Source: Candidatus Helarchaeota ASGARD archaeon Hel_GB_A (lineage in GTDB: Archaea; Asgardarchaeota; Lokiarchaeia; Helarchaeales; HEL-GB-A). Taken from it: a stretch of 52,512 nucleotides of DNA. Each line of letters begins with the position of its first letter. Position 1 is the first letter of the stretch. The notes beneath the pieces are model-generated. The model searched no databases. It saw only the letters and a program-made list of their open reading frames with translations, and was not told the DNA's origin. A program made the translations under genes and the position numbers. Of this stretch, positions 1 to 52,512 are shown in pieces. The DNA lies in NCBI GenBank assembly GCA_005191415.1, contig SUPS01000001.1, positions 1-52,512 on the forward strand, written 5' to 3'.

Positions 1-375
1 TTATTTTTAAAGTTTATAATATACCACAGTAACGGCACTATATAACTTTTTTAAAAAAAGAAAAAAAAGAGAAACAAAGCAAAAATAAAAATACAAACGA
101 AAAAGAAATAGTACTTTAAATAATATATTAGTTTCAAAACTATCTAATAATTCATTTTAAAAGTATCTAATGAACTAAATTAGTCTATTTTAAAGTGCTT
201 ATACTAATATCGATGACCAGATTCTTCCAAATTGTTAGTCGCTAATCTACATGATGATCGGAAAGAAAAATTTCAAAAACTAGGAACCCTCAAAATCTCA
301 CTTTATGAAATTGAAAAGAAAAATGATTTCGTTAAATCATAAATTTAAAGTATTTTGTTTTGATATTTAGCGATA

Positions 376-1917
376 ATGGGTACGCAAAGAATATTACGAA
401 AAGATTTTCGGAAAATAGAGATAAAAATCGCGTTATGTTATCCTAATTTATTTCAAGCAGGTATTGCATGTTATGCCATTCAATTAATATACTTTTTATT
501 TAATTCATTTGAGAATGTACAATGTGAAAGATTCTATTTTTCTCCGAATAATCCTCCACGGTCTATGGAATCAGGTCAGCCACTTATAAATTTCGATATT
601 GTTTGTTTTTCTTTGCAGTATGAGTTGGACTATTTGAACATGCTTGCGATGCTCTCTTCTGGAGGCATCTCACTTGATTCTAAGAATCATACTCGCCCAT
701 TGATTATTGCTGGAGGTCCTTGTGCCTTAGAAAACCCTCTTCCACTTGTAAATTTCATTGATATATTTGTATTGGGTGATTTAGAACCTATCTTGGACCA
801 ATTTATTTCACTATTAATTGATTTTAAACATGGACGCGCATCACTTCAAGATTTTTCTTCTCTTCCTGGTTTATTTATTCCCCGCATTTATCAAGATGAA
901 ATAATCACCAAATTAACTGCCCATAATTTAGATCGGTGCGTCCATCCTACACACCAACTTACCTCCGAAGAATCTCCCTTTGGTAAAAGTTTGCTCGTGG
1001 AAGTAACTCGTGGGTGTCCTAGAGGTTGCCGATTTTGCTTGATTGGATACCAAGCACTCCCTATACGATCTCGATCACTATCCACTTTAAAAGAAATAAT
1101 TCTAGATGGAATTGAACAATCAAATGTCAAAAAAATAACTCTTATTGGTCCGTCTTTATCCGATTATCCCCAATTAGAAGAACTATGTGCTTTTATCCTT
1201 GATCAAGGCTTGAATCTGTCACTCCCCTCCATACGAATTGAAGCTTTATCTGACTCTTTTTTAGAACTCTTAAAAAATTCAGGGTTGCGAACTATTTCAT
1301 TAGCGCCTGAAGCGGGGTCATCTCGTCTGCGAAAAGCGATCGGGAAAGAAATACCGGAAGATTTTCTCTTAGATAGGTTCATTGCATGCTCAGAAGCAAA
1401 GATAGACCATCTAAAATTATATTTTCTCATAAATCTACCAACTGAGACCCCCTCAGATATTGATTCAATCCGAGATCTACTTACAACTATTATCCAAAAA
1501 GCATATCCCCCGCAACGCCTTCATTTAAGTATTAATCCCTTCATTCCGAAACCCCATACTCCGTTCCAATGGGAACCTCCACTTTCATTACCCACCCTAC
1601 AAAAAACAATAAAAATTTTACAAAATCATTTTAAAAAATTGAAAATTTACAATGTTGAATTTTTAGATCCTCGATGGGCTCGGATCCAAGGGATTCTGTC
1701 ACGAGGAACCTCTGAATTAGGCCCAATTTTACTAAAAGTCCTTCAAAATGGTAAAACGTTAGGCGCTTGGCGGAAAATTACAAAAGAAATAAATTTTTCG
1801 ATAGAAAAAGCTCAAGATTTTCCTCCTCTATTGGATAATACATTACCTTGGGATTTTATCGATATTAAAATTCCTAAACAAAAACTTCTGAACCTTTATT
1901 ATAAAACTCATTCATGA
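376..1917 (+). CDS. Radical SAM enzyme with a ~200-aa N-terminal Rossmann/B12-binding-like domain
   Basis: 513-aa ORF. Canonical CX3CX2C cluster motif in VEVTRGCPRGCRFCLIGY (C214/C218/C221). Downstream glycine-rich ISLAPEAGS motif typical of the SAM-binding half barrel. Confidence 0.7.
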   Translation: MGTQRILRKDFRKIEIKIALCYPNLFQAGIACYAIQLIYFLFNSFENVQCERFYFSPNNPPRSMESGQPLINFDIVCFSLQYELDYLNMLAMLSSGGISLDSKNHTRPLIIAGGPCALENPLPLVNFIDIFVLGDLEPILDQFISLLIDFKHGRASLQDFSSLPGLFIPRIYQDEIITKLTAHNLDRCVHPTHQLTSEESPFGKSLLVEVTRGCPRGCRFCLIGYQALPIRSRSLSTLKEIILDGIEQSNVKKITLIGPSLSDYPQLEELCAFILDQGLNLSLPSIRIEALSDSFLELLKNSGLRTISLAPEAGSSRLRKAIGKEIPEDFLLDRFIACSEAKIDHLKLYFLINLPTETPSDIDSIRDLLTTIIQKAYPPQRLHLSINPFIPKPHTPFQWEPPLSLPTLQKTIKILQNHFKKLKIYNVEFLDPRWARIQGILSRGTSELGPILLKVLQNGKTLGAWRKITKEINFSIEKAQDFPPLLDNTLPWDFIDIKIPKQKLLNLYYKTHS

Positions 1918-2267
1918 GCTTCTTCTTTAATCTTCTCCAATAGGTCATGTAATGATGGGAATGAAGGATCATCCACTATTTTTAATTTCCCATTTCGCCC
2001 CAGGGTCAATTTGGTAATACCTCGAAATTCTGTAGCATAAGCATCCTCAATCTCAACGACCTGCCCCACTTTCACAATAAAAACGTGTTTCTGCCAGAGG
2101 GTAAGGGGAATTCTGCCCGAATTATCCCCTAATATTGCTTCGCAGACACGAAGCATTTTTCCAGTTTTTGAACGCACGGAATGAGGAAAATCTTTGGAAA
2201 GCACTCGCGCTTTAACGGTAATCCCTTTCATTTGGGGACGAATATCGCTAATTTGCATCATTCTCAT
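1908..2267 (-). CDS. Single OB-fold ssDNA-binding protein (short archaeal RPA/SSB-like)
   Basis: 119-aa ORF. The strand pattern ITVKARVL ... RVCEAILGDNSGRIPLTLWQK ... GQVVEIEDAYATEFRG ... LTLGRNGKLKI is typical of small archaeal OB-fold SSB/RPA-like proteins. 10-nt convergent overlap with the radical SAM gene. Confidence 0.55.
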   Translation of the reverse strand: MRMMQISDIRPQMKGITVKARVLSKDFPHSVRSKTGKMLRVCEAILGDNSGRIPLTLWQKHVFIVKVGQVVEIEDAYATEFRGITKLTLGRNGKLKIVDDPSFPSLHDLLEKIKEEAHE

Positions 2268-2274
2268 CCATATT

Positions 2275-2568
2275 CTACTTTTCTTGTGGCTTTTTTAAAA
2301 GATCTGACACAGGAAAATAAATTAAAAATGCAACTATAAAAACTACTGCTAAATTAATAAAAGGGACAAATAGAACTATTGGGGGATATATAAGATATAT
2401 GATTGTAGGCACAATTAATATAATCGCAGAAAGCATGGCATAGGTTTTCACCTTATTCAATTTTTCTCTGGCTTCTATATCAATTAAACTTTCTTTCTCT
2501 CGTATAGATGATGTAGATTCTTTCCTTTTTCGTGTTTTCCATGTGGATTTATGAGGTTTTCTTTCCAA
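2275..2568 (-). CDS. Small membrane protein (charged N-terminus plus 2 predicted TM helices)
   Basis: 97-aa ORF. K/E-rich N-terminus followed by the hydrophobic stretches AMLSAIILIVPTIIYLIY and LFVPFINLAVVFIVAFLIYF. Confidence 0.4.
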   Translation of the reverse strand: MERKPHKSTWKTRKRKESTSSIREKESLIDIEAREKLNKVKTYAMLSAIILIVPTIIYLIYPPIVLFVPFINLAVVFIVAFLIYFPVSDLLKKPQEK

Positions 2569-2712
2569 CCTTACTCACCAATTTTTTGCGTGTGATTTAA
2601 TCCAATAATCACGTCTTTTTATTAATAAACATTTGCCTATCTATTTAAAATCATTTTAAATAGACATAATCAACCCAGTACCTTTTTAACAATCCGAATT
2701 TAGAAATATCAT

Positions 2713-3252
2713 ATGCCTCAAAAGAAACGGAAAACGAGTAAAAAGCGAAAGGTATCCAGCAAGAAATCTATGTCAACTGATGAAAAACTCCCGACATCCA
2801 TTACAGGTGATATAGACCCAGAAAATATCTCAAATAGTCAAAGACCAGAGAGCTGCATTTATAATCAATATGATAATAATATTTCACTTTATGAAAAGGA
2901 AAATATGGATCTTCTAGAAACAATTAATGGCATAGAATACGATTTTGATGAATTTAAACGTAAGTATCCTCATTTGGCAGAGGAATTGACTGATCCAAAT
3001 TTGCTTTATCCCATCGATGCGGTTCGCTGGGAAGACGAGGAATGTCTACCTAAAGAAGAATTCTCCCGACCCGAAGAACCCACCGTGGAATCACTCCTTC
3101 GCCGTAGCAGAACCGAAGAAGAAGCCCTAGAGATTATTACTTTTTTAGAGAAACGAGGCGAGATTAGTTCTCAAAAAGCAAAAAGGCTCATTTCCACTTT
3201 GAAATCTAAAGGGTTAAAAGCGTTTCAATCTAAACGTAAAAAAAAGAAATGA
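2713..3252 (+). CDS. Hypothetical protein with lysine-rich N- and C-terminal tails
   Basis: 179-aa ORF. Begins MPQKKRKTSKKRKVSSKK and ends SKRKKKK. The acidic/helical core contains FKRKYPHLAEEL. No family assigned with confidence. Confidence 0.5.
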   Translation: MPQKKRKTSKKRKVSSKKSMSTDEKLPTSITGDIDPENISNSQRPESCIYNQYDNNISLYEKENMDLLETINGIEYDFDEFKRKYPHLAEELTDPNLLYPIDAVRWEDEECLPKEEFSRPEEPTVESLLRRSRTEEEALEIITFLEKRGEISSQKAKRLISTLKSKGLKAFQSKRKKKK

Positions 3253-3268
3253 GCTTGAAACGTACTTC

Positions 3269-4465
3269 TTATTTTGCAGAGACAATTTTAATTATATCGC
3301 CATATTGTAACTCATAACTTTCGCCTAAACGTTTTTTAGTCCGGGCATTGATTCCATGGATAAAATATTTCTCGAAATCTGTGTGAATTTTACCCGCAAA
3401 TTTTCGAAGCGGCATACCTCGCTTTACTAAATACACATCGGGTAGCACTCTACCATCTTTATCTGAATAACTTTGAACATCATGGACTGGATATACTGGG
3501 ATCAAGTCTAATAGTTCAAAAACTGTTACATTTATAGCTTTTTGGACACCTAAGGACCCATATTCTGATAAAAGCTGTTTTAAATTATCCAATACTTTAA
3601 GTTCTTTTTCAGAAAACACTTCCGGCTTTAATACTTCAAATTTATTATCACCAGGTTGATACACAATAATTCCTTTTTCGGCATAACGACGTAACCAATA
3701 TTCTCCAAGTGCGCATGCAGGAACTACTATCTTCTCTAATGTCTTTTGCATTCGTGCAATATTTTCCTTTGCGGGTCCTAAATCCATTTTGTTTGCAACA
3801 ATTAACATCGGTTTCGCAATAGCTTGAAGTTCTTTCGTAAATCGTTCAATATCTTTCTCAGACCAGCTACTTGGTTTTTCTGCGTTAAGATTACTTTTCT
3901 TTACAGCACTTATAATGTGTGTTCTGGTAATACTTAATCCCGAAAGACGATCCGCCATTGTCTCGATAAATGAAATTTTTTCGGTTTCAATTCGTCTGGT
4001 AAATTTCCGCCAATCGCGCCTTATTATCTGCATCAACCACATAATAATCTCATGATCTAAAAATTCTACGTCTTTTAAGGGATCCCATGTACCTGGTGGT
4101 ACATTTTGTCCCTCTGCATCTGTTGCCCCTGCCGCATCGACGACATTTATCAATGCATCAGCACGTCTCAAATCATCCAAGAATTTATTCCCTAATCCCT
4201 TCCCTTCCCATGCCCCTGGGACCAATCCTGCTACATCTAATAAATTTATGGGAATTAAACGTGTGCCATTTACACATAAAGAATTTTTAGGGTTACATTG
4301 TACATTTAACTGTTTACAAGGGCATTCTGCTGTTACATAGGCGGTTCCTGGATTAGGTTCAATTGTTGTGAAAGGATAATTGCCCACCTTAGCAGTGGTC
4401 ATACATGCAGCATTTAGAAACGATGATTTACCACTACTCGGTTTTCCTACTAATCCTATTAACAT
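3269..4465 (-). CDS. Obg-family GTPase, Ygr210/YchF-like subfamily, with C-terminal TGS-like domain
   Basis: 398-aa ORF. G1 is GLVGKPSSGKSS, G3 is DVAG and G4 is NKMD, so it looks GTP-specific (unlike the NxxE of true YchF/OLA1). The C-terminal YELQYGDIIKIV is a TGS-like beta-grasp. Confidence 0.85.
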   Translation of the reverse strand: MLIGLVGKPSSGKSSFLNAACMTTAKVGNYPFTTIEPNPGTAYVTAECPCKQLNVQCNPKNSLCVNGTRLIPINLLDVAGLVPGAWEGKGLGNKFLDDLRRADALINVVDAAGATDAEGQNVPPGTWDPLKDVEFLDHEIIMWLMQIIRRDWRKFTRRIETEKISFIETMADRLSGLSITRTHIISAVKKSNLNAEKPSSWSEKDIERFTKELQAIAKPMLIVANKMDLGPAKENIARMQKTLEKIVVPACALGEYWLRRYAEKGIIVYQPGDNKFEVLKPEVFSEKELKVLDNLKQLLSEYGSLGVQKAINVTVFELLDLIPVYPVHDVQSYSDKDGRVLPDVYLVKRGMPLRKFAGKIHTDFEKYFIHGINARTKKRLGESYELQYGDIIKIVSAK

Positions 4466-4481
4466 TTCATCGCCAAGTAAA

Positions 4482-5231
4482 TCATTTTATTCTATACGGT
4501 GATGGTGACGTAGTCGGCAATAAATCCTCATATTCATATATCATTTTCCAAAAACAGTAAGCCGTTAGCCCGTAAACTACCCATGTAAATCCTGATAAAA
4601 TACTATATAACACAGGATCTACAGAGACCGAGGGTTTCAACGCTGGGAGAAACAACTCCACAAGCCATAGAACGCCTGTTATCATAATAAAATAGCGTAT
4701 TGGGTGGGCTTGACTATTAGCTCCAATAAGGATGAAAAAAAACGCAATTAATATCGTATAAATCAGTAGAAGAATTGAAGAAATCGTTTCGAGACCGAAA
4801 TACAAACTATTTACTATTAAATCTGTTTGTGTATACCGTAGGGGATTGGCAATTAGAAAAATAGATAGATTCAAGGTTGCAATAATCGAGGCATCAATTT
4901 GAAACACCCCACCCCAAAGACCTGTATCGCGGAGCATTCTTTTTCCTGCATAATATACACCTAAACCGAAAAGAATCCCAAATATTTGCATAAGATAAAA
5001 TGAAACTGTGGCAACCTCAAAAGACATCGGTTCTGTCATAAAGATAGGATACATTGTCACCACGAAATCTACTACTATGAGTGCTACTATACTCAACATT
5101 CCTAACTTCATAAAAAATTCGATTCTATAAGCTCTTCTTTTCTCTAACTCGGCTTTCTCCCGCTCAAGGCGACGTCTTTCCATCTTTTTCTTGCGCTTTT
5201 CTAATCGTTTTCCAGTCTTCTCTGCTTCCAT
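4482..5231 (-). CDS. Polytopic membrane protein with a highly charged coiled-coil-like N-terminus
   Basis: 249-aa ORF. The N-terminal KRLEKRKKKMERRRLEREKAELEKRRAYR is followed by about 6 hydrophobic helices. Divergently transcribed from the 1019-aa gene. Confidence 0.5.
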   Translation of the reverse strand: MEAEKTGKRLEKRKKKMERRRLEREKAELEKRRAYRIEFFMKLGMLSIVALIVVDFVVTMYPIFMTEPMSFEVATVSFYLMQIFGILFGLGVYYAGKRMLRDTGLWGGVFQIDASIIATLNLSIFLIANPLRYTQTDLIVNSLYFGLETISSILLLIYTILIAFFFILIGANSQAHPIRYFIMITGVLWLVELFLPALKPSVSVDPVLYSILSGFTWVVYGLTAYCFWKMIYEYEDLLPTTSPSPYRIK

Positions 5232-5333
5232 ATACTTTTCTCATCCATTAATTTCATTCAGAGAAAGGCAAATTTTTTTAACTAGTCAATTATTAAAATT
5301 TTATCTACATAAATTCTATGTTTATTCTCCAGA

Positions 5334-5348
5334 TTATTTTTAAAAAAA
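5334..5348 (+). promoter_or_regulatory. TATA-like element upstream of the 1019-aa gene (would imply a very short or absent leader)
   Basis: TTATTTTTAAAAAAA lies 16-30 nt upstream of the ATG at 5364. Archaeal TATA boxes sit about 26 nt upstream of the transcription start. Confidence 0.3.
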
Positions 5349-5363
5349 TGAGGGCTGATAGCC

Positions 5364-8300
5364 ATGACAGTTCCGCTACGATTGCGTTTGATTTCAAGTA
5401 AAAAGTTCGAGAAGCCTATCTATACTGTAGCGACAGGTGATTTTGATGGCGATGGACGTTTAGAACTTGCAATTGGCTGTGGTGATGGGAGCCTTCAATT
5501 ATTTAAATTCGATAGAGGAAATTTAAACTCGGTCTGGACTACCAAATCTTGGGCTTGGATTGATCAAATCATTGCTGCCGATATAAATCAAGACTATATC
5601 GATGAATTACTCGTAATTATGGGCAAAAAATTGATTATCTATAAATATAAAGACCCAACTTATGAACAAATTTGGGAAATTGAAACTAACGCCACCATTA
5701 CTTCTGTTTTCGTGGGTGATTCGAATAATAACCGCCAAAATGAATTATTGATCTGTTGCAATGACGGCTCGATCACGATATTTGCACAAACGGAAGAACC
5801 CTTTAAATTTAAAAAAGTCTGGAGAAAAAAATATGAAGGTGACACGCTCATCAGTCTCGGTGATTTAGACGCTGATACCTTGAATGAGATGGTCATAGCA
5901 AACAATAACATACTCCGGATTTTCCGTGTAATTGAAAAATATCCTAAGAAAGAAGTTTGGTCTGAAACCTTCAAAGCCTACATAAAGAAATTATTATTAT
6001 TCGATTTAAATGATGATAAAAAATCAGAAATTTTCTTAGGAATGGAGGATGGAGCGCTACGAATATTTAGTCATAAAGATGGAAATTATTTCTCTGAAGA
6101 TAAACAATATAAATTCACAAATCTTGTCTCTGCTTTAGCATCAGGAAAAATCCATGATAAAAATATCATAATAGCAGGGTCTTATGATAATACTTTACGA
6201 GGATTCCGGGATGCCGAGATCTTTAAGATTGAAACTTACGATAAGATTTACGCGCTCTCATTTTCTGATATAGACCATGATGGAATCGATGAAATTATCT
6301 GTGCAAGTGGTAATAACCTTTATATTTTAAAAGATGAAGTATTTCTCATTTGCCAAATCGATTATCCCATATCCATCTTCTCTGAAAAAGAGCTTATAAT
6401 TACTTTTTACATAAAGAATAACTCAGAAAATCGAATTTACAACATAGATTTCTCAAATTTAGAGTGGGTTCCCAAAATTTTAACTTTAAAAAAATCAACC
6501 TTCAAAATTCCCCTTCTCGAAAAATATAGTGGGGTCGAATTAACTTTCAAATTTGACGTGCCTTTGGTTGAAAAGGTCACTCCTGTTGTATTTCCACGGT
6601 TTAAAATAACATTCGAAATGAAAAATTTACAATTATCACAAAATATTCCTGAAATTTCAGTGAATATCCTTCCACCCTTCTCTCATATTGCACAAAATAT
6701 TCTCAAGAAATGTGAGCACCTCACAAATATAAAAGTTCCTTTGAAATCACTTACAAAGCTTGTCGAAAAGGATCTTGGTCCTTTAAATCACGATATCGAA
6801 CAGATTATTTCTCGACTAATTGAAGAAGGCTTTATTGAAGGGTCACTTTCTAATTGGGTTTTATTTATTCGCGATTTAAAACCTTTCTCTGCAGAAGCTT
6901 TCAAAGAAGAATATCCATCGGCTCAGAAAGTTATACCTCCACGCCTTTTTATGAATGTGTTAAGAAAGATTATCAAAAGCAAAAAGAGAACACTATTGCC
7001 TGAACTTATTAATCAGTATAAACATGATCTACAAGAAATCCAGGACATGATTAAAAAACTTAAAGATAACTTTGAAATTACAGGTGTATTAATTCCCGAT
7101 GAAGAATTTCTCTTTTTATCGGATAATGAAATTAACCAGATTGTTGAAACTATTAATAATACTCCTAATATCTCACTTTCAGAGATTGCCGCACGTTTTG
7201 ACCTCCTTGAGAAAGAAGTAGAATTTCTTATCAACGATCTTATCGATCGAGGTATGTTGTATGGCCAAATAATCACTCTTGATAATGAAAAAAAATTCAT
7301 TACCGTAAAAACCTTATCAGAACTTCTTCTGAATGAATTAGAAAAGCAAGGTAAAATAACTATCTTGACTTATTCTCGAAAAATGGGTCTCTCTGCCGAT
7401 CTTGTCCGTGAGGCGATAAGAACTCTTCTTGACTCAAACCAAATTCAAGGCACCTATACTTTCAATGGAGCTATCTTTTATACTCAAGCTCGACTTGAAA
7501 AGGATTTATTAGATACCATCAAAATTTCAGAAATCAGTAGTATTGGACTAAGCTCATTAGCGAAAGACTTTATGATTTCTAAAGACACAATAACTGCAAT
7601 TTTAAACAATCTCATCAACAAACAGCTAATTAATGGATATATCTCAGAAAATACTCTCTTTATAAAGAGCTATGAAGAAGAACGGTTACGTGATATTTTT
7701 GAAAAATATGTAGATGCTTTAAATCTCATTCATATATTAATAATTCACAAAGAAAGTGGAATTGCCATTTTCTCTGGATCATATACTACTGAAAAAATTG
7801 ATCCTGTCCTTGTTTCAGGATTCTTACAAGCTATCACTTCTTTTGGTTCCGAAATTTCAGGAGATCACGCTCCTTTTAGACTCTTACATTATAAAAATTT
7901 TAAAATTTCTGTTCAAGAAGGACAACATATTCTTGGTGCCCTTATCCTCAAATCAGATCCTTCCCAACGACTTCTCGATATCTTAAAGCATTTTATCCGG
8001 TTTTTTGAAACGAATTACCGCGAACATCTTCAAGATTTCCGTGGTGGTATTGATCCTTTTCAGGATGCAGATACTTTAGTTGATGACTTTTTTGAAATCA
8101 GCTTGAGTTTCCCCCATGAAATCAATGAAAAACAAGTGTTTAAAAATCGAAATAAATTATCTGCGAATGATCTTGTTTTAATTAATTTAGCACGGAGCCT
8201 TGGACGCCAATTTGCCCTTGGAACCTTGATAGAACTCGCTAGTAAGGAAATGTTGATTTCCCAACTTGAAGCATTTTCTATAATTTATGACTTACGAGAT

Positions 8301-8423
8301 AAAAACATTTTCTACGTCCCTAGTGAAGAACGTAAATGGTGCCCCCATTGCGGGTCCATCATCCAAAAGTCGGCGACTACCTGTCCTCATTGTTTACGCA
8401 ATATTCACGAAACTCTTGATTAA
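5364..8423 (+). CDS. Multidomain protein: 7-blade FG-GAP-type beta-propeller, beta-sandwich, tandem winged-helix array, longin-like domain, winged helix and C-terminal zinc ribbon
   Basis: 1019-aa ORF. Seven repeats of the type TGDFDGDGRLELAIGCGDGSLQLF (aa 1-325; D-x-D/N-x-D-x3-E in six of seven). All-beta segment at aa ~326-437. Five repeats of a ~45-aa wH-like unit at aa ~455-768 (e.g. LSEIAARFDLLEKEVEFLINDLIDRGMLYGQI). A beta-beta-alpha-beta-beta-beta-alpha segment at aa ~785-890. WCPHCGSIIQKSATTCPHC at aa 992-1010. Confidence 0.8.
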   Translation: MTVPLRLRLISSKKFEKPIYTVATGDFDGDGRLELAIGCGDGSLQLFKFDRGNLNSVWTTKSWAWIDQIIAADINQDYIDELLVIMGKKLIIYKYKDPTYEQIWEIETNATITSVFVGDSNNNRQNELLICCNDGSITIFAQTEEPFKFKKVWRKKYEGDTLISLGDLDADTLNEMVIANNNILRIFRVIEKYPKKEVWSETFKAYIKKLLLFDLNDDKKSEIFLGMEDGALRIFSHKDGNYFSEDKQYKFTNLVSALASGKIHDKNIIIAGSYDNTLRGFRDAEIFKIETYDKIYALSFSDIDHDGIDEIICASGNNLYILKDEVFLICQIDYPISIFSEKELIITFYIKNNSENRIYNIDFSNLEWVPKILTLKKSTFKIPLLEKYSGVELTFKFDVPLVEKVTPVVFPRFKITFEMKNLQLSQNIPEISVNILPPFSHIAQNILKKCEHLTNIKVPLKSLTKLVEKDLGPLNHDIEQIISRLIEEGFIEGSLSNWVLFIRDLKPFSAEAFKEEYPSAQKVIPPRLFMNVLRKIIKSKKRTLLPELINQYKHDLQEIQDMIKKLKDNFEITGVLIPDEEFLFLSDNEINQIVETINNTPNISLSEIAARFDLLEKEVEFLINDLIDRGMLYGQIITLDNEKKFITVKTLSELLLNELEKQGKITILTYSRKMGLSADLVREAIRTLLDSNQIQGTYTFNGAIFYTQARLEKDLLDTIKISEISSIGLSSLAKDFMISKDTITAILNNLINKQLINGYISENTLFIKSYEEERLRDIFEKYVDALNLIHILIIHKESGIAIFSGSYTTEKIDPVLVSGFLQAITSFGSEISGDHAPFRLLHYKNFKISVQEGQHILGALILKSDPSQRLLDILKHFIRFFETNYREHLQDFRGGIDPFQDADTLVDDFFEISLSFPHEINEKQVFKNRNKLSANDLVLINLARSLGRQFALGTLIELASKEMLISQLEAFSIIYDLRDKNIFYVPSEERKWCPHCGSIIQKSATTCPHCLRNIHETLD

Positions 8424-8426
8424 ATG

Positions 8427-8454
8427 AAAAGGTTTGTATCTCGGAACCTTTTTT
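8427..8454 (+). terminator. Hairpin plus T-run downstream of the 1019-aa gene
   Basis: AAAAGGTT (8427-8434) pairs with AACCTTTT (8445-8452) across a 10-nt loop. It runs into TTTTTT, 4 nt after the stop codon. Confidence 0.35.
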
Positions 8455-8517
8455 AGAATGAAAAGGTTTGTACTTCATTAATTCGGTCCTATTGATATTT
8501 ATGAGGTCAGTTCTCAA

Positions 8518-9438
8518 ATGAGCCCACGAGTCCTAATTTTAGACGGAGTCCATGAAAATTGTGCTAGAATGTTACGTGAAAATAACTTGAAAGTAGAAGA
8601 AATCCCAGAGATAACTCCTGAAGAATTAAAAGCGAAACTTGCTGATGTACATGCTATTGTTGTTCGTAGTAAAACTAAAATCACGAAAGAATTAATAGAT
8701 GCAGCTCCAAATTTAAAAATTATTGCTCGTGCTGGAGTAGGATTAGACAATATTGACGTAGAATATGCTAAAAAACGCCAAATTAAAGTTGTAAATGCAG
8801 AAGAAGCACCGAGTGTGACTGTAGCTGAGTTAGTTATGGGCTTAATTATTACTCTTCTAAGAAATATTGCCATTGCGGACCATCTGATGAAAAAGGGAAA
8901 GTGGGCTAAGTCACATCTTCGAGGCATGGAATTACGCGGAAAAACAATTGGTATTATTGGGGCGGGACGGATTGGTATCGAAGTTCTCAAACGCAGTCGC
9001 GCTTTTGAAATGAACCCGATTGTCTTTGACATCTCAAAAGAGCAATTAGAAAAAGCAAGGGCATTGGGCGCAAAAGTTGAACCAAATCTAGATGCATTGT
9101 TACAAAAAGCTGATATAATCACCATCCATATTCCCCTCACACCAGAAACTAAAAATTTAATCAATGAAGAAAAAATAAAGCTAATGAAGGATGGAGCTTT
9201 TCTAATTAATGCCGCGCGAGGGGGAATTGTTGATGAAAAAGCTTTATATAATGCCTTAATAGAAGGCAAATTAACGGGCGCTGGCCTCGATTGCTATGAA
9301 GAAGAACCATCTCCCAATACAGATCTCATAAACCTCCCAAATGTTGTCTGTACCCCTCATTTAGGTGCATCCACTGAAGAAGCACAAAGAACGGCTGCCT
9401 ATCTTATTGCCAAAAAAATTATTGAGCATCTTTGTTAA
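8518..9438 (+). CDS. D-isomer-specific 2-hydroxyacid dehydrogenase (3-phosphoglycerate dehydrogenase-like, no ACT domain)
   Basis: 306-aa ORF. NAD-binding GKTIGIIGAGRIGIEV. Catalytic-domain motifs LINAARGGIVDE and CTPHLGAST. Length indicates that the regulatory ACT domain is absent. Confidence 0.8.
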   Translation: MSPRVLILDGVHENCARMLRENNLKVEEIPEITPEELKAKLADVHAIVVRSKTKITKELIDAAPNLKIIARAGVGLDNIDVEYAKKRQIKVVNAEEAPSVTVAELVMGLIITLLRNIAIADHLMKKGKWAKSHLRGMELRGKTIGIIGAGRIGIEVLKRSRAFEMNPIVFDISKEQLEKARALGAKVEPNLDALLQKADIITIHIPLTPETKNLINEEKIKLMKDGAFLINAARGGIVDEKALYNALIEGKLTGAGLDCYEEEPSPNTDLINLPNVVCTPHLGASTEEAQRTAAYLIAKKIIEHLC

Positions 9439-9760
9439 TTTTTTGAAAATGCTTCTTTTTCAAAGCCTTAATTGTACCTGAGGTCCCTAAAGTAACTAGA
9501 ATACATCTCTTTCCATTAACTTGCCGAATAATAGCTAAAGTTGTGCGAACCATAGGTAAAGCATCTGTATTTGTCCGAATAATTCCATATCCCCTATTTT
9601 TATCATATTCAATCATCCATAATCCGGTTTGACTTGTCCCAAATTCACCATATAACTGGAATAACTGCCTCCATAGGACTTTAATCAGTTGATTTTGATC
9701 AATTTCTTCCTCTGCAATAATTTTAAAGAGAATATATCTCTGATTTTCCTTAATCTCCAT
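9419..9760 (-). CDS. rnp2: RNase P protein component 2 (Pop5/Rpp14 homologue)
   Basis: 113-aa ORF. YILFKI ... LWRQLFQLYGEFG ... GIIRTN ... TLGTSGTIKALKKK matches the Pop5 pattern. Overlaps and follows the Rpp30 gene. Confidence 0.75.
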   Translation of the reverse strand: MEIKENQRYILFKIIAEEEIDQNQLIKVLWRQLFQLYGEFGTSQTGLWMIEYDKNRGYGIIRTNTDALPMVRTTLAIIRQVNGKRCILVTLGTSGTIKALKKKHFQKINKDAQ

Positions 9761-10493
9761 TTTCCCCCTCTTCTGTTGGTGATACTATCCGTACACCTGC
9801 CATGATATAGTTAGGATCTCGAATCATATGTATTTTTTGAATTAGCTTCTCTGCATGTGTTGAAACCGCTTCAAACGCCCTTTTCTCTGGAATTTTTACA
9901 AGACTCGCCAAAGCCACCAGCTCTCGTGGGGCTCTCATCTCCCATTTAGATTGTGCGCCTGAGCTAATGAGAAAAGGTACCTTTGATCGAATTATTTGGG
10001 TGCAAGTTTTTATCATCTGTCTCAGTAACTTAGATCGTTGCACACCACTTTGAAGAATTAAATTACGAACCACGATTTCAATGAGTTTCCCATTATTTCT
10101 TGCCATTTTAAAATGAGCATACTCTAAACTTTCAAAATCTGCTATTTCTGAAAGCGAGATAATATCAATACGCTTATCGACAATCGCATTCACATATATT
10201 GTCTTATCTTCTATACCACTTTTTATTGCTATAATATCAACTTGATTCCGCAAATTCTTAACCCATTTTTTCATTTCATCGGTAGTTTTGGGCGCCAATG
10301 TAGCTCTTGTAAAGATAGGACATCGTTCTTTGTATTTATTACGAAACCCCTTAATTATTTTCGGTGTATGATTAGTAAAATCCGCAAGTCCAATTCCTGC
10401 AAATCCTAATTCGATCGCCATCTCTATCATGATTTCTGGTTCATCTTGCCCATCTGACAGCGACGAATATATCCCTAAATCATAATATTTCAT
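9750..10493 (-). CDS. rnp3: RNase P protein component 3 (Rpp30 homologue, PHP/TIM-barrel)
   Basis: 247-aa ORF beginning MKYYDLGIYS. Size, position immediately upstream of Pop5 and 11-nt overlap are typical of the archaeal operon. Confidence 0.75.
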   Translation of the reverse strand: MKYYDLGIYSSLSDGQDEPEIMIEMAIELGFAGIGLADFTNHTPKIIKGFRNKYKERCPIFTRATLAPKTTDEMKKWVKNLRNQVDIIAIKSGIEDKTIYVNAIVDKRIDIISLSEIADFESLEYAHFKMARNNGKLIEIVVRNLILQSGVQRSKLLRQMIKTCTQIIRSKVPFLISSGAQSKWEMRAPRELVALASLVKIPEKRAFEAVSTHAEKLIQKIHMIRDPNYIMAGVRIVSPTEEGENGD

Positions 10494-10930
10494 AGTGGTA
10501 TCAATTCCAATTCTTGTAGAAATCCTTTCATTTTCTCTTGATTTGAATATTTTCTCGAAAATCCAATTCGAACCCTTATTGTATCCTTTATTTCTCTTAA
10601 TTGAACAATATTTCGGTATAAAGCCTGTTTATCGAATCGCAAGTATAAATTATTATTTTGAATTCGGCGACTTAGAGTCTGGAGCAGATAATTCTTATCA
10701 GCATCGCTTATTCGTTTCGCAATATATTCCAATATTTGTCGTGTATTTTGAGTGAGTTTCGTCCGAATAATTTGTATTGGATTATGATATACACCCCTTA
10801 CATTGCTTGTCATAAATCTCTCACATTCTATATTTGGCGGAAGCATTTTTTGAATTGCTAATACTACCTTTTCAGGGTCCTCAGTCGCCTGTATAAATGC
10901 CTCAATCTCAATATCCTTAATTTCTTTCAT
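10490..10930 (-). CDS. Predicted RNA-binding protein of the archaeal exosome superoperon (COG1931/DUF54-like)
   Basis: 146-aa ORF. The N-terminal IEIEAFIQATEDPEKVVLAIQKMLP resembles the DUF54 signature. 4-nt ATGA overlap with Rpp30. The gene order COG1931-Rpp30-Pop5 is conserved in archaea. Confidence 0.55.
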   Translation of the reverse strand: MKEIKDIEIEAFIQATEDPEKVVLAIQKMLPPNIECERFMTSNVRGVYHNPIQIIRTKLTQNTRQILEYIAKRISDADKNYLLQTLSRRIQNNNLYLRFDKQALYRNIVQLREIKDTIRVRIGFSRKYSNQEKMKGFLQELELIPL

Positions 10931-11004
10931 TTTCCATCTTAAAAGATAATAGTAAATATTATTGGAAGCTTAAATTCTAATCATCAAAAACTTTTCGTGG
11001 TTTT

Positions 11005-11511
11005 ATGTTAGAAGTAAATATTCCGGGTTTTGGAGAATTAAAAATAAAGCACATCGTATTTGACTTGAATGGTACCCTCTCAATGAATGGCGAAATTGAC
11101 CCCGCGCTCCCAAATATGATAAAAGAGCTCAAATTACGTGGATTAAACGTCTATATCTTATCAGCAGATACCAGGGGCAAATTAAATGAATTAGCAAAAA
11201 AATTAGGTGCTGAACCTCACAAGCTCACTTTTAAAATGCGTGAATCAGAAGAAAAAGCAAATTTCATTAAGCAATTAAATCCAAATTCTGTAATTGCTGT
11301 AGGAAATGGAATAAACGATGCCTTAATGTTAAAAGAAGCCCGTTTAGGAATTTGCATCATTGGTAAAGAAGGCGCTGCAGTAAGTGCCCTCCTCAATTCT
11401 GACATATGTGTTAATTCACCCAAAGAGGCACTAAATATATTGCTAGATCCCATCCATTTAATCGCGACCCTCCGCAATTCACAATTAGAACGCAATTCAC
11501 AATTAAAATGA
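11005..11511 (+). CDS. Small HAD-superfamily hydrolase (soluble P-type ATPase-like, COG4087-type)
   Basis: 168-aa ORF. HAD motif I is IVFDLNGTL and motif IV is GNGINDALMLKEA. The C-terminus carries an 18-bp tandem duplication (RNSQLE/RNSQLK). Confidence 0.7.
   Translation: MLEVNIPGFGELKIKHIVFDLNGTLSMNGEIDPALPNMIKELKLRGLNVYILSADTRGKLNELAKKLGAEPHKLTFKMRESEEKANFIKQLNPNSVIAVGNGINDALMLKEARLGICIIGKEGAAVSALLNSDICVNSPKEALNILLDPIHLIATLRNSQLERNSQLK
11473..11508 (+). repeat. 18-bp tandem duplication (17/18 identical) at the 3' end of the HAD gene
   Basis: CGCAATTCACAATTAGAA (11473-11490) is followed by CGCAATTCACAATTAAAA (11491-11508), immediately before the stop codon. Confidence 0.9.
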
Positions 11512-11605
11512 ATACCCAAAAATTCATTAATAATTTTAATCACATATCTTTTCATTAAAAGATATGAAGATTTTAAAAGGTAGATTCGAACTTTTGGTGA
11601 TATAA

Positions 11606-12142
11606 ATGAATCTAGAATATAGCCCTGGAACTCCTGAGGATTTATTCGGGAAGAAAGTTCGGCTTCTGGTAGCACAAATGACTTATCCAGAACTTGTAAA
11701 TTTCTTACTCCTTCATCGGACACCAGAACAAGCCGAAGAAGATCTACGCGATGTTGCGAAAGGAATCTGTAAAAGTTTGCTGAAATTATGGAAGCCCAAA
11801 TCACGAACTGTCACAGGATTGATAAATGAGTTGTTAAAAGTTATTTGGAATGGTAAAATCAAACATAAAATTATTGAGCGCACACCAGATGGTCGTCCAA
11901 TTAAGGTTCACTTCTATGATCTTGATTGCAAACTATGCAAATCAGAGGGTGAAGTATTAGAGGCTGAGGGGATATCCTATTGTGCCGCTGTGGGAGGTTT
12001 TATTGAAGAACTTTTAAATTTTAAGGCCAAAGAAGGAACCATGAAACTAAATTACAAATCCGTTAAAACTAAAACGATATCTAGTAAAGCTAGTGGTGGC
12101 GATTTATGTATTCATGAATGTATCTTCAATTATGAGGGGTAG
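11606..12142 (+). CDS. V4R / TRAPP (Bet3-like) domain protein
   Basis: 178-aa ORF. Helical N-terminal half, then FYDLDCKLCKSEG ... ISYCAAVGGFIEELL ... GGDLCIHECIF. This matches the V4R pattern (Cys pair, Y-C-x2-x-G-x-hydrophobic-x-G helix, C-terminal GD-x-C strand). Confidence 0.65.
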   Translation: MNLEYSPGTPEDLFGKKVRLLVAQMTYPELVNFLLLHRTPEQAEEDLRDVAKGICKSLLKLWKPKSRTVTGLINELLKVIWNGKIKHKIIERTPDGRPIKVHFYDLDCKLCKSEGEVLEAEGISYCAAVGGFIEELLNFKAKEGTMKLNYKSVKTKTISSKASGGDLCIHECIFNYEG

Positions 12143-12147
12143 ATCTT

Positions 12148-12765
12148 ATGAGAGAAAAAATGGGCTTTTTACAAAAATTATTAGCCTCTATTGGAAAAAG
12201 GCTCCTATGGTGGCGCGCTGAAAAGATGGATCTTTATGTATTAGCTCTGATGGCGCGAGAAACCGTAAAAAAATACCAAGAAATTTTAGATGGTGACTTA
12301 AAACGTGCTGTTGATACCTTGAAAGAACAATTTGCACAAAGTGCGAAGACATATCTAAGTGATTTTATGGATCAAATGAAATATATTGTTTCTAAGGACC
12401 TAAAAGACATGGAATATTTATCAAGTATTTCATTATATTCCATTTTAGGGAAACACTACAAAGAATTTTTTCTGGGCGCTAAATTTGTTCCTGCAGATGA
12501 CCCCAATAATGAAGATGGTATCCCAAAGTATGTTACTATCTCCCCTAAATGTCTAATGTGCTCAGTACTTTATGATTATGAAAATATGCATGAATATAAA
12601 GATTTGAACTATGGCGAAGTGATTTCCTATGCGCTCGGATCATTGGTTGAGATAATTTTCGATTACGTAGGGCATAACTATAAGGTTGAAGTTAGAGAGA
12701 CGAAATGTTTCCTTCGAGGCGATCCTTACAGCGAAATAGTAATGCTGTTGCGAGAGAAAGAATAA
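12148..12765 (+). CDS. V4R / TRAPP (Bet3-like) domain protein, second paralogue
   Basis: 205-aa ORF starting 5 nt after the previous stop. VTISPKCLMCS ... VISYALGSLVEIIF ... VEVRETKCFLRGDPYSEIVM is the same V4R layout. Confidence 0.6.
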   Translation: MREKMGFLQKLLASIGKRLLWWRAEKMDLYVLALMARETVKKYQEILDGDLKRAVDTLKEQFAQSAKTYLSDFMDQMKYIVSKDLKDMEYLSSISLYSILGKHYKEFFLGAKFVPADDPNNEDGIPKYVTISPKCLMCSVLYDYENMHEYKDLNYGEVISYALGSLVEIIFDYVGHNYKVEVRETKCFLRGDPYSEIVMLLREKE

Positions 12766-12823
12766 GAGCCGTTTTAATGAAATTTTTTTTACTTTTTTTC
12801 TAAAATTAAAGTAAATTCTTTTT

Positions 12824-13411
12824 TTACTTTCCGCGATGGCGATGTTTTTTAATAGAAGGTCGTATTTTTTCAGTTCCCCGTCCTTTCTTATAAAGTCCTC
12901 GCGACTTTTTTCCTGCCGCTGTTAATCCGCGATACACACGCTTTTTATGAACAGGATCACCAATCCAATTGATATGTGGATCACTTTTAATAACAGGATG
13001 ATGCGGATCCACTAAAATTACTTCATACCATTTCCATCGTCCATCTCGTCCCACTGGATAACTATTGAGTACTTCTAAATTGGGGAATTTACGTTGAACT
13101 CGTTCTTCTGCAATCCATCGAATACTTTTTTTAGGTGTAAATTTCCGTACACCCATTTTTTTTGGTTTACGACCCCTTTTAGGGCGTTGTTTTCGCCTTC
13201 CTCCTCGACGTACTCGTACTCGAATAAGTATATATCCTTGTTTCGCCTTATATCCAAGCCTTCGTGCTCTATCAAGTCGTGTCGGTCGTTCAATCCGAAT
13301 AATGACAGGTTGCTTACGCCAAAGAATCAATCGTTGCCATCTTAGTTCTTTCAGTTCGCTGGGTTCTTTTTTCCAGATTTCAGCTATATACTGATATGCA
13401 GATTTGGTCAT
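12824..13411 (-). CDS. rpl15e: 50S ribosomal protein L15e
   Basis: 195-aa [18 protein letters not shown] ... [10 protein letters not shown] ... is unmistakably eL15, and the protein is highly basic. Confidence 0.95.
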
Positions 13412-13537
13412 TTCTTGGACACTCTAAACTATAGGTGGTACAATTAAGTTAAAACAATAAACTATGAAAATCTTAAAAAATTTTCGTATTGTTATCGAAA
13501 AAAATTTATGATATGATACTTTTATTTATTTGAGGTA

Positions 13538-13579
13538 GGTTCTGGAAGATGATTCCACGCCGCTCCAATCTGAAGAACC
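13538..13579 (+). ncRNA. Candidate k-turn/C-D-box-like hairpin (very tentative)
   Basis: GGTTCT (13538-13543) pairs with AGAACC (13574-13579). The stem encloses AAGATGA (13546-13552, one mismatch to the C box RUGAUGA) and CTGA (13570-13573, D box). A second TGATGATGA follows at 13582-13590 without a matching D box. The region is locally GC-richer than the surrounding spacer. Confidence 0.15.
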
Positions 13580-13733
13580 TTTGATGATGATCTCGCGACG
13601 AGAAGATTCCCAATCTATCTCACTTTTGAATTATGTTTAAAGAATCTATTTTAGATAGTTGGAAAAAAAACTTTTTTTTATGTTAAATAAGAAATTTTGT
13701 ATTAATCATCTTAATTGAAGGTTGTAGCTTAAA

Positions 13734-14339
13734 ATGCCTGACTTTCTCGAAGTACTCAAAACGCGTCGAAGTATTCGGCAATATAAACATCGTACAATAC
13801 CAAAAGAAATCATTTTAGAAATGTTAGATCTCTGTAGATATGCTGCTAATGCACACAATTCACAACCGTTCCGGTTTATTGTCATTCTAAATACCGATCT
13901 CAAAAAGAGACTAATTAACGCAATGACTGCGCGTTATGAGTTGGATTTAAGACGCGATGGTGTATCAAAAACTACTATACAAAAGATTATTACCCACTCA
14001 AAAACCCGCTTTCTGAAAGCGCCGGTATTAATTGTAGCCTGTCTTACAATGGAGGATATGGACCATTATCCAGACCAAGAACGCCAACGTTGTGAATTCA
14101 TTATGGGCGTGCAATCGGTAGCCAATACTCTACAAAACTTGCTTTTAATTGCTCATGCAAGGGGTTTTGGAGCATGTTGGTACTGCGCACCGCTCTTTGC
14201 TCCCGATACGGTTAAAGAAGTACTTAATCTCCCTTCATCTTACCTTCCCCAAGCGTTTATAACATTGGGGATCCCCGATGAAACTCCACCTCCCATCACT
14301 CGTAAGCCTCTTGAGGATCTTATTAAAATTTTGGAATGA
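13734..14339 (+). CDS. Nitroreductase-fold flavoprotein, possibly FbiB-C-terminal-like (dehydro-F420-0 reductase-like)
   Basis: 201-aa ORF. LKTRRSIRQY ... ANAHNSQPFRF ... is the nitroreductase signature. Lies immediately upstream of cofD-cofC on the same strand. Confidence 0.65.
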   Translation: MPDFLEVLKTRRSIRQYKHRTIPKEIILEMLDLCRYAANAHNSQPFRFIVILNTDLKKRLINAMTARYELDLRRDGVSKTTIQKIITHSKTRFLKAPVLIVACLTMEDMDHYPDQERQRCEFIMGVQSVANTLQNLLLIAHARGFGACWYCAPLFAPDTVKEVLNLPSSYLPQAFITLGIPDETPPPITRKPLEDLIKILE

Positions 14340-14406
14340 ATTCAGCTGAAAAAAAGTAATAAACATAAACTTTCCCTATTCTCCTAGTAAGGCAGATGTG
14401 TAAAAT

Positions 14407-15333
14407 ATGATCGTGGCACTTGCAGGTGGCGTCGGAGCGGCTCGTTTCCTTGAAGGATTAATCCATGTTATAGATCCGAAAGATTTAACCGTAATTGTTA
14501 ATACTGCAGATGATCTATACCTCTATGGATTATATATCAGCCCAGATCTCGATACAATAATGTATAATTTAGCAGGAATTGCAAATAAATCGACGGGCTG
14601 GGGGATTCAAGATGACACATTTCATTGTCTCGAAATGCTTGAACGCTACGGAAATGAACCTTGGTTTAAACTCGGCGATAAGGATTTTGCCACTCATATT
14701 TTAAGAACTCACTTGCTGAGGCGGGGGATTCCTCTTTCCGAAGTCACCAGACTACTCTGTTCTCTCCTAGGTGTCGAAGTTAATGTCGTTCCAATGACGA
14801 ATAATAAAGTAAGCACCCGTGTAGTAACGGAACAAGGCATTCTTGATTTTCAAGATTATTTCGTTAGGCAACAAGAAACCGCTGTGGTACGAGACGTTTA
14901 TTTTGAAGGAATTGAGAATGCTGTGCCCCCAGAAGGATTGCTTGAACTATTAAAGTCAGCGAATGGTGTCATAATCTGTCCAAGCAATCCGATTGTTAGT
15001 ATTCAACCCATTTTAAAAGTTTCTGGAATCCTCCCTATTTTGAAAGAACTTCCAGTCATCGGAATAAGTCCAATTGTTGGAGGCTCTCCAATTAAAGGTC
15101 CAGCTGATAAACTCATGCGCGCCTTTAAAATTGAAGTATCTGCATATGGCGTTGCACGATACTATGCGACTTTTCTGAATACTTTAATAATAGATACGGT
15201 TGATGCCAATCTTCAATCGCAAATTGAAGAACTCGAGATTCATGCTGTTGTAACGAATACTCTTATGCGAACTTTAGAAGATAAAATTGCCCTTGCCAAA
15301 ATAACGCTACGAGAACTGGATAAAATTTTATAA
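14407..15333 (+). CDS. cofD: 2-phospho-L-lactate transferase (F420-0 synthase) CofD
   Basis: 308-aa ORF. MIVALAGGVGAARFLEGL, a 'NTADD' motif, PSNPIVSIQPIL and ISPIVGG are typical of the CofD/YvcK fold. Confidence 0.85.
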   Translation: MIVALAGGVGAARFLEGLIHVIDPKDLTVIVNTADDLYLYGLYISPDLDTIMYNLAGIANKSTGWGIQDDTFHCLEMLERYGNEPWFKLGDKDFATHILRTHLLRRGIPLSEVTRLLCSLLGVEVNVVPMTNNKVSTRVVTEQGILDFQDYFVRQQETAVVRDVYFEGIENAVPPEGLLELLKSANGVIICPSNPIVSIQPILKVSGILPILKELPVIGISPIVGGSPIKGPADKLMRAFKIEVSAYGVARYYATFLNTLIIDTVDANLQSQIEELEIHAVVTNTLMRTLEDKIALAKITLRELDKIL

Positions 15334-15357
15334 GAAACATTCAATTACCTTTTAACA

Positions 15358-16038
15358 ATGCATTATACCATTATCCCCATTAAATCATTATCGAACAGTA
15401 AAAAACGCCTTGAATCCTTTTTGTCTCCTATCCAACGCAGACAACTAGTTCTTGCCTTACTAAAAGATGTTTTAACCGCGGTAGCCAATTCAAAGTTCTC
15501 TAATGGGACTCTCATAGTAACACCTGATTCGGAAATTGTTGAAATAATACGAGGGTGGAATTTTTCTAATAATATTGAATATCTGCTTGAACATGAGGCA
15601 AAAGGAACCAATCATGCCGTCCAACAAGCTATAGATTGGTGCAGTTCAAAACCTATTTCCTCTATACTTATTATTCCTGCCGATCTTCCTTTAATTACCT
15701 CTAAAGATATAGATGAATTACTAAAATTAGGTAATCAACATTATCCACTAATTATTGCCCCTTCTCAACGTAAAGATGGGACTAATGCCTTTTATCAAAG
15801 ACCTCCAAATCTGGTTCAAGTTTGGTATGGCAACAATAGCTTTCAAAAAAATCTTCAATTAATTATGCAGAGCCAAGTTCCCTACAAAATTTTTGAAAAC
15901 CCTGCTTTTGCCTTAGATATCGATCTTAAGGAAGATTTACAAAAATTGTTCCAATTAAAAGAAAAATCGGCGAGCTTTAAATTTATAACTTCATTAAAAT
16001 TTAATTTTTTATACTCTGAAAAAAAAATTAGAATTTAA
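15358..16038 (+). CDS. cofC: 2-phospho-L-lactate (or PEP) guanylyltransferase CofC
   Basis: 226-aa ORF. IIPIKSLSNSKKRL, ILIIPADLPLIT and DGTNA are CofC/MobA-like nucleotidyltransferase motifs. Follows cofD. Confidence 0.7.
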   Translation: MHYTIIPIKSLSNSKKRLESFLSPIQRRQLVLALLKDVLTAVANSKFSNGTLIVTPDSEIVEIIRGWNFSNNIEYLLEHEAKGTNHAVQQAIDWCSSKPISSILIIPADLPLITSKDIDELLKLGNQHYPLIIAPSQRKDGTNAFYQRPPNLVQVWYGNNSFQKNLQLIMQSQVPYKIFENPAFALDIDLKEDLQKLFQLKEKSASFKFITSLKFNFLYSEKKIRI

Positions 16039-16042
16039 TTGA

Positions 16043-16666
16043 CTACCAAATCCATATTGATAAACCGAAATACGCTAATATTGCCTCTACTACACAAAGA
16101 ACCATTATCAGGAAACTTGTTGGTCGTGACGATAAAATTTTCCCCAGTAATTTGCCAAGATCTTCTATCATTTTAAATGCCATATACGTCATTACAAGAA
16201 TTACGATGAATAAAACAATTAGAATCCAATACGGATCAATGCCGAATATTGTTGCGAAACCCTCAGTGATGAATTCTAAATACGTCGCACATACGAAAAC
16301 AATTATTGCACCTACAATAACACCAATTATCGCTGCCCATGGAACATCTTTAATTGGTCTCAATACTAACGCAATACCCACAATTAACGCTAAGACACAA
16401 GTGAACAAATGGTACTGATAAGCCGCTTGTCCTCGAATAGAAATCGCATTTATTGAACCACCAATAAGGATTATACCCACAAGAACTCCTAGATATGTCA
16501 TGAAGGTTAAAATGAATGGCGTTTCTTCCTCTTCTTCGGGTTTGCCTCGGAAAAACCAGTAAATAAAATAAAACCCTGCGAATAATCCACCTATAAGTAA
16601 CATTGTACTAATATGTTGCCCGAAAAAAGCAAAAACCGCATTAAAGCCACCTACAATATCAATCAT
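16043..16666 (-). CDS. Polytopic membrane protein (about 6 TM), function unknown
   Basis: 207-aa ORF, almost entirely hydrophobic helices, with one acidic loop (KPEEEEETP). Confidence 0.5.
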   Translation of the reverse strand: MIDIVGGFNAVFAFFGQHISTMLLIGGLFAGFYFIYWFFRGKPEEEEETPFILTFMTYLGVLVGIILIGGSINAISIRGQAAYQYHLFTCVLALIVGIALVLRPIKDVPWAAIIGVIVGAIIVFVCATYLEFITEGFATIFGIDPYWILIVLFIVILVMTYMAFKMIEDLGKLLGKILSSRPTSFLIMVLCVVEAILAYFGLSIWIW

Positions 16667-16813
16667 TATTTTTTTCTCCTTTGATTTAAATTCTTTTTAT
16701 GGAGAGATTGTTTTGAGACTTCTGAATATTCTCAAATTCTTTAATTATTTTGTTAATATTTATAGTATTTCAATTTAAGTGAATTGAAGTAAATTGAGAT
16801 TTTTGAGAATTAA

Positions 16814-17236
16814 TTAAAAAGTAATATTTATTTTAACCTCAACGATGGTATTCTCGAACCATTGAAATCCATGCATCGGTTCTGTCTCTGGAAGCCCTTT
16901 AATAAGCCAAACAGTATCTGGGTAATTTTGCATATAAGGAATGTCTACTCCACTTGGATAAGGTCTGGTTGGATGGGAATGAAAAATACTTACCAATTGT
17001 TTATTTTTTTCTTCTGCTTCTAATAGAATTTTTAGGAGCAGTTCAGGATCGATTTCAAAATGCACTGTGGATTCTGAAGCATTTGGTGTTAAAATAACTT
17101 CATCAACTTCTGCAATTCCATCTCTAATTTTTCCTAATAATATGGCACAAGCCTCAAATGGCTCGTTCTTTCTGACCCAATCATGTAATTTTTTAATATG
17201 AGATTGTTTTATCTGAAGCTCTTTAATTCTTTTCAT
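16814..17236 (-). CDS. Stand-alone JAB/MPN+ (JAMM) metalloprotease
   Basis: 140-aa ORF. The conserved Glu lies in EACAILLG. The metal site is FHSHPTRPYPSGVD (HxH-x6-S-xx-D, one residue shorter than the textbook x7 spacing). Confidence 0.8.
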   Translation of the reverse strand: MKRIKELQIKQSHIKKLHDWVRKNEPFEACAILLGKIRDGIAEVDEVILTPNASESTVHFEIDPELLLKILLEAEEKNKQLVSIFHSHPTRPYPSGVDIPYMQNYPDTVWLIKGLPETEPMHGFQWFENTIVEVKINITF

Positions 17237-17260
17237 TTAACTGACATCTTCTTAATTTAT

Positions 17261-18448
17261 TTATGCATAAAATTGAATTATGTCTTTATCTTGCAATTCA
17301 TAGTTGATTCCTACCTGTTTTTTGGTCATTTTTCTCCTATCTTTCGAATCTTGTCGAAAAAGTTTCGCATACTTAAAATTCTCCAGAAATTTATTATGAA
17401 GCCGTTCAGCAACATCTTGAACTACCGCCTTCTTAGGCAAGACGATGGGTATTGGCGAGGGTTCTTTCCCAGGCTCTTTAGTATAGACTCGAATTACCTC
17501 TAATAAGTCGAAAATCTTTCTTGACAATTCGGTGATACCTTTATTTTTAAGGACCGAAATAGGATGAATTTGGAATCGATCACCGTATCGACGCTTAAGA
17601 ATCCAGAAATTGTGACGTGATCCTTCTACATCGCCTTTATTTGCAACGATAATTGCTTTTTTACTTATTAATTTTGTATTAAGAGCATCAATAACATCAT
17701 CAAGAGTACATGTATCTGTAATTCTTACAATGGCATTGTGAATTTTCCTATCTACTAAAAGATCAACAATGTCTTTTCGATTACTATCTATCCGTTTTCC
17801 ATGAAATATAACAACAATGCCCCCTGAACCCGTTTTCTCGATAACTACGGGAAGTTTAGGCATATTTAGGCGAATGTTTGCAGATTCTAACTCTCGGAGA
17901 ATTAATTCCATCTGAGAAATCGGATCGATTGAAATATCAATAAGGATTAAAATAGCATCCGAATTACGTATCGCACTCAATATTTGGCGTCCATTTCCTT
18001 GCTTTACATTCATATTTTCGAAAATTGCAGGAAGCTCAATCATCTGGATAAGGATATCCTCATATTTCATCATTCCTAATGCAGGTAGTTTAGTGGTGAA
18101 ATTGTAAGCCGCAATTTCTACATCCACACCAGTTAATGCCTTCAATAACGAACTTTTTCCTGCATTTGTAGCCCCTATAATAACTATCTGCCCCGCCCCT
18201 TCTTTTTTAATACTAAAAGGTGAGACGCTGGAACTTCGACCTTTCTTCACCTTTTCTAGTTTTTTTTCGAGCTCATATTGTAATTTCGATAACCGTTTTT
18301 TAAGATTATACAATAAATTCTCTGTTCCTTTATGTTTAGGAACGAGCGCAATATACTCTCGCAAGGTTTTTATCTGTTCCTCGAGAGAGCTCGCTTGCAT
18401 ATACCTTTGTCTAGCCGCAACTGCTTCAGGAGAGAGATTCGTGGGCAC
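17261..18448 (-). CDS. DRG-type Obg-family GTPase with C-terminal TGS domain and a degenerate G3 motif
   Basis: 395-aa ORF with a GTG start. G1 is GATNAGKS, G2 is NFTT and G4 is NKGD. The TGS-like end is INYELQDKDIIQFYA. G3 reads ELPA (nt 18026-18037) instead of DxxG. Confidence 0.85.
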   Translation of the reverse strand: MPTNLSPEAVAARQRYMQASSLEEQIKTLREYIALVPKHKGTENLLYNLKKRLSKLQYELEKKLEKVKKGRSSSVSPFSIKKEGAGQIVIIGATNAGKSSLLKALTGVDVEIAAYNFTTKLPALGMMKYEDILIQMIELPAIFENMNVKQGNGRQILSAIRNSDAILILIDISIDPISQMELILRELESANIRLNMPKLPVVIEKTGSGGIVVIFHGKRIDSNRKDIVDLLVDRKIHNAIVRITDTCTLDDVIDALNTKLISKKAIIVANKGDVEGSRHNFWILKRRYGDRFQIHPISVLKNKGITELSRKIFDLLEVIRVYTKEPGKEPSPIPIVLPKKAVVQDVAERLHNKFLENFKYAKLFRQDSKDRRKMTKKQVGINYELQDKDIIQFYA

Positions 18449-18526
18449 AAATTCACCGTCGATATTTGTTTTGATTTAAAAATCTCTTCTTAAATTTTAT
18501 TAAGCTCTTAAGAAATAAAAATAATT

Positions 18527-18796
18527 ATGCATAATAAATGGCTTCACACATGGTTTCTAGGTATTATTACCATCTTTATCATTGCACCTCTCGCAGGAGT
18601 AATCGGATGGGGAATCACAAAAGATATAGGATGGTTTTGGATCCTTTTTTGGTTCTATATCGGGATGGGGGGGCTTTGCATCATTATAGATTCTATAAAC
18701 CATATTCGTTCTCATAGAGGTTTATTTGAGCATTCAAAAGGATGCTATTCGTTAAAGTTTTTCAATAAAGAAAGAGAAAAAACGGATTATTCGTAA
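18527..18796 (+). CDS. Small membrane protein (2 TM)
   Basis: 89-aa ORF with two Trp/Gly-rich hydrophobic helices. No family recognised. Confidence 0.35.
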   Translation: MHNKWLHTWFLGIITIFIIAPLAGVIGWGITKDIGWFWILFWFYIGMGGLCIIIDSINHIRSHRGLFEHSKGCYSLKFFNKEREKTDYS

Positions 18797-19983
18797 CGTA
18801 AAGCCTCTACCGGCTTAACTGAAGCCGCTCGATAGGACGGAAACGCTCCAGCAGCAGCTCCGATACCCGTTGCCATTCCTATTCCGACCATAAAAATCCA
18901 AGGTTGGAGGCTGTAAGCTAATGGAAATCCATACATCGCCGAAACTATCCCTGTAAGCCCCAAAACATTAACAACTGATAGAATACATCCTAAAATCCCT
19001 CCAATGAGTGCCACAAAAACTGATTCTGTCATAAAAATTGTGAGTACATGGCTCCGTTTTCCTCCTATTGATTTTATAATCCCAATTTCTCGCGTTCGTT
19101 CGAGTACGGACATCATTGTTGTATTAGTGATCATTAAAGCTCCAACTAATAAACTGATACTTCCTATAGCGATTAATACCGCAAAGATGAGATTTAAAAT
19201 TTGTTCAGACATTGCAAGGATCTCTTCGCTGGTAATCACTTCCGCTTGAGGCCATGTTTCCCGAATTGCCTCAGCGATTGCCGTCATATCTGCTCCCTCC
19301 TTAATTGTCACAAGATAGTATTGAACATTATCCGTCGCCATTATCTCCTGCATAATTTCTAATGTGGTATAAGCAAAACCTGCCATAATAAATGAAATAT
19401 CAATTTGGAATGCAGATGTGATACCGACAATTGTAAATTCCATAATTGTGCTGGTCATCATGCTAGAAACAATTAAAGTATCATTAATGTGGTACCCTAA
19501 TAAATTTGCCGCTGATTCATCTATAAGGACTGGCCTCTTTATTCCGTGGTCAAGTGCCCACGTGAGATCATGTCCTTCAATAATCGTTACACCGAACCTA
19601 ACTTCAAGTTTTGAAGGGTTAATTCCTGCCAAATTCAAATACTCTCCCTGAATCATAACGAAATCCTCAATTACTCCCACCGTATCATTTACTCCCTCAA
19701 TGTCCATAATTAAGTTTCCCACTTCGGATGGAACAGATGGACGTGAAGACGTGAGTTGAGATGAAACAATGATCCCTGCCCCCATCATTTGATTAATTAT
19801 AGACGTAATTTGAATTTGCATCCCGACGCCTATACTCATTAATGCAACAAAAGTCATTATCCCAATTGTAATACCAAGAACGGTCAAAAATGTTCTGAAT
19901 GACCGATATCTCATACTGCGTAATGCCATCTTCACAGAAAATGAAAAAATTCGAAAACTTTTGCCGAATTTTGCGAAGCCCAT
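18787..19983 (-). CDS. ABC-transporter permease of the FtsX/MacB type
   Basis: 398-aa ORF. N-terminal TM, a ~230-aa extracytoplasmic domain, then three C-terminal TM helices with ERTREIGIIKSIGGKRSHV (the FtsX-domain signature). No ATPase gene is adjacent. Confidence 0.8.
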   Translation of the reverse strand: MGFAKFGKSFRIFSFSVKMALRSMRYRSFRTFLTVLGITIGIMTFVALMSIGVGMQIQITSIINQMMGAGIIVSSQLTSSRPSVPSEVGNLIMDIEGVNDTVGVIEDFVMIQGEYLNLAGINPSKLEVRFGVTIIEGHDLTWALDHGIKRPVLIDESAANLLGYHINDTLIVSSMMTSTIMEFTIVGITSAFQIDISFIMAGFAYTTLEIMQEIMATDNVQYYLVTIKEGADMTAIAEAIRETWPQAEVITSEEILAMSEQILNLIFAVLIAIGSISLLVGALMITNTTMMSVLERTREIGIIKSIGGKRSHVLTIFMTESVFVALIGGILGCILSVVNVLGLTGIVSAMYGFPLAYSLQPWIFMVGIGMATGIGAAAGAFPSYRAASVKPVEALRYE

Positions 19984-20294
19984 TGCGGTTTTTCAATCTC
20001 CTTTATATATTCTTTACTCAACACCTGCTTTCGCGTTATATATTACCCATATTGTGAATATATCCTCTAATTTGCAGTTGTATTCTCTTTTTTAGGATTG
20101 TTATTTTATAGATGTGAGGAACCTCAAATAAACTTTACTAACCTCTATTTAGGAATTTGATTTTCTAAAAAATTCTTAGACGCATAACGTTAATGATTGC
20201 TTAATCTTGGTTCTTAGGCAATAGACTTTTGTACCTGTGTGCGGTTGTATTTTCAATTTCATAAGATAAATATAGACTGTAAGAACTAACAAAT

Positions 20295-22301
20295 ATGAAG
20301 ATGAAGTCTATGGATAAAATAAGACGGAAAAGAGTTAAGACCTTTTTAATTGCTGTAATTTTTCTTCTACCTTTCTTTTCCTTTACTGTTTCTATCAATG
20401 ATGCTACTATTTCATCTTTTCTTCCTATTCAAAATTTGCCACCTGATAATTCCATTTTAATTCCCGAATCTGCTCAGAATGGGAATATGAATCAGCAAAA
20501 ACTTTCACCTTATTTTCAACAACTCTTAAAAACAGGAAATTTAGGTCAAACGGTTTCTTGTATCGTTCTTTTAAAGGATCAAGTTACAAAAGAAGTGGTA
20601 ACCCAAATTAAACATGATACTTCGTGTCAAGATAGAAATGCTTTTAGAAAATTGTTATACGCAGAAACGAAAAAACGAGTTGAGCCCCAACAGAAGGCAT
20701 TAACTACTCCTATCCTGCTACTAGGTGGGAAAATTAAAGGGCATTCAGTTATTTTAAATGCACTCTTCGTAGAAATCACGCTCGAAAATTTACCAAAATT
20801 GGCAGAATTATCTCAAATTGCCCGAATAGAGCCCGACTATCGACTACAAATCCAATTAGATCATAGCCAACAAATTGTGTTGAATACCACATCTCCAGGC
20901 TGGAATTATACTTATGATGGATCAGGTGTCATCGTTGCCGTTTGTGATACTGGTATTGATAAAAATCATCCGAATTTAGTTGGACGCGTTATAGCTGAAG
21001 AAACTTTCATTGGAGGAACTCCCGATGATACCAACGGACACGGGACACATGTTGCTGGGATAATCGCAAGTAATAATAGTATTTTTCATGGAATTGCATC
21101 TGGGGTTAGCCTAGTCAATGTTAAAATAATGAATTCTGCTGGATCTGGATATTCTACTGATCTTTTTGAGGGTGTTGAATGGCTATTAAATGGAAGCGGG
21201 CCAGGTGTCGATATAATCAATTTATCCGCAGGGACCCCTGATAATGCAGATGGTGAATCCGTTTTGTCACGCTTTGTTGATGCAATTGTTTCCGAATATG
21301 GTATCGTTTGGGTTAATGCAGCTGGTAACTCTGGTCCTAGTAGCTCTTCATTAGAAATTCCTGGTGATTCGATGAATTGCATTTCTGTTGCAAATTTTAA
21401 AGATAACAATGATCCTAATCCCTCTGCATGGTCCATTTTTGACTCAAGTAGTCGTGGTCCTACATTAGACGGCCGAAAGAAGCCAGATCTCGCGGCTCCA
21501 GGCACGAATATCAAATCCTGCAACTCCAATTGGGAATCATCTGATGATTTTGTCTTAAAAAGCGGAACCAGTATGGCAGCTCCGCATGTTACAGGTGCTG
21601 CAGCCCTCTTATGGCAATACCTTTCGATAAACTACGCATCCCTCGATCCTTGGTGGTATGCCTTAGCGGTAAAGGCTATCCTTATTCATACTTCTTACGA
21701 TCTGGGAACCCCAGGCTATGACTATGCATATGGCTATGGAGCTGTAGATATGGGTGCAACTTGGAATTTCATCCAATCAGGACATCTCGAGGTGGAGAAT
21801 CTCAGTCGCCCGTACGGAATCTGTAAGTATCGAATAGTATTAACCTCCCCTCAAGCAATTAATGTTACGTTGGTCTGGAATCGGTATGCAACAACTAACT
21901 ATACACATATTACATCTTACCAACTCGCTGATATTGACATGTACTTAACAAATGCAGATGGTATTCCCTTAGCTTCCTCCACTAACAAGGTTGATAATGT
22001 CGAACAGATTTCATACTTTGCGCCCAACGGGACCTATTATCTTATTGTCGGGATTTCTACTTTTACTCATGATCCCCAAGAATTTGTCATTGTTTCTAAC
22101 GTTTCCCTAACTCTAACTGAAAAATTTCAAACATGGGATCTTTTTCAGATTCTATTCGTTGTTAGTATCGTTGGCATGGTTGTAGTTGGTGCTATTTATA
22201 TTTATTATTGGCTTCGCGAACGAAGGGCTGAAGAACTCGATGAAGAAGATGTAGAATATGAATCTACTTGGCCCGATTGGTCATCTCCTCCTGCCTATTA
22301 A
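20295..22301 (+). CDS. Subtilisin-like serine protease (S8) with signal/anchor sequence, propeptide and C-terminal TM anchor
   Basis: 668-aa ORF. Catalytic triad motifs VAVCDTGID, HGTHVAGI and SGTSMAAPHVTGAAAL. N-terminal hydrophobic segment FLIAVIFLLPFFSF. C-terminal TM ILFVVSIVGMVVVGAIYIYYWL followed by an acidic tail. Confidence 0.9.
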   Translation: MKMKSMDKIRRKRVKTFLIAVIFLLPFFSFTVSINDATISSFLPIQNLPPDNSILIPESAQNGNMNQQKLSPYFQQLLKTGNLGQTVSCIVLLKDQVTKEVVTQIKHDTSCQDRNAFRKLLYAETKKRVEPQQKALTTPILLLGGKIKGHSVILNALFVEITLENLPKLAELSQIARIEPDYRLQIQLDHSQQIVLNTTSPGWNYTYDGSGVIVAVCDTGIDKNHPNLVGRVIAEETFIGGTPDDTNGHGTHVAGIIASNNSIFHGIASGVSLVNVKIMNSAGSGYSTDLFEGVEWLLNGSGPGVDIINLSAGTPDNADGESVLSRFVDAIVSEYGIVWVNAAGNSGPSSSSLEIPGDSMNCISVANFKDNNDPNPSAWSIFDSSSRGPTLDGRKKPDLAAPGTNIKSCNSNWESSDDFVLKSGTSMAAPHVTGAAALLWQYLSINYASLDPWWYALAVKAILIHTSYDLGTPGYDYAYGYGAVDMGATWNFIQSGHLEVENLSRPYGICKYRIVLTSPQAINVTLVWNRYATTNYTHITSYQLADIDMYLTNADGIPLASSTNKVDNVEQISYFAPNGTYYLIVGISTFTHDPQEFVIVSNVSLTLTEKFQTWDLFQILFVVSIVGMVVVGAIYIYYWLRERRAEELDEEDVEYESTWPDWSSPPAY

Positions 22302-22320
22302 TATGCTATATCCTTCCTTG

Positions 22321-22935
22321 TTATTTTTTCCTTGCGTTGATAATGACTATCTTCTCAAAAAAGAAAGACCTTTTTGCTACTATTTCTACTTGTAATCCGC
22401 ATTTTCGGAAATTCTGGCAAGTTTTGGGAATATCAGAAAAGCTCGATTGGACTAGCTGAACGAGTCCACCTTGTTTTAGAAAATTGCTGCATTTTTTGAT
22501 AAATGGATCAATTAGGTTTCGTCCATTTTTTCCTCCATCCCATGCTATTTCCAGCCAATCTTTCCTTGAGGAGGTAGTTTTCTCTGGTTCAGGTAGATAT
22601 GGCGGATTAAAAAGGATAAGGTCGAATTTTTCTCCTTCAACCACTGGATCAAACAAATTTCCCTCTCGAACTTCAACTTTATTTGATAAATGGTTCATTT
22701 GTATATTTTTCTCAGCACATTTAACAGCAATTGGTGAAATATCTGTTGCTATAACTTTTTCGGCAGTTTTCGCGGCAATTAGTGCCACAAGTCCGCTTCC
22801 TGTTCCAATTTCTAAGACTCGATCTCCTGATTTCACTATCAAGTTTTCAATTAAAAGATACGTATCATCACTGGGAAAATATACGTTTTCTGGAATCTCT
22901 AATCGTAATCCACGATATTCTAAGATCCTATTCAT
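22321..22935 (-). CDS. HemK-related/Mtq2-like class I SAM-dependent methyltransferase
   Basis: 204-aa ORF. SAM-binding VLEIGTGSGLVAL and the NPPY motif in LILFNPPYLP. Follows ksgA with a 2-nt gap. Confidence 0.8.
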   Translation of the reverse strand: MNRILEYRGLRLEIPENVYFPSDDTYLLIENLIVKSGDRVLEIGTGSGLVALIAAKTAEKVIATDISPIAVKCAEKNIQMNHLSNKVEVREGNLFDPVVEGEKFDLILFNPPYLPEPEKTTSSRKDWLEIAWDGGKNGRNLIDPFIKKCSNFLKQGGLVQLVQSSFSDIPKTCQNFRKCGLQVEIVAKRSFFFEKIVIINARKK

Positions 22936-22937
22936 TG

Positions 22938-23804
22938 CTATATTCCTTTTAATCCTCGTATTATCTGATATAACTCATAAAATTGTTGTAATGATAAACG
23001 AAAAATGCGTTGATTCGTTAACTCCATCTGTTTAATTTTTTCCTCTGGAATACCCGTGAATTCATGGTGTTTCAGATAAAGACTAACTGCGCGCTTTACG
23101 CTTTTATTTCGGAACGAAAAAAGATGTCGCACAAAATCGAAGAAGTCATTTTCATCATCCAACTCAAAGGGAGGTTTAATAGGAGTTAGGCGAATAAGAG
23201 CAGAATCTACTTTAGGCATTGGATAAAAAAAGGATTTTGGAATTGGTTTTAGATATTCTACCTTTGCATAATATTGGACCCCAACTGTAATACGTCCATA
23301 CTTTTTCGTTCCTGGTACTGCCACCATTCGCTCAGCAAATTCTTTTTGATAAGTCAATACTGAAAGGATATATGCTGATTGGATAATTTTAAATGTCAAT
23401 GGAGATGAGATTTTATACGGTGGATTCGAAATTATTTTTGTCCCTTCAAATATTTCACTATTTAATTTCAAAATGTCTCCCAATATAATTTCAATATTAT
23501 TATACGATGCTAATTCTTCCTGAAGAACTTGAATTAATTTGGAGTCAAATTCAATAGCATATACTTTTTCCGCTTTTTCCGCTAAATACTTTGTTAAAGT
23601 CCCCAATCCTGCACCAATTTCAACAACTCTATCCCCCTCATTTAGATCGGAATATTGAATATGCCAGGCAATTAATTTTGGATCAATCACAAAATTTTGA
23701 GAATACTTTTTAAATGCGCGCAAATTATAACGTTTAAGAATTCTCTTAATATCAGCTAACAATTGATTACGTGAAATGTTTATAGCTCTTCCCTCAACTA
23801 ACAA
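22938..23804 (-). CDS. ksgA: 16S rRNA (adenine-N6,N6)-dimethyltransferase KsgA/Dim1
   Basis: 288-aa ORF. KYSQNFVIDPKLI, VVEIGAGLGTLT and ISNPPYKISSPL are hallmark KsgA motifs. Confidence 0.9.
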   Translation of the reverse strand: MLVEGRAINISRNQLLADIKRILKRYNLRAFKKYSQNFVIDPKLIAWHIQYSDLNEGDRVVEIGAGLGTLTKYLAEKAEKVYAIEFDSKLIQVLQEELASYNNIEIILGDILKLNSEIFEGTKIISNPPYKISSPLTFKIIQSAYILSVLTYQKEFAERMVAVPGTKKYGRITVGVQYYAKVEYLKPIPKSFFYPMPKVDSALIRLTPIKPPFELDDENDFFDFVRHLFSFRNKSVKRAVSLYLKHHEFTGIPEEKIKQMELTNQRIFRLSLQQFYELYQIIRGLKGI

Positions 23805-23833
23805 TTACTAATTTTTTCTTCAAGAAATATGTT

Positions 23834-25189
23834 TTATGCAACATGTAATACATCCAATTCTATAACTGATACTTGCGTTTTGAGAAGGTCACTTAAATTC
23901 GGTTGTGTACGTCCATCATCACCAGTACAAAGTTCTTTCACATAACAGCCACCTTGACATCTTACAATTATTTCTAATTTAGTTTCTCCAATTGGCGTGG
24001 TCTTAAATTCATAGACCTTTTTGATTCGAAGTTTATCCGCACGACGATGCACAACTCGCTTTGGGGTTCTTTGCTGAATGACTGCACCTGAAAGAACTTC
24101 ATCCGCGTGTTTGATAGTTTCTAGAGTAACTGGATCTTTAGTTTCTACAATAATTCTATAAGTTTTCTCTGTAATTTGTGCGAGTGCTTTAATATTACGA
24201 ATAGTCGCCCGATCTGAATATTGTAAATCTAAAACTTCAACATTTCCTTGAGCTAATTCATTTATTTTTTCTTGTATCCATTTTAAATCAATAAATCGTT
24301 TCTTAGGCTCCTTAATCTCAACTACAAAAGGGCGTCCTGTTCCTAACATTCTTGCATCAATATCTTCCCGACCTGCTCCATGAAATTTGTATTCTACTCC
24401 CTCCGCTACTTTTAAAATAGGTTCTGCAATGAATGCTTCTACGGAATGTTCATACCGTAAGCCTTTTCCCTCACATTCATCACATCCGCGTCCCTCACAA
24501 TTCCAGCAAATCCACCGCGTCTGAGAGATTCCTCGCTTTAATTTTCGATATCGTCCAAAAATAAAGAGAGGGTTTATATGCATTTCAATATCCTGCGTGA
24601 TTGGATTTATTATCGCAAGAATATCCGGAGATTCAAAATTTACTTCTTTCTCTAGCCCAGTAATCCGTTTCCCAATTTCCCGATTTAATTCAGCCTTTAT
24701 GGATTCCCCATATTTTATGTTAAATTTAGCTCTTAACACATCTTCCCTATCAATAACAATTTCAGGAATCCTTGATCCAATCAAAAACGTTCGATATTCC
24801 CAATTATTTAATTTTTTTGTGATTAATTCGGCAAAAGTCCCTATTTTTTCCATAAATCCCTCACAAATGTAGCAGGCTTGAACGGGATCAACATTGATTC
24901 CAAGTTTTTTTAAGGTTGCAACGGCACCTGAAAAGTTTCCATGGGTTGCAACTGTCTTTAACAGAGCAATTCCTTCTGTTTTATGCCCTTCCTCGATTAA
25001 CTCACTCGCTACAAGGGTAAGATATAGCTTTAGAGCCCTTCCCCTCTCTGAATTAGTAATATTCCGTCCTAGAAAAGCAAACTGGCGCCCTAAACAACTG
25101 TCGCACAAATTATATTGATCCAACATCTCGTGCGCAGATTTAACAATCCTTGAAATATCTTCATCCGATAACGACGCTATCCCATTCAA
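23834..25189 (-). CDS. pus10: tRNA pseudouridine synthase Pus10
   Basis: 451-aa ORF. N-terminal zinc motif CDSCLGRQF. WICWNCEGRGCDECEGKG. Catalytic signature GAGREDIDARMLGTGRPFVVE. Confidence 0.85.
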   Translation of the reverse strand: MNGIASLSDEDISRIVKSAHEMLDQYNLCDSCLGRQFAFLGRNITNSERGRALKLYLTLVASELIEEGHKTEGIALLKTVATHGNFSGAVATLKKLGINVDPVQACYICEGFMEKIGTFAELITKKLNNWEYRTFLIGSRIPEIVIDREDVLRAKFNIKYGESIKAELNREIGKRITGLEKEVNFESPDILAIINPITQDIEMHINPLFIFGRYRKLKRGISQTRWICWNCEGRGCDECEGKGLRYEHSVEAFIAEPILKVAEGVEYKFHGAGREDIDARMLGTGRPFVVEIKEPKKRFIDLKWIQEKINELAQGNVEVLDLQYSDRATIRNIKALAQITEKTYRIIVETKDPVTLETIKHADEVLSGAVIQQRTPKRVVHRRADKLRIKKVYEFKTTPIGETKLEIIVRCQGGCYVKELCTGDDGRTQPNLSDLLKTQVSVIELDVLHVA

Positions 25190-25340
25190 TTTTTTCTCAA
25201 CAATTCTTCTGTTTGTGTATTTAAAATTATATTAGAATTTAAAATTTCAGCTTTCTAGTTAAATTTTTGAGGACTAAAATTCATAGATAAATTGTCAATT
25301 AATAAATACTTTTCATCAATTAATAGGAGTTTGAGCAACT

Positions 25341-26090
25341 ATTCAAATAGCATTTTTCCTCGGAATTGGAATCGCTATTATAGCTATCTTAATCTTTATA
25401 ATTGTTTATTTAAAATATCTCCGCGGCCGGGAAATAAGGCGATTTAGCGCGGATCAAATAAAATCCCAAATTGGCGACCTCTCAAATCTCGCGCATATTC
25501 TCGTAATTTATAAACAAAGCGGTATCGCGATATTTTCCCAAAATTTCGGTTATGATTATCTCGACCCGACTCTCCTTAGTGGTTTATTGGAAGCTATCAA
25601 TATCGTAGGTTCCAAGGTAGGTGCCAAAGGGAAACTGCGCCGCCTTGAATATGAAAAATATCGAATTTTGATTCATGAAGGTAGATATGTTCGTGGAATT
25701 GTTATGTGTCGTGAAAACCCTTCATCTTTCTTAGAAGATGCCTTGACCGTTTTCGTTAAGCGTTTTGAGAATAAATTTGCTGGTACTTTAATGGAATGGA
25801 ACGGAGATCTAAGTAAATTTCAAACAGCAGTCGAACTTGTAGATGATTGTTTTTCGATTGCGCTCATTTATCCTATGGTCGTCATGTGGGAAGGTGAAAA
25901 TCCCGAAGAACTCACCGAACTCGAACAAAAAATCCTTGAAATCGCTAAAGAAGTTTGTCTCGAAAAAGAGTGTTTTCTCATTCCTGACTTGTTAGAGATC
26001 TTAAAAACAAAATTGAAAAAATCTCCCGATAAACTTCTAGCTCTTCTCTATGATCTTCATAAACGCCAATATTTTATATCACTCACGTAA
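25341..26090 (+). CDS. Membrane-anchored longin-like domain protein with C-terminal winged-helix-like module; non-canonical start or frameshift
   Basis: The frame is open from 25335 and encodes a TM helix (IAFFLGIGIAIIAILIFIIVYL) and the first longin strands (HILVIYKQSGIAIFS). These are 11/15 identical to HILIIHKESGIAIFS of the 1019-aa protein. There is no ATG/GTG/TTG in frame before the TTG at 25587. ATT at 25341 lies 11 nt after AGGAG. The ORF track only reports 25587..26090. Confidence 0.6.
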   Translation: MQIAFFLGIGIAIIAILIFIIVYLKYLRGREIRRFSADQIKSQIGDLSNLAHILVIYKQSGIAIFSQNFGYDYLDPTLLSGLLEAINIVGSKVGAKGKLRRLEYEKYRILIHEGRYVRGIVMCRENPSSFLEDALTVFVKRFENKFAGTLMEWNGDLSKFQTAVELVDDCFSIALIYPMVVMWEGENPEELTELEQKILEIAKEVCLEKECFLIPDLLEILKTKLKKSPDKLLALLYDLHKRQYFISLT

Positions 26091-26462
26091 GATGCACTTC
26101 TTTTTTTATAAAAATAATATCATTCAATTATAAGACACAACAATTTTTAGTTATAATTCTCGCTTATCGTAATTTATCAATTTTCAAAGTATAATATAAA
26201 CTTTCTTAGGTAATCCCTCCCTATGGTAAATGGAAAATTGAATTTAAGTGCTAAAAACTTCATTGGTTGTTAATATGGTAGATAAGAAACCGTTAAATTT
26301 AAGGAGATGAAATTCGGTTAGTCATAGAGAAAGGTGCTGCACATCAAAAATGTACTTGGACATCCCCGAGTGTCCAAGTTTGGCATAGTTTATATCATCA
26401 GAAAGGATCAAATTTTTATTAGTATCAATCTTTATAAAAATAACACTCGCGAGGCGATTAAA

Positions 26463-26765
26463 GTGGTTCGGAAAAGCCATGGATATAAAACAAGGCATTG
26501 CAGGAATATTTTCCGCAAAAAAGTGCGCCAAAGAGGTCTTCCATCGTTGGGGAAATATCTCCAACCTTATAAAGTTGGTAATAAAGTTGACATTATTATT
26601 GATCCGAGTATCCAAAAAGGACAACCTCATTATAAATTCCATGGGAGGACAGGTACTATTGTAGAACAGCGTGGGAGGGCTTATGTTATAAAGTTGAGGA
26701 TCGGGAAGAAAGATTTTTACGTTATTTCCCGTCCTGAACACATGCGCTTTCGATCCGAACAGTAA
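26463..26765 (+). CDS. rpl21e: 50S ribosomal protein L21e
   Basis: VVRKSHGYKTRHCRNIFRKK ... YKVGNKVDIIIDPS ... FHGRTGTIV is eL21. GTG at 26463 (GAGG 7 nt upstream) gives the expected ~100 aa. The track ORF start at 26334 adds 43 non-conserved residues. Confidence 0.85.
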   Translation: MVRKSHGYKTRHCRNIFRKKVRQRGLPSLGKYLQPYKVGNKVDIIIDPSIQKGQPHYKFHGRTGTIVEQRGRAYVIKLRIGKKDFYVISRPEHMRFRSEQ

Positions 26766-26809
26766 AAAGAAATCATTATTAAATTTTAATTTAGTATAGG
26801 GTGAATACT

Positions 26810-27166
26810 ATGCCTAAGGATATTTATGAGGAAAAACCTATTACTTTAGCAGAGGTAAGAGAAATACTTCTTAAAAGAGAAATGGAATCTGACACCGAGT
26901 TATCTTATGTGCAGCAAGTTACACTTGATTATGTTAATAAATTTTGCAGATACTCTCTTGAAGATGCTCTTAACTTAAAAGAGGAACTTATGAATCGGTT
27001 TAATTTATCTGAAAAGACGGCTATTCAGCTCGTGAATTTATACCATCCTCCCACTCTCCCTACCGAACTAAATATAATATTGGACAAAGAACCGGTAAAA
27101 TTGACAGAAGAACAGAAACAAGACATTATCGATTTGATTAGGTCGTATGTCGAAAAATCGGAGTAG
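26810..27166 (+). CDS. rpoF: DNA-directed RNA polymerase subunit F (Rpo4, Rpb4 homologue)
   Basis: About 118 aa. PITLAEVREILLKRE ... plus the HRDC-like helical C-terminus. ATG at 26810 is preceded by AGGGTGA. The conserved archaeal order is L21e-RpoF-DUF655. Confidence 0.75.
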   Translation: MPKDIYEEKPITLAEVREILLKREMESDTELSYVQQVTLDYVNKFCRYSLEDALNLKEELMNRFNLSEKTAIQLVNLYHPPTLPTELNIILDKEPVKLTEEQKQDIIDLIRSYVEKSE

Positions 27167-27444
27167 AATCTTTACAGCTGACTACATTTTGTTTTTATTT
27201 TGGTCAAATACAGAATCTTTAATTAGAATCATGGATTGATAATCATACAATTCCGAAGTGATGTTTCATGATAGTGCAAATAAATGATTTCAATCGGATA
27301 GTTCAACTTGATAGTGATAGGTGTGTCGAAAAGAGGGGTGGTATGTTTATAATTTGGATATCTTAGCATACTACTTATTTTAAATCAAAAGTAGAAAGGC
27401 GGTGTAGGCTTCTAAAATATTTTTTCTATTTAGGTGAATAAAAG

Positions 27445-28086
27445 ATGGTCCGAGAGAGAAGAAAACGTCCTTATCAGAATAATAGAAGGGAGAGTCCCAA
27501 ATTATCCGAACAAAGCAAAAAGAAATATGAAGAATTTGCTTATGTCTTACACTATATGCCAAAAGGGCACCCCGATGATAAAAAACCCCTCTATGCCCGA
27601 CAACCCCTTCTTCAAGTGGTTGGTGCGACCTTCTTTACCTTATTAGAGATTATTCCCAAGAAGAATGTTCAAGTTGGGATTCGTGAAAAGATTTTTATTG
27701 GAAAGGGGCCTCGCAGTGTAGTAGATCACGTGAAAGGACGAATTACTTACGATGACCTAACAGCTTCTGCGAAATTTGAGCTTTCTGAAGTTATTCGAGA
27801 AATCATCAAAACAAATCAGGACCGATATGTTCAATTTTTTAATGAAGCTCGCCCTTTAACTACTCGAATGCATCAGTTAGAATTACTTCCAGGTATTGGA
27901 AAAAAGATCATGTGGGATATTATCAATGAACGAAAAAAACAACCCTTTAAAGACTTCAAAGACCTTTCAGAACGTGTAAGAATCCCCGACCCAATCACTA
28001 TTATTGAAAAACGAGTAATCACAGAGTTACAGAATGGCGATAAATATCGGATTTTTACCCGACCGCCTCCGCAAAGCTCTAAATAG
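27445..28086 (+). CDS. DUF655 (COG1491) predicted nucleic-acid-binding protein with HhH motif
   Basis: 213-aa ORF. EEFAYVLHYMPKGHP and the C-terminal LELLPGIGKKIMWDII (helix-hairpin-helix). AGGTGA lies 8 nt upstream of the ATG. Conserved neighbour of rpoF. Confidence 0.8.
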   Translation: MVRERRKRPYQNNRRESPKLSEQSKKKYEEFAYVLHYMPKGHPDDKKPLYARQPLLQVVGATFFTLLEIIPKKNVQVGIREKIFIGKGPRSVVDHVKGRITYDDLTASAKFELSEVIREIIKTNQDRYVQFFNEARPLTTRMHQLELLPGIGKKIMWDIINERKKQPFKDFKDLSERVRIPDPITIIEKRVITELQNGDKYRIFTRPPPQSSK

Positions 28087-28091
28087 TCCTT

Positions 28092-29555
28092 TTGGAAGAA
28101 ATAAAAATGACATCAGAGAAAACACAACATCCTTTTGAAAAATTTTTTTATCCTAAGTCCATTGCGATCGTTGGTGCAAGTCATAGCAATGATTGGTTCT
28201 GGCTCCGAAATCTTATTAGTCTCGATTATCATGGTCGAATTTATCCAATAAATCCTAAATATCAAAGTGCTTTGGGCTTAACTTTTTACGATAAAATCGC
28301 TAACGTTCCCTATGATATCGATAATGTGATAATTGCGGTTCCTGCAAAATACGTTCATGGTGTTCTTAAAGAATGTATTCTAAAAGGTGTAAAATTAGTA
28401 ACAATCTTCACTTCGGGTTTTTCTGAGCTGGGGACTGAAGAAGGTAAACGGCTTGAGCGCGAATTAATTGAATTAAAAGAATCTACTAAAAGTAATATTC
28501 GGATTCTAGGTCCGAATTGTGTTGGAATTTATTGTCCCGAATCAGGACTTTCTTTCAGACCAGATTTTGCCCGTCAAAGTGGGCATATAGGATTTATTTC
28601 ACAGAGTGGCGGTCTAGCCATTAACATGGGACTTCGGGGCAAAGTTCTCAAAATGTTTTTTTCAAAAATCATTTCTTTCGGAAATGCGGCTGATATTAAA
28701 CCCGTGGAGCTATTAGAATATTTGGCACAAGATCGGAAAACACGAATCATTGGAATGTATCTAGAAGGCATAAAGAAAGGTCCTGAATTCATGAAGCTTC
28801 TTAAAAAAGTAACTGTTGAAAAACCTGTCATTATTCTGCGAGGAGGTCAAACAGATGTTGGCGCACGCGCTGCATTATCTCATACTGGATCTTTAGCTGG
28901 GTCAAACCAACTTTGGAATTCCCTATTTCACCAAACAGGTGCAATTCCCGTGAATTCATTCGAAGAATTGGTTGATACATTACTTGCATTTGATTTTAAT
29001 TATCGGCATCTACCAAAAGGGAACCGGATCGGCTTACTCTCTGTTTCTGGAGGCGTTTCAGTGGTTAATACAGATATCTGTGTAAAGCTAGGACTTTCTA
29101 TTCCTAAATTAACATCTGAATCTATCGCCACACTTCAAACGGTCGTCCAAGATGTTGGAACATCTGTTGCAAATCCCTTAGATTTAGCCGCCAGTTTCTT
29201 CAATATCCAAGCACTCAGAACTGCGATTGAAACACTCGGCAAAGATGAAAACATTGATTCTATTATTATAGAGATCGCCAATCATTATATCTATACTCCT
29301 GAGCAACATGGAGCTGAAGGTTATACACAGTTATTCTATGACACCGTTCTGCGTCTTTTAAAGAAAATTCGGCGTGCTGGCAAACCAGTTTTGGTCGCAT
29401 TCCCACCAATTGCTCATGAAACACGGCGTATCTGGGATCGAAAATTATTTATTGATGCCAAAATACCGATATTCTCTAGTATTATGGCAGCTGCACAAGC
29501 TTTATCCCATTTAGTCCGTTATTCCAATTATTTAAAAATTACAGGAAATATTTAG
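28092..29555 (+). CDS. ADP-forming acetyl/acyl-CoA synthetase alpha-subunit-like protein (CoA-binding plus CoA-ligase domains)
   Basis: 487-aa ORF (TTG at 28092; alternative ATG at 28107). PKSIAIVGAS, GPNCVGI, ISQSGG and the phosphohistidine loop ALSHTGSLAGS (His codon 28881-28883). No beta/ATP-grasp subunit is adjacent. Confidence 0.75.
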   Translation: MEEIKMTSEKTQHPFEKFFYPKSIAIVGASHSNDWFWLRNLISLDYHGRIYPINPKYQSALGLTFYDKIANVPYDIDNVIIAVPAKYVHGVLKECILKGVKLVTIFTSGFSELGTEEGKRLERELIELKESTKSNIRILGPNCVGIYCPESGLSFRPDFARQSGHIGFISQSGGLAINMGLRGKVLKMFFSKIISFGNAADIKPVELLEYLAQDRKTRIIGMYLEGIKKGPEFMKLLKKVTVEKPVIILRGGQTDVGARAALSHTGSLAGSNQLWNSLFHQTGAIPVNSFEELVDTLLAFDFNYRHLPKGNRIGLLSVSGGVSVVNTDICVKLGLSIPKLTSESIATLQTVVQDVGTSVANPLDLAASFFNIQALRTAIETLGKDENIDSIIIEIANHYIYTPEQHGAEGYTQLFYDTVLRLLKKIRRAGKPVLVAFPPIAHETRRIWDRKLFIDAKIPIFSSIMAAAQALSHLVRYSNYLKITGNI

Positions 29556-29565
29556 GCTACAATTT

Positions 29566-29931
29566 TTATTTTTTGGTGGATTTTCCTTTCTCTTTGGAAT
29601 TTTCTTCCTTTAATAATTGTTTCAATTCGTCATCTAACAATTCATCAGGAATACTTTCTAACTCATTTTCTATCTTCTTCAATTCGGACTGGACTCCCCC
29701 TTCTATCTGAGAAGCATGGGGTACTTTCCCTAACTTTAAAAATTCTTCCTCAATATCGACATCTAACTCCTTTATTTTTGAGGCAATCGCCTCTACTTGT
29801 TTACTTAGAAGGGCTATCTGCCTATTTGATAGATTTATTTTATTCTCTACCGTTTGTAATGTTTCTGACATTGTAGATAGTACCGATATCAGTTTCTTAA
29901 GGATTTGCTTTATCTCATCATTTTCAGACAT
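29566..29931 (-). CDS. Acidic coiled-coil protein, function unknown
   Basis: 121-aa ORF with heptad-like K/E/L-rich sequence throughout. No motif recognised. Confidence 0.45.
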   Translation of the reverse strand: MSENDEIKQILKKLISVLSTMSETLQTVENKINLSNRQIALLSKQVEAIASKIKELDVDIEEEFLKLGKVPHASQIEGGVQSELKKIENELESIPDELLDDELKQLLKEENSKEKGKSTKK

Positions 29932-29982
29932 ATATTTTCCTTCTAAATTTCCTTGTAATTTAAAAATAAGAAAAAAAAAGGA

Positions 29983-30729
29983 TTAAATATCTTTTCCTCC
30001 GCTGATTAAGATTACGGCACCTGTAACATAACTGGCTTCTTCAGAAGCAAGAAAAGCGATAACATTGGCAACTTCCTCAGGTTGCCCCACTCTTCCTAAC
30101 GGTGTTTCGCTCAAAAATTTATTTAAAATCTTTTCAGGTACTGCTTTTAACATATCAGTCCAAATCATTCCAGGCTGAACTGCATTCACCGTAATTTCAC
30201 AACCACCGAAAGGTAATTCTTTTGCCAACGTCTTTGTAAGCCCCACTATTCCAGCTTTACTGGCAGAATAATTGGTTTGCCCTATATTTCCCGCCTTTCC
30301 TGTAACGGAGCTTAAATTAATGATTCTACCATATTTTTTCTCTCGCATAATTGGAGCGAAGACTTTACAACAATTGAAGACACCTTTTAAATTCGTCTGG
30401 AGAACTTCATCCCAATCGTCTTCTGTCATTTTTAATAACAATTTATCACGCGTAATTCCCGCATTATTGACCAAGATATCCACAGTTCCAAAATCTTTGA
30501 GTATTTCTTTTCCTACTTGTTCTACTTGGCTATAATTGCCAACATCTACTTTATAAGCTTTCGCTTTCCTTCCTAACTTTTTTACTTCCTCAACAGTTTC
30601 ATTGGCGAGATCAATTAACACGTCCAATATCGCAACATCTGCACCTTCTTTCGCAAATTTTATGGCTGTAGCCTTACCAATGCCCTTTGCACCTCCAGTG
30701 ATCACGGCTACTCTATCCTTTAATCTCAT
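29983..30729 (-). CDS. fabG: Short-chain dehydrogenase/reductase, 3-oxoacyl-ACP reductase (FabG)-like
   Basis: 248-aa ORF. TGGAKGIGKA, NNAG and YSASKAG are classical SDR motifs. Confidence 0.85.
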   Translation of the reverse strand: MRLKDRVAVITGGAKGIGKATAIKFAKEGADVAILDVLIDLANETVEEVKKLGRKAKAYKVDVGNYSQVEQVGKEILKDFGTVDILVNNAGITRDKLLLKMTEDDWDEVLQTNLKGVFNCCKVFAPIMREKKYGRIINLSSVTGKAGNIGQTNYSASKAGIVGLTKTLAKELPFGGCEITVNAVQPGMIWTDMLKAVPEKILNKFLSETPLGRVGQPEEVANVIAFLASEEASYVTGAVILISGGKDI

Positions 30730-30855
30730 TTATGTTACCTCCTAAAGCTATTGATATTTAGTTTAAAAAACGGATAAAACTAGTTTATATTAACGTTATT
30801 AAACTATGGATCAAAATTTTCTGAAATGGACTAAAAGTATTCAAAAAAAGGGGAG

Positions 30856-32697
30856 TTAATTAGGAAACTTAATTCTAAGGGATGGATCACCAAGGAGGAG
30901 ATACATGGCAATATTTTCTTTCGTATAATCATCCGGAAAGTTTCTATAAAGTTGTATTGTAGCATAATTGAAAATCTTTCCGACAACGCGAAGTTTTTTA
31001 TCGACAATCGCCCGGAAAATAAAACGGTCAAAATGATGATTTGGCTGTGTATAACTGGGGCGACTTGCACCGAGAAATGCGACTGCACCATTTGCTGCTT
31101 CTACAAATGCTTCTCCAAAACATTCGCCACTAACATCTATTGCATTATTAAGACAACATATCGAAAATACAATTGGAAATTTCCCATTGTTTTTTAATTT
31201 CCTGACATCATTGACATCAAGGCCATTTGAGGATTGCCATTCCCACTCGCTTCCATGTCCTCGGTAGTTAACGATCCCGCATCCTTTCTCTAATTCATCG
31301 ATAACTTCTTCTTTTGTAGATTCTCCGCCATATCTCTTGATTATTCGGAAGCCTTTCTTTTTTACTCCTTTTAGAATTTCTGCGATATCGTCACAACAGC
31401 TTATATAATCATCTCGTTCATAAGCAGTTAAGAGCACACGATTTATCCAAGTACCTCTATTATTTTTTTCATACTCCAAGATTTTATTAATATATCTTTT
31501 CAATTTCTTTGGATCATTGATAGCAATTCGCCCAAGGGATATATCTGGTCCAATATCTCCTATCAAATTTGAATAATACCAATCGCTGGGGCAGTTAAAA
31601 GTGGGATCTTGACGTGTTGGAATTTTTCCGACCTCGCCTACTAACAGAACATATTCCGGTGGCTCTTCCCAATAATCATATGCAAATAAGATAAAATCAC
31701 GAATAGCTTTAAAATTTTCCTTATTTTCACTTTTAAATTCATTATAAATTTCAATATCAGTTACAATTTTCGTTGTCATACCTCGTTGTTCTTTACTCTC
31801 TGCCAATGGTTTCAATACTTGAACTAAATTCTCAGAAGTAATAATAAGATATTGTCCCTTATTAGAAGTTTTACATAATTCCCCCCTATTAATTGGGATC
31901 GCGATTCTCCGAGTGCCTCCATCACCAAGTGTCCGAAGATCTTCGATTGACTCTAAGTTTAATACTTGATCTTTGTATTCTGCCAGTATTTTCTGAGCGA
32001 TTGGTGCTACAGGCTGGATTTCCTTTGCTTCACTCGGTTTTTCGGGCGCTACTCCTCTCAACTCTGCAATTCCTAGGCCTGGGGTATATTCGATAATTAA
32101 ATTAATTTGATTATATACGATTAACTTTTTAGACTTTGGCTTGTAATGCAATGGATACATCATAAGATGGAGAACTTTTACACTTCCTACAAAATTTGTT
32201 GATATGACTTTAAACAGTTCTTTGGGGTACTCCTCATCCTTTTTATAAATCTGATCTTTTGGTTTATATTCAGGCTCTTTCCAGTCATATTCAAAACCAC
32301 CGTCCAACGTTGGTTCTGGTGCTGGAATGATATTCAATTCACCAGGGAATTCGAAACTCTCACTATCGACGACTTTAATATCTAATAATTCTGCCCCTGA
32401 AGGCAATGCTACAAATAATCCTTCAATTGGTAGCATTGGTTCGCCTGGTTCTAGAATTACACCGGATTCTGGCATCTCTAGGGTATATACTTTGGTGTCT
32501 TTCTGCTGAATTTTTGCGACAATTTCTTTATACCACATACCTTCGGGTGTATATGTTATTTTTAATTCATATGCTCCTTTTTCGTCTTTAAAATCCTTCT
32601 GTAATTGCTTCTGAGGAGGTATGCCTATCTCTTTAGCCCCTCTCAACTTTCTTTTTTCTTTAAAAGCTCGAAAACTAAACCATTCAGCCATTTTCAT
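30856..32697 (-). CDS. Peptidase family C25 (gingipain-like, clan CD) with N-terminal C25 propeptide-like domain and no signal peptide
   Basis: 613-aa ORF. IVNYRGHGSEWEW (His481) and FPIVFSICCLNNA (Cys514/515) match the gingipain His/Cys dyad contexts (YTGHGSE ..., ACVNG). The N-terminus MKMAEWFSFRAFKEKRK is charged, not signal-like. Confidence 0.8.
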   Translation of the reverse strand: MKMAEWFSFRAFKEKRKLRGAKEIGIPPQKQLQKDFKDEKGAYELKITYTPEGMWYKEIVAKIQQKDTKVYTLEMPESGVILEPGEPMLPIEGLFVALPSGAELLDIKVVDSESFEFPGELNIIPAPEPTLDGGFEYDWKEPEYKPKDQIYKKDEEYPKELFKVISTNFVGSVKVLHLMMYPLHYKPKSKKLIVYNQINLIIEYTPGLGIAELRGVAPEKPSEAKEIQPVAPIAQKILAEYKDQVLNLESIEDLRTLGDGGTRRIAIPINRGELCKTSNKGQYLIITSENLVQVLKPLAESKEQRGMTTKIVTDIEIYNEFKSENKENFKAIRDFILFAYDYWEEPPEYVLLVGEVGKIPTRQDPTFNCPSDWYYSNLIGDIGPDISLGRIAINDPKKLKRYINKILEYEKNNRGTWINRVLLTAYERDDYISCCDDIAEILKGVKKKGFRIIKRYGGESTKEEVIDELEKGCGIVNYRGHGSEWEWQSSNGLDVNDVRKLKNNGKFPIVFSICCLNNAIDVSGECFGEAFVEAANGAVAFLGASRPSYTQPNHHFDRFIFRAIVDKKLRVVGKIFNYATIQLYRNFPDDYTKENIAMYLLLGDPSLRIKFPN

Positions 32698-32723
32698 CCC
32701 ATTTTTTCTTTTTAATTTTCTAT

Positions 32724-33407
32724 TTATATATTCTCGATGTTTAAAATTTGATCATCATATCCTGCAGGAATACGCCTTTTACTTCTTTCCGGGACACCCC
32801 GTAAGGGTGGTGCTTTCTCGACTCCTAATTCATATTCAATCTCTAATTCTATTTTCCGGTATAGATCAATCTTATTAGAAAGAGGGTAATATTGAACTGG
32901 ATACATCATTAAATGAATTACCTTGACATCTCCTAGCTGTTTAACCCCCAAATTTTTAAAAAGCACCCCTGGATATGCATTATCACTCTCATATATTTCC
33001 TTTTTTGGATTTATTTCTGGCATACCACTCGGATCTGTTGTCGGTTCGGGGGCTGGCTTTACTTTATAGTCAAGTTTATACGTTTTCTTCTTTGTCTTTC
33101 CTACTCTTATCTCAGTGACTGTTGCATCATCAGGAATTGCAACATATAAGCCTTCCTGAGGGAGTGATGGCTCCCCTGGCTCAAGATTCTGACCCGCGTT
33201 GGGTATTTGCAATTCATTGAAAACAAGATCCGCTGTTTGTCGCACTTCAACATTCCATAGTCCTTTTGCTTCATATATAACCTTGATAACATTCTTTTCC
33301 TTCTCAATGAGCTTACTCTGCTTCAAAGGCGTCGTTCCTCTTGATTTTCCTAACCATTTCCGCATTTTTATCACTTTGTTATACGGTGAGATTAATTTGT
33401 GATTCAT
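32724..33407 (-). CDS. Stand-alone C25 propeptide-like domain protein (paralogue of the N-terminal ~250 aa of the adjacent C25 peptidase)
   Basis: 227-aa ORF (possibly starting at Met15, nt 33365). LEPGEPSLPQEGLYVAIP / KVIHLMMYPVQYYP / IELEIEY parallel LEPGEPMLPIEGLFVALP / KVLHLMMYPLHYKP / INLIIEY of the peptidase. It ends (DDQILNIENI) where the peptidase continues (KDQVLNLESIEDL). Confidence 0.65.
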   Translation of the reverse strand: MNHKLISPYNKVIKMRKWLGKSRGTTPLKQSKLIEKEKNVIKVIYEAKGLWNVEVRQTADLVFNELQIPNAGQNLEPGEPSLPQEGLYVAIPDDATVTEIRVGKTKKKTYKLDYKVKPAPEPTTDPSGMPEINPKKEIYESDNAYPGVLFKNLGVKQLGDVKVIHLMMYPVQYYPLSNKIDLYRKIELEIEYELGVEKAPPLRGVPERSKRRIPAGYDDQILNIENI

Positions 33408-33515
33408 TGCTATAAAAGTTTGAGTATGAAACCGATAGATTAAATATTCTTTTTAAGGTGAATTATGACATGAAGCAGAAATCCACTTTCGATTTCTAGA
33501 TTTTGGTGCGTTACC

Positions 33516-34580
33516 ATGACCGATGTTATCGTTTTTCTTGGTATTTTTTTAACAATTGTGACTTTTCTTTTCAATATTGGGATTTCGATAGCGCAAACAC
33601 GCCGTTCATACCGCTTACACCATGCTGAATCTTTTTATAGTTTATGTTTATGCGTATTTGCCTTAATTTTTAGTTTCATTGTTGTTATGAATTTTATTAT
33701 TTTCGACTTTTTGTATGGATTTATTGTGACACTTACTGCGGGTATTGTTTTCCTGCTGTTTGGAATTTTTAATGTAATTCAATACCTTCTTGATCGCCGT
33801 AAAAGTTCCCCATCCCACTCAGAAATTGATTTTTCCACGCGCGATAACCTCCGCCATGAAATTTTTCGGAAAATCTTCCATATCATCCTTTTCTTCGGAA
33901 TTATTGCCCTATTACTTATTGGATATCTCATTATCGAATCCCTTTATTTACAAGGGTCAGATCTCCCAGGCGTCGAAGAAACGTATCATAACTACTGGGG
34001 GCGCCTTGATGGCTTAGGTATGTGGAATATCCAATTTAATTTTGGCCAGAGTGTGATCTTTATGTTGTTTATCCTACTAACAACAATTTTTGTGATGAAT
34101 GAAGGAGCCCGTCTTTTAAAATGGTTCTATTTCCCGTTAAGAAAACTCGCGTCTTTTGGTATTCGAGAAAAAGAGAAGGATACTGTCGCTTCTTATGTGT
34201 ATTTTACTATTGGCATGGTCTTTGCGGCAACCTTTATCTATCCTCTCCCTTTATTCTCGATTATTGGAATTTTATGTTTCGCTGACACTGCCGCCAGCCT
34301 TTTTGGACGTAAATATGGACGTCACAAATTGAGCTTCAATCCTACCAAATCTTGGGAAGGTTCTATTGGAGGATTTATCGTATGTCTCATTGTTACCATT
34401 CTCATCGTTGGACCTATCTGGGGCATATGTGCAACGATCGTCTTCTTTGTAATTGATGCTATTACCCCAAAAATCCCCATCTCCGATAATATTGGCATTC
34501 CAGTAGGTGTAGCCTTAACCTATTTCCTCTTATCTATACTCCAGATTCCTATGCAATCAATTGTCTTTTCTTTACTTTAA
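33516..34580 (+). CDS. Polytopic membrane protein of the dolichol/polyprenol kinase - CTP-transferase family (COG0170/SEC59-like)
   Basis: 354-aa ORF with about 8 TM helices. The C-terminal FADTAASLFGRKYGRHKL ... KSWEGSIGGF matches the CTP-dependent kinase/cytidylyltransferase signature. Confidence 0.65.
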   Translation: MTDVIVFLGIFLTIVTFLFNIGISIAQTRRSYRLHHAESFYSLCLCVFALIFSFIVVMNFIIFDFLYGFIVTLTAGIVFLLFGIFNVIQYLLDRRKSSPSHSEIDFSTRDNLRHEIFRKIFHIILFFGIIALLLIGYLIIESLYLQGSDLPGVEETYHNYWGRLDGLGMWNIQFNFGQSVIFMLFILLTTIFVMNEGARLLKWFYFPLRKLASFGIREKEKDTVASYVYFTIGMVFAATFIYPLPLFSIIGILCFADTAASLFGRKYGRHKLSFNPTKSWEGSIGGFIVCLIVTILIVGPIWGICATIVFFVIDAITPKIPISDNIGIPVGVALTYFLLSILQIPMQSIVFSLL

Positions 34581-34636
34581 TATAGCATCTTCTTTTTTTC
34601 CTGAGGTGAAAATTAAAAAAATTAGACTTTTAAAAT

Positions 34637-35062
34637 TTAGACTAAATAGTCTTCTGTAAATTTTTGAGGTGTTATTATTTGATATTTTATTCTTTTTATT
34701 AAGGGAAAATCTTTTGTAATTAGGAAATCAGCCTTAATATATGTAGCCGTTGCTGAAATCAAGGCATCAGGGAGTTTAATTTGCTGAGTTCCTCGAAGTA
34801 ATGCCGCCTTATTTGAAATTTCAACATTGACGGGAATAATTTGATATTTTGATATGGCATGATTTAGAAATTGTTCTGCTTCATGGATTTCCTTATTTTG
34901 ATAAAAGCCAACCAGAACTTCTGCAAGAACTATAGTGGATATTGCCGCTTGTATTTGATTTTCATCAATTGCATCAAGAATGAGTTCACAATAAGAGGAA
35001 TCAGTTTCTTTATTTTTTACTGAAATAAATATATTGGTATCTAGACATACCTTCATTCCCAC
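34637..35062 (-). CDS. vapC: PIN-domain toxin VapC
   Basis: 141-aa ORF. Includes MKVCLDTNIFI, which carries the first acidic residue. Typical size, and a 10-nt overlap with the upstream antitoxin gene. Confidence 0.85.
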   Translation of the reverse strand: MGMKVCLDTNIFISVKNKETDSSYCELILDAIDENQIQAAISTIVLAEVLVGFYQNKEIHEAEQFLNHAISKYQIIPVNVEISNKAALLRGTQQIKLPDALISATATYIKADFLITKDFPLIKRIKYQIITPQKFTEDYLV

Positions 35063-35274
35063 TCATCACGCAATCTCTTTTGAAATTCTAAGCTTGATTC
35101 AATAGGCTCACTAGCCTTCAAGATATCTTTCATTTTCTCTTGAATTTTTTCTAATATTAATTTTCCATCTTGAATTTTGAAAATTATTATGTCTCCAGGT
35201 TTGATATTATATTTTTCTCGAATCTCTTTCGGTATGACAATTTGCCCTTTCTTACCTATTTTTCCAACATTCAT
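35053..35274 (-). CDS. vapB: AbrB/SpoVT-type antitoxin VapB
   Basis: 73-aa ORF. GKKGQIVIPKEIREKYNIKPGD is the swapped-hairpin AbrB motif. Confidence 0.85.
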   Translation of the reverse strand: MNVGKIGKKGQIVIPKEIREKYNIKPGDIIIFKIQDGKLILEKIQEKMKDILKASEPIESSLEFQKRLRDEWE

Positions 35275-35280
35275 ACTATA

Positions 35281-35299
35281 AAGTAAGAAAATCTTACTT
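35281..35299 (-). promoter_or_regulatory. Perfect 8-bp inverted repeat directly upstream of vapB (candidate autoregulatory operator)
   Basis: AAGTAAGA (35281-35288), then aaa, then TCTTACTT (35292-35299), starting 7 nt from the vapB start codon. Confidence 0.35.
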
Positions 35300-35435
35300 A
35301 TAAGTCCTACTATTTTGATGCACTTACATGATGGACTTACCTCCTCTTATTTTCCAAGGAGAAAATCAAAAAAAATAGATTATTAAAAATTTAAATATCC
35401 ACCTACAATAATTATATCAAAGAGGATGTGAAATT

Positions 35436-35855
35436 TTGAACGTAAAAAGTACCTATAAACAAGAAATAATCGCATTATTAAAATCAACTATCCACGGAGA
35501 GCACGAAATTTATTTAGGGTATCTTTTTGGTTCTTTCATTCAAAATAATGAATTCCATGATATTGATGTAGGAATTGTAGTAAAAAATAAAAATCATATT
35601 TCAAATGCGTTAAAATATTCATTACATTTAGGTACAAAACTTGAAAAAGCCGTGAATTACAAATGGACTATTGATGTAAAAATACTCAATTTTACTCCCC
35701 CTCATTTTCAGTTCGGCGTGATAAAAGATGGGCTATTATTTTTTTGTCGAAATGAAAAATTTCGCATCACATATGAAAAGACAATAACTAATCTATACCT
35801 TGATTTTCGCGAGACACTGTTGTGGCATTCGCGGATAATTTTGGAGCGAACTTAA
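35436..35855 (+). CDS. Minimal nucleotidyltransferase (MNT) antitoxin
   Basis: 139-aa ORF with a TTG start. LGYLFGSFIQNNEFHDIDVGIV is the GSx(n)DxD polymerase-beta-type NTase motif. Confidence 0.8.
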   Translation: MNVKSTYKQEIIALLKSTIHGEHEIYLGYLFGSFIQNNEFHDIDVGIVVKNKNHISNALKYSLHLGTKLEKAVNYKWTIDVKILNFTPPHFQFGVIKDGLLFFCRNEKFRITYEKTITNLYLDFRETLLWHSRIILERT

Positions 35856-36311
35856 ATGTATGATCAGAAAGGAATTATTGATCATATCCAAGAATTAGAA
35901 CTAGCGATTGCTGATTGGAAACGTTACCAACAAATACCTTTGGATGAATTTCTAAAAGACCGAGATAAACAAAATATGATTTTACATGCATTATTAATTG
36001 CCACTTAATCTGCCATCGATATCGCAAATCATTTAATTGCTGAATTTAAATTAACTCGTCCAACAACTTATAGAGAATGTTTTGAAATCCTTGAAGCTGC
36101 TAATCTTCTTCCTTCAGATCTAGCATCTAATCTTGCCGATTTAGCTGGTTTTCGTAATGTTTTAGTCCACATTTACTGGCGATTAGATTTAAATGAAATT
36201 CACAAGATTTTACTGGAAGACCTTCCCACATTACAAAAATATTTGCAATGGGTAAAGAATTTACTTAAAAACTCAAAATTAAAAGAAGAAAATAAGCCTT
36301 CAAATCATTAA
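35856..36311 (+). pseudogene. HEPN (DUF86) toxin gene interrupted by an in-frame TAA
   Basis: The ATG abuts the MNT stop (TAAATG). Translation gives MYDQKGIIDHIQELE ... ILHALLIAT*SAIDIANHLIAEF ... LAGFRNVLVHIYW (RX4H HEPN motif) ... SNH. The internal stop is at 36006-36008. Neither half is in the ORF track. Confidence 0.75.
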
Positions 36312-36379
36312 GATTAATATTGGTCCCCAATATCAAAAGATTTTTGAACAAAATTTCAGAAATTTAAACGTGTTTCATT

Positions 36380-37453
36380 ATGGTTAAAACGATTGCCGAA
36401 TTGAAAATAGAACTTCTCTCTTATGGGATGAGAAGTGAGTTTGGAGCATTTAAGGGCCGAAAAGAGGGTGCAGGTCCCGCAGGAGGTCGATTTTTTCGCT
36501 TAACAAATGGGTCCTGCGTAAATGTCCCTTTATGGCCCGAATTTACGAAGAAATCCCCTTATTCCCTCAAACATGGGCAGGTTTTCCTTAATAATTCTCC
36601 CTTAGATGTAGAATTACTTCCGATCCCAAAATTTTATTCAAAACTCACTTCCGATGGTATTCCAATGAAAAAAATTGCGCTACTCCACGGAATTAACTGC
36701 ATTGCTTCAACGGTTGTGCAATCATGCATTTATTGGAGGGACAATCTTCCTTGCCAATTTTGTGGTATCGAATTATCTCTCCGATCTGGCACCACTACTG
36801 CTGTTAAAACCCCAACACAATTGAGAGAGGTCATAGGAGCGGCAATTGATGAAGGTGTTTGCCAACACGTTACACTAACAATCGGCAGTCTCCCGCGCCC
36901 TGACAAAGGCGTCGGTATCTACGTAGATATTGTCCGCGAAATTACGCAATATTATGATGTTCCTATTCATGTCCAACTAGAGCCACCCAAAAATATTGAA
37001 AATCTTGGAGATCTATATGATGCAGGAGTTATTACAGTCGGAATTCATTATGAATCCTTTGATCGTGATATATTACAAACAATGTGCCCCGGAAAAATAC
37101 AAATTCCACTTGACAAATATATAAAGGCATGGAAATTCGCAGTTAATCTCTTTGGAGAATGCCAAGTCGATTCATATATTATAGTCGGTTTAGGAGAATC
37201 TGATACCAGTATTTTAAAAGGCTCTGAACTCCTTTTACAATTAGGTGTAATCCCTTATGTCGTGCCTTTTCGCCCTATAACGGGTTCTCTTTTGGAATCC
37301 CACTCAACCCCACCCCCGAGTCGCCTCAACCCACTTTTTAAACAACTCGCCCAATTGCTCCATGACTATGGCATCGATCCTCGGAAAAATAAAGCTGGAT
37401 GCGTGCGATGTGGCGCTTGCAGTCCTCTTACTGAAGCTTTTAAATACTTTTAA
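36380..37453 (+). CDS. Radical SAM-like TIM-barrel protein with a non-canonical cysteine spacing
   Basis: 357-aa ORF. NCIASTVVQSCIYWRDNLPCQFCGI (C-x8-C-x8-C-x2-C, with no CX3CX2C). HVTLTIGS and VGIHYESFD are barrel-like motifs. C-terminal GCVRCGACSP cluster. Confidence 0.5.
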   Translation: MVKTIAELKIELLSYGMRSEFGAFKGRKEGAGPAGGRFFRLTNGSCVNVPLWPEFTKKSPYSLKHGQVFLNNSPLDVELLPIPKFYSKLTSDGIPMKKIALLHGINCIASTVVQSCIYWRDNLPCQFCGIELSLRSGTTTAVKTPTQLREVIGAAIDEGVCQHVTLTIGSLPRPDKGVGIYVDIVREITQYYDVPIHVQLEPPKNIENLGDLYDAGVITVGIHYESFDRDILQTMCPGKIQIPLDKYIKAWKFAVNLFGECQVDSYIIVGLGESDTSILKGSELLLQLGVIPYVVPFRPITGSLLESHSTPPPSRLNPLFKQLAQLLHDYGIDPRKNKAGCVRCGACSPLTEAFKYF

Positions 37454-37492
37454 AAAATTAAGAAAAAATTACATAGAACATAAAAAGGAAGA

Positions 37493-37539
37493 TTTGAACT
37501 ACTATTTAGAAAACAAGAAGAAATTTTGAACTACTATTT
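37493..37539. repeat. Perfect 15-nt direct repeat TTTGAACTACTATTT, two copies
   Basis: Copies at 37493-37507 and 37525-37539, in the convergent intergenic spacer. Followed by A10 (T10 on the minus strand). Confidence 0.8.
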
Positions 37540-37541
37540 TC

Positions 37542-37551
37542 AAAAAAAAAA
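37542..37551 (-). terminator. T10 tract on the minus strand downstream of the acyl-CoA synthetase-like gene
   Basis: A10 on the plus strand at 37542-37551. Oligo-T is the archaeal RNA polymerase termination signal. It lies about 160 nt past the stop at 37712. Confidence 0.3.
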
Positions 37552-37711
37552 TAAGATTCCCTCCCGATACCAGCGATGCGGGATAGTAATTGCTATAATG
37601 GCTGCATATCCGATAACAAAAATTCCGAATACAATTAAAATTCGCTTGTACTTAGCACTTACGTCCAATTACTGCGTCCTCTAAGTGAATTTTAGAATTA
37701 TTGGCAAAAGT

Positions 37712-39091
37712 TTATTGGCGAAACTTCAGTTTATAGAAGTAGTAAAGGGTCCAGAGTGCTTTGACAGCACGTTCTACATCTTGAATGTAATATAACATAT
37801 TTATCTTGTCCAATCCTTTTGTAATTCGCTCAAGCGATGGTCGTTCAACTTGAATACACGCCACCACGATTGGTTTCTCTGGGAACTCTTCTTGCAAGGT
37901 TCCAAAATAAGTAGGGATATCGAATTCAATTTCCTTGAAAATTTCTAAGACTACAATTACAGCATTGATGTTCTCATCCTTTAAGAGGGCGCGGATTCCA
38001 GCGGCGTATTTTTCCCCTACTTCTACTCCATCAAATCGAAGTGGAGGCCAATAATCAACAGGATTGGGATTTGGATCTTGATTATAGGGATGTAGAACTT
38101 TTGCGCGAAGTTCTTGCTTAGTTTCATCAGATAAAACGCCCAATTCAAAACCATAAACAGGTAATTTGGTTGTGATTAGCGTGAGAGCACCTGAACTCGG
38201 CCCTATCAACCCTACCTTATTTCCTCGTGGTAATGGTGCGCGGAGAAAGGCTTTTCCCATCTCGAATAATTCATGATAGGTTTCAACTGGAATAGCCCCC
38301 GATTCCTGTAATATGGTGCAAGGTGTGGATTGATTAGCTTTCAAAAATAGAATGGGTTTTTCTGTATGATATTTAGCAATTACTTTCAACAAATTTTTAT
38401 CCAGTCGTACAAGATGAAGTAAAATTACCTCCGTTGCAGGATCTTCTATGAGATATTGCAAGACTTCGTGTTTTTGCACATCACATGCTTTTCCAAGATG
38501 GGCAATTTTTGAAAATCCAATTTCTTGATTCGGACTCCACCATCCGCATCCTCCTGCTAATCCACCTGATGCTGCAATATAGCTAATCCGTCCAAATCCG
38601 TTAAAATTGCACCGAACTGGGATTATAGATGTTGTAAAATTATCTGAGAAATTAATAAATCCAATCGTATTTGACCCTATAATACGGACATCATTTTCAC
38701 GAGCAAGATTAGTGAGTGCCATTTCGGTTTGCGTGTCTAAGAAGGATGCCTCGACCATTATGCTCTTGATCCCGAAATCAATACAAATCTCAACAGCTTT
38801 GAGAACTTTACTCGCACTCAGCACCACAATACCTAATTCAGGAATTTCTGGAAGATCCTTTATACTTTTATAGGTTGGAATCCCAAGAATTTCATCTCTG
38901 TTGGGATTAACAAGGTAGACCTTCCCTTTATAACCAATATTTCTCAAATTGCGAATAATTTGATTGCCAAATTTCCCCCTAACGTTACTTGCCCCACAAA
39001 TCACAACTGATTTTGGATTAAAAAATGGTTTCAAGTCCGACTTCAGTCTATACGATTGTTTTAGTTCCATAATAACCAGATTTTCATCCAC
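37712..39091 (-). CDS. ADP-forming acyl-CoA synthetase alpha-like paralogue lacking the phosphohistidine loop
   Basis: 459-aa ORF. PKSVVICGAS, GSNTIGF and IAASGG are conserved. Where the paralogue at 28092 has GGQTDVGARAALSHTGSLAGSNQLWNSLFHQTGAIPV, this protein has KANQSTPCTILQESGAIPV (nt ~38312-38341). Confidence 0.7.
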   Translation of the reverse strand: MDENLVIMELKQSYRLKSDLKPFFNPKSVVICGASNVRGKFGNQIIRNLRNIGYKGKVYLVNPNRDEILGIPTYKSIKDLPEIPELGIVVLSASKVLKAVEICIDFGIKSIMVEASFLDTQTEMALTNLARENDVRIIGSNTIGFINFSDNFTTSIIPVRCNFNGFGRISYIAASGGLAGGCGWWSPNQEIGFSKIAHLGKACDVQKHEVLQYLIEDPATEVILLHLVRLDKNLLKVIAKYHTEKPILFLKANQSTPCTILQESGAIPVETYHELFEMGKAFLRAPLPRGNKVGLIGPSSGALTLITTKLPVYGFELGVLSDETKQELRAKVLHPYNQDPNPNPVDYWPPLRFDGVEVGEKYAAGIRALLKDENINAVIVVLEIFKEIEFDIPTYFGTLQEEFPEKPIVVACIQVERPSLERITKGLDKINMLYYIQDVERAVKALWTLYYFYKLKFRQ

Positions 39092-39283
39092 TTATGTATT
39101 GTGTTAATAAACGAAATTTTCGTTTAAAAAATCTTTCTTACTAACTAAGGTAATTTTAGTTAGATTTTCAAATTCAATAGTTGATTTCTCTGCTTCCATT
39201 CGAAATCTAAAATGAAAAACTTTATTATTACTTATTTTTCGGTTATAGCTAGTTGCCTATAAACGAAAGTAAGTGCTTTTGAA

Positions 39284-40744
39284 ATGAAACCTGATTATGA
39301 TGTAATAGTAATCGGAACTGGGATCGGCGGATCTGCTTGCGCGGCTTTACTCAGTCAAGCGGGATTCAAGACCTTAGTTCTAGAAAAGAATGAGCGCGTA
39401 GGTGGAATGTGCTCCTCTTACGAAAAGGAAGGATTCATTATCGATTCTGCTATTCATGTCTTTTCGTCAGGAATCAAGGGCCGATTTGGAAAAATTATGA
39501 AAAAAATTGGATTGGACAATCTTAAATTTGTAAATATTACAGATCGCACGGGGATGCGGGCATTAGGACAAAAGGGATATACACGTCTTGCCCTGAGTGC
39601 GAGTGCTTTGAGTAAATCTGAAGGACCGACATTCAAAGATCCTCAGCAAGTAGATCTTGGAGGAATGGGTTTCCAAGGAAACGATATGAAAGTATTAATG
39701 CAGATAATGGGTAAGATTTTACAAACGTCCAAGAAAAAACTCCGAAAAATGCATGAGGAAAAATTAACATTTGAAGAATTCTTAGCACAATTCTCTCCAA
39801 GTAAAGGTGTGAAATCTCTCCTCGCCTTTTTAGCTGGAGGAATGTTTGGATTAGCTCCAAAGATGGCGAGTGCTCCCGAACTAATACAAGGGCTTCAAGA
39901 ATGGGTCATTACCGATGATCTTTCATACCCTATTGGAGGTGCAATTGCAGTCCCGCGAGCTTTCCTTCAAGGAGTGACTAAATATGGAGGCGAAGTTCGT
40001 ACAAGGGCTAAAGTATCTAAAATTCTTGTTGAAAATGATAAAGTCATTGGGGTAGAAGTCGATGGCGCGCCGATTTACTCGAACATTGTGGTTTCTAATG
40101 CTGGAATCAAGCCTACAGTTCGTTCTTTGGTTGGAAAAAAATATTTTGATACGGATTATGTTAAGCAGGTTGAATCCCTGGTCCCTTCTTATTCTGCTAC
40201 GACTTTTAAATTTGCCCTCAGAGAACCCATTATTGACCACTTTGTTTGGGTAAATCTCTATCATGGTGATTTAAGTAGCTTCGGTGCCGATAAACGGGAT
40301 CCTAACGCACCAAAAGCCACGGGGTTCATGACTATGATCCCCTCGAATGCCGACCCAAATCTCGCCCCTCCAGGGCACCAACTCGTTATCTTTGGAACCC
40401 TTGCTCCAACCCGCCCTAAAAATTGGAAAGACTGGACTGATTATTATTACCAAGAAATTCTCAAGTTTTACCCGGAGATCGAAGATAAGACACTGTTCGT
40501 AGATATCACCACCCCTTTGGACCTTCAAAAACTTTCCGGGAAGGCATTTGGGCCTATAGAAACTACCGCTTTAACTCCCGAACAATCAGGGCCTTATCGA
40601 ATTTCTTCAGAATTACCTATCGAAGGATTATACGTGGTAGGTGACACCGCTGGTACCAATACGCACGGTATTGGAACTCAACTCGCAGCCGATAGCGGTA
40701 TAAAAGGTGCAAATTTAATAATCAACAAATATAAGAAATCTTAA
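39284..40744 (+). CDS. FAD/NAD(P)-dependent oxidoreductase of the phytoene desaturase (CrtI, COG1233) family
   Basis: 486-aa ORF. YDVIVIGTGIGGSACAALLSQAGFKTLVLEKNERVGG is the dinucleotide-binding motif. The C-terminal YVVGDTAGT is also present. Confidence 0.85.
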   Translation: MKPDYDVIVIGTGIGGSACAALLSQAGFKTLVLEKNERVGGMCSSYEKEGFIIDSAIHVFSSGIKGRFGKIMKKIGLDNLKFVNITDRTGMRALGQKGYTRLALSASALSKSEGPTFKDPQQVDLGGMGFQGNDMKVLMQIMGKILQTSKKKLRKMHEEKLTFEEFLAQFSPSKGVKSLLAFLAGGMFGLAPKMASAPELIQGLQEWVITDDLSYPIGGAIAVPRAFLQGVTKYGGEVRTRAKVSKILVENDKVIGVEVDGAPIYSNIVVSNAGIKPTVRSLVGKKYFDTDYVKQVESLVPSYSATTFKFALREPIIDHFVWVNLYHGDLSSFGADKRDPNAPKATGFMTMIPSNADPNLAPPGHQLVIFGTLAPTRPKNWKDWTDYYYQEILKFYPEIEDKTLFVDITTPLDLQKLSGKAFGPIETTALTPEQSGPYRISSELPIEGLYVVGDTAGTNTHGIGTQLAADSGIKGANLIINKYKKS

Positions 40745-40768
40745 GGTAACGAGAAGACTATTCGAATA

Positions 40769-41839
40769 TTATTTGGGCGCAAGGAATTTCTTCAGACGAT
40801 CTTCTTTTGTATCTAATTTTTTTCTTAATTGCGCTGCTTTTTTCCCTAATAAAAGAAATAGTGTATCTAAAAATTTGTTTTTTAAGTCCAGTTGTTCTAG
40901 AACTACTTCTACATCAATTTTATTCTCTACTTTTTCCAATAATTCTTCTAATTGTTCTGATTTTTTAACCATTTTTAAGATTGAAATTCGGATAAAAGTC
41001 AGAATTTCATTTTCTGATTTCATTTTCTTAATTTTTTTGAGTAAAGTTTTCGCAAAAATGAAATCGTTCTCTAAATTCTGAAATTTTCCTCTATCAATGT
41101 AATATGTTGGTAATTGATATAAGGATTTAAAGACGGGCGGATTTTTATTCCATTCACGCTCTTCTACCATTAAAATATCAAATGCAGGTATTTCTAGCGT
41201 GTCCGCTGTTATTGTTTCAGTTACGACGATCTTATGGGGAATGAGGGGGATGAGTGAATTGCAAATATTCATTGCAGTTTTAAGGTCTTTCCCTACGATT
41301 ACAACAGGAAAATTACAAATGATGCAATGTAAGAGTTTAACTAAATTATCTTTTTTGATGATTTTAAATAGTGATTTAATTGGTAATGTTTCAATGGGTT
41401 TTGTAAATTGATAATCTATTTTTTTAATATCTTCGAAAAGGCGCATCAATTCAACAGTGCTCACTGAGGGATCTTCACTTCTTAAGGCAGGTATGATTTG
41501 TTTTATTCGATTTTCTAAATATTCTGAATTATCATATAATAATTTTTCATCTTTCTTATCTACAAGTATTGAGACGGCTGCGGGTCTCGTGCCTCCTCTT
41601 GCCTGGCTAGTGGGAATGACGAAATAATAAATAAACATTGATAAACTTGCGAGTGACAAAGCTATAATTGCTTTTCCTTCATGGTCTTTCTGGTATTCCC
41701 CAAAAAACGATGATGTTAAAGATTGGACGGCAACATTCATAATCAACTCTTCACTGGTATCAGCCGGCAGATAAAATGCGGGCATTGGTCCGAATTCGTC
41801 ATCGAACACCGAATATAATAGAATTTTGTCGGTCATCAC
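40769..41839 (-). CDS. Hypothetical protein; candidate longin plus DENN-core (folliculin/SMCR8-like) architecture with a K/E-rich helical tail
   Basis: 356-aa ORF. The N-terminal ~120 aa has a longin-like secondary-structure pattern with FIYYFVIPTSQARGGTRPAAVSILVD. Residues ~150-225 read LPIKSLFKIIKKDNLVKLLHCIICNFPVVIVGKDLKTAMNICNSLIPLIPHKIVV. See findings. Confidence 0.7.
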   Translation of the reverse strand: MMTDKILLYSVFDDEFGPMPAFYLPADTSEELIMNVAVQSLTSSFFGEYQKDHEGKAIIALSLASLSMFIYYFVIPTSQARGGTRPAAVSILVDKKDEKLLYDNSEYLENRIKQIIPALRSEDPSVSTVELMRLFEDIKKIDYQFTKPIETLPIKSLFKIIKKDNLVKLLHCIICNFPVVIVGKDLKTAMNICNSLIPLIPHKIVVTETITADTLEIPAFDILMVEEREWNKNPPVFKSLYQLPTYYIDRGKFQNLENDFIFAKTLLKKIKKMKSENEILTFIRISILKMVKKSEQLEELLEKVENKIDVEVVLEQLDLKNKFLDTLFLLLGKKAAQLRKKLDTKEDRLKKFLAPK

Positions 41840-41988
41840 ATCTATTCCATTATATTTTTACTAATTCGTACTTCCTACTTATCTTCTTACCTTTTAAAAA
41901 ACCTATCTTACAGAAATTTCCTATTTCGGTATATCGTCTTATATTTATTTATACGCACGATGATATTCTAATCTTTTATATTTACTTT

Positions 41989-44607
41989 TCAATTAAAAAC
42001 AAATGGTTTTTCAATTTGCTGAATTAATCGTGAAATGTCTCTTTCTAATTCCCGTGCTCCAATAACTTGTGCAATCCTCTTAATACCTTGCAATCTATGG
42101 ATTAAATTATCGAAAAATCGGAGGAGATCCCCAGAATAAACTTTTAACTTGTATTCTTTCTCCATGAATTGGCTAATTTGGCTTGGTGTGCGTCCCTCCA
42201 TGCGGAGTGAAATTAATTCCCGGTTTATTATTAAGTATGGACAATCACAATAAGGTGCATTGCCACAATTACAGCTAAAGAAGACTTGTTGCCAATGAGC
42301 AAGTGTCCGCGAAAGCCACCCGAATCGCTTCAACCGCCGTTTGAAACGCCCCCTAGATGCAGCAATGTTCATAATGCTCGCAGTAAGGAATTTGTTTGGT
42401 AATTCTATCTTGAATTCATTCAAAAAAATGTTTTTGATCTCTTCAGTGATGTAAATTCCCTCGAAATATTCCAAGCGAATCGCGATATCCAGCGGGTCTT
42501 CCTTTTTCCGGAGTAATTTTACAATTGTTAAGCCTTGATTTACGGTAAAGAATGAAAGCACAATCGCTCTTCCAAGAGTAGTGATTTGATAATCGTTTTG
42601 TTTAATTTCTATTAATTTCCTTTTCCTAAGACCACGTAAAAGATGGGTAAGTTCTTCTCTTGCTCCAATTAAATAATCATAAAACTTTTCGATTTCATCA
42701 GTAATTCCTGCTGCAATAGCGGCAAGGACCTGACTTTCTATTAATTCTGGATCATAATCTAGAATAAGATTTTCTGTGCTACTTTCTAAGAGATCAAGCG
42801 CAATTTGGTCCTCTGTTTTCTCAGTACCTGGGTACCCTCTTCCAATTTCTACAAGTACCGCAATTTTCCCTCGATCTTGTCTCCGAAACCTTCCCGCGCG
42901 TCCGCTCATATTCAGGAACATATTGGAAGAAAGTACCTCAATTCCCATTAAGCAGGATTCAAATAACACCTGCGAACAAGGGGTATCAATCCCCGCCCCC
43001 AACGCATAGGTAGTACATATTGCCTGAATTACCCCTCTATCAAATGCCATCTCAATATTTTTTCGATTAAGATATGTTAAACCTGAATGATAAGCAACGG
43101 CATTAATTCCCTTTTCGAGAAGCATTTTCGCATAATACTCACATTTCCATCGAGCATTCGTAAATATGATTGTAGAGCCATGAAATCCATATTTACTCAC
43201 TAATTTTGATTCCTGCCTCACTAATTGAATTATATTATAATTTTTCTCATATTCTGATTTACAAAGAACTAAATGTCGTTCTAAAGGCACCATGCGCTCT
43301 TCATACAGAATTGGCTTAGAATGAAGTAACTTTGCAACCGTTTCGCCATTCCCTATCACTGCAGAGAGTCCAATTATCTGTGCATCTGGAAATAATGTAA
43401 AAATCCTTGCAATTAATCCTGCTAATATCGAACCTCTGTCCTCATCGTCTAACAGTTGAATTTCATCTATAATTATTGTCGAAATCTTTCCAATATTCTC
43501 TATTTCTTCCTCGCCTTTCCGAAGTAAAAAGTCAAATGCTTCATAACTTGCAGTTATGATATCTGCCTCTCGGACATCTTCATCAACGATGATTATGTCT
43601 TCTTCCCCTACATCTAGTCGGCTCATCCCAACCCGAATGGCGACATTGAAATACTTTCCATAACGCCTTTTGAATAATTCATATTTTTGATTAACTAAAG
43701 CAACCAAATTGCCTAAATAGAGTAATTTCCCTTGATCGCCTTTAAAAAGCTTAGATACGCCTGCTATTTCCCCAATGAGTGTTTTTCCAGTCCCTGTTGG
43801 GGCAATAACCAGCAAATTTTCATTTTTCAAAAGCCCTTTCTTAATAGCTAAGTCTTGGATAGGAAGTAAGCTTGTAATATTTTCCCTTCTTAATATTTCA
43901 ACCAATTCGGGTGGCAGATCATATTTACTTAAGGGATATTCCTTCGCATGTTTGGTTGCCTCGATTTTATCATAAAAGGTAAATTCGGGATTCTTCGCCG
44001 CATTAAACCCAGGTTCGAAAACCTTTAGAATCTTATTTATGTTATGATGATATTTTTTCTTCAATAGCCCCTCTACTCGATTCAAAAATTTCTTATTCGG
44101 CTTAAAACCTCGAAATTCACTCTCGTCTGTAATTTCCTTCATCGCACAAGATAGACAAAGTGGATAAACTACATCTCCATCTCGATAATACCGATCATGC
44201 TTTTTCAGAAACGTTATTTTATTATCTAACATACAAAGACGACAAATCTCGACCCTCTTGTAATTGATTTGATAATCTTCAAGCATTTTACAAAAACCAT
44301 TTAGTGAATTCGCCTTATCAAGTGAAATATAAACATCTTTGGCTTGCCTTAAAAGTTTGATGAAATTTTTTGGCTGTATAAACCTCTGACCTTGTAGTTT
44401 ATATTCAATTTTTATTGGACGTAAACCAATTGGATTTTTATCTTCTAATTTTACACGTAAGTGTCGAAAAGCCCTACAATTTTCAATTTTCTCTCCTCGT
44501 TTAGGAGGTTTGAAGAGGAGTACCTTAAGATCTTTCGTCGATTTTTTTGGAGTAAGAACCAAACAACTAAATTTTCCTAGTGTCTCTTGCACTTGATCTG
44601 CCTTCAT
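41989..44607 (-). CDS. Archaeal superfamily 2 DExH helicase (COG1202-like) with N-terminal zinc-ribbon extension and C-terminal wH plus Cys-cluster region
   Basis: 872-aa ORF. Walker A is APTGTGKT, motif II is IIIDEIQLL and motif VI is MSGRAGR. The N-terminal ~260 aa carries CRLC-x25-CLSC (C122/125/151/154). The C-terminal region has FFSCNCGNAPYCDCP. Confidence 0.85.
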   Translation of the reverse strand: MKADQVQETLGKFSCLVLTPKKSTKDLKVLLFKPPKRGEKIENCRAFRHLRVKLEDKNPIGLRPIKIEYKLQGQRFIQPKNFIKLLRQAKDVYISLDKANSLNGFCKMLEDYQINYKRVEICRLCMLDNKITFLKKHDRYYRDGDVVYPLCLSCAMKEITDESEFRGFKPNKKFLNRVEGLLKKKYHHNINKILKVFEPGFNAAKNPEFTFYDKIEATKHAKEYPLSKYDLPPELVEILRRENITSLLPIQDLAIKKGLLKNENLLVIAPTGTGKTLIGEIAGVSKLFKGDQGKLLYLGNLVALVNQKYELFKRRYGKYFNVAIRVGMSRLDVGEEDIIIVDEDVREADIITASYEAFDFLLRKGEEEIENIGKISTIIIDEIQLLDDEDRGSILAGLIARIFTLFPDAQIIGLSAVIGNGETVAKLLHSKPILYEERMVPLERHLVLCKSEYEKNYNIIQLVRQESKLVSKYGFHGSTIIFTNARWKCEYYAKMLLEKGINAVAYHSGLTYLNRKNIEMAFDRGVIQAICTTYALGAGIDTPCSQVLFESCLMGIEVLSSNMFLNMSGRAGRFRRQDRGKIAVLVEIGRGYPGTEKTEDQIALDLLESSTENLILDYDPELIESQVLAAIAAGITDEIEKFYDYLIGAREELTHLLRGLRKRKLIEIKQNDYQITTLGRAIVLSFFTVNQGLTIVKLLRKKEDPLDIAIRLEYFEGIYITEEIKNIFLNEFKIELPNKFLTASIMNIAASRGRFKRRLKRFGWLSRTLAHWQQVFFSCNCGNAPYCDCPYLIINRELISLRMEGRTPSQISQFMEKEYKLKVYSGDLLRFFDNLIHRLQGIKRIAQVIGARELERDISRLIQQIEKPFVFN

Positions 44608-44800
44608 CTATTAATTTCATTTTCTTTAATTTTCACATAATACCTAAATAAATTCTTCTCTAACCATTTCTTTTGTCTCTTTCTTTGAAATAGAGCCTAC
44701 TCTGCATATTTATTATGTTGCAAAATTTGCCATAGGATTGGAATCTCTTAAAAAGATGTCGGATTTTATGAGTTCCAAGGCGTCCCATTTCATCAGAAAG

Positions 44801-44873
44801 AATTTGATAGTTTCAAGCTTGATTAATTTTTGATGCTTTTTAAAGTTAAAAATTTGATAGCTTATAAAGTTAA
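44801..44873 (+). repeat. Three TTTGAT(A/G) motifs at ~25-nt spacing, within two 21-nt imperfect direct repeats, upstream of the GH2 gene
   Basis: AATTTGATAG occurs at 44801-44810 and 44851-44860. TTTGATGCTTTTTAAAGTTAA (44829-44849) matches TTTGATAGCTTATAAAGTTAA (44853-44873) at 17/21 positions. The element lies 65-135 nt upstream of the start at 44938. Confidence 0.3.
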
Positions 44874-44937
44874 CAATCAATAACGTTGATTAAATATGAA
44901 ATTACTATTCGCCATATAATATCGGAAGGTTGAACTT

Positions 44938-47397
44938 TTGAAAATCACAATTAAGAAATCAGACCAGATACTCCCCAAAGCGATGCCCTGCACTAAACAT
45001 TCACTATATTCAAAAATTTTATCCGCCAACCCGATTAAAAACATGAAATTGGTAGCTTCTAAAGATTATAAAACGTCGCAATTTGAGTTAATTAATTTGA
45101 ATGGCCTCTGGAAGCGAAAAGCGGATTTTGGTGATATTTCCCCAGATGTTAGCGCTAAAGATTTTGACGATTTTAATTGGAATGATGTTTTTGTACCGAA
45201 TAATTACGGACTTGAAGGGGCATTGCAACGGCATTACGGACCCGTATGGTATCGCAGAAGGTTTCGATTAGATTCACCGCAATTTGTTGAATTGCATTTC
45301 AAAGCTGTAGATTATATTTCTGAGGTTTGGTTGAATGGTGAGAGATTAGGAACACATGAAGGTTACTTTGCACCGTTTTATTTCGAAGTAACTAACTATC
45401 TTGAAGAGAACAATGTTCTGGTCGTTAAAGTAATCGATCCCTGTGAAAATTTGGATCCGAAAGGCGATTGGATATCTCACCGAAAAAAATACATAAAGGG
45501 GACGATGAATTACCATGATTCAAGACCAGGAGGGTTGCCTGGGAAAATGTCGCCGAAATGGACATCCGAATGGGGGCAAAGTCTGACCACTGGAGGAATT
45601 ACACAATCTGTCTATTTAAAATGTACAGGTCCCATTTCGATCTTCAATATTTTCGTCACTCCACTCAATCTAAAAGGATTACTTCACGTTGCAATCATTT
45701 TGGAAAATAAAACTTCCCAATCCCTCAAATCAATCTTACATTTAAAAATTGAAGATCCGCAATCTCAACAATGCGATGCAGCTATTCAAGTTGAAATCTC
45801 ACCAGGTTCTAATCGAATCGATCTGGAAATACAGCTACAACCTCCAACTTTATGGTATCCCATTAGCACCGAATTTGAAAACGGCAAAGACCTACGTCCA
45901 AATCTTTATCACCTATCCATACAAGCAATTTATAATGAAACTCTCTCTGATGAATTATCAACAAGCTTTGGAATACGAACCGTTCGGTTAACATATAACC
46001 CATGGACATTCGAGGTGAATGGGCAATATGTATTCATTAAAGCGGTAAATTATATTCCTCGGCAACATTTTGCCGATGTTGATGAATCCTTTTATCAAAA
46101 AGATTTGCAACTTATTAAAGAGGCCCATTTAAATAGCGTAGGTGTGCATGCTCATGTCCAATGTGAAGCTTGCTATAACGCTACGGATAAAGAAGGGATT
46201 CTGGTTTTCCAAGACTTCGCACTCCAATGGGCATATGATAGCAGTCTTAATACCAATCCAGGCTTTCGTGAAAAAGCATGCCAACAGATTAGTGAAATGA
46301 TTTACTTTCTGTACAACCATCCAAGCGTGGTCTATTGGTGCTGTCATAATGAACCTCCCGCGCTTTTTCTCAAACCAAAGCGAGACGAAATCGAAGATTA
46401 TGACAATCAGGTTCTGGATGAACTACTCGAAAAAACTGTGAAGACCATCGATCAAAGTCGCCCTGTCCATCGGGCATCTGGTCTCGGAGAAGATTTGCAT
46501 GTCTATGATGGGTCCCTTATGGGTGGCAGTATATACAATGCTCGAAAACGAAAATCAGGGTTTATTTCCGAATTTGGATTTTGGTCTATCGCAGAAACAT
46601 CTGTGAAATGGGGTGATGTCGGCTGGCCTCCTTCCCCAGAGGAATTGGTTCAATGGTCTAGTCGTTGTAGCTTTTTCGGCTCCACCAGTACCTTCATAGG
46701 TTATCCAAAATATTATAAGACCCGTATGGATTGGATTCAAGCCAGCCTGCTTTATGGCGCTTTTTTAGCTAAATATCAAACGGAAATTTTTCGAAGTCAG
46801 AAAGGGAACCCCATTAATGCCATACGCTGGCACTTTTTCGTAGATTGGTGGGGATACGCTGGGGGAGGGCTAGTCGATGTAGATCGCACCCCCAAACTCC
46901 CCTTTTACTGGTATAAGGCAGCGTGCCGCCCCATAATAATTATCGCCGATTTAAAATACACCATTTTCCCCCCTAATACCGACCTTGAAATCCCCATTAT
47001 TGCAGTGAATGATTATGCAAAAACAATTCAGATGAACTGGAAATATGAATTGGTCCAAGTGAACGGATCACGAATTATCGTGGGTGATTCAAATGCAGCA
47101 CTCTTGGGCGGAACAGGTGCCCCTTGTAGAAAAAATCATAAAATTGCCCTCCCTTTGGAAAATCCTGATATAATTCAAAGCATAATTCACCAAGATGGTG
47201 AGATTCGACTTCAACCTAATTCTACTTCACTATTAGATACACTGATATTTAGAACTCCAAACACCGAAAAGAACCCCTCCTATTTCATTCATTTAGAATG
47301 GTCTATTTCAACTCTGTCAGATTCAAATTGGGCGCATTTCATGGTAGGTAATATCAATGCAAAAATGAACCCTGGTTTGCATTTTATAACCTTTTAA
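44938..47397 (+). CDS. Glycoside hydrolase family 2 (beta-mannosidase/beta-galactosidase-like), no signal peptide
   Basis: 819-aa ORF with a TTG start. W-x-D/PNNY/GPVWYRRRF and VWLNGERLGTHEGYFAPFYFEVT belong to the GH2 sugar-binding domain. WCCHNEP is the acid/base NE and FISEFG is the candidate nucleophile Glu. Confidence 0.85.
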   Translation: MKITIKKSDQILPKAMPCTKHSLYSKILSANPIKNMKLVASKDYKTSQFELINLNGLWKRKADFGDISPDVSAKDFDDFNWNDVFVPNNYGLEGALQRHYGPVWYRRRFRLDSPQFVELHFKAVDYISEVWLNGERLGTHEGYFAPFYFEVTNYLEENNVLVVKVIDPCENLDPKGDWISHRKKYIKGTMNYHDSRPGGLPGKMSPKWTSEWGQSLTTGGITQSVYLKCTGPISIFNIFVTPLNLKGLLHVAIILENKTSQSLKSILHLKIEDPQSQQCDAAIQVEISPGSNRIDLEIQLQPPTLWYPISTEFENGKDLRPNLYHLSIQAIYNETLSDELSTSFGIRTVRLTYNPWTFEVNGQYVFIKAVNYIPRQHFADVDESFYQKDLQLIKEAHLNSVGVHAHVQCEACYNATDKEGILVFQDFALQWAYDSSLNTNPGFREKACQQISEMIYFLYNHPSVVYWCCHNEPPALFLKPKRDEIEDYDNQVLDELLEKTVKTIDQSRPVHRASGLGEDLHVYDGSLMGGSIYNARKRKSGFISEFGFWSIAETSVKWGDVGWPPSPEELVQWSSRCSFFGSTSTFIGYPKYYKTRMDWIQASLLYGAFLAKYQTEIFRSQKGNPINAIRWHFFVDWWGYAGGGLVDVDRTPKLPFYWYKAACRPIIIIADLKYTIFPPNTDLEIPIIAVNDYAKTIQMNWKYELVQVNGSRIIVGDSNAALLGGTGAPCRKNHKIALPLENPDIIQSIIHQDGEIRLQPNSTSLLDTLIFRTPNTEKNPSYFIHLEWSISTLSDSNWAHFMVGNINAKMNPGLHFITF

Positions 47398-47546
47398 ATA
47401 ATTTACATGATTAACAGTAAAATAAGTACCATGTACTCGCGATTAACATGAGTGCTTTCACAATACACAAAAAAATCAATGAGACCAATGAATCTTCTTA
47501 ACTTAAAAAATATTTTAAAAAAAATCTTAGAATATGTGTCTATGAT

Positions 47547-48173
47547 TTATTCCTTAGGTTCTGCTAATGGGCTTTTTTTTAGTTGTGATTCGGTGTCTGT
47601 GAGATGTTTAGTTAAGAAGATTGATAATGCACCTGATTTTGGAAGAATGCTGCCCTCGGGCTTCAATATTGGGTTTCGCCATTTATTGAGATATGCTATT
47701 TTCCCTAACTCCAATCTTGGAGGAGGTTTAGGATTTTCTGAATAATAACCGAGAAGAATTAGTGCCAATATTTTATAGATGTGTGGTATTTTTAAAAGTG
47801 TTCGGACAAAGTCTCGATCAAATGCTCCAATCCAACAAGTCCCTATCTGCATCGCAAATGCCTGTAATAGCATATTTTGAATTGCTGCCCCTACTTCTTC
47901 AATCCAAGCTGTACTATCCAAACAGACGACTATCATCGCTGCGGCTTGGGCAGCATGCTTCTGCTTATAAAATACAATCTTCGCCGAGTTTGCAATCTTT
48001 TTTAAGAGGTCATCATCTGTAACTACTATGAAACGTGTTTTTTGTCTATTAACAGCTGTAGGTGCCCATCTTGCGGCTTCAACTATTTTGATTATATCTT
48101 CTAAAGGAATTTGTTTATCTAAAAATTTCCGTATACTTCTCCTGTGGAGAATTGCCTCACTGACATCCATCAA
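47547..48173 (-). CDS. Nitroreductase-family flavoprotein
   Basis: 208-aa ORF. ILHRRSIRKF ... APTAVNRQKTRF ... and GTCWIG are nitroreductase signatures. 4-nt overlap with the upstream cupin gene. Confidence 0.8.
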   Translation of the reverse strand: MMDVSEAILHRRSIRKFLDKQIPLEDIIKIVEAARWAPTAVNRQKTRFIVVTDDDLLKKIANSAKIVFYKQKHAAQAAAMIVVCLDSTAWIEEVGAAIQNMLLQAFAMQIGTCWIGAFDRDFVRTLLKIPHIYKILALILLGYYSENPKPPPRLELGKIAYLNKWRNPILKPEGSILPKSGALSIFLTKHLTDTESQLKKSPLAEPKE

Positions 48174-48505
48174 TATTTCACTTTATCCTTGGGTAAATAT
48201 GGGGTTTTGATGAACAGAACCTTCAGTGGCTTATCTGTCGGATTCTCAACATCATGTTTCTCTTTTGGTTCTATCAGGAAAGCATCGCCTTGTTTTGCCT
48301 CATACTTCTGATCATTTACCACCATGAACCCCGAACCTTCCATAAAATAGAATGTTTCTTCTACTTGCTCATGGTAATGTCCGCCCATCTTTGAATGTGG
48401 CTTTAAGAGCATAATTCCCCAGTCAATATTGGGCCCTCGAAGCATGTATTTCACTCCTGAATCACCATCACGGTAGCTCATTTCATTTTCACTCACTTTC
48501 TTCAT
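48170..48505 (-). CDS. Cupin-domain protein (small mannose-6-phosphate isomerase-like cupin)
   Basis: 111-aa ORF. Cupin motif 1 is GGHYHEQVEETFYFMEGSG and motif 2 is GDAFLIEPKEKHDVEN. Confidence 0.8.
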   Translation of the reverse strand: MKKVSENEMSYRDGDSGVKYMLRGPNIDWGIMLLKPHSKMGGHYHEQVEETFYFMEGSGFMVVNDQKYEAKQGDAFLIEPKEKHDVENPTDKPLKVLFIKTPYLPKDKVKY

Positions 48506-48624
48506 TTTAAATCTCCTTCCATTTCATTTAGCAATTGAATGAGTTACAATATTTTCAGATAACTTATTATTCGTAAATTCCTCTTAAAAATCTATATCTT
48601 ATTCATCATCATGAAGTTGTTAAA

Positions 48625-48834
48625 TTGCAAATCAAATGTAAAATTTGTGGGAAAACCGCCGAGTTCACAAAAAAATCTATCCAATTCTATACCAGATGGT
48701 TAGAAATCGAGCCAGACATCTTTGTCTGCCGGGATTGCGAGCAGAAGTACTTGTGGTCTCATATGTTACAATACAAATTACCTCAATCATATCGATCTTT
48801 ACAAAAAATCATTCCATCTCATAAAAAAGAATAA
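48625..48834 (+). CDS. Small zinc-ribbon protein
   Basis: 69-aa ORF with a TTG start. CKICGK ... x ... CRDCEQ forms a CxxC-CxxC pair. Otherwise unassigned. Confidence 0.4.
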   Translation: MQIKCKICGKTAEFTKKSIQFYTRWLEIEPDIFVCRDCEQKYLWSHMLQYKLPQSYRSLQKIIPSHKKE

Positions 48835-48993
48835 TTTAACCAAAAATCTGCTTACAAAACTTAGCCCATGAAGGTAATCGTTGTTTTTGATAAAAAAAAT
48901 TCGATATCTTTTTAAGATTTTTTCACAAAAAGAATTTTTAAACAAAAATTTTAACTAACTAACATATATTTTAATTCAAGGGGAAATTCCAAA

Positions 48994-49440
48994 ATGAGTG
49001 ATGAAAATAAAAAACCTCCTTTTAAAATAACTCTAATTTTTGCAAGTATAGCCATTCCACTCATGATTGCTGCTTTTATTCTCAATAAAGCTCTCTGGAT
49101 TGCTGCTGGCTGGACTCTGGACCTTGAATATCTTCTTGAACAATCCTTAATTGTCTGGTTTGGTATAGTTCTTCCTGCAAGTATCGTTGTTTTATGCATT
49201 ATTGGTCTTAATCTTTATGATAAATCTGAAATTATTTCCCTAATATTTGGGATTATAATTACGATTATCGGGAGTCTTCTTATTATCATGAGTATCTATG
49301 GTCTTATTGATAATATCATTGGTCTGGGTATTTATTCTTCATTAGCAGGTTACTATACGGGCTCTATAGTTATTATGATTGCAGCTCTTGGTTCAGCTAT
49401 CGTAATTCTTCTCTACGGAATCAAAATTCTCCGAACTTGA
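48994..49440 (+). CDS. Membrane protein (4 TM), function unknown
   Basis: 148-aa ORF with four long hydrophobic helices. GGGGAAATTCC lies upstream of the ATG. Confidence 0.5.
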   Translation: MSDENKKPPFKITLIFASIAIPLMIAAFILNKALWIAAGWTLDLEYLLEQSLIVWFGIVLPASIVVLCIIGLNLYDKSEIISLIFGIIITIIGSLLIIMSIYGLIDNIIGLGIYSSLAGYYTGSIVIMIAALGSAIVILLYGIKILRT

Positions 49441-49478
49441 ACCTAGATTCATTCAATCCCTTTTTTTTGGAAACAATC

Positions 49479-50222
49479 TCACTCTAGCATCTCTAAAAAT
49501 GAACTTTTTTCAAATCTGGAAATCCCAATCAAAAATTCTAAAGCCCTATCTATATCGGGGACAACTTTCGGAACTAATTTTACGAAAATTTTTGCTGATT
49601 GAGGAAAAGTGATGCGAATTTTTCCGCGTAGAAACATAGGAACATCATTGGCACCATCTCCAATAACAGCCGTATCTTCAATGGGAATATTCAATTTTTC
49701 CTGAATATATTTCAAGCCGATACCTTTATCAATAGTCTTAGGAATCACGTCAAGAGCACCGCCTGTTTTAAAATTCTTTAAAAATTGAATCTTCTCTGTT
49801 TCAAAAAGATGGTCACAGAATTCAAAAACTTCTTCGATGTCAATTCCTCTACTAAAAAGGCTAAAGGTGCATCGGTTTGGTTGAACCCAAACGTTCTCTC
49901 CGAACTTTGTTAAGATTGCGTTCCGTATTTTTTCAAGTTCAAGAGCGGCCTCTTTGGTCATTGTCATAATAAATGGATCTTTTGGTGGAAACTCATGATT
50001 AAACCAAATGATGCCTCCATTATCCCCCATTATAATCACATCATCTTGTAAATTTGCTTGTCGAACTAGCCCGGAAATATGCGAGGCTGGCTTTCCAGAC
50101 GTGATTACTAATTTTACTCCCTCTTTCTGTAATTGATTTAGAAGCTCAATCGTTTTAGGTTGAATTGCTCCATTGAAAGGAGCGAGCGTTCCATCTAAAT
50201 CCATAGCAACTAACTGAAGCAT
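49479..50222 (-). CDS. HAD-IIB (Cof-type) sugar phosphatase
   Basis: MLQLVAMDLDGTL (motif I), ITSGK and VIGDGANDVPM (motif IV). I place the start at the internal Met (ATG at 50220-50222). This removes the 47-nt overlap with the PfkB gene implied by the track ORF (to 50291). Confidence 0.8.
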   Translation of the reverse strand: MLQLVAMDLDGTLAPFNGAIQPKTIELLNQLQKEGVKLVITSGKPASHISGLVRQANLQDDVIIMGDNGGIIWFNHEFPPKDPFIMTMTKEAALELEKIRNAILTKFGENVWVQPNRCTFSLFSRGIDIEEVFEFCDHLFETEKIQFLKNFKTGGALDVIPKTIDKGIGLKYIQEKLNIPIEDTAVIGDGANDVPMFLRGKIRITFPQSAKIFVKLVPKVVPDIDRALEFLIGISRFEKSSFLEMLE

Positions 50223-50244
50223 ACATTTAACAGCCTTTATTCTC

Positions 50245-51267
50245 TTATTTAAGATAATTTTCTTTGATCTCGGGAATATACATAATATCATCTATTTTTG
50301 GAAGATTCCAAGCTCCTTTTCTTGTTGTAGAGAGCGCTGCATAGGTATTACAGAAAATTATTGTTTGTCTTAATTCTTTTTCAGTCAAACTCTCAAGATT
50401 ACGCATTTTCCCCATTTTATGAAGCAGATACAAAAGACCACCGAAAAAAGCATCTCCTGCTCCAACTGTATCTTTGGCAACGACTTTATATACTTCTTGA
50501 ACTATATCTACCTCTACCTTCCCATCCTTTATGAGTAATAATCTGCTCCCTTCACTCCCCATCGTTATTGCCAGTAGTTTTGGATTTAATTGCGTGTAAA
50601 TTTCTTGTAATGCCATGTCTAATGTTGGTTCTTTTTTAGAAGGATTCAGATGAATACCCAACTGGATTGCTTCGTCCTTCCCTAATTTAAGGATATCCAC
50701 ATCTTTTAAGACTTTATCTGCAACATTCCACATTTCATTCAGATTATCCTTCCAGAGATCAATACGAAAATTGACATCACAAGAAATGGTACAATGTCCT
50801 TTCGCAATTTTAATTGCTTCATAAGTTGCGCTCCGAGATGGTTCCCTTAATAATGTAACACTCCCAAAATTTAGTACTTCCGCACTTTGGATGTAATTCT
50901 TATCCAAATCGGCGGGCTCCATGAAATTATATGCTACATCTTTATACAAGAGGAAAGCAGGTTTTGCCTTTTTTAATTCTACAAACACCACTCCTGTATG
51001 ATGTCGGCTATCACGTCTAACTTGGCTTGTATCTACTCCTTTAGCTTGTAATGTTTCAAGAAGAAAATCTCCAAATGGGTCATTACCAACTCGTGATATA
51101 AGCCCTGTTTCCGCCCCAAGCGTTGATGCCACCACTAATACATTCGCTGGAGCTCCCCCTGGAAATTTAATAAACGTCGAAACATCTTTTAAATCAACAT
51201 CCGCATCACTTGAAATAAAATCTATTAACACTTCACCAATACTAACGATCTCTGGCATCTTAATCAC
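50245..51267 (-). CDS. PfkB-family carbohydrate kinase (fructokinase/KDG kinase-like)
   Basis: 340-aa ORF. GGAPANV near the N-terminus and the DTVGAGDAF anion-hole motif near the C-terminus. Confidence 0.85.
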   Translation of the reverse strand: MIKMPEIVSIGEVLIDFISSDADVDLKDVSTFIKFPGGAPANVLVVASTLGAETGLISRVGNDPFGDFLLETLQAKGVDTSQVRRDSRHHTGVVFVELKKAKPAFLLYKDVAYNFMEPADLDKNYIQSAEVLNFGSVTLLREPSRSATYEAIKIAKGHCTISCDVNFRIDLWKDNLNEMWNVADKVLKDVDILKLGKDEAIQLGIHLNPSKKEPTLDMALQEIYTQLNPKLLAITMGSEGSRLLLIKDGKVEVDIVQEVYKVVAKDTVGAGDAFFGGLLYLLHKMGKMRNLESLTEKELRQTIIFCNTYAALSTTRKGAWNLPKIDDIMYIPEIKENYLK

Positions 51268-51382
51268 AGACCTCTTTTTAAATTCTTTATTTTTTTCAAA
51301 AAACCATTGATATTTATATCATCCAATTATAAAATAATTATTTTATTAATTTATTGAATTTTTATTACAAAAATATTAAACG

Positions 51383-51811
51383 TTATATTTCCACACATTT
51401 CTTAGGTCCATTTAAACATAACAATAGCGTTCTAATTCCATTTAATCCGAGAATTACTTCTTGATTACCTTTAAATGTCTCAATCCTTAACTCAATTAAT
51501 TTATCAAATCCTTCAATCTCTATTTTGGCTAAAGATGCTTGTAAAAGCGTCATTTCGCCAGTTACAGTTTCTCCTATATCCCATTGGTCTATAGGAAGTT
51601 CAATTTTATGTAATTCCGCCTCTTTATATAATTCAGGAGGAATTAGCAATCCGCCATCATATCCGGTATCAAGAAAGGCTTCTAACCACTCATCAGGATG
51701 TCTTTTATAAGGCGTCACTATTTTTAATCTAAGAATTGGAATTTTTTCTCGAGCATTTTCAGTATTAATATATTGAAATTCTACTTTTTTTGTATTCTTT
51801 TTATTCTCCAT
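51383..51811 (-). CDS. Retropepsin-like clan AA aspartic protease (AF_0612-type)
   Basis: 142-aa ORF. The active-site-like AFLDTGYDGGLLIP (D-T-G) sits in a ~130-aa all-beta protein, the size of a retropepsin monomer. Confidence 0.7.
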   Translation of the reverse strand: MENKKNTKKVEFQYINTENAREKIPILRLKIVTPYKRHPDEWLEAFLDTGYDGGLLIPPELYKEAELHKIELPIDQWDIGETVTGEMTLLQASLAKIEIEGFDKLIELRIETFKGNQEVILGLNGIRTLLLCLNGPKKCVEI

Positions 51812-52191
51812 CCTAATCGTGCTCTCTGTCTTTCTTTTTTTGCAGTTTTAATGATTAAACAATGTTTTACATTTGGATATTTAGTTTTGGTTTTCTCTAA
51901 AGTTGTAAAAAAATCATCGCCCACTTCTGCTATGGTTCCTTTGCAAATAGTCACATATTTATTCGGATACTCTCTAAATAACTTTTTTCTTTCTCTAATA
52001 TAAACTACATTATTTTCTATTCGTTCTTTTTGCTCAATATCACTATTTCCTCTCTGCTCTATTATCCATTTCAAAATAGCTTCTTCTAATGCTTTACTTA
52101 TTGCCCCTTTTTCATAACCAAATCGTTGCATTGCTAATTTCCGAAATTCCTGATTAATTTTCTCTGAAATTTCTCCTTTTAAAATCGTCAT
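51781..52191 (-). CDS. Ribbon-helix-helix (CopG-like) N-terminal domain fused to a DUF5678-like domain
   Basis: 136-aa ORF. ILKGEISEKINQEFRKLAMQRFGYEKGAISKALEEAILKWI fits strand-helix-helix. The C-terminal half (YPNKYVTICKGTIAEVGDDFFTTLEKTKTKYP) resembles DUF5678. 31-nt overlap with the protease gene. Confidence 0.5.
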   Translation of the reverse strand: MTILKGEISEKINQEFRKLAMQRFGYEKGAISKALEEAILKWIIEQRGNSDIEQKERIENNVVYIRERKKLFREYPNKYVTICKGTIAEVGDDFFTTLEKTKTKYPNVKHCLIIKTAKKERQRARLGWRIKRIQKK

Positions 52192-52347
52192 TTCTATTCA
52201 TCAAATTTATAATTTTAGTACTTAAATACTTATGTTCTAATGTATTAAAAATTATTTTATAGTCATAAAATAAAAACCAAAAAAATTTTATCACTATGAC
52301 CTATCGTTTCTCAAAAATTGAATTATTATTACAAGGGAAGTCGAATA

Positions 52348-52512
52348 TTGTACGATGTATTAAGGGAACTTATCATAGGATTCGATATTTCTCTAATTTT
52401 TATGAAAATTCTGCTTGCAGGATTCCTTTTTTATCATTGGTATCATCAAAGAGGGAAAAAAACTGGCTATCAAATATTATTAATTCTTGGAATTTTCATT
52501 CTCTCTTTGGCA
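52348..52512 (+). CDS. 5' fragment of a membrane-protein ORF running off the window
   Basis: Frame open from TTG at 52348 to the window end. Encodes hydrophobic segments (ISLIFMKILLAGFLFY, ILLILGIFILSLA). Weak evidence. Confidence 0.2.
   Translation, partial: MYDVLRELIIGFDISLIFMKILLAGFLFYHWYHQRGKKTGYQILLILGIFILSLA

Follow-up and report, generated by a model that had tools for sequence, protein, structure and literature searches.

The gene at positions 5364..8423 (+ strand) of a 52,512-nt stretch of DNA from a Helarchaeota (Asgard) archaeon, referred to here as the window, encodes a soluble cytoplasmic scaffold specific to the Helarchaeales. From the N- to the C-terminus, the 1019-residue protein consists of an FG-GAP β-propeller, an Ig-like β-sandwich, five winged helices (WH), a roadblock-WH module, and a zinc ribbon. 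These building blocks are domains that eukaryotes use in the BBSome and KICSTOR, in UFL1-DDRGK1, and in the Ragulator and adaptor complexes. The roadblock-WH module is previously undescribed, and is usually found on the cytoplasmic side of Asgard surface proteins, close to the membrane. The 1019-residue protein may be an adaptor that pairs, through its roadblock domain, with membrane-anchored proteins carrying the module and is thereby recruited to them, a reading that is favored here tentatively.

Domain architecture of the 1019-residue protein

The open reading frame starts with an ATG at 5364 and ends with a stop codon at 8421-8423. The first-pass annotation of the DNA had read it as a 1019-residue mosaic, and the reading frame is real, with start and stop in place and the full-length architecture conserved in 14 homologs. 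It was found in just these 14 proteins (51-68% identity), all from a single syntenic locus. A search for signal peptides and transmembrane (TM) segments found none in any of the 14 orthologs and, together with the presence of WH domains and a Cys4 ribbon, this identifies the protein as soluble and cytoplasmic. All of the domains named in the first-pass annotation were recovered by Pfam searches and AF2 modeling.

The propeller (residues 1-325; 5364..6338, + strand) was defined by the AF2 model, Pfam, Foldseek, and motif conservation. The seven FG-GAP repeats seen in the translation do form a seven-bladed propeller, modeled as 28 strands (seven blades of four) with a pLDDT of ~80-90. Matches above the Pfam cut-offs were obtained for FG-GAP_3 (E = 4e-17, 62.9 bits; cut-off 26.9), FG-GAP (33.7 bits; cut-off 22.1), Beta-prop_BBS7 (E = 4e-15, 56.2 bits; cut-off 27), Itfg2 (3e-11), and BBS2_Mid (4e-9, 37.1 bits). 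The Ca-site-like loops that had been proposed are present as a motif, D-x-[DN]-x-[DN]-x3-E, starting at residues 26, 73, 119, 167, 214, and 302, that is, in six of the seven blades, and the acidic residues of the motif show little or no variation among all 14 homologs. Foldseek searches of the PDB revealed BBS9, BBS7, BBS2, and BBS1 as the best fold matches, followed by ITFG2 (E = 1e-15 to 1e-12), with no integrin within the top 50, and a profile of the family matched the BBS2 chain 6vbu_2 among PDB sequences at E = 1.3e-9. These data place the propeller in the cytoplasmic FG-GAP class that includes BBS2/7/9 and ITFG2. Bacterial and archaeal FG-GAP/VCBS propellers likewise match the BBS models, and are also the next-best database relatives; since they are inseparable from the propeller of the 1019-residue protein, specific BBS orthology is not claimed.

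Directly after the propeller, the AF2 model shows an Ig-like β-sandwich of ~10 strands (residues 326-437; 6339..6674, + strand; pLDDT ~80), in agreement with the all-β stretch described earlier. The sandwich is ear/GAE-like by position, and Foldseek alignments to BBS subunits span ~500 columns, exceeding the 325-residue propeller and taking in the sandwich. The Pfam model GAE_BBS1 matched weakly (E = 0.03 at best), in only two of the 14 orthologs.

Five tandem winged helices occupy residues 439-767 (6678..7664, + strand), as delineated by AF2 secondary structure, Pfam, a PDB profile match, and Foldseek. Their number agrees with the first-pass annotation, but the units (WH1, 439-505; WH2, 526-584; WH3, 587-647; WH4, 648-705; WH5, 708-767) measure ~60 residues in the model, rather than the ~45 that had been proposed. 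The assignment to the PCI/ESCRT-II kind was correct insofar as the Pfam PCI model matches (9e-14 on the whole protein, 9.5e-17 on the isolated WH segment). It does so three times, only through its WH part (positions 27-76 of 84), and the AF2 model contains no helical-repeat part ahead of any of the WH domains. The isolated segment also matches DDRGK (2.4e-9, 37.6 bits; cut-off 27.8) and E3_UFM1_ligase (1.4e-8, 35.2 bits; cut-off 23.2). PDB entry 8b9x, which is a chimera of DDRGK1 and UFL1, matched the family profile at E = 6.8e-11; residues 530-759 are colinear with chain residues 11-242, the alignment runs across the fusion junction, and Foldseek matched the array to the same entry (E = 3.4e-10, 21% identity). 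The array is thus homologous to that of DDRGK1-UFL1, and specifically DDRGK1/UFL1-like. ESCRT-II-kind winged helices were rejected on the basis of the Pfam and 8b9x matches. Most of the WH domains are acidic or neutral, with pI values of 4.2 for WH3, 5.05 for WH5, and 5.0 for WH6, the last of which belongs to the roadblock-WH module.

This module, ~215 residues long, comprises a roadblock domain, a helical linker, and a WH. Its first half, the roadblock/longin-fold domain (residues 770-890; 7671..8033, + strand), was assigned by AF2 and Foldseek. It was poorly modeled in the full-length AF2 run, and was remodeled together with its WH using a 34-sequence alignment, which gave a confident model (pLDDT 93.2, pTM 0.85); a roadblock/longin-type fold had been anticipated for residues ~785-890. 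The domain is predicted to have the full roadblock topology, α-β-β-α-β-β-β-α. A likeness to σ-adaptin had also been suggested, and the best PDB fold match is indeed AP-2 σ (7.6e-5), followed by MglB (1.5e-4), and then LAMTOR, ζ-COP, and the Asgard Roadblock3. There were 94 fold matches to the module at E ≤ 1e-3, and the best 50 of these 94 are all roadblock, longin, or σ/ζ-adaptor-type chains. Pfam searches with both copies of the module in the window gave no match above threshold (Intu_longin_1 was sub-threshold, at E = 0.05), and a search of PDB sequences with the module profile gave no match. Roadblock domains are obligate dimerizers that pair through the central helix and an edge strand. 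Across 143 module sequences, the central helix α2 (SGFLxAIxSF, residues 814-832) is the most conserved helix, and the last β-strand (856-862) is slightly more conserved still. Dimerization of roadblock domains has been mapped to the central-helix region (PMC10933270).

The second half of the module (residues 891-985; 8034..8318, + strand) consists, in the AF2 model, of short helices and a sixth WH at about residues 933-985; helices of this half were placed with high confidence at 165-176, 183-194, and 198-210 in module numbering. The protein ends with a Cys4 zinc ribbon (residues 986-1019; 8319..8420, + strand), defined by CPHC-x10-CPHC at residues 993-1010. This terminal WH and ribbon had both been noted before, and the cysteines (C993, C996, C1007, and C1010) are nearly invariant, being conserved in at least 90% of the homologs. 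Zinc-ribbon models score just below their Pfam cut-offs (Zn_ribbon_3, 24 bits; cut-off 27).

Distribution and genomic setting of the roadblock-WH module

The module was detected in 2492 representative proteins at E < 1e-3, and in 859 at E < 1e-10, with nearly all of the matches limited to profile positions ~345-560. The named members all belong to Asgard lineages (Hel-, Prometh-, Hod-, and Sigynarchaeota). Among the best-matching 149 representative proteins, the second half is conserved jointly with the roadblock domain in 142, and a TM-like segment lies within 80 residues upstream of the module in 136; 58 of these 136 also have an N-terminal signal-like segment. The putative ectodomains, N-terminal of the TM-like segment, bear Big_1, Big_3_5, MG2, MG4, NHL, or FG-GAP domains. 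One relative (P0026), for example, has the order signal peptide, FG-GAP, Big_1, TM, and module. In view of this juxtamembrane setting, the module is better read as a device for membrane docking than as a GTPase platform standing on its own.

A second copy is encoded in the same window, at 25335..26090 (+ strand); in this protein the module comes after an N-terminal TM helix. The first-pass annotation had described it as a TM-longin paralog at 25341-26090, and the shared module was borne out by BLASTP (3e-34, 32% identity over 203 residues) and hmmsearch with the module profile (8.5e-73). Its orthologs form a family of 238-residue proteins (P0018). This paralog could serve the 1019-residue protein as a membrane anchor or partner.

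Divergently transcribed from the main gene is that of a 249-residue membrane protein (4482..5231, - strand), with a basic N-terminal helix followed by ~6 TM segments. It lies next to an Obg-like GTPase of the YchF/YGR210 type (3269-4465), and this arrangement of a coiled-coil membrane protein and an Obg-family GTPase is as first described. The membrane protein has 12 homologs (50-99% identity), encoded on contigs that also carry the main family; its gene adjoins the main gene in loci L001-L004, and its phyletic range is equally narrow. Any functional tie to the 1019-residue protein is hypothetical. The suggested link to the Obg-like GTPase was not upheld, as nothing was found beyond the general synteny of the region. 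Because synteny spans the whole region, conserved adjacency says nothing about partners. Both module genes lie amid housekeeping genes, the neighbors of the main gene including translation and RNA-processing genes (the Obg-like GTPase, RNase P subunits, and L15e), and no small GTPase or other module gene was found in an operon with the main gene in the 52-kb window.

A possible membrane-docked scaffold and its alternatives

Because the module follows a TM helix in most of its carriers, and roadblock domains dimerize obligately, docking by roadblock pairing is proposed. The module would act as a docking device, with the roadblock domain of the soluble protein pairing with that of a membrane-anchored module protein. 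The paired domains might form a platform for a small GTPase, and pairing would bring the WH array and the propeller/sandwich to the membrane on its cytoplasmic side, where they would offer a multivalent surface for interactions. This adaptor reading, possibly involving a small GTPase, is a reasonable working model, albeit somewhat short of probable. The conservation of α2 and the presence of a TM-anchored paralog within the same window are in keeping with pairing. On the other hand, α2 conservation could reflect folding rather than an interface, and the soluble protein could just as well homodimerize.

The latter possibility underlies a doubtful, though not far-fetched, alternative, in which docking to the paralog is unneeded. 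Here, a roadblock homodimer would serve as an MglB/Ragulator-like platform, or as a GAP, for an Asgard Rag/Arf/Rab-like GTPase, with the propeller binding a GTPase as BBS1 binds ARL6. The module folds match MglB bound to MglA, LAMTOR, Rag C-terminal domains, and adaptor σ/ζ subunits, and the BBS1-ARL6 complex (4v0m) is among the Foldseek matches of the propeller. Asgard genomes are also described as rich in GTPases and roadblock/longin proteins, with fusions in some cases, in PMC10933270 and in the text of 10.1101/2020.10.19.343400. However, no gene for a small GTPase was seen in the vicinity, the neighboring GTPase is the Obg-like protein of a housekeeping block, the module is without sequence similarity to known roadblock/longin families, and its dominant juxtamembrane setting in surface proteins argues for docking as the basic role. 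A descendant of the UFL1/DDRGK1 ancestor that associates with ribosomes or translation, with its WH array lying along the large subunit of ribosomes at the membrane in the absence of UFM1, is distinctly unlikely. The DDRGK1/UFL1-like array and the translation and RNA-processing genes nearby would suit such a factor, and the eukaryotic UFL1-DDRGK1 complex acts on ER-bound ribosomes (PMC10183829). Yet the gene neighborhood is generic, the extent of the Pfam match gives no sign of the UFC1-binding N-terminal helix or of the ribosome-binding C-terminal part of UFL1, and the propeller, sandwich, and roadblock domain would be left without a role.

Two further readings fare worse. With six winged helix-turn-helix domains and a zinc ribbon, the protein could be taken for a DNA-binding transcription regulator, and matches to the MarR, HTH_24, Lrp/AsnC, and FeoC families were obtained. 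MarR, HTH_24, and FeoC barely pass the Pfam cut-offs on the isolated WH segment, and only FeoC does so on the whole protein, whereas the protein-scaffold families PCI, DDRGK, and UFL1 score far higher and exceed their cut-offs. The mostly acidic WH domains, the ~440 residues of propeller and sandwich together with a roadblock domain, unlike any regulator, and the usual setting of the module in membrane proteins make DNA binding very improbable. A secreted or surface adhesin of the integrin-α or VCBS type is close to refuted. An Ig-like domain placed after FG-GAP repeats with Ca-type loops is a typical arrangement in extracellular proteins, and relative P0026 has just such an ectodomain, but neither a signal peptide nor a TM segment occurs in any of the 14 orthologs, the protein carries WH domains along with a Cys4 ribbon, the cytoplasmic BBS2 and ITFG2 share the loop motif, and integrins are missing from the top fold matches. 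A scaffold, rather than an enzyme or DNA binder, is also in line with the Asgard origin proposed for UFL1 and DDRGK1 (PMC10183829) and with the mostly acidic or neutral WH domains.

The 1019-residue protein cannot be the general partner of module-bearing receptors, because its family is restricted to one order and the module occurs across Asgard archaea. A broader proposal, which is unlikely as a whole, is that the module constitutes an undescribed Asgard-wide, membrane-proximal docking system on the cytoplasmic tails of hundreds of surface receptors or adhesins, to which soluble scaffolds, the present protein with its BBS/ITFG2-type propeller, ear-like sandwich, and UFL1/DDRGK1-type WH array among them, would dock by roadblock pairing. 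Such a system would be a prokaryotic forerunner of cargo-adaptor/coat logic and of the membrane-anchored DDRGK1-UFL1 pair, and DDRGK1 and UFL1 would themselves stem from the breakup of a contiguous WH array, like the present one, inside the counterpart of WH3.

Comparison with known systems

The resemblance to eukaryotic coat, tether, BBSome, and GATOR-type scaffolds, originally offered as one of logic only, is stronger than claimed, as the BBS7, Itfg2, and BBS2_Mid models pass their thresholds and BBS subunits and ITFG2 are the top folds, but does not amount to BBS orthology. BBS1/2/7/9 of the BBSome and ITFG2 of KICSTOR share with the 1019-residue protein a cytoplasmic seven-bladed FG-GAP-type propeller, and the D-x-D-G-D-G-x-x-E loops of BBS2 (CDFDGDGKKELLVG) and ITFG2 (GDVDNDTLNELVVG) are comparable with its own (GDFDGDGRLELAIG and GDLDADTLNEMVIA). 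In BBS1, as here, a β-sandwich follows the propeller, although assigning the sandwich to the GAE domain of BBS1 lacks sequence support (GAE_BBS1, E = 0.03). Prokaryotic FG-GAP/VCBS propellers are as close to the propeller as those of BBS proteins and ITFG2. The identity of a BBS protein was rejected, since the coiled-coil, platform, and α-helical C-terminal domains of BBS2/7/9 are missing, and the last 580 residues consist instead of WH, roadblock, and zinc ribbon domains. Archaeal counterparts of the BBSome or KICSTOR partners are not known.

The WH array follows the same order as DDRGK1-UFL1, from the DDRGK1 WH through a composite WH to the UFL1 WHs. In eukaryotes, DDRGK1 and UFL1 each contribute a part of the composite WH, which aligns with the intact WH3 of the 1019-residue protein, although the register among WH repeats may be ambiguous. 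DDRGK1-UFL1 comprises two polypeptides, whereas the 1019-residue protein is a single chain that joins the array to a propeller and a roadblock domain. In eukaryotes, the UFL1-DDRGK1 array lies along the large subunit of ribosomes at the membrane. The TM anchor of DDRGK1 has no equivalent in the 1019-residue protein or its orthologs, and the UFC1-binding N-terminal helix and UFL1 C-terminal domain were undetected, as judged only by the extent of the Pfam E3_UFM1_ligase match (model positions 121-237 of 272). Picchianti et al. (2023, PMC10183829) traced UFL1 and DDRGK1 to Asgard archaea and suggested a UFM1-independent function, with UFM1, UFC1, and UFSP2 reported exclusively from eukaryotes. 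Because UFM1 and UFC1 are reported absent from archaea, any UFL1/DDRGK1-like role here would be UFM1-independent.

The fold and topology of the module's roadblock domain are those of the roadblock/LC7-longin superfamily (MglB, LAMTOR2/3, Rag C-terminal domains, AP σ, ζ-COP, and Asgard roadblock proteins), with no detectable sequence similarity to its Pfam and PDB members (Robl_LC7, Longin, and Clat_adaptor_s among others). Unlike in those proteins, the domain is always joined to the helical linker and WH, usually right after the TM segment of a surface protein. Literature searches retrieved no paper joining the terms Asgard and FG-GAP. The main text of the preprint by Liu et al. (10.1101/2020.10.19.343400) makes no mention of a propeller, PCI, or a propeller combined with a roadblock-WH module and zinc ribbon. 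It does describe 130 asCOGs of the Roadblock/LC7 superfamily in Asgard archaea, and lineage-restricted fusions of eukaryote-type trafficking domains, among which are proteins that link an E3 UFM1-ligase-1 domain to adaptin/COPI C-terminal domains and to Vps28/Vps23. Shuffled Asgard proteins, including UFL1-like ones, are therefore an already known class, of which the present propeller/WH-array/roadblock-WH protein is a further variant. The docking logic proposed for it parallels that of membrane-anchored DDRGK1 recruiting UFL1, of Ragulator anchoring the Rag GTPases, and of the BBSome or AP adaptors engaging the tails of membrane proteins.

Domain architecture and family of the 1019-residue protein

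The main open reading frame runs on the + strand from an ATG at 5364 to a stop codon at 8421-8423 and encodes 1019 amino acids, in a window that is AT-rich (32-40% G+C). A search of 5.8 billion proteins recovered 14 homologues, full-length or nearly so, with 51-68% identity, and one additional partial copy that is 95% identical to the main protein. Mean column identity over the family alignment is 68%. The gene is conserved and looks expressed, and is no chance reading frame. The homologues carry only generic database names ("hypothetical", "zinc ribbon domain-containing", "FG-GAP-like repeat-containing") and, where their sources are named, come from Helarchaeota or Promethearchaeota MAGs. A full-length homologue (P0007, 57% identical) lies on a 28-kb contig, DATKTP010000138.1 (locus L005), filed under the bacterial MAG "Candidatus Deferrimicrobium sp."; all other named family members are from Asgard archaea, and this contig is probably mis-binned. 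A scan of GTDB species genomes yielded two loci, with degenerate patterns that were too specific for distant relatives and informed little on phyletic spread.

A full-length AlphaFold2 model, built from a 14-sequence alignment (mean pLDDT 72), upheld the seven-blade FG-GAP propeller and the five tandem winged helices (WH) that the first-pass annotation had read from the translation. Residues 1-325 form 28 strands arranged as seven four-stranded blades (pLDDT about 80-90), with Pfam matches to FG-GAP_3 (E 4e-17), Beta-prop_BBS7 (E 4e-15; 56 bits against a cut-off of 27), Itfg2 (E 3e-11), and BBS2_Mid (E 4e-9). Six blades each contain one D-x-[DN]-x-[DN]-x3-E motif, starting at residues 26, 73, 119, 167, 214, and 302, and the acidic positions of the motif vary hardly or not at all across all 14 homologues. 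An all-beta sandwich (residues 326-437) is followed by winged helices at 439-505, 526-584, 587-647, 648-705, and 708-767, which are matched by the Pfam models PCI (E 9e-14; three matches, each to the WH part of the model only), DDRGK (E 3.5e-7), and E3_UFM1_ligase (E 6e-7). The C-terminal third was modelled poorly from the 14 close homologues (residues 770-990, pLDDT 36-63), and the Pfam zinc-ribbon models scored slightly under their cut-offs.

Foldseek comparison of the full model with the PDB placed the BBSome subunits BBS9, BBS7, BBS2, and BBS1 on top (E 9e-16 to 5e-13), in alignments of 470-920 columns that extend beyond the propeller alone. ITFG2 of KICSTOR came next (E 1.4e-12, TM-score 0.68 on target), above generic WD40 propellers. 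The family profile also matched BBS2 (E 1.3e-9) and ITFG2 (E 2.8e-8) among PDB sequences, and the profile alignments revealed a loop motif common to the main protein and to the cytoplasmic eukaryotic proteins BBS2 ("CDFDGDGKKELLVG") and ITFG2 ("GDVDNDTLNELVVG"). Neither a signal peptide nor a transmembrane (TM) segment was found in any of 14 orthologues, indicating that the main protein is cytoplasmic. The propeller is thus cytoplasmic and belongs with those of BBS proteins and ITFG2 to one class of FG-GAP propellers; an ear-like Ig sandwich directly follows it. Specific BBSome orthology is not claimed, because prokaryotic FG-GAP/VCBS proteins also match the BBS Pfam models. For the N-terminal half, such proteins rank as the next-best relatives in the database (E about 1e-13): a profile search with this half returned only generic FG-GAP/VCBS proteins, at best at E 1e-13, and neither BBS nor ITFG2 proteins from eukaryotes, and of the known orthologues it re-listed only the partial homologue P0005. 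At a permissive Pfam threshold, the sandwich matched GAE_BBS1 in two of 14 orthologue segments (E 0.03), beside equally weak unrelated matches.

Colinearity of the winged-helix array with DDRGK1-UFL1

The best PDB sequence match of the WH array is 8b9x, an engineered DDRGK1-UFL1 chimera, which was detected with the single sequence (E 3.9e-5), with the family profile (E 6.8e-11), and by Foldseek (E 3.4e-10, 21% identity). In the family-profile alignment, residues 530-759 are colinear with 8b9x. WH2 corresponds to the DDRGK1 winged helix, WH3 to the DDRGK1-UFL1 composite winged helix, and WH4 and WH5 to the next UFL1 winged helices. In eukaryotes, the composite domain consists of the last DDRGK1 helix and a partial UFL1 winged helix. 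The Pfam coordinates concur, with DDRGK model positions 101-183 falling on residues 530-612 and E3_UFM1_ligase positions 121-237 on residues 655-770. This colinearity agrees with Picchianti et al. 2023 (PMC10183829), who placed the origin of UFL1 and DDRGK1 in Asgard archaea. It suggests that DDRGK1 and UFL1 could derive by fission of a contiguous WH array, in an alignment whose register among look-alike winged helices may be ambiguous, and it provides a concrete, testable model for the origin of the split composite domain.

A roadblock-winged-helix module next to the membrane

A profile of residues 426-1019, run against 1.84 billion representative proteins, gave 2492 matches at E<1e-3, of which 859 fell below 1e-10 and 162 below 1e-30, in proteins of 238-1956 residues. 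Nearly all of these matches covered only profile positions of about 345-560, equivalent to residues 770-985 of the main protein. Remodelled alone by AlphaFold2 with a 34-sequence alignment of distant relatives, this module reached a pLDDT of 93.2 and a pTM of 0.85. Its first part has the topology alpha-beta-beta-alpha-beta-beta-beta-alpha, which under published definitions (PMC10933270) is that of a full roadblock domain; behind it come short helices and a WH of three helices. Its PDB fold matches are led by AP-2 sigma (E 7.6e-5) and include AP-1 sigma3, MglB, LAMTOR subunits, zeta-COP, Rag C-terminal domains, and an Asgard Roadblock3, which confirms the longin-like domain proposed earlier for this region. 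The module had no match in Pfam and no sequence match in the PDB, and is therefore undescribed at the family level in both. Among 143 sequences, the most conserved elements are the last strand and the central helix, D-x2-L-[IV]-S-G-F-L-x-A-I-x-S-F (residues 813-827); dimerization of roadblock proteins runs through the central-helix region (PMC10933270).

In 136 of the 149 best representative proteins, a TM-like hydrophobic segment lies within 80 residues upstream of the module, and 58 of these 136 have an N-terminal signal-like segment as well. The long N-terminal regions contain Big_1, Big_3_5, MG2, MG4, NHL, or FG-GAP domains, or nothing recognized by Pfam. In P0026 (1143 aa, from a Promethearchaeota/Hodarchaeota cluster), a signal peptide is followed by an FG-GAP propeller and then a Big_1 Ig domain, after which come a TM-like segment and the module; except for the roadblock tail, this topology resembles integrin alpha. 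Module proteins with a named source come without exception from Asgard lineages (Hel-, Prometh-, Hod-, and Sigynarchaeota). The tail of the main protein thus led to a large family, nameless in Pfam, NCBIfam, and the PDB, in which the module lies just inside the membrane of Asgard surface proteins; its members are candidates for experiments on how surface proteins connect to the cytoplasm in Asgard cells.

A minority of module proteins are soluble, including Helarchaeota "PCI domain-containing" proteins that carry zinc ribbons and couple the module to a UFL1/DDRGK-like WH array. Four proteins with this name (P0019, P0020, P0021, and P0023; 612-803 aa) constitute a second soluble family, with a UFL1/DDRGK/PCI-type array and the module; unlike the main protein, they have no propeller. 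The N-termini of P0019 and P0020 are Cys-rich and zinc-ribbon-like. Published accounts of Asgard UFL1/DDRGK1 homologues may include these four.

A further C-terminal extension, mostly of about 195 residues (range 157-512), is present in 48 of the 149 best module proteins (P0017-P0165); the main protein has no such extension. The extensions are K/E/A-rich and mutually homologous (2040 BLAST pairs at E<1e-5). A check for MIT or ESCRT-related domains gave MIT and TPR signals that were consistent but all below threshold: six of eight tested extensions matched Pfam MIT (E 4e-4 to 0.3), and a profile matched the MIT domains of NRBF2 and SKD1/Vps4B (E 0.04-0.12). If these were real MIT domains, they would connect surface proteins to ESCRT-III.

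The window holds a paralogue at 25335-26090 (+), which consists of a TM helix and the module (BLASTP, 3e-34). Between the in-frame stop at 25332-25334 and position 25587 there is no ATG, GTG, or TTG, and the frame encodes the TM helix from about 25341. A GGAG sequence precedes the gene at 25326-25329, and ATT 25341 or ATA 25347 is the likely start. The orthologous gene calls P0018 and P0169 likewise begin at a Leu within the TM helix, and automatic annotation probably truncates or misses the gene.

Gene context and proposed role

The surrounding region comprises genes for radical SAM, SSB, DUF2095, an Obg-like GTPase, a membrane protein, the main protein, a 2-hydroxyacid dehydrogenase, and RNase P subunits. 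A block of more than 15 kb, housekeeping genes included, keeps its synteny across four loci, with identity as low as 51%, and the adjacency of the Obg-like GTPase was dropped as functional evidence because unrelated housekeeping genes are conserved along with it. The divergent membrane protein (4482-5231, -; 249 aa) has a very basic 35-residue N-terminal helix, about six TM segments, and no Pfam match. Its search recovered just 12 homologues (50-99% identity), several of which share a contig with a member of the main family; this common narrow range is compatible with a link and is equally explained by lineage-specific synteny. Within the window, no small GTPase, roadblock, or ESCRT gene adjoins either module copy. 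Two peptidase genes, a subtilase (20295-22301, +; 668 aa, Peptidase_S8, E 5e-52) and a gingipain-type Peptidase_C25 with a propeptide domain (30856-32697, -; 613 aa, E 1e-75), lie among housekeeping genes (Pus10, L21e, Rpb4/RpoF, and KsgA).

Beyond the domain composition, cytoplasmic location, homologies, and juxtamembrane setting of the module, which are established, we tentatively propose that the main protein is an adaptor. Its roadblock domain would pair with that of membrane-anchored module proteins, a small GTPase might sit on the resulting platform, and the docked protein would present its WH array and propeller/sandwich at the membrane. If true, a prokaryote would use the tails of membrane proteins for adaptor-like recruitment. 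A GTPase regulator or effector that does not dock at the membrane is rather unlikely, and a ribosome-associated factor acting independently of UFM1 is distinctly improbable. The presence of so many winged helices could also suggest a DNA-binding regulator, but these domains are mostly neutral or acidic (pI 4.2 for WH3, 5.05 for WH5, and 5.0 for WH6, the C-terminal winged helix of the module), which disfavors this very improbable role, and it was set aside. An extracellular adhesin, set aside in view of the 14 orthologues that are devoid of signal peptides and TM segments, is scarcely credible. Gene context does not discriminate among these readings; the whole region is syntenic in the four loci.

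Eukaryotes have no closer known relatives than the Asgard archaea, and the main protein bears on the wiring of the eukaryote-like trafficking domains of these archaea. In the searchable literature, its architecture, the DDRGK1-UFL1 colinearity, and the roadblock-WH module as a juxtamembrane unit appear to be absent; "Asgard" and "FG-GAP" were not found together there, nor was any link between BBS propellers and the Asgard group. As a kind, such proteins are already known, because shuffled Asgard fusions were reported in a preprint by Liu et al. (10.1101/2020.10.19.343400). That study describes 130 asCOGs of the Roadblock/LC7 superfamily in Asgard genomes, multidomain eukaryotic-signature proteins with mostly unique, lineage-restricted architectures, and some proteins that join an E3-UFM1-ligase-1 domain to adaptin/COPI C-terminal domains and Vps28/Vps23. 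In the main protein, one polypeptide unites a BBSome/KICSTOR-type propeller, a DDRGK1-UFL1 WH scaffold, and a roadblock/longin platform, which in eukaryotes belong to separate membrane-associated machines.

Follow-up and report, generated by a model that had tools for sequence, protein, structure and literature searches.

The window analysed here, a stretch of 52,512 nucleotides from the Candidatus Helarchaeota archaeon Hel_GB_A (contig SUPS01000001.1), carries on its forward strand two genes that share a homologous module (Table 1). The smaller of the two is a frame of 251 codons from stop to stop (25335-26090), encoding a hydrophobic N-terminal helix and then a module of ~205 aa; the larger encodes a soluble protein of 1019 aa. 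The original prediction read the smaller gene as a membrane-anchored paralogue of part of the 1019-aa protein and spanned it at 25335-26090. The frame is indeed open over that span, but 25335 is merely the first codon past an in-frame TGA (25332-25334) in translation, and ATT 25341 is the likelier start.

Table 1. Features of the small-protein gene and of the 1019-aa gene, in window coordinates
Feature	Coordinates	Strand	Evidence
1019-aa soluble protein with paralogous module	5364..8423	+	Pfam matches, AF2, Foldseek
Paralogous module within 1019-aa protein (aa 784-983)	7713..8312	+	BLASTP, tblastn
Shine-Dalgarno-like AGGAG	25326..25330	+	GGAG core 25327-25330; putative ribosome-binding role
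In-frame TGA closing frame upstream	25332..25334	+	Translation; same TGA in L001, L002, L003, L088, L090, L098
Proposed full small-protein CDS	25341..26090	+	249 codons plus TAA; frame open, conserved
Probable non-canonical ATT start	25341..25343	+	Comparison of orthologous loci
N-terminal transmembrane helix (IAFFLGIGIAIIAILIFIIVYL)	25347..25412	+	KD19 = 3.22; equivalent helix in orthologues
Basic juxtamembrane stretch KYLRGREIRR	25413..25442	+	Direct sequence reading
Short N-terminal helix and predicted longin-fold domain, β1β2α1β3β4β5α2α3	25458..25868	+	AF2, Foldseek
Linker: conserved P-[MH], short strand, then loop	25869..25916	+	AF2 strand at model residues 141-143
Predicted winged-helix-like C-terminal domain, three helices and terminal strand	25917..26087	+	AF2
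T7 run, possible archaeal terminator	26101..26107	+	11 nt past stop codon; putative role

The predicted N-terminal transmembrane (TM) helix of the small protein was confirmed, with a 19-residue Kyte-Doolittle mean of 3.22 over QIAFFLGIGIAIIAILIFIIVYL and an equivalent helix in orthologues. It lies 29 residues ahead of β1, and its inclusion in the protein depends on translation from ATT 25341. Under the positive-inside rule the basic flank of a TM helix stays on the cytoplasmic side, so the KYLRGREIRR that comes next points to an N-out/C-in protein with a cytoplasmic module. Oligo-T terminators are in general use among archaea, and a T-run follows the gene; Rfam, tRNA and promoter/terminator scans around it gave nothing informative.

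Start codon and orthologous loci

Because no in-frame ATG, GTG or TTG precedes TTG 25587, the first such codon after 25335, the mechanical ORF comprises only 167 aa (25587-26090), and the database copy of the window's product (P0019) is this truncated form. Comparison of 13 distinct orthologous loci, one of which (L092) lacks upstream sequence, showed the same pattern beyond the window: a canonical start ahead of the TM helix is absent in nine and present in only four. At 11 of the 13, GGAG (GGCG in L003 and L093) stands 10-11 nt before an in-frame ATT-CAA, which itself occurs in all 12 loci with sequence there (as ATT-CAG in L095). The frame is open and hydrophobic across the TM region in 13/13 loci, the peptide IQPD(L/I)LSW is conserved before the called starts, and the TGA shared by six loci (Table 1) excludes a start farther upstream in those genomes. 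On this comparative evidence ATT 25341 is the most likely start of the small protein. The GGAG-to-ATT spacing in the window is 11 nt, against 7-9 nt for its other GGAG-preceded genes; being slightly longer than usual, it is a point against an ATT start. With no in-frame start upstream, read-through of the TGA is unlikely; the out-of-frame TTG 25331 is neither conserved nor followed by a TM helix in its frame, and a sequencing error is unlikely given the same pattern in independent assemblies. The conserved lack of a canonical start matters for annotation, since gene callers truncate or mis-start the gene in most genomes; if ATT initiation were confirmed, this would be a rare conserved near-cognate start in archaea. 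Such a start would keep expression of the small protein low or regulated.

The 18 small-protein orthologues that are not obviously truncated are 215-254 aa long and 72-84% identical, and those called full-length start with the TM helix. A divergent clade (P0022; L004) has no TM helix, so membrane anchoring is not obligatory. The order Pus10, small gene, L21e-RpoF-DUF655 is kept in every orthologous locus examined, with 60-370 nt between the small gene and L21e. The small and 1019-aa genes share a strand, and the distance between them is 17.8 kb in the window and 26 kb on contig Ga0315277_10000077; both occur in MAG DATKTP01 and in four of the five metagenome samples that have the 1019-aa gene. 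Co-occurrence of the two genes across related genomes, proposed earlier as a check, thus holds within Helarchaeota and is accompanied by synteny.

Predicted fold of the module and its family

The small-protein frame aligns by BLASTP with aa 784-983 of the 1019-aa protein at E=1e-31 (65/203 identical, 32%; 58% positives), and all five peptide matches quoted in the original prediction fall within this one collinear alignment; the pairwise comparison it called for is significant. By tblastn the two copies occupy nt 25476-26075 and 7713-8312, and no third copy was found in the window. The AF2 model of the small protein (m507899ad9dea; pLDDT 83.6, pTM 0.76) places a five-stranded antiparallel sheet in the order β1β2α1β3β4β5α2α3, which is longin topology (E12-19, E25-30, H38-50, E61-66, E69-75, E79-85, H91-113, H119-138); pLDDT is only 55-65 at residues 31-60, α1 included. 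The C-terminal elements (H155-171, H176-187, H191-203, E207-209) were modelled with pLDDT 87-94. With this predicted structure as query, the top Foldseek matches in the PDB were AP σ/μ, ζ/δ-COP, Sec22b, VAMP7, TRAPP (sedlin), Mon1-Ccz1 and Npr2, the matches having probability 0.97-1.0, and those to bona fide longins at probability 1.0 having E 1e-4 to 7e-3 and TM-score on target 0.55-0.71. Some alignments extend beyond the longin domain, including that to Npr2 (8adl_S, identity confirmed). The models thus bear out both the longin-type fold claimed for the first part of the module and the winged-helix-like character of its end, and the cytoplasmic part is predicted to comprise a longin fold, a helical linker and a winged-helix-like end. 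This last part is the least conserved stretch of the module, whereas the linker residue Pro140 hardly varies among the diverse family members.

The module is not covered by any Pfam or NCBIfam model. Scans of the small protein with both collections gave nothing relevant and no longin-type model even at E<=1; the curated models Longin, Clat_adaptor_s, Sybindin, Sedlin, NPR2 and Folliculin matched neither the small protein nor 29 relatives. Only scattered chance matches came from a Pfam scan of 29 diverse modules at E<=10, and only chance matches from a PDB sequence-profile search with the module.

The 1019-aa protein, like the original prediction held, is soluble in that no TM helix was found. 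AF2 models it as a β-propeller (7-325), a β-sandwich (328-436) and five winged helices (439-766), and it also carries the module plus a zinc ribbon. Its own module has pLDDT of 33-60, so the fold there is neither confirmed nor contradicted. Foldseek matches are to BBS9/7/2/1 (E 2e-16 to 5e-13), ITFG2 and UFL1/DDRGK1, and among its orthologues the module is 64-78% identical compared with 51-68% over the full length. Both Helarchaeota subfamilies have a nearly invariant Arg62 that is not conserved across the wider family, and they share a strand, read as LRRLEY/FRLLHY, that the wider family does not. Nevertheless, by sequence comparison the two window copies are neither mutual closest relatives nor sister paralogues: dozens of other family members (35-41% identity, 130-142 bits) resemble the 1019-aa module more closely than the small protein does (about 110 bits), and the small protein is about equally near to the receptor-like P0046, P0043 and P0044 (127-131 bits) and to the 1019-aa family.

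An exhaustive search with a ~210-aa module profile, seeded with both window copies, found the whole module in at least 3,128 cluster representatives (50% identity clusters) at E<=1e-3, of which 182 others than the window copies match profile positions ~2-210 at E<=1e-30. Of the 80 best among the 3,128 matches, 73 have a TM helix 20-45 residues ahead of the module; P0041 and P0044 have weaker helices, and in P0100 the helix is truncated. The helix is often preceded by a large ectodomain, Ig-like and FG-GAP types among them; many receptor-like members have a signal peptide as well, and some a further helical tail of ~200 aa. The small protein combines a full-length profile match with the upstream TM helix, whereas the 1019-aa protein, with its BBSome/ITFG2-like propeller, is a rare soluble form of the family. 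Every member carrying a source name is from Asgard archaea, among them NEF87_001574 of the cultured Lokiarchaeum ossiferum. One subfamily is present as a single copy in each of 80 Asgard MAGs (58-69% identity), at least three more members (P0054/P0193, P0064/P0196 and the core A4 type) are found in Helarchaeota, and short proteins with the TM-plus-module layout turn up again in other Asgard lineages (P0049, P0056, P0082, P0176). A homologue search with the diverse alignment A3 gave 41 matches and added little. The small protein is therefore a minimal, ectodomain-less member of a very large, uncatalogued family, so far seen only in Asgard archaea. A literature search found no description of a TM-adjacent longin-winged-helix family and no published name for it; it may sit among the 130 Roadblock/LC7-superfamily asCOGs (longins included) of Liu et al. 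(bioRxiv 10.1101/2020.10.19.343400).

Possible functions of the small protein

The typical role of eukaryotic longins is that of a homo- or heterodimeric platform for small GTPases or coats, as in AP σ/μ, NPRL2/3, FLCN/FNIP, Mon1/Ccz1 and TRAPP (PMC12290439, PMC10933270). The explanation we prefer, with about as much belief as doubt, is that the small protein is a single-pass N-out/C-in protein whose longin-winged-helix module would serve as a membrane-tethered pairing platform. The module would form a dimer with another of its kind, bind a small GTPase or coat-like factor, or do both, and a factor so bound would be held at the membrane; the soluble, BBSome-like 1019-aa protein would be one possible client, and not a privileged one. 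The original prediction had proposed a recruitment pair, one copy tethered and one soluble, and this special two-member arrangement is not supported. At least 3,128 clusters at 50% identity contain the module, it normally has a membrane tether of its own (73 of the 80 best matches), and the two copies are not closest partners, the 1019-aa module being nearer to dozens of others and the small protein equally near to receptors. As the module is juxtamembrane in thousands of Asgard proteins, the small gene encodes one member of a family and not the private partner of the 1019-aa protein.

The GTPase platform implied for this locus likewise found no counterpart among its neighbours: the window holds no GTPase or roadblock gene of at least 110 aa, at orthologous loci the small gene has no small-GTPase or roadblock gene linked to it, and no linked GTPase or roadblock gene was found near P0071. 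The core subfamily is weakly linked to a roadblock-like ORF (16/80 loci). Against the preferred explanation we counted the lack of linked GTPase/roadblock genes, the missing GAP-longin motifs, the lack of profile similarity to NPRL2 or to any Pfam longin model, and the TM-less divergent clade.

Among the other readings, a dedicated membrane receptor or heterodimer partner that would recruit the 1019-aa scaffold by longin-longin pairing seems unlikely. Paralogous longin heterodimers are the rule in eukaryotes, the 1019-aa protein resembles a coat or adaptor subunit (BBS9/7/2/1), and the Arg62 and LRRLEY/FRLLHY features set these two subfamilies apart from the wider family; both genes are conserved in one Helarchaeota lineage on the same strand and in synteny, and are found together in MAG DATKTP01 and in 4/5 samples with the 1019-aa gene. 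However, such co-occurrence is expected of any two lineage-conserved genes, the genes do not share an operon, their modules are not sister paralogues, and the three or more further Helarchaeota family members make other partners equally possible. We also consider it improbable that the small protein is an ectodomain-less regulator, a co-receptor or decoy, that would pair in-membrane with the juxtamembrane modules of receptors and modulate signalling by the full-length forms. Its layout is that of the receptors minus the ectodomain, its similarity to P0046, P0043 and P0044 matches that to the 1019-aa family, a weak ATT start would suit a dose-limited regulator, and short proteins of the same layout recur elsewhere in Asgard archaea; yet its strong conservation (72-84%) and its own fixed position beside L21e-RpoF suggest an autonomous role. 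Decidedly unlikely is the broader proposal that the juxtamembrane module defines an Asgard-wide receptor class recruiting GTPases or coats, in which the small protein would dock the 1019-aa protein by longin heterodimerisation; were it true, it would constitute a prokaryotic forerunner of the eukaryotic receptor-to-longin-to-GTPase/coat logic, with the ATT-initiated small protein as a dose-limited membrane receptor.

Two further readings start from the locus itself. The invariable place between Pus10 and L21e-RpoF-DUF655, together with the winged-helix-like domain, could indicate a membrane-tethered nucleic-acid-binding (ToxR-like) or translation-linked factor serving those genes, but we judge this very improbable: conservation is lowest in the winged-helix part, where no basic recognition helix is conserved, the winged helices of NPRL2/3-type proteins serve protein-protein contacts, a T-run follows the gene and 60-370 nt lie between it and L21e, and no link to translation genes was seen for other family members. 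Scarcely credible, too, is a decaying or N-terminally truncated copy, from which the 167-aa ORF starting at TTG 25587 or nothing at all would be made, the TM helix being an untranslated relic. Such decay would account for the absence of a canonical start upstream of 25587 and for the 167-aa product given by gene callers (P0019). A start at 25587 would, however, fall within α1 and remove longin β1-β2, the remaining protein is 72-84% identical to orthologues, the frame through the TM region is open at 13/13 loci although nine have no canonical start, and IQPD(L/I)LSW is conserved upstream of the called starts.

Longin and roadblock domains are, with small GTPases, among the most expanded eukaryote-like proteins in Asgard archaea, whose cells are largely without internal membranes. 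A module behind the TM helix of thousands of receptor-like proteins offers a concrete, testable place for Asgard longin function, namely the cytoplasmic side of the plasma membrane, behind large ectodomains. As the simplest version of the family, the small protein suits tests of dimerisation, GTPase binding and partner capture.

Comparison with known systems

ToxR/CadC-like regulators place an OmpR-type winged helix with a basic recognition helix in the cytoplasm and a sensor outside it, whereas the small protein has no ectodomain and gave no Trans_reg_C or HTH match in Pfam. Roadblock/LC7 domains (MglB, LAMTOR2-5, Rag C-terminal domains) belong to the same broad roadblock/longin/profilin superfold as the module and share the GTPase-platform logic. 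Their helices flank the sheet, in the order α-β-β-α-β-β-β(-α), in contrast to the two helices after β5 (longin order) of the module; Foldseek matches to LAMTOR/RagA were weaker (E about 5e-3 to 7e-3; LAMTOR TM-scores 0.42-0.55), and Pfam Robl_LC7 matched neither the small protein nor the 29 diverse modules.

Eukaryotic longins (AP-1/2/3/4 σ/μ, ζ/δ-COP, Sec22b/VAMP7/Ykt6, TRAPP Bet5/sedlin, Mon1-Ccz1) share the predicted topology, gave the best Foldseek matches and, like the module, are present as multiple paralogues per genome. The module differs from them in the lack of sequence-profile similarity, an extra short N-terminal helix and the winged-helix-like fusion, and the small protein is anchored by an N-terminal TM helix where eukaryotic longins have a C-terminal SNARE/TM segment or belong to a soluble coat. 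Nor does it fit the longin SNAREs (VAMP7/Sec22/Ykt6), built as longin, SNARE motif and C-terminal anchor: Pfam found no Synaptobrevin match, and the longin is followed by a linker and the winged-helix-like domain.

A closer likeness in domain order is offered by NPRL2/NPRL3 (Npr2/Npr3) of GATOR1/SEACIT, in which a longin also precedes a small C-terminal helical/winged-helix-type domain; Foldseek aligned the model with Npr2 (8adl_S, 9h4q_T) and with a GATOR1-KICSTOR chain (9o5d_C) over 260-286 columns. KICSTOR has ITFG2 among its subunits, and the ITFG2-like propeller of the 1019-aa protein is a further GATOR1/KICSTOR likeness. In sequence, however, the module is not NPRL2-like, a reading rejected because hhalign found no similarity between the family profile and human NPRL2 (verified against PDB 6ces_N; probability 0.2, E 0.28). 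The module also lacks the TINI segment of NPRL2/NPRL3 and is membrane-anchored. The reference residue for a catalytic arginine finger is NPRL2 Arg78, and no family-wide arginine finger was seen in the module alignments. A GP motif at the end of the β1-β2 loop marks the GAP-type longins NPRL2, FLCN and SMCR8/C9orf72 (PMC12290439); it is absent from the family, in which a conserved Gly23 is followed by I/V/L/T/S and never by Pro. Asgard 'NPRL2-like longin' proteins have been noted by Liu et al. (bioRxiv 10.1101/2020.10.19.343400).

Within Asgard archaea, Makarova et al. (PMC11188069) described multidomain ESCRT-associated proteins with longin, Ig-like and HTH/PCI domains. The defining feature of that group is a Vps28-C or steadiness-box domain, neither of which was detected in the module family, and a juxtamembrane placement of the module is not described there. 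The two groups nevertheless share a vocabulary of longin, Ig-like and PCI/winged-helix domains, and both are Asgard-specific, patchy in distribution and shuffled in architecture.

The shared module and the proposed recruitment pair

The frame of the small gene follows a TGA with ATIQIAFFLGIGIAIIAILIFIIVYLKYLRGREIRRFSADQIKSQIGDLSNLAHILVIYKQSGIAIFS... and is closed by a TAA (translation of 25200-26093), at the position given in the original prediction. Its 251 residues match the 1019-aa product in a single collinear BLASTP alignment, residues 48-247 against 784-983 (32% identity, 58% positives, E=1e-31), a likeness that at the sequence level is far above chance. All peptide pairs cited for the collinearity of the two modules fall within this one significant alignment, and the matching segment of the larger protein had been placed correctly. 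The window holds no third copy, as tblastn returned only the two already known. The N-terminal segment put forward as a transmembrane (TM) helix has a strongly hydrophobic character, with a Kyte-Doolittle mean of 3.22 over 19 residues, and a basic cluster follows it; by the positive-inside rule, a guide to membrane topology, this charge pattern suggests that the module of the small protein is cytoplasmic.

The original prediction also proposed a recruitment pair, with the small protein as a possible heterodimer partner or membrane receptor of the 1019-aa protein, one copy of the module anchored and the other soluble. The expected co-occurrence of the two genes was indeed found: they lie 17.8 kb apart in the window's genome, are both present in MAG DATKTP01, share a strand 26 kb apart on one 154-kb metagenomic contig, and the small gene was present in four of the five samples with the large one. 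However, two lineage-conserved genes would be expected to co-occur anyway, and the two modules are not sister paralogues. With many other family members the module of the large protein reaches 130-142 bits (35-41% identity), compared with about 110 bits for the small subfamily. The small module in turn gives 127-131 bits with several receptor-like members, in which the module sits just behind a TM helix, and 112-118 bits with the large subfamily. With at least three further members encoded by Helarchaeota, the pair lacks specific support, and we regard it as one unprivileged possibility among others and a rather improbable one.

An Asgard-wide juxtamembrane family

We favour instead a reading in which both proteins belong to a much larger family. 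An exhaustive HMMER profile search of 1.84 billion cluster representatives recovered 3,128 module proteins at E<=1e-3; 960 of them reach E<=1e-10 and 182 reach E<=1e-30. For nearly all of the best 150 the match spans the entire module (profile positions about 2-210), within proteins of 240-3,025 aa. Of the 80 best matches, 73 have a TM helix 20-45 residues ahead of the module; in P0041 and P0044 the helix at this place is weaker and Gly/Ala-rich, and the N-terminally truncated P0100 begins within one. Many best matches also carry an N-terminal signal-like helix, separated from the TM helix by a large region with Ig-like (Big_1, Big_3_5) or FG-GAP domains wherever Pfam detects something. Short proteins of TM helix plus module occur in other lineages too (P0049, P0056, P0082, P0176). 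All members with a named source are Asgard: Helarchaeota, Hodarchaeota, Lokiarchaeota, "Promethearchaeota", Candidatus Harpocratesius repetitus and the cultured Lokiarchaeum ossiferum.

A ~200-aa helical tail without a Pfam match recurs behind the module in many members. Where compared (P0047, P0053, P0057, P0059, P0065, P0066, P0071-P0073, P0075, P0078, P0084) it is conserved and all-helical, with 'Y-x-x-A-x-x-x-Y/F-x-x-A' repeats that resemble TPR- or MIT-like helical hairpins.

One conserved subfamily of ~1,466 aa is present as a single copy in each of 80 Asgard MAGs (L007-L086; 58-69% identity), some of which are labelled Hodarchaeota, Hermodarchaeota and Odinarchaeota, and comprises a signal peptide, an Asn-rich ectodomain, a TM helix, the longin-wH module and the ~200-aa tail. 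Judged by sequence alone, a RadA-like recombinase gene adjoins it in 73 of the 80 loci, and only 16 have a 120-aa roadblock/LC7-like ORF at a distance of up to 4 kb. Three Roadblock/longin families are in the Asgard core gene set, within a superfamily of 130 asCOGs (Liu et al., bioRxiv 10.1101/2020.10.19.343400); the spread of the ~1,466-aa subfamily fits this report. Our literature search returned no paper describing a TM-adjacent longin-winged-helix module, and Pfam and NCBIfam scans yielded no model that recognises it. The module defines an uncatalogued, Asgard-wide, juxtamembrane longin-winged-helix family, of which the small gene encodes the minimal form.

Initiation and genomic setting of the small gene

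After the family itself, the conserved lack of a canonical start is the second point of interest in the small gene. No ATG, GTG or TTG lies in frame between the preceding TGA and a TTG inside helix α1, initiation at which would delete the first two strands of the fold. Since this TTG is the first canonical start, the mechanical ORF is just 167 aa, the truncated form also found in the database (P0019). Our comparison of 5' regions covered 13 distinct orthologous loci (the window, L001, L002, L003 (= L093), L088-L091 and L094-L098; L092 lacked upstream sequence). The frame is open and hydrophobic through the TM region in all 13, yet a canonical start precedes the TM helix in only four: L001 has a GTG two codons upstream of the ATT described below, L003 an ATG two codons downstream of it, L002 TTG/ATG and L095 TTG. 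The other nine have none, or one only within or after the helix, and because of this gene callers return truncated products (167, 215, 227 aa) or clipped TM helices.

An in-frame ATT-CAA is found in 12 of 12 loci with sequence there (ATT-CAG in L095), 10-11 nt after GGAG in 11 of the 12 (GGCG in L003/L093; L095 spacing left out), and several called starts are preceded by a conserved peptide, IQPD(L/I)LSW. Initiation farther upstream is excluded in seven loci by a TGA located two codons ahead of the ATT. As the only conserved near-cognate codon, this ATT is the probable start of the small gene. Its 11-nt spacing from GGAG is slightly long against the 7-9 nt of other window genes with this motif, two outliers at 14 and 21 nt aside. 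Given that archaeal aIF1 reportedly discriminates against non-canonical starts (PMC6237735), initiation at ATT would imply low or regulated expression.

Coordinates of the features discussed
Feature	Position (strand)	Detail
Gene of the 1019-aa protein	5364-8423 (+)	module at aa 784-983
GGAG-to-ATT stretch	25326-25343	11-nt spacing
In-frame stop before the small gene	25332-25334 (+)	TGA
Small-gene frame	25335-26090 (+)	TAA at 26088-26090
Probable start	25341 (+)	ATT
First canonical start	25587 (+)	TTG
Spacer to L21e	26091-26462	~370 nt
L21e start	26463	GTG
PIN-domain protein and Polβ-type nucleotidyltransferase	34637-35062 (-) and 35436-35855 (+)	close together
Folliculin-like protein, possible	40769-41839 (-)	356 aa

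Of 22 close relatives of the small protein, 18 show no obvious truncation; these are 215-254 aa in length with 72-84% identity, indicating strong purifying conservation. One divergent clade stands at 43-48%. All named relatives are labelled Helarchaeota or Promethearchaeota. Within the divergent clade P0040 has a TM helix, whereas P0022 and L004 (Helarchaeota Meg19 MAG) have a basic N-terminal peptide instead, so membrane anchoring is not universal even among the nearest relatives. The gene order is fixed (Pus10 on the opposite strand, small gene, L21e, RpoF/Rpo4, DUF655), and an AT-rich upstream region and a T7 run after the stop mark the small gene as a probable independent transcription unit. 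The spacer before L21e, whose start was set by comparison with 100-aa orthologues, is longer than the 60-130 nt in L001, L002, L088, L090 and L091, with no Rfam or tRNA match. DATKTP01 (L003/L006, P0029) bears the bacterial GenBank label 'Candidatus Deferrimicrobium sp.', which looks wrong, as this MAG carries the two Helarchaeota-type genes in an archaeal gene order.

Among window genes of at least 110 aa, none was found to code for a Ras/Arf/Rag-type GTPase or a roadblock protein. The 356-aa protein has a sub-threshold match to Pfam Folliculin (PF11704; E=2e-4, 21.5 bits against a cutoff of 23.3, residues 68-174) and is possibly an FLCN/SMCR8-type longin of a different family. The PIN/nucleotidyltransferase pair look like ordinary toxin-antitoxin-like elements.

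Predicted folds and known systems

A PDB sequence-profile search with the module was negative. AlphaFold2 modelled residues 41-251, from a 30-sequence alignment of both subfamilies, at mean pLDDT 83.6 and pTM 0.76, as a short helix, β1β2α1β3β4β5α2α3, a short strand and loop, and three helices with a terminal strand. The small protein combines an anchoring helix and a longin-type predicted fold with membership of a normally juxtamembrane family. By analogy with longin domains elsewhere, the module may form a pair with another such module, bind a small GTPase or coat-like factor that it would hold at the membrane, or do both. An NPRL2/FLCN-type role as a catalytic GAP is disfavoured: the GP motif of such GAPs is missing (I/V/T/L follows Gly23), no arginine is conserved across the whole family, and hhalign of the family profile against NPRL2 was negative.

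The 1019-aa protein has 14 orthologues (51-68% identity, 12 full-length), those named being from the same lineage as the small protein's, and no TM helix. Its AlphaFold2 model comprises a β-propeller (7-325), a β-sandwich (328-436), five winged helices (439-766), the module at low confidence and a zinc ribbon. Foldseek matched it to BBSome BBS9/7/2/1 (E 2e-16 to 5e-13), ITFG2 of KICSTOR and the UFL1/DDRGK1 winged-helix array, consistent with its Pfam matches. This predicted order of BBS/ITFG2-like propeller, UFL1/DDRGK1/PCI-like winged helices, module and C-terminal zinc ribbon is an unusual eukaryote-like domain stack. On its model, the protein is a rare soluble family member with coat- or adaptor-like features.

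The family, more interesting to us than the proposed pair, belongs to a known kind, the Asgard longin-domain proteins. Longin-fold proteins fill the top of the Foldseek list against PDB, which upholds the proposed longin-linker-wH architecture as a predicted fold: the AP-1/2/3/4 σ and μ N-terminal domains and ζ-/δ-COP, Sec22b, VAMP7 and Ykt6, and TRAPP sedlin/Bet5, Mon1-Ccz1 and Fuzzy-Inturned. Roadblock proteins (LAMTOR, RagA C-terminal domain) score below the longins, and the longest alignments, of 260-286 columns, are to SEA/GATOR1 chains, of which 8adl_S was confirmed as yeast Npr2.

Follow-up and report, generated by a model that had tools for sequence, protein, structure and literature searches.

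A Helarchaeota longin-DENN protein of the FLCN/SMCR8 type with a candidate arginine finger

The window analysed here, a stretch of 52,512 nucleotides of the Helarchaeota genome Hel_GB_A, encodes on its minus strand a protein that, judged from its predicted structure and from sequence profiles, has the tripartite architecture longin + cDENN + dDENN and is a homologue of the FLCN/SMCR8/DENN class. It is an unannotated, Helarchaeota-restricted member of a kind of Asgard longin-DENN protein that has already been published. The explanation that fits the data best, and one that we regard as reasonably probable, is a compact FLCN/SMCR8-type homologue that is predicted to work as a GTPase-activating protein (GAP) with R81 as its arginine finger.

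The gene and its predicted fold

The open reading frame reported by an earlier sequence-only reading of this DNA (40769..41839, minus strand) is present and translates as quoted there; it has 356 codons including an in-frame GTG at 41839, and the codon coordinates that had been given for R81 and R85 are right under numbering from this GTG. Because all orthologues open with MSxKILLYS, the ATG at 41836 (codon 2) is the likely start instead of the GTG, and the whole gene for the FLCN/SMCR8-type longin-DENN protein then occupies 40769..41836 (minus strand, 355 aa), ending with the stop codon at 40769-40771. In the collection that we searched, the gene is called as P0001 (338 aa) with M19 as its start, whereby the GP motif described below is wrongly lost. 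The orthologous group is labelled "hypothetical protein" in all records examined, is confined to Helarchaeota and close Promethearchaeota MAGs, and amounts to about 20 sequence clusters with only 2 GTDB species representatives. Upstream of the gene, a TATA-like AT-rich element, TAAAAATATAA (41850..41860, minus strand), was read from the sequence about 15-25 nt before the ATG, within the 150-bp gap that separates the longin-DENN gene from a helicase gene. This element has no alignable conservation across the orthologous loci, and may just possibly be the gene's own promoter.

The AlphaFold model used in this study was built with 42 sequences (pLDDT 92.1, pTM 0.70) and shows a longin, an alpha/beta and a helical part; it superseded a first run with 19 close orthologues, in which the longin lobe was poor (pLDDT about 45-60) and the Foldseek ranking was the same. 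The longin (uDENN) domain covers residues ~5-120 (41480..41827, minus strand; pLDDT ~90-96) in the order b-b-a-b-b-b-a-a, with b1 at 6-13, b2 at 17-24, a1 at 30-44, b3 at 55-61, b4 at 66-76, b5 at 84-94, a2 at 95-103 and a3 at 105-119. The longin-like order of strands and helices that had been read from the first ~120 residues by eye agrees almost exactly with this confident model. A linker helix of residues ~124-144 (41408..41470, minus strand) joins the longin and DENN lobes in the model. It is followed by a cDENN-like alpha/beta core at residues ~154-270 (41030..41380, minus strand; pLDDT 88-97), whose conserved columns in the family alignment are PVVxVG, P201-H-K and D221, and by a dDENN-like helical lobe at residues ~276-353 (40781..41014, minus strand; pLDDT 94-97) with helices at 276-303, 310-317, 321-339 and 345-353.

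Foldseek gave 24 matches in the PDB with E<1e-3, and every one of them is either a longin-DENN protein or a GAP-class longin, among them C9orf72/SMCR8, FLCN, FNIP2, DENND1/10, NPRL2/3, Lst4 and the solved Asgard longin 8yqg. The top match is chain 7mge_C (E=1.7e-10), with DENND1B at 1.9e-10 and the FLCN chains at about 1e-9, and the full-length matches to FLCN, SMCR8/C9orf72, FNIP2 and DENND1/10 range from 1e-10 to 1e-6. The longin + DENN fold that had been suspected from the sequence is thus borne out by the model, with FLCN, SMCR8/C9orf72 and DENND1 as the top matches (E about 1e-10 to 1e-9). The longin domain by itself superposes on 8yqg (TMt 0.70 at 3.1 Å), and also on the longins of NPRL2/3 and Lst4. 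The C-terminal domain of FLCN (3v42) was matched with TMt 0.55-0.61 over ~205-214 columns; since a span of this length requires the helical lobe, the lobe would be part of an FLCN-type DENN domain. The sequence-only reading had described this region as a K/E-rich helical tail, and it is indeed helical, but it is modelled as a well-packed lobe that superposes on the FLCN C-terminal DENN domain and not as a separate coiled coil. A GATOR1 NPRL2/NPRL3-like identity was considered and rejected: the Foldseek matches to 9o5d_D, 9v0j_A and 7t3b_B cover ~140-145 columns, which correspond to the longin, and the part beyond the longin resembles DENN modules in Foldseek and not the NPRL2-specific C-terminal domain.

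Profile matches, the GP motif and two arginines

The families named by the fold are also those named by the sequence profiles. Pfam Folliculin (PF11704) matches residues 68-174 of the query with E=2.1e-4 (21.5 bits, gathering threshold 23.3) and 18 of the 19 orthologues (best E=1.3e-5); Pfam DENN (PF02141) matches residues 144-199 only, with E=2.4e-3 (18.3 bits, gathering threshold 23.4), and 9 of the 19 orthologues (best E=1.4e-4). Among the distant relatives, P0026, P0037, P0025 and P0059 matched Folliculin independently, and P0059 did so above the gathering threshold (27.1 against 23.3 bits). In the precomputed domain assignments, the orthologue P0003 carries PF11704 and the sister protein P0060 carries PF27109 (SMCR8_C); NCBIfam gave no match to the query. 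The assignment to the folliculin/SMCR8 type, which had first been made by eye, holds, the similarity being well beyond chance, and the searches with the Pfam profiles, a test that had been proposed for it, point the same way.

The distant relatives came from an exhaustive search of representatives, and word-indexed searches (profiles A1 and A2) gave nothing beyond close orthologues and P0060. When the PDB was searched with the single sequence or with the close-orthologue profile (A1), nothing relevant was found; 8yqg (E=7.5e-13) and, weakly, SMCR8 came up with the diverse profiles A2 and A3 alone. Against human SMCR8, the family profile gave three collinear matches, at the GP motif, at EARGFVRP and at the DENN core (722-756), none of which is significant by itself (whole-sequence E 0.014-0.07). 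FLCN was not reached by sequence in profile searches of the PDB with the archaeal family, and hhalign of the family profile with the single human FLCN sequence was not significant (E=0.04, probability 1.3%). The FLCN strings that the sequence-only reading had given are correct when compared with PDB chain 6ulg_L, where the arginine of SLARG is R164. The parallel drawn there between residues ~165-228 of the query and 360-423 of FLCN in the DENN core falls in the register that hhalign also picks, although this alignment alone is not significant.

The GP motif, a signature of GAP-class longins, is found as G17-P18 in the b1-b2 turn (41786..41791, minus strand). It is invariant across the 19 orthologues, and in the distant relatives the glycine is kept in 44/44 and the proline in 43/44. 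In the model it is found where b2 begins, which is the position given in PMC12290439, and in the profile alignment it is aligned with EQVGPQP of SMCR8. The candidate arginine finger, R81 (41597..41599, minus strand), lies in the b4-b5 loop within the motif A-R-G-G and is proposed on the basis of its conservation and of its alignment with R147 of SMCR8, with which it shares a column in the profile alignments; the A-R-G motif is the same as that around R164 of FLCN. R81 and G82 are invariant in 19/19 orthologues, so that the alignment of orthologues answered in favour of R81 the question that the sequence-only reading had left to it, and R81 is kept in 31/44 distant relatives. At the sequence level, R81 is equivalent to the arginine finger R147 of SMCR8 and R164 of FLCN, and from the longin topology it would lie close to the GP motif. 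The second arginine, R85 (41585..41587, minus strand), at +4, is common to FLCN (ARGFQR) and SMCR8 (ARGFVRP); in its column, arginine is found in 11/44 distant relatives and arginine or lysine in 22/44. With so little conservation among the archaeal proteins, R85 probably has a structural or auxiliary role, and of the two arginines that had been offered as the finger, R81 is to be favoured and R85 is not.

According to PMC12290439, GAP-type longins are marked by the pair of GP motif and arginine, a pair that FNIP2, NPRL3 and the DENND proteins do not have, the last of these lacking the GP motif. This bears on the possibility that the protein is a DENN-type guanine nucleotide exchange factor (GEF), or a GTPase-binding platform, for a Rab-like GTPase like DENND1, with R81 being non-catalytic. 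The DENND1 Rab GEFs match the model structurally as well as the GAPs do, the DENND1A/B-Rab35 GEF structures being among the best Foldseek matches, and the query has a match to Pfam DENN, although it stays below the gathering score, so that membership of the DENND-type Rab GEFs is not supported by that profile. Furthermore, such a role was suggested for Asgard DENN modules by Liu et al. (10.1101/2020.10.19.343400), and GEFs are commoner than GAPs among longin/DENN platforms (PMC12290439). However, the query combines the GP motif with the aligned arginine, unlike the longin lobe of the DENND type, Folliculin gives higher and more consistent scores than DENN does in the query and its orthologues, and R81 is strictly kept in GTPase fusions of the same longin class (see below). 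We therefore consider a GEF unlikely.

Another view of R81 comes from the subfamily DENN-c, full-length proteins of Hod/Heimdallarchaeota in which R81 is present in 0/8 members; the fold can thus function without this arginine. Such an architecture, persisting without the arginine, would suit a non-catalytic scaffold or dimerisation subunit comparable to FNIP, C9orf72 or NPRL3, which only positions the GTPase and in which R81 is structural. The eukaryotic complexes are obligate heterodimers, and 8yqg, the Asgard longin of solved structure, forms a dimer and is without the arginine, both of which are in accord with a scaffold. Against it, R81 and G82 do not vary among the orthologues of the query and are aligned with the catalytic arginine of the catalytic subunit (SMCR8, FLCN) and not with the partner subunit, no catalytic paralogue was found adjoining the gene, and the DENN-c proteins come from other phyla. 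A purely scaffolding role is in our judgement quite improbable. As a separate matter, DENN-c was considered as a same-genome partner of the FNIP/C9orf72 kind and was rejected, since DENN-c genes occur in Hod/Heimdallarchaeota and not in Helarchaeota.

GTPase coupling, gene neighbourhood and proposed function

The longin class to which the query belongs is repeatedly coupled, physically or genomically, to small GTPases. Among the distant relatives it occurs in fusions with Gtr1/RagA-type GTPases (E 1e-23 to 1e-27) and with Ras/Rab-type GTPases (E 1e-38 to 1e-47), with R81 present in 16/16 of these Rag- or Rab-type fusions, and the sister longin-DENN gene P0060 has an Arf-family GTPase gene 15 bp downstream (PF00025, E=1.2e-39). 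A genome scan with profile A7 gave no confirmed locus of DENN-b, the GTPase-linked sister subfamily. Around the gene studied here, no small (Ras-superfamily) GTPase, roadblock gene or paralogue was found in the 52-kb window or within 10 kb on either side of six orthologous loci, and the flanks of loci L001-L008 likewise gave neither a family paralogue nor a Ras-superfamily GTPase. The P-loop GTPases that the window does contain are all translation-type proteins of the Obg family.

The gene directly upstream, on the same strand, encodes a DEAD/Helicase_C/DUF5814 helicase both in the window and at loci L001-L006, where 116-175 bp separate the two genes. This arrangement could be taken as a conserved pair or operon, so that the protein would have a nucleic-acid-related role together with the helicase and its likeness to trafficking regulators would be only ancestral. 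However, the genomes are those of close relatives (64-76% identity) with long-range synteny, and thus the adjacency carries little information; in locus L008, a 453-aa ORF lies between the two genes; the 150-bp intergenic region in the window is AT-rich and unconserved, so that each gene could have a promoter of its own; and the fold contains no hint of nucleic-acid binding. We therefore reject an operon with the helicase, and a joint role of the two proteins seems very improbable.

We infer GAP catalysis from these comparisons, as well as which GTPase is the client and how the protein oligomerises; in a literature search, no published biochemical assay was found for any Asgard member. Most likely, the protein is a GAP, or a GTPase-binding regulator, that would act through R81 on an unlinked Arf/Rag-like GTPase. 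In the mechanism that we propose, the longin domain would dock on the nucleotide-binding face of an Arf/Rag/Rab-like GTPase encoded elsewhere in the Helarchaeota genome, the GP turn (G17-P18) would shape the pocket, and R81 on the neighbouring b4-b5 loop would enter it as an arginine finger and stimulate GTP hydrolysis, while the DENN lobes would provide a scaffold and a platform for dimerisation. The protein probably works as a dimer, by analogy with FLCN-FNIP, SMCR8-C9orf72 and 8yqg, the Asgard longin that is a dimer too, and since a partner paralogue did not turn up in the neighbourhood, our guess is a homodimer. The more specific picture of a minimal arginine-finger GAP for an Arf-/Rag-like GTPase, free of inserts and possibly homodimeric, that is, an archaeal off-switch ancestral to the eukaryotic heterodimers, is put forward tentatively, and we regard it as slightly more apt to fail than to hold.

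FLCN, SMCR8/C9orf72 and GATOR1, which are mutated in Birt-Hogg-Dube syndrome, ALS/FTD and epilepsy, govern both mTORC1 signalling and trafficking at the lysosome. The origin of the longin-based GAP mechanism is a question in eukaryogenesis, to which the Asgard homologues have so far been linked in the literature by sequence and predicted structure only. If the more specific picture is true, the GP + arginine machinery of FLCN, SMCR8 and NPRL2, with a full DENN module, would predate eukaryotes and lysosomes, and the eukaryotic heterodimeric complexes would have arisen when a single-chain ancestor of this kind was duplicated. Being short and free of the disordered inserts that make the human proteins hard to study, with a high-confidence model and both motifs, the protein is a practical candidate for a first test, structural as well as biochemical, of an archaeal longin-DENN GAP, for which the choice of client GTPase is narrowed by the presence of R81 in every Rag- or Rab-type fusion and by the coupling of the sister gene to an Arf-family GTPase gene.

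Comparison with known systems

The presence of a complete longin+DENN module in a prokaryote, as the sequence-only reading had put it, stands for this protein, but its novelty was overstated. Liu et al. (2020/21; bioRxiv 10.1101/2020.10.19.343400) described DENN/FLCN-like proteins from Asgard archaea, Hel lineages among them, and a study in Traffic (2025; PMC12290439) reported the GP motif together with the arginine finger for 15 Asgard longins; since the proteins and the signature have both been published, the novelty is modest. The Asgard FLCN/SMCR8-type longins and DENN proteins of these two studies are of the same kind as the query, whose gene lies outside the LAMTOR1-like/Rab-like/DENN operon of Liu et al. 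Among solved structures, the Lokiarchaeota Roadblock-Longin 8yqg comes nearest to the query in sequence and, as regards the N-terminal domain, also in fold. It has the GP motif (QAGPEP) and lacks the arginine (ENLKEPEKTF at the position of R81), and its longin is joined to a roadblock domain, whereas that of the query is joined to a DENN core.

Among eukaryotic proteins, the Rab35 GEFs DENND1A/B (3tw8, 6ekk) share the two-lobed longin + DENN fold with the query (Foldseek E=1.9e-10); they differ from it in being GEFs and not GAPs and in belonging to a family without the GP motif (PMC12290439). Human FLCN, the RagC/D GAP that acts with FNIP1/2 (PDB 6nzd, 6ulg, 8dhb, 3v42), belongs to PF11704, the best family match of the query. 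It shares the A-R-G-x-x-R motif, in which R164 corresponds to R81, its C-terminal DENN domain superposes on the model, and it is reported to carry the GP motif (PMC12290439). Unlike the query, FLCN has a large insert between the longin strands and a long linker, and acts on Rag heterodimers on Ragulator.

Human SMCR8, the catalytic subunit in the C9orf72-SMCR8-WDR41 Arf GAP (PDB 7mge, 6lt0, 7o2w), has the architecture longin + cDENN + dDENN like the query. The likeness extends to the GP motif (EQVGPQP in SMCR8, EFGPMP in the query), to the arginine-finger motif (EARGFVRP and QARGGTRP, with R147 on the column of R81) and to the DENN-core motif (LVVLGEDE...FVPS and VVIVGKDL...LIPH). Chains of the SMCR8 complex are the top Foldseek match, at a sequence identity of only ~11-13% and with weak profile E-values. 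SMCR8 is a lysosomal protein of 937 aa with long disordered inserts and forms an obligate heterodimer with C9orf72, together with WDR41, whereas the query has 355 aa and is without the inserts.

The gene and its start codon

The predicted open reading frame exists at 40769..41839 on the minus strand, with a translation identical to that quoted in the sequence-only reading. There are 19 full-length orthologues, which are 64-76% identical to the query and 354-359 aa long, except for two with spurious N-terminal extensions. Because all 19 open with MSxKILLYS, the ATG at 41836 (codon 2 when numbered from the GTG start, as here) is, on the sequence comparison, the most probable true start, and the product would be 355 aa. 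The public gene call (P0001, 338 aa) opens at M19 and loses strand b1 and the conserved GP motif (G17-P18). Since a start at M19 would delete this motif, the start is mis-called, the orthologues putting it 17-18 codons further upstream.

Every named orthologue belongs to a metagenome-assembled genome of Helarchaeota or Promethearchaeota (Asgard) and is annotated as 'hypothetical protein', and only 2 GTDB species representatives carry an orthologue. Elsewhere in the window the gene content is characteristic of archaea (RNase P p30, Rpb4/RpoF, L15e, Pus10, CofC/CofD and DUF2095), and the query gene is archaeal rather than eukaryotic contamination. DENN-domain proteins have already been reported in Asgard archaea (Liu et al., bioRxiv 10.1101/2020.10.19.343400; published 2021), and the query gene is a new, unannotated, lineage-restricted addition to this protein type. 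One contig (locus L008, DATKTP010000034.1), whose gene order resembles that of Helarchaeota and whose orthologue is 69% identical, was deposited as the bacterial 'Candidatus Deferrimicrobium sp.' and is probably mis-binned.

Profile matches and predicted fold

Folliculin and DENN, the families originally named, are the two best Pfam matches of the single query sequence: Folliculin (PF11704) on residues 68-174 (E=2.1e-4; 21.5 bits, below the cut-off of 23.3) and DENN (PF02141) on residues 144-199 (E=2.4e-3). When each orthologue was scanned singly, 18 of the 19 matched Folliculin (best E=1.3e-5) and 9 of the 19 matched DENN (best E=1.4e-4). Of 1.8 billion representatives searched exhaustively with HMMER, only 47 were relatives at E<1e-3. 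The distant relatives P0026, P0037, P0025 and P0059 match Folliculin independently, P0059 at 27.1 bits, exceeding the curated cut-off, and the sister protein P0060 has a precomputed match to PF27109 'SMCR8_C'. With a 42-member family profile, the longin domain solved for a Lokiarchaeota protein (8yqg) was matched at E=7.5e-13, and human SMCR8 gave three collinear matches, each weak singly (whole-sequence E 0.014-0.07): ILISEFSEQVGPQPLLTIP at the GP motif, LYDLEARGFVRPFCMAYI, in which SMCR8 R147 falls on the R81 column, and IYSLLSGRTLVVLGEDEAIVRKLVTALAIFVPS in the DENN core. The FLCN strings given in the sequence-only reading were correct against PDB 6ulg_L, the arginine of SLARGFQR being R164. 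Alignment of the family profile with the single FLCN sequence (hhalign) was not significant (E=0.04) and took the same DENN-core register as that reading.

AlphaFold supplied with close orthologues only modelled the C-terminal half well and the N-terminal half poorly; with the 42-sequence alignment, the model was confident throughout (mean pLDDT 92.1, pTM 0.70). It comprises a longin domain at residues ~5-120 (b1 6-13, b2 17-24, a1 30-44, b3 55-61, b4 66-76, b5 84-94, a2 95-103 and a3 105-119), a single linker helix joining the lobes (124-144), an alpha/beta cDENN-like core (~154-270) and a dDENN-like lobe of packed helices (276-353). The strand and helix order proposed earlier agrees almost exactly with this model. 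The K/E-rich helical tail, however, forms the dDENN lobe instead of a coiled coil of its own, because that region falls within the superposition of the FLCN C-terminal crystal structure 3v42 (TMt 0.55-0.61, about 205-214 columns).

Foldseek against the PDB gave 24 matches at E<1e-3, all of them longin-DENN proteins or GAP-class longins: the C9orf72-SMCR8 complex (7mge_C at 1.7e-10; also 7o2w and 6lt0), DENND1A/B (1.9e-10), FLCN (8dhb_J, 6ulg_L and 6nzd_H, about 1e-9), FNIP2, DENND10, the Asgard longin 8yqg (TMt 0.70, 3.1 A), NPRL2/3 in GATOR1, and Lst4. Matches to unrelated folds (secretion ATPases) were all of low probability, with E>2e-3. Profile, fold and motif evidence support the interpretation as an FLCN/SMCR8-type longin-DENN protein; we regard the fold as established, and homology to the FLCN/SMCR8/DENN class as almost certain. 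The type VI secretion accessory protein TagF of Acinetobacter baylyi (9t0n) also matched the model (E=1.3e-3, probability 1.00, 206 columns), a model-based hint that this bacterial protein has a DENN-like fold.

The candidate arginine finger and the gene neighbourhood

Among 44 distant representatives aligned to the family HMM, G17 is present in 44, P18 in 43, G82 in 38 and R81 in 31, so that conservation of the motif is established; at position 85, 11 have R and 22 have R or K. In the model, b2 begins with G17-P18 and R81 is in the b4-b5 loop, and longin sheet topology suggests that this loop and the b1-b2 turn are at the same end. A GP motif beside an arginine finger is the signature of longin GAPs, exemplified by SMCR8 (G68-P69 and R147), found also in FLCN and NPRL2, and absent from FNIP2, NPRL3 and DENND proteins (Traffic 2025, PMC12290439). 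The query has exactly this defining pair in G17-P18 and R81. Either R81 or R85 had been proposed as the finger; from conservation and the published signature, R81 is the preferred candidate. R85 is common to the query, FLCN and SMCR8 (ARGxxR) but is not family-wide.

The interpretation with the best support is that the protein regulates a small GTPase of Arf/Rag/Rab-like type encoded at an unlinked locus. R81, beside the GP turn, would act as an arginine finger, making the protein a GAP, and the DENN lobes would serve as a scaffold and dimerisation surface. We consider such catalysis through R81 fairly probable; which GTPase is the client, and the oligomeric state, we infer. A DENND-like GEF or platform would fit the DENND1A/B fold matches, but DENND proteins lack the signature that the query carries, and this role seems unlikely. 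We found no biochemical test of Asgard longin-DENN proteins in the literature. The query is compact and well modelled, and its chief value lies in offering a candidate with which an archaeal longin-DENN GAP could be put to experiment for the first time.

Neither the 52-kb window nor the flanking DNA of the orthologue loci L001-L008 contains a Ras-superfamily GTPase, a roadblock gene or a paralogue. The one neighbouring gene that recurs encodes a DEAD/Helicase_C/DUF5814 helicase and lies upstream. This adjacency is uninformative as a functional link, given the long-range synteny of close relatives, a spacer (116-175 bp) that is not conserved across loci, and a 453-aa ORF that separates the two genes at L008; a helicase-associated role is very improbable.

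P-loop GTPases in the window number just two, both of the Obg family (3269..4465 and 17261..18448, both minus strand): one is YGR210-like, the other DRG-like (MMR_HSR1 + TGS). Both types are translation-associated, and neither protein is a candidate client. A gingipain-like Peptidase_C25 (1e-75; 30856..33407, minus strand) adjoins a separate Propeptide_C25 gene, a pair conserved across orthologous Helarchaeota loci. At 5364..8423 (plus strand), a 1019-aa multidomain protein has an N-terminal beta-propeller (FG-GAP_3, 4e-17; BBS7, 4e-15; Itfg2, 3e-11; BBS2_Mid, 4e-9) followed by DDRGK (3.5e-7), E3_UFM1_ligase/UFL1-like (6e-7) and PCI (9e-14) matches and a C-terminal zinc ribbon; by these matches it is a eukaryote-like mix of UFMylation-type modules and an ITFG2/BBSome-type propeller. 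In eukaryotes, ITFG2 is a KICSTOR subunit that tethers GATOR1.

Coupling of the longin class to GTPases

That this longin class is coupled to GTPases is established by its several architectures. The longin is fused to Gtr1/RagA-type GTPases (P0025 at 2.9e-23, P0052 at 2.2e-27), to Ras/Rab-type GTPases (P0029, P0038 and P0059, 1e-38 to 1e-47) or to wHTH domains, or is joined to a DENN-like core in three subfamilies. These five GTPase fusions carry an FLCN-type longin, with GP and the R81 equivalent, in one chain with the GTPase domain, and may represent built-in, in-cis GAP regulation. The R81 equivalent is present in 16/16 GTPase fusions and fusion fragments, in 5/7 proteins of the sister subfamily DENN-b and in 0/8 of DENN-c.

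The DENN-c proteins, from Hod/Heimdallarchaeota (L010-L019 and L021), keep the GP motif and have the R85 equivalent in 7/8; P0030, P0031, P0036, P0040, P0042 and P0055 are full-length longin-DENN proteins of about 370-390 aa. Without the R81 equivalent, they resemble C9orf72 and similar subunits that are non-catalytic or have the GP motif alone. That the query is a non-catalytic scaffold subunit is improbable, slightly more so than a DENND-like role; it retains R81.

For DENN-b, gene context rests on one retrieved locus (L009, Logan DRR620298), where two large proteins (1308 aa and 879 aa), neither of which matches Pfam, flank the P0060 gene (10001..11652). Downstream of P0060, after 15 bp, comes a gene for an Arf-family GTPase (PF00025, E=1.2e-39), and a Ras-family GTPase gene (3514..4059) is 6 kb away. 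The Arf-family adjacency, at this single locus, echoes the action of C9orf72-SMCR8 on ARF1.
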